NCBI RefSeq assembly: GCF_009914755.1
Contig: NC_060941.1
Length of the DNA: 64,000 nt
Source of the DNA: the human T2T-CHM13v2.0 reference genome, Homo sapiens
Strand: one strand, 5' to 3'
Positions 1-64,000 of the stretch are shown here, piece after piece. Both the position numbers and the translations under genes were made by a program. The notes under the pieces were generated by a model, which saw nothing but the letters and a program-made list of their open reading frames with translations, did no database searches and was not told the origin of the DNA. Within the stretch, counting starts at the first letter, position 1, and every line of letters starts with the position of its first letter.

Positions 1-1355
<1,355 letters not shown>

Positions 1356-2049
1356 CAAGACTCTATAGGAATGACTGATAAACCAGAATTAAAGCTCAAA
1401 GTCACGACAAGGGTGCCAAAGGGAAACACTTGTATGGTATATTTTTCCCTAATCTTCAAAATGACTGCTCCATCATTTATGGTTTAGGATGTTTGGGTTG
1501 TATGTTCTGGGAGTAGAGAGCTGGAAAGAAGGGGCAAGTTGTTAATTTTTCATACTGATGGGGTAGCACATGGTAGAAAAAGTAAAAAGCCAAAATCCTG
1601 AAAAAGTTTCACACACATAGACAAAATGAGACAGCAAACTTGTGAATCGAGCATGATTTGGCATCTTTAAATGCACAGCCAATTCCCTTCTAGTGCCAAA
1701 GCCAATGGCTTCTCCTGTAGATAAAATGGCACGGTTCCTGAAAAAGCCCTGGACGCTGTTTCCCCACAATCCTATAATCTGTCAGAAGACAGAAAACAAA
1801 AAGAAGGCTGTGCAAGCCAGAAAAAGCAAATTATAACCAACACAGAGCCAACACTTTACTTCAGACAGAAGGAGCTTTTCTATGCATCTTTGGAAAGGAA
1901 GAGACAAAAGAAGCTTACCATTGCTCAAATAATCAAGGCAAACAATAAAACAATTTAACCAAACACCATCTGGGATTAGCATTCAATGCAATAGCCTCCC
2001 TTCTCACTTCTTATTCATAGCCTTAAGGAATACTAACATCACATAAAAA

Positions 2050-2185
2050 AGAGTTGAATGCCACAATATACAAAGAACTCTTATAACTAAATAAGAGGAA
2101 GACAAATAACCAAAGGGGAAAATATTCAAAGAATATGAGATACTAAATCACAGAAGAAATACATAAAGTCAAAAATTATATATAT
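2050..2185 (+). mobile_element. Old L1M ORF2-derived fragment
   Basis: ATATACAAAGAACTCTTATAACTAAATAAGAGGAAGACAAATAACC resembles L1 ORF2 3' region. Confidence 0.55.
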
Positions 2186-3404
2186 ATTCCATTTTGTTAG
2201 GTAGTGGTGGAAAGTGCCTTCTCCATACAGTCCTAAAGGCATTTTGTCTTCATAGTACTGCCAACTGCAAGCTTCCAGAGAAACTTGGGCTATTTTGAAT
2301 GAAAAAAATAATGATAAAGATGTCAAGCATAAGTAATACATTCCTAAAAATATTTAGAAGTTTTATGAAATACCTAATCTAGGAAGGAAACTATTCAATA
2401 TAATGGATACATATAAGCTACAAATTAAATCCAAGAGAACTAAAATATGAATATAAAATGAACCTTTGCCTATGAATGTAAAACAGTTGAAGCCAATCCC
2501 TAAGCCTAGAATGAACAAAGCTGATGATGAAAGCAAATAACAGGGAGTCTTACTACAACCACAGAAATAAAACGTCTCTAAGAAAATAAAATTACTCAAC
2601 TGTCTTTGCTGTGAAAGCATGTCATTCAAGGACCCTTTTAGCAGTCACCAAATGCAAATGCAAAAGCAGATAATGCCTGAGTCCAGCAAAAGCAAGTACA
2701 GTCTTCCCATCAAAGAGGAAAAGAAACCTAAGCCTTTCACTTGTCCTTGATACAAAAAGGTAAATGGATTGTGAAAGAACTCAAATTCCAGAAAAAAAGA
2801 TTCCAGTCCAACCTGCATAAAGCTAAAAAAACTTCATGTTACTTTGTTCTAAAATTAGCAACACACAGGTCCCTATACTAAAAACAATATATACGATCCC
2901 AGGTGAGGTGTCAGGGTAAAGTTCCCAGCACGTCAGCAGACTATCCCATAACCATTTCAGTTTTCCCTTTTTGGCTTTTAGACAACATCCCAATTTTCCT
3001 CGATTGTTAATGTCACTTAAAAGGCTGAGAAAAATTTAGTTCAACAGATTCAAATTTCAATGTAGTTCCTAAGTACATTACAGGTAATGATGCCACTGAT
3101 TCTATATTTAGACTCTGGTATGGAACAAGGAGTGTTAGTTTTGTCTAAAATGGTACCATGTCACTCTTCAAAGCCTAACTGCAACAATCACCTAATCCTG
3201 CATTAAAATGTCTTTAAGGTGTTACCTATAGCAAGTTAAAATGTTTTTTCAGTGTCTTTTGTGTGTGAGTGTTTCTATTGATTGGCTGTGATGCTATAAA
3301 TATAGACACAATAAGTCACTCCCATCAGGCCTTTAAACATTCAGCAATGCAAGTACCATAAGGTGGAATTCATTCCTCATCTGAACCAAAAAGCAAAAAT
3401 GGTA

Positions 3405-5840
<2,436 letters not shown>

Positions 5841-5959
5841 ACATATTCAACTGGAATACAAACAGGTAAGTACTTAGTTACAATGACACAGGAAGTTTTC
5901 AAGGAAACTGGGTGCCAAAACCTGTTACCAAACAAAAACAAAAAAAATGATCAAATGTT

Positions 5960-9590
<3,631 letters not shown>

Positions 9591-10169
9591 GCAGGCTTAG
9601 TTGTTAGGTGCTGAAGTTAAAAAGGTGAAAAAGGGCCAGGCACTCACCACCTGTAATCCCAGCACTTTGCGAGGCTGAGGTGGGAAGATCACTTGAGGCC
9701 AGGAGCTTGAGACCAGCATTGGCAATATAGCAAGACCTTGTCTTTGCCAAAAAAATTTTTTTTTTCATTAGCCAGGCACAGTGGCTAGTGTCTATTGTCC
9801 TAGCTACTTGGGAGGCTGACACGAGAGGATCATTTAGGCCCAGGAGTTTGAGGTTGCAGTGAGCTATAACAGCACCACTATACTCTAGCCTGGTGGAGAA
9901 TTAAACTCTGTCTCAAAAAAAGAAAAAAACAGCCTGGACAACATATTGAAACCCCATCTCCACAAAAAATTTTAAAAATTAACTTGCACGCTGGCTTGCA
10001 TCTGTAGTCCTAGCTACTTGGGAGGCTGAGGCAGGAGGATTGCTTGAGCCCAAGACTTTAGAAGCTGCAGTGAGCTATGACAGTGCCATGGCACTCCAAG
10101 CCTGGGTAACACAGTGAGATCTTGTCTATTGAAAAAAAAAGAAAAAGTGAAAAAGGAATAACCCCTACC

Positions 10170-11005
<836 letters not shown>

Positions 11006-11544
11006 TAGCTAGGTAAGAGGGAAACCTTGTCTCAAAAAAACAAAGTGAGCTGGGCACAGAGGCTCACACCTGCAACCCCAGCAGTTTGGGAGGCTGTGGT
11101 GACCAGATCACTTGATCCCAGGAGTTCACGACCACCCTGGGCAACATGGCAAAACCCCATCTCTAAAAAAAAATACCCACAAAAAATTAGCCAGGCATGG
11201 TGGCGCACCATCTGTAGTGCCAGCTACTCAAGAGGCTTAGGTGGGAGGATCGCTTGAGCCCAAAGGCATAGGTTGCAGTGAACTGTGATTGTGCCACTGC
11301 ACTCCAGCCTGAGCTACAGAGAAGACTCTGTCACGAAAAAAAAAAAAACAAAAAACATACAACTGCATTTCTAAGTAAAATAAATTCAAAAGGATTTAAA
11401 TTTTCTAGACTTTTCACTTTTAATTATGTAAAATGTATTAAAAAAGAAAATTAAGCTAAAAATTCAAATGTATTTAGGGAATTACATTTCTGGAATTAGT
11501 CTTTAAAGTCTCTCTTCTCTGCCCCAGACAAAAATAACATTCTT

Positions 11545-14454
<2,910 letters not shown>

Positions 14455-15905
14455 TAGAGATGGGATTTCACCATGTTTCCCAGGCTGGTCTCGAACCCTG
14501 GGAACTCCTAGGCTCAAGCAATACACCCACCTCTGCCTCCCAAAGTGCTGAGATTACAGGCATGAACCACCATGCCTGACCATGTCAAAGACTTTTTAAA
14601 CTTTCCCACAAAGTGTCTACTTTTAAGTAGGGGTTAGCTTCCTAGATTTACTTAAAGAAAAAAACAATGCTGGGCCGAGTGCAGTGGCTCACGCCTGTAA
14701 TCCCAGCACTTTGGGAGGCCGAGGAGGGCAGATCACAAGGTGATGAGATCGAGACCATCCTGGCTAACACGGTGAAACCCCGTCTCAACTAAAAATACAA
14801 AAAAATTAGCCAGGCGTGGTGGCAGGCACCTGTAGTCCCAGCAACTCAGGAGGCTGAGGCAGAAGAAAGGCATGAACCCGGGAGGCGGAGCTTGCCGTGA
14901 GCCGAGATCGCGCCACTGCACTCCAGCCTGGGCAACACAGCAAGACTCCATCTCAAAAAAAATAAAATAAAAATAAAAAATAATAAAGAAAAAAACAATG
15001 GAGGTATTAGGAGGATTAGAAATCTAATATCTATTTTTCAAGATTCTAAAGTTTTACTTGCACAGCTGTTCTGAGATTTCCTGCAGTTGTCCAGAAGAAA
15101 AGAAAAATGTTTTATTTAAAGATATGTATTATTGTTTAGTACAACAGAGTTGAAAACCCATTTTTCATAAAAGACAAGCTATTCATTCCAAACAGATAAA
15201 ATGTTAAGCTTCTTGCACTTTACAAACAATGGTCCCTCTGCTGCCAATGATCTTCCTCTGACTCTTCACCTAAATCGTACACATCCTTCAGGTCTTACTT
15301 TGGACAATCCTCCATGCACAAGCCTTCCTTGATTCTCCCCAAATATGGGTTAAGGGTTAACATATTTCCATTACACCCTAAAGACCTCTATCATCACTCT
15401 TAACTCTATAATTGAGAGTTAACTTGTTTCTCCCATCAGGACATAAACTCTGGGTATGAAGGAGAAAACACTAAATATTTACATTTTAGCTCCTAGCAGA
15501 GACAGAGAAATACATAAGTCTGTTTTGAATGACCAATTGCTTTGAATAACAGCAAGAAGGGGGAGAAGTTGAAAATAGGATGTCCTACCTTGCAAACAAG
15601 CTACAAAAAGAATCCTCCAAAAAAGTGGAAAGTGATACCAGTTAAAAAAGAAAGGCTGGGCACAGTGGCTCACACCTAAAATCCTAGCACTTTGGGAGGC
15701 TGAGCCAGGAGGATCACTTGAGGCCAGGATTTTGAGACCACCCTGAGCAACACAGTTAAGACTCTGTCTCTATTAAAAAAAAAAAAAAAAAAAAAAGGAA
15801 AGGGGCCAGGCACGGTGACTCAGGCCTGTAATCCCAGCACTTTGGGAGGCTGAGGCAGGCGGATAACAAGGTCAGGAGTTCGAGACCTGGTGAAACCTGG
15901 TCTCA

Positions 15906-16157
<252 letters not shown>

Positions 16158-17479
16158 TCACCTGAGGTCAGGAGTTCGAGACTACCCTGGCCAACATGGT
16201 GAAACCCCGTCTCTACTAAAAATACAAAAATTAGCTAGGCGTGGTGGTGTGCGCCTGTAGTCCCAGCTACTTGGGAGAGGCAGGAGAATTCCTTGAACCC
16301 AGGAGACTGAGGTTGCAGTCAGCTGAGATCGTGCCACTGTACTCCAGCCTGGGCAACAGAGTGAGACTTTGTCTCAAAAAAAAAAAAAAAAAAGAAGTTC
16401 ACAGAAAAAAAAAATTGAAAAATAAGGAAAAGGACTAGCACTGTACTATGAAGTAGTAGTTGTCATGCCACATTCCTGCAAAACTAATCTCTCAAAAAGA
16501 TACGAATGAACAACATATAAAGCAACTGAAGCTTGGACTCACAGAGTCATCAAGCTGACTTTCACTACTAATATGCTAATGACTACTAAATCTGTATCTC
16601 CCTTCTGAACCTTTCTACTCAAGACCTAGGTATATCTGGAAGCCTATTGGATTTCCCAGATACCTCAAATCCTATATACCAAAATCAAACTTATTTCCTT
16701 CAAATGTAATACCCTCTTTTACTCTTGTATTCCGTAACTTGGTTAATGACATCACATTCCACTTAGTTGTCCATGCCAGCAATTTCAACTCCATCTTTGA
16801 CAACTCCTTCTTCTTTACCCGTCCTCCAATATAAAGTCAATGAGATCCTTTTAGTTACTCTCCTAAAAAGTTCTCCAATCGGTCTACAATTCCACCATGA
16901 CTACTGTACCTGATTTCGTCAATCTCTCAAGTCATCACACCATTCTCCCAACCAACTAGTCTCCCTACAATCAATTGTGCCTTTTAAAGTCTAACTTCTA
17001 TACTGTCAACAGAGTTACTTCTACTTAAATAGTGATCTAAACATGTTCCTTACCTGGTTTAAAAACTCTTCCATGACTCCTCAGCACCTACAAAATAAAA
17101 TTCAGACCCCTTACTAAGGTCATCCATAACTGGATTCCAACCCATCTCACCTCACTTTCTTCTACTCCTTCCTCATACCCCATGATCCTGCCACATTAAA
17201 CTAGTCCACATGTCCATACTTCTTGCACATCTGTATCTTGTACAAGCTATTTTCTGCACTTCAAACAGTAACTTTTCCAATCCTTTTTTTTGCTGACTCA
17301 GCCAAATTGTATTCCTCCTTCAAGACCCAACTGACTCTTTCTCTAGGAAGTCTTCTCTAACTTTCCCCTCCCACTACAAGGCAGAACTAATGTTCCCATA
17401 GCACTTAGTACAGATCTCTATTACAGCACTTATTGTACTGACTCAGAACTATTTATGTGTTGGTCTCTAATTAAAATGT

Positions 17480-17836
<357 letters not shown>

Positions 17837-18696
17837 TGGAGTCACGCTCTATCGCCCAGGCTAGAGTGCAGTGGCGTGATCTCAGCTCACTGCAACTTTC
17901 ACCTCCCGGGTTCAAGCAATTCTCAATCCTAGCCTCCTGAGTAGCTGGGATTACAGGCACCTGCCACCACGCCTGGCTAATTTTTAGTAGAGACGGGGTC
18001 TCACCATCTTGGCCAGGATGGTATTGAACTCCTGACCTCATGATCCGCCCACCTCGGCCTCCCAAAGTGCTGGGATTACAGGTGTAAGCCACTGCATCTG
18101 GCCAACAGTGAACTCTTTAAAAATGATTTTGTCATTTATATTTTAATTCCCTCCCAGCGCCTAGTACAAGACATAACACATGGTAGACACTTAAATATTT
18201 GCTGAAGTTGACTGCTGAAAGGATCAACTCCAACATTTTTTCAATGAGGCCACAGAATCCAAAAAGCTTACGATTCAAGCCTAGTTATGGCTTACTGGTA
18301 GAAAAAAAGACATTACACAAATTCGCAAATTGATACTTATGTTGTTTCTAGATTTGCATATTTTTCCCAACTAGTTTCAGGGTTAGTTCCCAGAAAATTG
18401 GTAACCAAGTAAATCTTTTAAACAAAACAGTTTTTTGTTGTTGTTTTAAATAGGGTCTCACTCTGTCGCCCAGGCTGGAGTGCAATAGCGAGTTTACAGC
18501 TCAGATTACTGCTCACTACATCCTTCATCTCTTGTACTCAAGTGATCCTCCCACCTCAGCCTCCCAAGTACCTGGGACTATAGGTGCATGCCACCACACC
18601 CGGCTCATTTTTTTTTATTTTTTTGTAAAGAGAGGGTTTCACCTTATTGCCCAGGCTGGTCTGGAACTCCTGGGCTCAGGTGATCCTCCTGCCTAG

Positions 18697-19038
<342 letters not shown>

Positions 19039-19189
19039 TAAGCCACAGCGCCTGGCCCTAAATCACTTCTTAAATGACCTATATTTTCCCATGAAATAGT
19101 ATGATCCAGTGTTGTACCAAACCACCATTTAATAATTGAGCCAGCATACGCCTGTAATCCCAGCACTTTGGGAGGCCATGAGGCGGGCT

Positions 19190-19659
19190 TGTAGCAGGAC
19201 AAGCCACAGACAAAACCCCTCAGATGCTGAGTTAAAGAAGGAAGGGCTTTATTCGGCCGGGAGCTTCGGCAAGACTCACGTCTCCAACAACCGAGCTCCC
19301 CAAGTGAGCAATTCCTGTCCCTTTTAAGGGATCACAACTCTAAGGGGGTCTGCGTGAGAGGGTCGTGATCGATTGAGCAAGCAGGGGGTACGTGACTGGG
19401 GGCTGCATGCACCAGTAATTGGAACGGAACAGAACAGGATGGGGATTTTCACAGTGCTTTTCTATACAATGTCTGTAATCTATAGATAACATAACCTATT
19501 AGGTCAGGGGTCGATCTTTAACTACCAGGCCCAGGGTGTGGCGCCGGGCTGTCTACTGGTGGATTTCGTTTCTGCCTTTTAGTTTTTACTTCTTTCTTTG
19601 GAGGCAGATATTGGGCATAAGACCCATATTGGGCATAAGAGGGGTGGGCTCCTCCCTTA
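19190..19659 (-). mobile_element. Solo LTR2-family LTR (HERV-E/Harlequin, ERV1) inserted into an Alu
   Basis: Reverse complement runs TAAGGGAGGAG.CCACCCCT...GTCCTGCTACA, matching the LTR2 termini; Alu left arm is split at GGCGGGCT|...|AGCTGATCACCTGAGG with imperfect 4-bp TSD GGCT/AGCT. Confidence 0.9.
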
Positions 19660-19663
19660 AGCT

Positions 19664-24445
<4,782 letters not shown>

Positions 24446-25451
24446 TTCTCAACTCGTTAAAGCACATTAGTGCCAACTGTGTTATAAGGCAACATGAGTT
24501 AGCTATGTTCAGAAAATATTTTAATAGATTGGCCCTCCATCCTTTCGGGTGAGGAGCTGCAAACCGTTTGTAAAAACGCCGGAGTACGGTATTTTTCCTA
24601 CAGAAGTCTGATGGCTAATTTATCACATTACAGAACTGGTAGTTCTGCACATGGTCTGCTGTGCCCATAAAGAAAGCACATATGTGTCTACTGAGGTTTT
24701 ACAAACAATACGCTTCTTATCTTAACAGAGAAATCAGTCATTCCATTAACAACGGTAAGGTCTAAATTCCACTAACATTGTTGGTGATACATTAACATCA
24801 ACATAGTACTTACAATTCACAATTTGCATAAACAATCTCAATTACATAGGTGATGCTTGCAATAGCCCGTTTGAAGCATGACATCTTCCTGGTGTTCAGA
24901 AAGGTTAAGTGGGACCTGCCCAAGGTTACCTAACAGCTTTATCAATGGTGGACTTCCTTTCGAACCTGCCTGACTCTAAGCCCCTAGCTCTTTTCCCTAG
25001 ACCCCTCCCGGCTTTCAAAAGAGGGTTCCCGACTCCCATCCTCTACCCAGAGCAGCCTATTACTCCGGGAGACCGACCCTTCCCCTGCCTGGTTCAGAGG
25101 TGGCTTCTTAAGCTCCAGCAGAGCTTTCATCCTCCACCACCCTCCCCCCGCAATCATTCTCTGAAAGAAGCGGAAAGGAGAGGCGACCAAAAGCTCCTGG
25201 AGGAAGGGATGATACAAATGGGCTGCTTCACTCCACAGCACGCAACCCCGTCCCCCTCCACCAAGCTGTCCAGCTCTGCGGCCGGCGACCGGGCCACCCG
25301 TGCCCCAAATTCTCCCATCATCACCTCAAACTGTACCTCCCCCACGCCCTTCCGTCTCCCACAGTCAGAGCCCACCCCACAAAGTCATGTATCCTTCCGC
25401 TAAGTTACCCTCTTCCCACGCGTTGTCCACTCCCCCTCCACCACTACTCAC

Positions 25452-25600
25452 GGTCGGTGACTGGGCCCGGCCCTCATGGCTGCTCCTTTGCCGCCCGCCG
25501 CCCGCCGCCCGCCGCCACCACTTCTCCACTGCCCGGCCCCTCAGTCACCGGCGCAGCTGTGGGGACTACCCGGAGCCGCTCCTGCGCCTGCGCAGCGTGT
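25452..25600 (-). other. FAM222B: FAM222B first exon (5' end approximate)
   Basis: Plus-strand ACTCAC at 25446-25451 = GTGAGT donor on minus; GC-rich; NRF1-like sites lie at or just beyond its 5' end. Confidence 0.65.
25490..25516. repeat. (GCCGCCC)x~4 GC-rich microrepeat in the FAM222B first exon
   Basis: GCCGCCC GCCGCCC GCCGCCC GCCGCC read directly. Confidence 0.85.
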
Positions 25601-26174
25601 AGCGCCTGGGCCCTTTCGGGCCGCACGCGCCTGCGCAGCCCCTGCCGGCGGCGTCTTCCTCAGTGCCTGATGGTCTGGACCCCTGGGTCTCTAGTGGACA
25701 TGGGAGCTGGCCTTGAAGAATTCTGAGGCTTAGAGAATTTGGCGGCTGCCTCAGGGTACGCCTCTGGAGTACCGTGCCTAGGTTACTAAACCCTTGGATC
25801 GCGCTTCCCCAAGGAGCCACAGACTTACTGGCTCTTCCAGAATTCTGCATCCTACTTGCACTTAAAGGCCTGAATTCAGGTGCTCTGAGGTGACCACTGA
25901 TGATAAATTTGGGTTTTTTTTTTTTTTTTCTGAGTCGAAGTTTCGCTCTTGTTGTCCAGGTTGGAGTGCAATGGCGTGATCTCGGCTCAAACAACCTCCG
26001 CCTCCCGGGTTCAAGCGATTCTCCTGCCTCAGCCTCCCGAGTAGCTGGGATTACAGGCATGCACCACCACGCCCAGCTAATTTTGTATTTTTAGTAGAGA
26101 CGGGGTTTTATCATGTTGGTCAGGCTGGTCTCGAACTCCCGACCTCAGGTGATCCACCCACCTCAGCCTTCTAA

Positions 26175-26521
<347 letters not shown>

Positions 26522-27153
26522 TAAAATTTGGGTCTCTTTCAAGATGATCGTGTCTAGAATGTATCGGGGGTAATTATGTAAAGGCAGCTTTGCCATCCTA
26601 GAATACGCTACTAGCTAGGAGGTGCAATGAAGTCCTGGGGACCTTGTCAAGGAGGTGACCTCGCCTAGAATGCACTGGGGACACCGCTAAGTTCAGTATG
26701 TTTATCAAGCACATGCTGTTTATTGGACAGAAATGTTCTAGGCATCGCGTGTATGCTATTGAGGAATTCGCAGGCAAATAGTCCCCTGCTTTCCAGCTCT
26801 CACTGTGAGCCTGGCCCTTTTTCAAACTGGTAAAAGAAAACCACTAAAGTCCAGTGAGGCCCAACTGTCAGTCCCTAGACTACTGTGCTGCTTTGGCATA
26901 GCCTGACAAGAGACTAAGCTCAATCGAGTCCTGAGAATTCAACAAAACAGACTTGAAAGCAGCAGGCAAGAGGAGGTACAGGACTAAACTCTCTCCTCAT
27001 CACCATGGCTCTTTTTTCTCTCTCAACTCCAGCGCTGGTCTCCTCTCTTCAGAGTTTGGACACATAAGGCCCAAGATACAACGTAAGGGGGAAAAAGAGA
27101 AGAAAAAAAGACAAGTTGAGTGCTCAATGAGGAATGTTAAAAAAATTTAAATA

Positions 27154-30830
<3,677 letters not shown>

Positions 30831-31389
30831 TGAACCCTAGAGCGGTGTCTGGCACATAGCAAGTACTCAATAGATTTTTGTTCAGGAGCGAATAAATGAC
30901 ATCTTTCTCTGGGTTGGCTCTCCCCTTCTGGTATCAACATGACTGCAGCAGCTCCAGATATTATGTCTTCTTACATCCAGCTCCAGTGGGAAAGAAGCAA
31001 AATTCTCCTTGTACGTTTTATCTCCCTGGGTTATGTGCCCATCTCTAAAACAATCATCATGGGCTAGAGAATGTTATACGCTGATTGAGTTGGTTCCGAG
31101 TTGTGTGCTCCTTGCCTGGGGTGAGCCTCATCCAACCACATGGTCTGAGTTTGCAGTAGGGGTGTTTCTATGGATAACTATATTGTATATAATGAATTAA
31201 TGATTGGCAGGGGAAAAATCCACTATTCTGCCCTTGGTAAGAAATTCAAGTAGGGGCCCGGGCACGGTGGCTCACGCCTGTAATCGCAGCACTTTGGGAG
31301 GCTGAGGAAGGTGGATCACGAGGTCAGGAATTCAAGACCAGCCTGGCCAAGGTGGTGAAAGTGTGTCTCTACTAAAAATAAAAAAATTA

Positions 31390-31552
<163 letters not shown>

Positions 31553-31624
31553 TCAAGTAGGGAAATGGCTCAGAAGACCCGCAGTGGTTCAAATATAGGA
31601 ATATATGTTGTTGTCATATAGTCT

Positions 31625-31639
31625 CCAGCAGGGGGCGCC
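31625..31639 (+). promoter_or_regulatory. CTCF-binding motif
   Basis: CCAGCAGGGGGCGCC matches the CCASYAGRKGGCRS core. Confidence 0.7.
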
Positions 31640-31756
31640 ACCTTCCCCTCTCCCCTGGGAGCCAAGAGTCTAGACTGGGCCACCAGCCCATACCCCTAGT
31701 CCTGGCAGCACTGATTCCCCACCAGAACTGAGCTCATGTTAAGTGGGGGATGACCC

Positions 31757-32050
<294 letters not shown>

Positions 32051-32971
32051 AAGTGGGGGATGACCCAAGAAAGCACTGTAATTGACACTTAGCGATTTTC
32101 TACTCTTCGGACCCGGGGCCATGGAGCCTTGAGTAGAGTTGTTTTTTTTAAATCAGCATATCAACTTATTTTCTCTTCTACCCCAATTCCTTCCCTGCTA
32201 TTCTCTACACTCCAGGAACTCACCAGCAGGGAGCAGGCCGCAGCTAATTTTGGTACCACTTAAGGGTTGCCCATTCTGGCCCCCCTTCTACTCTCTCACC
32301 CTCAAATCTTTGTATCTGGAGTGTTTTCTTCCAAGAAGCTGCAACACCCAAGGTTGGTAACTCTCATAACCAACCCACACAAGCGCCCACCTCCTCTTTA
32401 GGAAGTGGCCAAATTTGGCATTTTTTTCATTACAGCCTGCCATTCCTAGATGTTTTCTACATTAAAGAAGAAGAAAAAAAATCACTGTTTTCTCCTTAAC
32501 TTCAAGCTACCACTCTCTCCTCTTTCCCTATAAGGGAAGAGAAAACAAAAAGTTGAAATGTAAAAATTCCCCTCCTCACCAGGCGCAGTGGCTCACGCCT
32601 GTAATCCCAGCACTTTGGGAGGCCGAGGAGGGCGGATCACCTGAGATTGGGAGTTCGAGACCAGCCTGACCAACATGGAGAAACCCCGTCTCTACTAAAA
32701 ATACAAAAAATTAGCCAGGCGTGGTGGCGCATGCCTGTAATCCCAACTACTCAGGAGGCTAAGGCAGGAGAATCACTTAGAACCCAGGAGGCAGAGGTTG
32801 CAGTGAGCCGAGGTCATGCCATTGCACTCCAACCTGGCCAACAAGAGTGAAACTCTGTCTCAAAAAAAAATTCCCCCTCCTCCCATTATTTAAGCTATTG
32901 TCCTATTGTCATCACTCTCTTCTCTGCCCCATAAAGCTGTGAAGCCCTTTGCCTCACTCTTGATAGCATGA

Positions 32972-33226
<255 letters not shown>

Positions 33227-33634
33227 TGACACCACGCCCGGCTTTTTTGTATTTTTAGTAGAGACAGAGTTTCACCGTGTTAGCCAGGATGGTCTCGATC
33301 TCCTGACCTTGTGATCCGCCCACCTCGGCCTCCCGAAGTGCTGGGATTAGAGGCTTGAGCCACCGCGCCCGGCCGGCCACATGAGTTTCTTTAGAATCCT
33401 TTGGTCAACTGGGACCTTGATTTTGAAACAGTTTAGTCTCGGGTATTTTTGTTCTGTTTGTTCTGTTTGTAGGTTCTGTCTGTTTGCCTATTTTCTTCTG
33501 TCTGTCGGTTTTTGTTGTTTTCATCATTGTGGTTCTAGAAACTTCTCGTGTGCAGTGTCTGACCAATTTTGAACAGGTTCTTTCTATAAAAATCAAAAAT
33601 TGTAAAAAAATGTTCCGCCAGGCATGGCAGCTCA

Positions 33635-33960
<326 letters not shown>

Positions 33961-34011
33961 TCAGCACTTTGGGAGGTCAAAGCAGATGGCTTACTTGAGC
34001 CCAGGAGTTCA

Positions 34012-34351
<340 letters not shown>

Positions 34352-34506
34352 CTATAAAAAATACAGAAATTAGGCTAGGTGCAGTGACTCATCCCTGTAA
34401 TCCCAGCACTTTGGGACGCCAAGGCGGGCAGATCACCGGGTCAGGAGTTTGAGACCAGCCTAGCCAACATGGCGAAACCCTGTCTCTACTAAAAATACAA
34501 AAATTA

Positions 34507-34841
<335 letters not shown>

Positions 34842-34845
34842 TTAA

Positions 34846-34953
<108 letters not shown>

Positions 34954-35139
34954 TAACACAGTAAAACACCGTCTCTACTAAAAATACAAAAAATTAGCCG
35001 GGCATGGTGGTGGGCGCCTGCAGTCTCAGCTACTCGGGAGGCTGAGGCAGGAGAATGGCCTGAACCCGGGAGGCAGAGCCAAGATCGTGCCACTGCACTC
35101 CAGCCTGGGCGACAGAGCGAGACTCTGTCTCCAAAAAAA

Positions 35140-35970
35140 AATGTTCAGGCCAGGTACAGTGACTCACGCCTGTTATCTCAGCACTTTGGGAGATGGAGTA
35201 GGCAGAGTTCAAGACCAACCTGGAATACATGGTGAAACCCCATCTGTACAAAAAAATTACCAAAAAATTAGCCGGGTGTGGTGGCCCGCATCTGTAGTCC
35301 CAGCTACTTGGGAGGCTGAAGAGGGAGGATTGCTTGGGTCTGGGAGGCGGAGGTTGCAGTGAGATTCAACCATTGCACTCCAGCCTAGGGGAGCCAGACT
35401 CCATCTCAGTAAGAATAAAATTTTCCTCTTAAAAAAGAAAAGAAAATCCTCTGTTAACCCCACAGCCCTCTCCTGCTCAATACTGGTCCTCAATATCCAA
35501 GGGTTCAGCATCCAGGAATTCAACCAACTGAAGAAAAAAATATCTGGGGAAAGGCCAAGCATGGTGTCTCATGCCTGTAAACTCGCACTTGGGGAGGCCA
35601 AGGCAGAGGATCACTTGAGGCAAGGAGTTCGTAACCAGCCTGGGCAACATAGTGAGACTCTGTCTCTGCAAAAGATTTAAAAATTAGCACTGGGCGAGGT
35701 GGCTGACGCCTGTAATCCCAGCGCATTGGGAGGTTGAGGTGGGCGGATCACCTGAGGTCGGGAGTTCAAGACCAGCCTGACCAACATGGAGAAACCCCGT
35801 CTCTACTGAAAATACAAAATTAGCCGGGCATGGTGGTGTATGCCTGTGATCCCAGCTACTCGGGAGGCTGAGGCAGGAAAATCACTTCAACCCGGGAAGT
35901 AGAGGTTGCAGTGAGCCAAGATTGCACCATTGCACTGAAGCCTGGGCAACAAGAGTGAAACTCTGTCTCA
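35140..35970 (+). repeat. Local duplication copy 2 (paralogous to ~29170-29995)
   Basis: Same Alu-unique-MER2 end-Alu arrangement; the ORF track also shows near-identical peptides at 29287 and 35257. Confidence 0.9.
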
Positions 35971-36195
35971 AAAAAAAAAAAAAAAGAATTACTAGGCATG
36001 GCAGCGGCAGGTCTGTAGTCACAGCTACTAGCAGGGCTGAGGTGGGAGGAACGCTTGAGACTGGGAGGTCGAGGCTGTAGTGAGCCATGATTGCACCACT
36101 GCACTCCAGTCTGGGTGAGAGAGCAAGACCCTGTCTCAAAAAAATAAAAATAAAAGAAAGAATGGGAGAAGAGAAATTGAGGATAGCCAGAATAT

Positions 36196-36400
36196 ACAGT
36201 GGTGTCTTCCCAGGGAATTTAGATACCATAATTTCCACCCTCCCATCCTATGGATACCAAAATCTGCTGATTCTCTTGTAGTAAGAGATGACTTTAAGTC
36301 ATCTTAAAGTCTCTAGATTACTTATAATATCTAATACAATGTAAGTGCTATATAAATAGTTGTTATACTGTATTGTGTTGTATTTTTGTTGCTATTGTTA
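36196..36400 (+). mobile_element. MER2 (Tigger-family DNA transposon) 5'/middle fragment
   Basis: GGATACCAAAATC and CTCTAGATTACTTATAATATCTAATACAATGTAAGTGCTATATAAATAGTTGTTATACTGTATTG match MER2. Confidence 0.75.
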
Positions 36401-36554
36401 TTTTAGAGATGGGGTCCCTGAAATCCCGTGATAGAGATTTCTGTCTGTTTTGTTCACTGATGTATTCCCAGCACAGGACAGAGCTTGCTAGTGGATGCTT
36501 TATACATCTTCCTCCATAGTCAGGCATGTTAGCATGTGCTTGTAGTCCTAGCTA

Positions 36555-37014
<460 letters not shown>

Positions 37015-37379
37015 TCTCTGTTTCAAGTGTTTGATTTAGAGGCTACAAAGGATGAAGAGGGCTCAAGGCCTCAAACAGAGCAAGGTAAATGAGTTTCTCC
37101 GGCTGCTAGAGCGGTCTAGGAGACCTTAGGTGGCTAAGCCACTTCTTCCTCCTTTGCAAACCCTCTGGTTGTTCTCCATAAAGGAATGACCTCAGATAGT
37201 AGACAGTAGCCAAGGCTTACAGGAGGGAAATCCAGACCTGCTCTTCATCCCAAACACCGACCCAAGGACCACTCCTTCCAGGAACCTAGCCTAAAGCAAA
37301 GGTGCAGACAGCCCGGGGCCACCGCTGACCTCTAGGGCAAGCCAAATTAAGGCTGGGAGAGGATCCTGCAGGCCAAAGG

Positions 37380-37807
37380 ATGGAAAGGACTAGGAACAAA
37401 CAACAACAAAACCCTTACGGGGACAGGCGGAACAGTGCCCCCTCCCACTCCCACAACCATTCCTCCCTCGATGGGAGGACGATTTCTGCTATTTGGCCTC
37501 ATGGGAAATGTAGTCTTTTAGGAGACATGGCCAGAAGGGCCGTTTACAAAACTTTGGCAGAAGAAAAAAATACGTTGTGTATGGGAGTCCAAAACTACCG
37601 TCATGCTTGCACAGACTCTAAATACACATTTTCCCCTTTCCTTAGCCTCCACCAGTCTCCAGAGCAATTCCTCCTCCCGCCCACATCCCATGTGTCTCGG
37701 CTTTCAATTTGGGCAGACCTACCTCTCTCCTACTCGCTGGTTCGTCAGCCGCTCTGTTCAATCGTAGGAGCGCTCCTGGTCGGTTCCCGCAGTGCCTTGC
37801 GGCTGTA
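37380..37807. promoter_or_regulatory. ERAL1 promoter, probably bidirectional; ZNF143/SBS motif (37500-37515, revcomp GACTACATTTCCCATG) and GC box (CCCGCCC 37676-37682)
   Basis: Motifs read directly; CpG-rich sequence continues through ERAL1 exon 1. Confidence 0.7.
37723..37777 (-). other. FAM222B: Probable alternative non-coding first exon of FAM222B, head-to-head with ERAL1 (5' end approximate)
   Basis: Minus-strand donor GAG|GTAGGT (plus ACCTAC 37717-37722); consistent with recalled annotation of a FAM222B start abutting ERAL1. Confidence 0.5.
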
Positions 37808-43326
<5,519 letters not shown>

Positions 43327-43807
43327 CCACCCTCTACTGACCCTCCCAGGGCATTCCAGCTCAAGCTGCTGGCAGGAACTGACCAGTTCTGTCCTTGGCT
43401 GGGGACCCTCCAGGCACTGGTGAGAGACATGAACACTGACTGGCCACTAGCTGGCCTGGCCCTGTTGAGTCTGCACAGTCCCTGCCCAGCTGTGTCTTCT
43501 GTTGGAAGAAGGAACCTGCCTTAGCTCAGTTTCCAGGTGGTTCCTCTGCCTGGCACCACAGCTACAAAGGTGTAGCTAAGAAGATGGCCCATTGGTGGGA
43601 GCAATGTCACCCTGCCTCCAGCTAGCTATGGGCCCAGAGTTTCTCCCTGAGTCGCTGTTGCTAGCAGGGAGATTTCTCTTCCTGCCCTCACTTCTTTCAC
43701 CTTGAACTTGGATAAGAACTCGTGTCTCCTGAGTGAGGTAGCGCCTCCCATCTGCTCCCCAATTCTTGATCTCTCCCACCCCATCCCTCTCCCCAGTCTT
43801 GGATACT

Positions 43808-43813
43808 AATAAA
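43808..43813 (+). terminator. ERAL1: ERAL1 polyadenylation signal AATAAA
   Basis: First AATAAA after the stop (~480 nt 3'UTR), followed by T-rich downstream sequence. Confidence 0.85.
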
Positions 43814-44141
43814 ATATAAGCATTCTGGTTCTCATCTTTATTCCTTTTATTTATTTATTTTTATTTTTTAATATTAGGGACTGAGTCTCACTATGTTGTC
43901 TAGGCTGGTCTCAAACTCCTGGGCTCAAGAAATCCTCCTGCCTTGGCCTCTGAAAGTGGTGGGATTACAGGCGTGAGCCACTGTGCCTGGCTTATCTTTA
44001 TTTCTTTACAACAGGAAAGAGAAAATGTATCTATTCCCTCCCCTACCCCCAATCCCACGCCCCCACCCCTGCCTTGTTTGAGCTGGAGTCTCCCTTCCAG
44101 TAGTCTGCTTCAGGGTCCTGAGTTCTCTTCCTGGCACGTTT

Positions 44142-44213
44142 TCTGGGTATAGCAAGAGAACCATTACCATTACTAAACTCAGTAATGGTAACGGTTTCCT
44201 TGCCATTCCCAAG
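44142..44213 (-). ncRNA. MIR451A: pre-miR-451a (mature AAACCGUUACCAUUACUGAGUU at 44176-44197); Dicer-independent, AGO2-sliced
   Basis: Exact reverse complement of the known 72-nt hairpin. Confidence 0.98.
44144..44211 (+). ncRNA. MIR451B: MIR451B annotation (antisense reading of the same hairpin)
   Basis: UAGCAAGAGAACCAUUACCAUU at 44150-44171; biological reality doubtful. Confidence 0.55.
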
Positions 44214-44305
44214 TGCCCTGGCAGTCAGTAGGTTGTGACAGGCTGAGCAGAGAGCTTCTTGGGCTTGCAGCATCTCTCCTGTCCTCCTTGTCAGGCTCCA
44301 GAGCT

Positions 44306-44391
44306 GGGGGTGCCCGGACTAGTACATCATCTATACTGTAGTGTCTCATCGCAAACTTACAGTATATGATGATATCCCAGCCAGGGCCCCA
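44306..44391 (-). ncRNA. MIR144: pre-miR-144 (3p at 44321-44340; 5p at 44356-44377)
   Basis: Reverse complement contains UACAGUAUAGAUGAUGUACU and GGAUAUCAUCAUAUACUGUAAG. Confidence 0.98.
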
Positions 44392-44427
44392 CTGGGGGCA
44401 CAGGAAGCATGGCTTGAAAAGCACTGT

Positions 44428-44503
44428 GAGGGGCTGGGGGCAGAACAGGACAGGTCAGGGCTGGACACACACAGCTTCCTGCTCCCTGCTCTACAGCTCC
44501 CTC
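44428..44503 (-). ncRNA. MIR4732: pre-miR-4732
   Basis: Reverse complement contains UGUAGAGCAGGGAGCAGGAAGCU (5p) and GCCCUGACCUGUCCUGUUCUG (3p). Confidence 0.93.
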
Positions 44504-44749
44504 GCAGGCCAGCGTCTCCTTGATTCTGTGGTCAGGCACAGCCCAGGTGGGTTATGGGAAGGGGACTGGAGCTAGGGTCTGTTAAGATCTCATAGGGACC
44601 CAGGGCCAGTGTTAAACAAGCCAGAGATGGCGTAATGATGCAGAAGGTTCCCTTTGGTCACACTAACAAGCAGACAGGCAGACAGACCCAGAGAAGGTGC
44701 ACTTACCTGGAGCTGGAACTGCAGACTGAGGAGGCCTTTGGATGCAGGG

Positions 44750-44830
44750 AGGATCTGTCCCTCAAGCTGCTTGCCTTTTATCATACCGGTCCCTCCCCTG
44801 GGTGGGGCACTTTTCCTGGCCCTGCCTCTT
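44750..44830 (-). promoter_or_regulatory. Putative core promoter of pri-miR-4732/144/451: GATA-type TATA box (TGATAAAAG, 44775-44783) and KLF CACCC box (44800-44808)
   Basis: Motifs read directly; a consensus donor CAG|GTAAGT lies ~70 nt downstream. Confidence 0.6.
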
Positions 44831-47800
44831 AACCCTTGCCCTGCTAGAGTCCATGACAAGGGTCACTGGCCCCTTTCCCTAGAAGGCCTTTTCTCACATA
44901 CTCTCTCATGGACCATATTCACCCTTCACTCCCATCTCCAAGAAGCTCATCATCTCTGCCGGGCTGGGAAGGAGAAAGAACAGCCTCATCCCATCCACCA
45001 GCATTTAATTGCTGGTCAGATCCCTAGTGGAAGGTTTCTCGTTTTTGCTTTTTTTGTTTTTGTTTTTGTTTTGCAGTGGTGGTAGGCAATGTTAGTTGAA
45101 TCTCTCTGTATAGGGCAGGAAGGGTCCTGGCAACTGGATCTCCAGAATCTGTCTGGCAGCCGAGCTCACCCTACCCGTCAGCCTAAATTTCTATTCCCAG
45201 CCCCTGCCCCTGTGTTTATGATGAGCCCAAGGAGGCCAGACCTAGGCAGGCAGAGAGACTCTGCCTAGCACTGCCCTGGCAAGGTCCTCTTGGGGGTTGC
45301 TCTACTAGGAGATTTGAGAGCAGCTGAATCCCCAGCTCTTGTGGGTCTGCTCTTCAAAGCTCAAGGCACCTCCAGTGAGAGCCTAGCACTGTTTGGTTCT
45401 TTGCCTCTGGGGTAGAGGAGAGGCTCCTCAAAGCAAGGCCTCTGCTGTTTAGAATCCCCATTCTGGGGGACACGCCCTTCCCTCTTCCCTATCCTAGACA
45501 ATCTGGTCTGTGTGCTGGAAGGCAGTTAATACTCTTCCTCTGCGGGGGTAGACTAGACCAGGATGGAAGTGGGAGAAGAGACCCAACCTTTTCTGGGTCC
45601 TGTGGAGGTGTTCTATTTCCTGAGGTCACAGCACGCTGGCACATGCTCTACCCTCTGCTTAGCATGGTCTTCCCTCCTTTCTTGTCTAGTTAGCTCCTAG
45701 CCCCTCTTCAGAGCTCTTTTTTTTTCCTTCCTTTTTTTTGAGACAATTTAACTCTGTCACCCAGGTTGGAGTGCAGTTGTGTCATCATGGCTCACTGCAG
45801 ACTCCCTGGGCTCAGGTGATCCTCCCACCTCAGCCTCCCAAGTAGCTGGGACTACAGGCGTACACCACCACACCTGGCTAATTTTTGTATTTTTAGTGGA
45901 GATGGGGTTTCGCCATGTTGTCTAGGCTGCTCTCAAACTCCTGGGCTCAAGTGATCCGCCCACATGGGCTCCCAGAGTGCTGGGATTACAGGCGTGAGCC
46001 ACCGCACCAGCCTCCCTCTTCACATCTCTAAGTGTTACTTCTGCAGGGAAGTCTTCCCAGACTATTTAAGTCTCCCTGATAGGGACTTATTTATTTGTGT
46101 GATTATTCACATTAAGTAAATAGTCATGAGGGCCTTGTTTATTCACTAATATATTTCTGTGTTTTTGTTTTTGTTTTTTGTTTTTTTTTAGCGAGAGTCT
46201 TGCTCTGTCGCCCAGGCTGGAGTACAGTAGCATAATCTCAGCTCACTGCAACCTCCGCCTCCTGGGTTCAAGCGATTCTCCTGCCTCAGCCTCCTGAGTA
46301 GCTGGGACTACAGGTACTCGCTGCCACGCCCAGCTAATTTTTTGTATTTTTAGTAGAGACAGGCTTTCACCGTGTTGCCCAGGCTGGTGTCGAACTCTTG
46401 AGCTCAGGCGATCCGCCCGCCTCAGCCTCCCAAAGTGCTGGGATTACAGGCGTGAGCCACTGCGCCCAGCTCACTGATGTACTTCTATCACATAATTAAC
46501 AACTAAATAAATGTTCCAGCCTACATCAAGCTGAGCCTAATGTAATATGGGGGAGGAGAGAGACCTTGGCCTGAGGAGGCAGATGGACAAAGCTGTGGCT
46601 CTCTCAGGCAAGCCATTTTCTCTCTGGGACCCTCCCTGTTCTTATTTGTAAATAGGAATAACAATAGTCCCCAGTTCACAGAGTTGCCAGATCTAGGGGA
46701 TCAGCTGCTGGTGCCGGTCAACAGAAGGGGTTCAAACAAGTTCATTCCCACCTCACCCCATTCCCTCAGGGACCCCCACAAGGCCTGTCCTTGAACATCT
46801 GAAAGCCCATGGAATATTATTGAAAGCCACCTGGGACCATTGCAAGAACCCAGGTCTAGAGGTGACAGGTCCCAAGTGACAGTCTCAGCTGTGCTGCATC
46901 CAGCTCTGTGACTTTGGACCAAGTGTTCCCACTCACAGTTTCCTCAAATTTAAAATGGCAGCTGTCAATACCAACCTTATACAGTGATGAAGAGGGTGAT
47001 ACGAGCACTCATCTCAAGCTCCCAGATCAGGTCCTAGCACATATGAAACAAATGTCAGTTTCCTTCTTTACTTCTTTCTTCTGTCTCACAAACTGTGTGA
47101 CTGGGGACAAATTGCACTTCTCTGAGCTTTGGTGGTTATACACATCTTGCCAAGTTGTAAGAGTCAAGTCAGAAATATGAGTGAGAGCCCAGGCATGGTG
47201 GCTCACGATTGTAATCCCAGAACTTTGGGAGGTTGAGGGGGGCAGATCACTTAAGCCCAGGAGTTCAAGACCAGCCTGGGTAACATAGTGAGACCCCATC
47301 TCTACTAAAAGTACGAAAAAAAAAAAAAAAAGAAAACAAATTAGCCAGTTGTGGTGGCATGTGCCTATATAGTCCCAACTACTTGGTGGGCTGTGGTGAG
47401 AGGATCACTTTAGCCTGGAAAGTCGAGGCTGCAATGAGCCATGTTTGCACCACTGCACTTCAGCCTGGGTGACAAGAGTGAGACTCTACCTCAAAAAAAA
47501 AAAAAAAAAAAGAAAAAGAAATATAGAAAGATGAGTGAGGGCCAGGTGCGGTGGCTCACGCCTGTAATCCCAGCACTTTGGGAGGCTGAGGTGGGTGGAT
47601 AATTCGAGGTCAGGAGTTTGAGACCAGCCTGGCCAACATGGAGAAACCCCATCTCTACTAAAAATACAAAAAATTAGCCGGGCGTGGTGGCAGCACCAGT
47701 AATCCCAACTACTCGGGAGGCTGAGGCACAAGAATTGCTTAAACCCAGGAGGCAGAGGTTGCTGTGAGCCAAGACTGCACCACTGCCATCTACGCTGGGT

Positions 47801-48119
47801 GACAGAATGAGACTCCGTTTAAAAAAAAAAAAAAGATGAGCGACAAAGCTTCTGAAATCCAGCTGCTCTAACCAGGTGAGGCATTGTCGTTATGTCTGCT
47901 CCTGCTTCCCCTGACCCCCTTTCCTGTCCTGTGTCCCTCCTGCGAGGCCACCTCTACTCAGAAACCCCACAGACAGCTCAAGCTCCTTCAACAAAGGCAG
48001 GGCTTCGTGTACTAGGGCAAGCTTCATGCCACTTACTTCCTAGACTTCTGCCTAGTGCCTGGGGGCCAAGTCCAAAGGTGAGCATGGGCAGAACCTAGGC
48101 GTCCTAAAGGGAAAGGGGA

Positions 48120-48310
48120 GAGATTATCTCAGCCAGCCAGAGATCCTGTGGCTGTGGCCTCTGGCCAGGGGTGGGGATTGCTGTGAGTAGGGTGTGGGTT
48201 GGAGGAGAGTCTGGGCCTGGGTGGGATAGTCAGGGGGCCCTGATAAGCAGACATTGGGCTATCAGGGTGGGGGCCCAGCAGCCTTCTGTTTATCAGGAGC
48301 CAACACGGGC
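48120..48310. promoter_or_regulatory. Erythroid enhancer candidate: 4 WGATAR plus 4 CACCC/KLF1 motifs, including a GATA1::TAL1 composite
   Basis: TTATCT 48124, TGATAA 48241, CTATCA 48259, TTATCA 48290; GGGGTGGGG 48168, GGGTGTGGG 48190, GGGTGGG 48219, GGGTGGGG 48265. Confidence 0.75.
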
Positions 48311-48849
48311 CAAAGCAGGGCTGAGGCGCTTCCCGCCCAGGGCTGTTTTCCTGGATATTTGTTCTTCCATTCCTCTGCCTCCCCAGTACCCCACAGGGAG
48401 TTGGAATGTGAATCCCTCTGCCTCTCTGCAAGGCACATGGAGACTCTCTGGCCAGTACAGGGGTGGGAGGACACCAGCTAGGGCCTTGGGCCTGACTTTT
48501 AAATTCTGACAGCTTTTGCTTCAAACCAGGAGCTCCATGGCTTTTCTGAGGCCAGTGAGGCAAGTCTGGGGACTTCGTCCTTCTAACTTCAACCCCTGCC
48601 ACTGCAGCTTTAAGCTCTTGACTGTTCTTTAGGTCTTTTTTGGAAGAAGTCCTAAAGTGTATGGTGATGAAGTTAAGGATGGTCAGATCTGTACAGGTCC
48701 TTCAAAATCATGGAGTTCAAGTCTCCCATTTATATAGGAGAGAAACTGAAGGCAGAGAGGAGGAGAGAATTGTCCAAAGCTTAAGGGTTCCCTCCACCTC
48801 TCAGCATCGGAGAACAATGCATGACTCAGAGGAACAGGAAGCAGCCATA

Positions 48850-48963
48850 GACACTCACAGACAGATACACATAATATGCAAAACACACACATACAAATGC
48901 ACACATGTGCACTGCCCACATGTACGCAGACATACAACACATAGAGATACACAGCATACACAT
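48850..48963. repeat. Degenerate (CA)-rich low-complexity tract
   Basis: ACACAT/ACACAC-like units. Confidence 0.7.
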
Positions 48964-48979
48964 TAAAAAAAGAAATTCA

Positions 48980-55545
<6,566 letters not shown>

Positions 55546-56271
55546 CCAGGTACAGTTCTAAAGGTGGCTGTTGAGTGGAGCCTGAGTGTCCCTACTGCCT
55601 CAAATCCTTCCCGCCATCAGCCAGGCCTTTACATTCCTCCCTCCCTGCCAGGACAACCTGTTTGCTTCACAGCTGCTGTGGAAAAGATAGGCAGCCTGGA
55701 TTATCAAGACAGACAAGGCTCCTTGCTGACAGTTCCCACCCACCCAGAGGCAAGCGTTCCTGAGCCCTTAACCCCCTCTGTGCTGGGCCTTCAGGCCTAG
55801 GGACTGGGCACAGCAGGGAAGATGGGCAGGCCTGGTACCCTCTATATCGAATTCCTAAGGCTGGTGGGGTCATGAGCACAACAGGGTAGGAAACAGCATC
55901 ACCTGCACACTCCAGGTGCCCATTCTATATACTAAGCCCTTTCCTTCCTGGGTTCATGGAAGTTCATGGTAAACAGGGCCTTAGCAGGCCTCTGAAGGCT
56001 CAGGCAGAATGCTCTATACTCTCCACTCTCTCTTCCTGAGGCTGGTTCCAGGCTCTGGGGACAGAGGCCTGGCTTTCTCCATTCCAGGGGTCCACTGGCA
56101 TTAGTACAGGTGCTGAGGCATCCCCTCCTCACTCCCTACCCCCACATCATTGCCCCTTCCTCCTCTCCAGCACCCTTCAGATCTCTTTCAGCAAGGCCCC
56201 TCTCATCTTCTTGCTGAAGTCAGTGTCCCTGACACTAAGGCCAACCTGGACCATCTCCTAGTTGGGTCTCA

Positions 56272-56635
<364 letters not shown>

Positions 56636-57167
56636 TTAGCCAGGTATGGTGGTGCATGTCTGTAGTCCCAGCTACTCAGGAGGCTGAGGTAGGAGGTTCA
56701 CTTGAGCTTAGGGAAGTCAAAGCTGCAGTAAGTCGTGATGGTGCCACTGCATTCCAGCCTAGGCGACAGAGAGAGACTATCTCTCTATCTTGAAAAAAAA
56801 AAAGTCTGCTCCCTCAAATGTTTTTCCCATTTCAGTAAATAACAACTCCGTTCTTCCGTTCTTCCAGATGGGACGAAGATCTTGGAGGCAATTTATTTTC
56901 TTTTTTTGGACATGTTCCAGATTTTGATCTTCACGCTGGTTAGAAAGGTATATGCATTTATGAAATTTTATTATATGTAAAATTCACAAGATTTGTACCC
57001 CTTTCGCTATGTAAGTTATACTTCCAATTTAAAAGCAACCACTCAATTCCCTATTTTCTATGTATTAATCACAATTTTTTTTGTTTTGTTTTTTGAGACA
57101 GGGTCTTGCTCTGTCACCCAGGGCAAAATGCAGTCACCCAGGGCAAAATGCAGTGGCATGAACATGG

Positions 57168-57606
57168 TGTGTCCAGAATTGGTGGGTTCTTGGTCTCATT
57201 GACTTCAAGAATGAAGCTGCAGACCCTCGCAGTGAGTGTTACAGTTCTTAAAGATGGTGTGTCCGGAGTTTGTTCCTTCTGATGTTTGGACGTGTTCGGA
57301 GTTTCTTCCTTCTGGTGGGTTCATGGTCTGGCTGGCTTCAAGAGTGAAGCTGCAGACCTTCGCAGTAAGTGTTACAGCTCTTAGGGCGGCACGTCTGGAG
57401 TTATTGGTTCCTCCCGTCCGGAGTTGTTCATTCCTCCCGGTGGGTTCGTGGTCTTGCTGGCCTCAGGAGTGAAGCTGCAGACCTTCGCAGTGATTGTTAC
57501 AGCTCATAAAGGCAGTGCGGACCCAAAGAGTGAGCAGCAGCAAGATTTATTGCAGAGTGAAAGAACAAAGCTTCCACAGTGTGGAAGGGGACCTAGCGGC
57601 TTGCCC
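57168..57606 (-). mobile_element. Truncated LTR12 (ERV9) LTR, R/U5 portion
   Basis: Repeated GAGTGAAGCTGCAGACCTTCGCAGTGAGTGTTACAGCTC units, terminal TGTGTCC, and GATTTATTGC (AATAAA on minus). Confidence 0.9.
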
Positions 57607-57619
57607 GCAATTTATTTTC

Positions 57620-61000
<3,381 letters not shown>

Positions 61001-61004
61001 AAAT

Positions 61005-61545
61005 ACCTTTTAAGGTGTATCAAATGATATCACTCCTTTTTCAAAGCCTTTCAGTGGTTTCCCACCTCAGAGTAAAGACCACAATATGCCTCATTAAGGT
61101 TCTACATGATCTGGAAAGATGAGATCCTGACTCATCTCCTGATACCCTGACTTACTCCCTTGCTCCAAACATCCTGACCTTGCTATTCTTTCATCATGCC
61201 AGACACTCTCCTGCCTCAGGGCCTTTGGATGGAAAACTCTTCCTTCAGATATCTGAATGGCTCAATCCTTTACTTTCTTCAGGGCTACCTTCTTAATGAG
61301 GCCTTTTTTGGATACCCTAAAATTTCAGCGGACTCCCACACTTCCTATAATTTCTTTGACTTCTTTTCCTTATGACTTACCATTATCTAACATTATCTAA
61401 AAATTAAACTGTACGTTTAATTTTTCTTGTTTCTATCTGAATGTAAGCTTGAATGGCTGTGCATTTATTTTGTTGACTCATTGCTCTGGCATCTAAGACA
61501 ATGCTTAGTACATTGCAAGCATTTGATAAATTCATTAAATGAATA
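61005..61545 (+). mobile_element. L2 3' fragment
   Basis: CTCCTGCCTCAGGGCCTTTG..., GAATGTAAGCTT..., ending in AAATGAAT. Confidence 0.6.
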
Positions 61546-62111
61546 AGAATATTGAGGCCCAGAAAGATGAAGTTACTCACCTAAGATTACACAGGTAATG
61601 AACAATAAAGCTAAAATCTAAACCTACATTGCCTTACTTCAGAGTCTAAGCTCTTAAGCCTGAGAGATGGGCTCCATTACTGAGTAGGGCTCAGTATACC
61701 GGTACAGAGGTGCAGTGAACCTGGCAGTTTCCTCCACCTTTTCTTCTTTTTTTTTTTTAAGAGATGGAGTCTTCCTATGTTGCCCAGGCTGAACTCAAAC
61801 TCCTGGGCTCAAGCAATTCTCTCACCTCAGCCTCCTGAGTAGCTGGGACTACAGGCATGTGCAACTGCACCCTGCTAGTCCCCTCCACCTTCTGCCTGTG
61901 ATGGAGCCAGGTGTTCCAGGGCTGGGGTTTGGCCTAAGCATCTTAGCCAATCAGTCATGTCCAAGGCGCAACTGGGGGCAAGGCCAGTGTGCTGTTGCTC
62001 CCCAGTGGCTAGAATGCGGAAGAACAGGCTAAAAGCTGCCTTGAAGCTGAAGAGAGGTAGGGGACCTGGTTGGTTCTCGGTTCGCAGTCTCTCTCCTCAC
62101 AGAAGACACAA

Positions 62112-63341
62112 TGCAGGGGTGGGCATTAAGAGTTCTTTATTTTACCAGAAGGGACAGGCAGTGGGGCAGTGCAACATCCAAGCCCCAGACCAGACATGCA
62201 GCATCCACATGCAGGAAGAGCTACACAGGCTGGGGCAGGGCCAGGGTGGGGAGCTGGGACCACTGGACATTCACAGCACCCCTGCCAAGACGCTTGGGTC
62301 CTGGGCTCTTCTGCCTCCATTGGAGCAAGGAGACAGAGGATTGGGTTGCTTCCCCATGGCTGGAACCCCATCACTCTGGCCAGGAAGAAAGATGGCACAA
62401 GGGCTCTGGGGTCTGGCCAGGCTACAGCACTCGATTCTGTACAGGGTTGGCACAGCCTTGTCCACCAGAAGGGCCCAACACCCAGGACAGTGCAGCCCTA
62501 GCAGGAAGAAGGTCTACACACTTTTCTGTCCCCAACAGGGCTAGACCCTCATCTCAGAAAACTTAGCAGAGTTGGGACCAAACCGCACCGCCCCAGCAGG
62601 AACATGCCCATGAAGAGGCCTTCCCTGAGCACAAGCAGGGGCCTCCTAAGGCAGTAGGAAACTGAGGAAGCTGCTGTAGACAGGAGGCCTTGCCTCTGTG
62701 CCCTTGGGGTCAGGGAGAAAGGACAGGGTATGAGCGCTGGCTGGGGCCTTGGGTGGATGAGGGGAAGGACAGTGTCTCTGGGCCCTGCAGGTCATGGCTG
62801 CCCAGACCTAGAGGGGCAGCAGCAGGTGAGGCTGTGGGCTTCCTGGGGCAGGGTTTAGGGCTGGGAAGACCAGTCCAGGAGAGAGGACAGTGACCGTCCT
62901 ACCCAGAACCCCTGCCCATGCTGAGCTCTGGCCAGGGCCATAGGGAGGATGGACAGATGCACAGAGAACTTCAAGGCACCAGGATTCTGAGGAGCAGCAG
63001 GGCCACCCCCCACAGAGAGTGATTGTAATAAACATCTTCAGCTTAATCTACATGATGTGCATGGGGGAAAGAAAAAGACAGACAAAGGAAAAGACACGCA
63101 GGGAGATGAGACACAAACCTGATGAAAGTGGCAGTGAAAGTGGGGTAAAGGAGAGGAAGAGGAGGAGGTGGACAGACAGGAGAGACAGGAAGACAGCCAG
63201 AGATGGCCTGAACACACAGCACTTCTGGTCCCTTCGAGATAAGGCACCAGAGTCAGTAACGTTCCCGTTGTTCTGTGGGATTAAAACGGGTGCTGGAGGG
63301 AGGGCCGGGTGGCTGCTGAAGAGAGTGGGCCTGCAGGAGCC
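62112..63341 (-). other. FLOT2: FLOT2 3'UTR
   Basis: Repeat-free GC-rich sequence between the stop codon and the poly(A) signal. Confidence 0.8.
62136..62141 (-). terminator. FLOT2: FLOT2 polyadenylation signal (AATAAA on minus)
   Basis: TTTATT on plus, ~1.2 kb beyond the stop codon. Confidence 0.8.
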
Positions 63342-63380
63342 TCACACCTGCACACCAGTGGCCTTCTTGATCAGGGGTAT
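63342..63380 (-). CDS. FLOT2: FLOT2 (flotillin-2) last coding exon IPLIKKATGVQV*
   Basis: TTGCAG| acceptor; 13 codons matching the flotillin-2 C-terminus. Confidence 0.95.
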   Translation of the reverse strand: MPLIKKATGVQV

Positions 63381-63493
63381 CTGCAAGGATGGGAGATGCC
63401 ATGAGACCTTGGCTCCAGAGCCCAGGACCACTTTGCCTGGGCCAGTCCGACGGGCTACCTGGGCAACCCCACCGCAGCTAGGCAGGCACATAC

Positions 63494-63643
63494 CTTAGAC
63501 AGGTCCACGCCTGTGAGGGCATGCACAGAGGCAGGCAGCTCGGCCAGCAGTCGGTTCACTTCTGATGTGACCTTACTGTTGTCTCCACTGAGGACCACAA
63601 TCTCATCGACCTTGGTAAGTGGGGCAGCGATTTTGGCAGCAAT
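63494..63643 (-). CDS. FLOT2: FLOT2 penultimate exon IAAKIAAPLTKVDEIVVLSGDNSKVTSEVNRLLAELPASVHALTGVDLSK
   Basis: CCTAG| acceptor, AAG|GTATGT donor, 150 nt in frame. Confidence 0.96.
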
Positions 63644-63972
63644 CTAGGAGGTAAGAGTGGGAGGACAGCCTGGTTGGCGCTGACTCTGTTCTCAGCCCGG
63701 TCCAGCATCTCTCCCTCCCTTCCTTAACTCACTCCAACCCCAAAGCAGCCTGGGTGGCCCTTAGTCTCGAGCCATGGTAAGAGACGCCCTGTGGGCCAGG
63801 GATGGCTTAGGCCTTTGTAGGGTTCCTGCCCCCTGCTGAGGATGCTCCTCATTTAACCCTTCTAGCCATCTGTCCCTGTGTTACTCGCAAGGCCCAGAGA
63901 AGTTCTGGCACTTGCCCAGCTTGTCAAGCAAGGACACTTGAACCCTAGGACCCGCTTGGGTGGAAGCCTCAC

Positions 63973-64000
63973 CTGGGGCAGGGCCTCTAGCACCAAGGCC
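63973..64000 (-). CDS. FLOT2: FLOT2 exon 3' end (..ALVLEALPQ), truncated by the window edge
   Basis: CAG|GTGAGG donor; in frame with the next exon. Confidence 0.9.

What the first reader, a model, noticed from the sequence alone, without database searches (positions are those of the whole stretch)
44424..44709. miR-4732 hairpin coincides with the branch point and 3' splice site of a predicted intron in pri-miR-144/451
Seen on the minus strand: a perfect donor CAG|GTAAGT (exon end 44707). About 270 nt downstream, the miR-4732 3' arm reads CCCUGAC (yUnAy branch point, A at 44455), then a pyrimidine tract CUGUCCUGUUCUGCCCC and CAG (AG at 44435-44434, 21 nt from the branch A), with a second CACAG at 44425-44424. 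Inference: a 273- or 283-nt intron whose acceptor is base-paired inside pre-miR-4732. Splicing and Drosha cropping of miR-4732 would then be mutually exclusive (a splice-site-overlapping miRNA), and splicing would leave miR-144/451 in exon 2. Since miR-451 is known to need Microprocessor help from the neighbouring miR-144 hairpin, this switch could tune cluster output. It also suggests miR-4732 arose from a pre-existing acceptor. I cannot confirm this is unpublished.
Basis: partly seen in the sequence, partly recalled or inferred. Interest (0 to 1): 0.8.

Follow-up and report, generated by a model that had tools for sequence, protein, structure and literature searches.

The report
Possible splice acceptor inside miR-4732 hairpin
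A textbook splice donor just after the start of the human red-cell microRNA transcript, and a good acceptor buried in the miR-4732 hairpin, are really there and could define a small intron whose removal would destroy miR-4732, but nobody has yet shown that it is spliced.

Summary
These are CAG|GTAAGT (exon end 44707), CTGAC with branch A 44455, a pyrimidine tract, CAG ending at 44434, and CACAG ending at 44424. The donor is the only perfect 9-mer on that strand in 64 kb. It lies about 33-50 nt below an inferred start site marked by CACCC and TGATAAAAGG boxes. In the fold, the acceptor AG pairs with the first bases of the 5p arm (P>=0.99) and the branch A is unpaired.

Whether the intron is used is not shown. 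I could reach no RNA-seq data. RefSeq lists no host gene. The one published 5'-RACE (HepG2, PMC7927270) draws a single exon. Against that, a published and unexplained ~250-nt erythrocyte RNA (PMC4647483) maps inside the proposed intron. Its size matches the 252-nt lariat circle, though also the capped leader.

My best reading is a partly used 273-nt first intron, built like the known splice-site-overlapping miR-34b (confidence 0.45). The "switch that tunes the cluster" and "arose from an older acceptor" ideas have no support. None of my 10 full-text searches found this in print. If real, it is a new member of a known kind.

The parts
44800..44804 (-). CACCC box upstream of the inferred start site
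   Evidence: motif scan; naming it a KLF1-type erythroid promoter motif is from recall
44774..44783 (-). TGATAAAAGG: GATA motif overlapping a TATA-like ATAAAA box, the inferred -30 element
   Evidence: the only WGATAR and the only TATA-like match in 44700-45150 on this strand
44707..44756 (-). putative exon 1; 5' end inferred at about 44739-44756, 3' end at the donor
   Evidence: inference from the TATA-like box and from the 5'-RACE and enhancer distance in PMC7927270; the exact start site was not seen
44701..44709 (-). consensus 5' splice site CAG|GTAAGT (9 of 9)
44434..44706 (-). putative 273-nt intron (283 nt if the acceptor at 44424 is used)
   Evidence: use not shown
44475..44656 (-). RT-PCR amplicon of the published 'miR-4732 region lncRNA' of erythrocytes, entirely inside the putative intron
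   Evidence: primers from the PMC4647483 supplement, mapped
44428..44503 (-). pre-miR-4732 hairpin (5p 44495-44473, 3p 44461-44441)
   Evidence: hub annotation; fold (-49.1 kcal/mol for 111 nt, z -2.19); no Rfam family at the gathering score
44454..44458 (-). CTGAC branch-point motif; A 44455 is nt 7 of miR-4732-3p and unpaired in the hairpin
44437..44453 (-). pyrimidine tract, which is the 3' part of miR-4732-3p plus CCCC
   Evidence: 15 of 19 pyrimidines
44434..44436 (-). CAG acceptor; the AG pairs with U44495 and C44496
44424..44428 (-). CACAG alternative acceptor in the extended basal stem
44306..44391 (-). MIR144 hairpin, 36 nt below pre-miR-4732; it would lie in exon 2
   Evidence: hub annotation; Rfam RF00682, 100.9 bits
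44142..44213 (-). MIR451A hairpin
   Evidence: hub annotation; Rfam RF00722, 96.1 bits
43997..44002 (-). first AATAAA below the cluster, followed by Alu-like sequence; likely end of the roughly 0.75-kb transcription unit
   Evidence: use of this signal is inferred

Best explanation
The human miR-4732/144/451 primary transcript is a compact unit of about 0.75 kb. It runs from a start site near 44739-44756 to an AATAAA at 44002. I propose that it has a short first exon of about 33-50 nt ending in a perfect 5' splice site, followed by a 273-nt first intron. The branch point, pyrimidine tract and AG of that intron are the 3' arm and lower stem of the miR-4732 hairpin. This is the 3' splice-site-overlapping (SO) miRNA layout already shown for miR-34b.

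The intron is probably used only in part. On a given nascent RNA there are two exclusive outcomes. Either the hairpin forms and the Microprocessor crops it, which removes the acceptor. Or U2AF and U2 open it and the intron is spliced out. In the second case the branch forms at nt 7 of miR-4732-3p and only a 7-nt lower stem is left, so no miR-4732 can be made.

miR-144 and miR-451 lie in exon 2 either way, and nothing shows that they depend on the choice.

What is shown: the motifs, their rarity, the pairing geometry, and a stable erythrocyte RNA made of the intron's sequence. What is inferred: the start site, use of the junction, and the competition.
For: 1. The donor is the only 9-of-9 match on the strand in 64 kb. 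It is stronger than all 11 annotated donors in the window, which match 5-7 of 9. It lies 33-50 nt below the inferred start.
2. The acceptor has CTGAC, 15 of 19 pyrimidines and CAG, with 21 nt from branch A to AG and no AG between. It is one of 6 such strict sites on the strand and the only one within 43000-46000.
3. There is no competing distant acceptor before AATAAA at 44002. The next YAG with at least 15 of 19 pyrimidines is at 41667.
4. The branch A is unpaired in the hairpin, in a 5-nt internal loop.
5. PMC4647483 reports a ~250-nt RNA in erythrocytes, from total RNA that was rRNA- and globin-depleted and random-primed. It covers 'only the 5' portion' of pre-miR-4732, and its authors left it unexplained. 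Its RT-PCR primers map to 44656-44637 and 44475-44494, inside the intron. The lariat circle 44706..44455 would be 252 nt and would contain the 5p arm where the reverse primer sits. A leader ending at a Drosha cut (44496 or 44492) would not contain that site.
6. miR-4732 is far less abundant than its neighbours. In cultured erythroid cells the read counts are 1,288 for miR-4732-3p, 270,635 for miR-144-3p and 669,963 for miR-451a (PMC8616439 Table 1).
7. The same layout works for miR-34b, with the branch point in the hairpin and antagonism between Drosha and splicing (PMC3794580 abstract).
Against: 1. I saw no junction read, EST or annotation. RefSeq RS_2025_08 has no host gene here (hub table).
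2. PMC7927270 sequenced a 664-bp 5'-RACE product from HepG2 and drew pri-miR-144/451a with one exon. From a start at 44739-44756, 664 nt unspliced ends at 44076-44093, just below pre-miR-451. A spliced product of that size would have to reach 43804-43821, beyond the AATAAA. So that product was most likely unspliced.
3. The DROSHA-inhibited A172 assembly of PMC4561498 is a single exon, window 44059-44394, with no junction. The supplementary GTF files were cut when stored, and that cell line is not erythroid.
4. The ~250-nt RNA fits a capped leader equally well by size: start to Drosha cut is about 244-265 nt. I could not see the figure that shows its ends.
5. The AG and most of the tract are paired in the hairpin, and exon 2 has no purine-rich enhancer like the one miR-34b needs.
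6. No SpliceAI or MaxEntScan score could be computed here.
Confidence: 0.45

Rival explanations
1. The transcript is essentially unspliced. The perfect 5' splice site close to the cap acts as a promoter-proximal U1 snRNP binding site. Such a site could raise transcription and hold the nascent RNA on chromatin, which would favour co-transcriptional cropping of all three hairpins. On this view the acceptor-like motif is a by-product of the pyrimidine-rich 3' arm, and the ~250-nt erythrocyte RNA is the capped leader left after Drosha cuts miR-4732.
For: The published 5'-RACE model has one exon, and the 664-bp size fits an unspliced product. The A172 assembly is a single exon and RefSeq has no spliced model (hub table). 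The leader from start site to Drosha cut is about 244-265 nt, matching ~250 nt. The AG and tract are paired in the hairpin. The roles of promoter-proximal 5' splice sites and U1 in transcription and chromatin retention, and of retention in pri-miRNA processing, are recalled from the literature and were not read here.
Against: A perfect donor with a good branch point, tract and AG 273 nt downstream would normally give at least some splicing. The reverse RT-PCR primer of PMC4647483 lies on the 5p arm (44475-44494), which a Drosha-cut leader would lack. It is unclear how a capped, non-polyadenylated leader would persist in anucleate cells.
Confidence: 0.3
2. The donor and acceptor motifs are chance matches with no role. 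The transcript is mono-exonic and miR-4732 is simply a weak, young hairpin.
For: A second perfect CAGGTAAGT lies at 5865 on the plus strand, where the gene table given with the finding lists no exon end. There are 23 loose composite acceptors per strand in 64 kb. The site was picked after inspection. The hairpin lacks a CNNC at +16 to +18, and its basal UG is one position off, which alone could explain the low yield.
Against: The joint placement is unlikely. A 9-of-9 donor is expected about once in 262 kb per strand, yet one lies within the first 50 nt of a 0.75-kb unit. The only strict composite acceptor within 3 kb lies 273 nt downstream of it.
Confidence: 0.15
3. Part of miR-4732 is made by a splicing-dependent, 5'-tailed-mirtron-like route. 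After splicing and debranching, the hairpin's 3' end would be the intron end (G44434), and the long 5' tail would be trimmed back to the stem.
For: The annotated 5p start U44495 pairs with A44435, and C44496 pairs with G44434, so the 5p start sits exactly opposite the AG. The annotated 5p start (44495) and 3p end (44441) are 4 nt out of register for a single RNase III cut. The miRDeep precursor in PMC4647483 starts at 44491, which does fit the 3p end. This hints at two different sets of ends.
Against: The abundant 3p ends at 44441, 7 nt short of the intron end. A mirtron 3p should end at the AG. I saw no isomiR data and no Drosha-dependence data.
Confidence: 0.07

Closest known systems
3' splice-site-overlapping miRNA miR-34b (Mattioli, Pianigiani and Pagani 2013, PMC3794580; abstract and Table 1 read)
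   Same: A non-coding transcript with the acceptor of its last exon inside the pri-miRNA hairpin and the branch point in the hairpin. Microprocessor and spliceosome are proposed to compete for the same nascent RNA.
   Different: For miR-34b the junction is seen in vivo and the antagonism was tested in minigenes and by Drosha/DGCR8 knockdown. Here, use is not shown. The miR-34b acceptor lacks a pyrimidine tract and needs a purine-rich exonic enhancer. Here the tract is good and no such enhancer is visible. In this case the intron is the first one, the miRNA is primate-specific, and two conserved miRNAs lie just downstream in the same exon.
Catalogues of SO or junction miRNAs: 17 in PMC3794580 Table 1, 52 in PMC6097652, 45 RefSeq 'junction' miRNAs in PMC8471046, and the miR-205/MIR205HG example in PMC4561498
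   Same: The same class: a pre-miRNA spanning an intron-exon junction.
   Different: miR-4732 is not among the 17. The string 4732 does not occur in the held main text of PMC6097652 or PMC8471046. These lists start from annotated or EST-supported junctions, and this locus has none. The supplements of PMC3794580 and PMC6097652 could not be read.
5'-tailed mirtrons (recalled; not read here)
   Same: [quoted passage not shown]
   Different: The dominant 3p ends 7 nt before the AG, and the lower stem continues into the exon. It therefore looks like a Drosha substrate rather than a splicing-defined hairpin.
Cluster assistance in miR-144/451 (Shang 2020, Fang and Bartel 2020, Kwon 2020, as summarised in review PMC13686912; passages read)
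   Same: The same transcript. Neighbouring hairpins influence each other's cropping.
   Different: That literature does not mention miR-4732. The string 4732 has 0 occurrences in each of the 13 listed papers that hold 'cluster assistance', out of 20 listed. It does not mention splicing of the endogenous transcript either: PMC10576077 has 2 'splic' hits, one in the introduction on mirtron hairpins and one a reference title.

Membership tests
Splice-site-overlapping (SO) miRNA | A genuine pre-miRNA hairpin that yields mature miRNAs | tested here: met
   RefSeq MIR4732 (hub table). Fold of -49.1 kcal/mol, z -2.19. 5p and 3p reads in erythrocytes and erythroblasts (PMC4647483 supplement; PMC8616439 Table 1). 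No Rfam family covers it.
Splice-site-overlapping (SO) miRNA | A splice-site sequence located inside the hairpin | tested here: met
   CTGAC, pyrimidine tract and CAG lie at 44458-44434 within pre-miR-4732 (44503-44428). The AG pairs with the 5' arm. This shows the motif only.
Splice-site-overlapping (SO) miRNA | The splice site is used in vivo (spliced EST, RNA-seq or RT-PCR junction) | not testable with these tools
   No read data were reachable. Indirect evidence is mixed. The HepG2 5'-RACE shows one exon and the A172 assembly is a single exon. Against that, an intron-derived ~250-nt erythrocyte RNA is compatible with a 252-nt lariat.
Splice-site-overlapping (SO) miRNA | Inverse relation between splicing and miRNA yield (Drosha knockdown raises splicing; splice-site mutation raises the miRNA) | not tested
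   This needs a minigene, a base edit or knockdown data.
Mirtron / 5'-tailed mirtron | The hairpin's 3' end coincides with the intron's 3' end (3p ends at the AG) | tested here: not met
   The annotated and dominant 3p ends at 44441, while the intron would end at 44434. Only the 5p start lines up opposite the AG.
Mirtron / 5'-tailed mirtron | Independence from Drosha/DGCR8 | not testable with these tools
   I saw no knockout small-RNA data for this miRNA.

The most novel reading that the evidence does not exclude
The abundant and so far unexplained ~250-nt 'lncRNA' of human erythrocytes is the stable lariat of this intron. It would be a 252-nt circle branched at A44455, which is nt 7 in the seed of miR-4732-3p. 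If so, the intron is spliced at a high rate in terminal erythropoiesis, and each splicing event locks one miR-4732 hairpin into a lariat that cannot be cropped and that outlives the nucleus. Splicing versus cropping at this primate-specific hairpin would then set miR-4732 output. Because the hairpin sits only 36 nt from miR-144, it could possibly also affect Microprocessor access to the neighbouring hairpins.
Probability: 0.2. Interest if true: 0.65.

Novelty: new member of a known kind. Interest (0 to 1): 0.45.

Why it matters
miR-144/451 is the dominant erythroid miRNA locus and the standard model for cluster assistance, yet its endogenous human transcript structure is barely described. If the intron is real, three things follow:

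- It adds a splicing layer to this locus.
- It gives a concrete identity (lariat or leader) to a published but unexplained erythrocyte RNA.
- It offers an example of a young, primate-specific miRNA sitting on a 3' splice site.

The gain is limited. The SO-miRNA principle is known. miR-4732 is minor compared with its neighbours, and its knockout did not visibly change differentiation kinetics in HUDEP-2 cells (PMC11020096). Nothing indicates that miR-144/451 output depends on the choice. The question can be settled quickly with existing public reads.

Tried and rejected
- None of the 9 papers holding 'miR-4732' and 'splice site', and none of the 18 holding 'miR-4732', 'intron' and 'Drosha', has a title or abstract about this locus's splicing (listings only).
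- A search for the six host-gene terms (MIR144HG, MIR451HG, MIR4732HG, MIR451AHG, 'miR-144 host gene', 'miR-451 host gene') found 3 papers, each holding MIR144HG once. None of their titles or abstracts is about the human erythroid transcript (texts not opened).
- Dore 2008 (PNAS; mouse pri-miR-144/451) and de Rie 2017 (FANTOM5 promoters) are not held, so mouse transcript structure and CAGE start sites were not seen.

**Supplements.**
- Those of PMC3794580 and PMC6097652 were unreadable.
- The GTFs of PMC4561498 were cut when stored. No exon boundary at the hg19 equivalents of 44707, 44433 or 44423 was found in what is held.
- Supplement look-ups closed, so the RACE primers and sequence of PMC7927270 were not seen.

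**Other tools.**

**Splice scores and conservation.** No MaxEntScan or SpliceAI tables are on the script machine, so I used only consensus matches and a composite filter. No mammalian genomes are held, so conservation of the GT, branch point and AG was not checked.

**Alternatives considered and set aside.**
- A distant acceptor that would put the whole cluster in an intron: there is none before AATAAA at 44002.
- The acceptor CCCCCAG|TGG at 44393-44392, at the foot of mir-144: it lies behind three earlier AGs.
- TTAG at 44664: that intron would be only 44 nt.
- A second miR-4732-like gene on chromosome 5: the 30-nt copy does not fold (z 0.44).

Full report
**1. What is in the sequence**

Read on the minus strand, the region runs as follows:
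- a CACCC box at 44804-44800;
- TGATAAAAGG at 44783-44774, a GATA motif fused to a TATA-like box; these are the only WGATAR and the only TATA-like matches in 44700-45150;
- CAG|GTAAGT with the exon-end G at 44707;
- about 210 nt of unremarkable sequence;
- the miR-4732 hairpin (44503-44428), mir-144 (44391-44306) and mir-451 (44213-44142). The last two are confirmed by Rfam at 100.9 and 96.1 bits. No Rfam family covers miR-4732;
- the first AATAAA at 44002, followed by Alu-like sequence.

Inside the 3' arm of miR-4732 lie CTGAC (A at 44455, nt 7 of miR-4732-3p), the tract CTGTCCTGTTCTGCCCC, then CAG (G at 44434), and 10 nt further CACAG (G at 44424). So are the intron lengths of 273 and 283 nt and the 21-nt spacing from branch A to AG.

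**2. Is it more than chance?**

- The perfect 9-mer occurs once per strand in the window.
- Only 3 donors on the minus strand match at least 8 of 9 positions, and one of the other two (17054) is an annotated FAM222B donor (hub table).
- The 11 annotated donors of ERAL1 and FLOT2 in the window match 5-7 of 9.
- A composite acceptor filter (YAG, at least 15 of 19 pyrimidines, a branch motif 16-40 nt upstream, no AG between) finds 23 sites on the minus strand with yTnAy and 6 with CTRAY. Site 44435 is the only one between 43000 and 46000. Just 1 of 9 real ERAL1 acceptors passes.

So both sites are of textbook quality, and having both within 273 nt near a transcript's 5' end is unlikely by chance. 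The caveats are that the filter was built after the fact, and that a pyrimidine-rich 3' arm is the automatic mirror of the purine-rich 5' arm.

**3. Structure**

The hairpin folds at -49.1 kcal/mol in a 111-nt context, with z = -2.19 and 2 of 200 shuffles folding as well. All three hairpins persist in a fold of the 771-nt unit.

In the minimum-energy structure U44495 pairs with A44435 and C44496 with G44434, both at P>=0.99. G44441, the last base of the 3p, pairs with U44493. The branch A44455 opens a 5-nt internal loop and is unpaired at P 0.97-1.0. CACAG pairs with 44506-44507 in the extended basal stem.

In longer nascent contexts the tract is less firmly held. Its mean unpaired probability is 0.31, 0.76 and 0.27 for three transcript lengths. 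The last 40 intron bases are no more paired (0.46) than those of the 9 real ERAL1 acceptors (mean 0.39). So 'acceptor base-paired inside the hairpin' holds for the miRNA conformation, but that conformation does not have the ensemble to itself.

The hairpin also lacks a CNNC at +16 to +18. CNNC starts at +1, +2, +5, +8 and +10 from the 3p cut. Its basal UG is one position off. A GUGUGUGU loop is present. It looks like a suboptimal Microprocessor substrate.

**4. Topology**

If the intron is removed, the 5' arm, the loop and the whole 3p go into the lariat. The 2'-5' branch sits in the 3p seed, and only 7 nt of lower stem remain 3' of the 3p end. The rest of the lower stem is exonic. If Drosha cuts first, the acceptor is severed from the donor. 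Mutual exclusivity therefore follows from geometry. This is inference, but it is safe.

**5. Where the transcript starts and ends**

The TATA-like box predicts a start near 44756-44743. PMC7927270 (passages read) did 5'-RACE for pri-miR-144/451a in HepG2. It reports a 664-bp fragment and an enhancer E1 3107 bp upstream of the start site. If E1 is the RefSeq cis-regulatory element 47846-48902, the start is about 44739. That identification is my assumption.

Either way the start lies upstream of the donor, so exon 1 would be 33-50 nt. With AATAAA at 44002, the unit is about 0.75 kb and offers no acceptor beyond the cluster.

**6. Evidence on use of the intron**

*Against.*
- PMC7927270 draws the transcript with one exon. 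664 nt unspliced from 44739-44756 ends at 44076-44093, just below pre-miR-451, where a gene-specific primer would sensibly sit. A spliced 664-nt product would have to reach 43804-43821, past the AATAAA. The main RACE product in HepG2 was therefore probably unspliced. I could not see the primers or the sequence, because supplement look-ups closed.
- The DROSHA-inhibited assemblies of PMC4561498 hold one transcript here, A172.56997.1, a single exon at hg19 27188304-27188639. That is window 44059-44394, using the offset hg19 = window + 27144245 taken from the mir-4732 coordinates in PMC4647483. No boundary at the predicted junction coordinates occurs in the stored parts of those files, which were cut.
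- RefSeq has no host gene (hub table).

*For, or at least suggestive.*
- PMC4647483 sequenced rRNA- and globin-depleted, random-primed total RNA of purified erythrocytes. [quoted passage not shown]
- Its primers (supplement) map to 44656-44637 and 44475-44494, so the amplicon lies wholly inside the proposed intron.
- Two identities fit the size. The lariat circle 44706..44455 is 252 nt. The capped leader from the start site to the Drosha cut is about 244-265 nt.
- The reverse primer sits on the 5p arm. The lariat contains that arm, while a leader ending at 44496 or 44492 does not. A lariat would also explain an end inside the hairpin and persistence in anucleate cells.
- I could not see the figure, so this stays a lead.
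- miR-4732 is also 200-500 times rarer than its neighbours in erythroid cultures: 1,288 against 270,635 and 669,963 reads (PMC8616439 Table 1). This fits either loss by splicing or poor cropping.

**7. A register oddity**

The annotated 5p start (44495) and 3p end (44441) are 4 nt out of register for one RNase III cut with a 2-nt overhang. The partner of 44441+2 is 44491, and that is where the miRDeep precursor in PMC4647483 begins. The annotated 5p start instead sits exactly opposite the acceptor AG. This could mean alternative Drosha cuts, or a minor splicing-derived (5'-tailed-mirtron-like) source of the 5p. But the dominant 3p does not end at the AG, so the locus fails the defining mirtron feature.

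**8. Verdict on mechanism**

I put 0.45 on a real, partly used first intron with SO-miRNA behaviour. I put 0.30 on a U1-binding 5' splice site in an essentially unspliced pri-miRNA, with the acceptor incidental. I put 0.15 on chance and 0.07 on a mirtron-like contribution.

- That the switch tunes miR-144/451 output is untested.
- That the miRNA arose from an older acceptor is not supported by anything I could reach. PMC4647483 states that the 3p seed, which contains the branch motif, is identical only among primates.

**9. Is it known?**

The principle is known. Examples are miR-34b (PMC3794580), the 52 SO-miRNAs of PMC6097652, miR-205 in PMC4561498 and the 45 junction miRNAs in PMC8471046.

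miR-4732 is not in the 17 of PMC3794580 Table 1. The string 4732 is absent from the held main texts of PMC6097652, PMC11347158 and PMC8471046. A 2026 review of intra-cluster regulation (PMC13686912) discusses miR-144/451 and splicing separately and never mentions miR-4732. The 13 listed papers that hold 'cluster assistance' (of 20 listed) have 0 occurrences of 4732.

None of my 10 searches found the claim. Unread supplements (PMC3794580, PMC6097652, PMC7927270) and the papers not held (Dore 2008, Melamed 2013, de Rie 2017) could still bear on it.

If real, it is a new member of a known kind.

**10. Score**

Interest is 0.45. This is a well-formed, cheaply testable hypothesis in a much-studied locus, and it may explain a published orphan RNA. 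But the class is known, the affected miRNA is minor, and use is unproven, with one published result pointing the other way.

Noticed in passing
window 44438-44467 (- strand) and L002:1501-1530 (G000:C5:61186216-61186245, +): A 30-nt stretch (TGTCCAG, the whole miR-4732-3p, then CC) has a second perfect copy on chromosome 5 of the same genome, with no flanking similarity. By my arithmetic about 5e-9 such matches are expected by chance. The chromosome 5 copy does not fold into a hairpin (z 0.44), and it also reads like a branch point, pyrimidine tract and CCAG acceptor. Its origin is unexplained. It could affect mapping of miR-4732-3p reads.
   Followed up: partly
window 44441-44495 (- strand): The annotated miR-4732-5p start (44495) and 3p end (44441) are 4 nt out of register for a single RNase III cut. 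The miRDeep precursor in PMC4647483 starts at 44491, which fits the 3p end. The annotated 5p start pairs exactly with the A of the candidate acceptor AG.
   Followed up: partly
window 44392-44393 (- strand): A further acceptor-like CCCCCAG|TGG sits right at the 5' foot of the mir-144 hairpin, preceded by CTTCCTGTGCCCCC. It lies behind three earlier AGs, so it is unlikely to be chosen.
   Followed up: no
window 44392-44427 (- strand): Only 36 nt separate pre-miR-4732 from pre-mir-144. A review (PMC13686912) reports that a 30-nt spacer between mir-144 and mir-451 abolished miR-451 maturation, while 120 nt was efficient. The tight spacing might matter for Microprocessor access. The cluster-assistance papers listed never mention miR-4732.
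   Followed up: no
window 5865 (+ strand): The only other perfect CAGGTAAGT in the window has its exon-end G at 5865 on the plus strand. The gene table given with the finding lists no exon end at that place.
   Followed up: no
window 43902-43991 (- strand): Alu-like sequence begins right after the AATAAA at 44002 that probably ends the pri-miRNA. The 3' end of the human unit may therefore be shaped by a primate-specific insertion.
   Followed up: no
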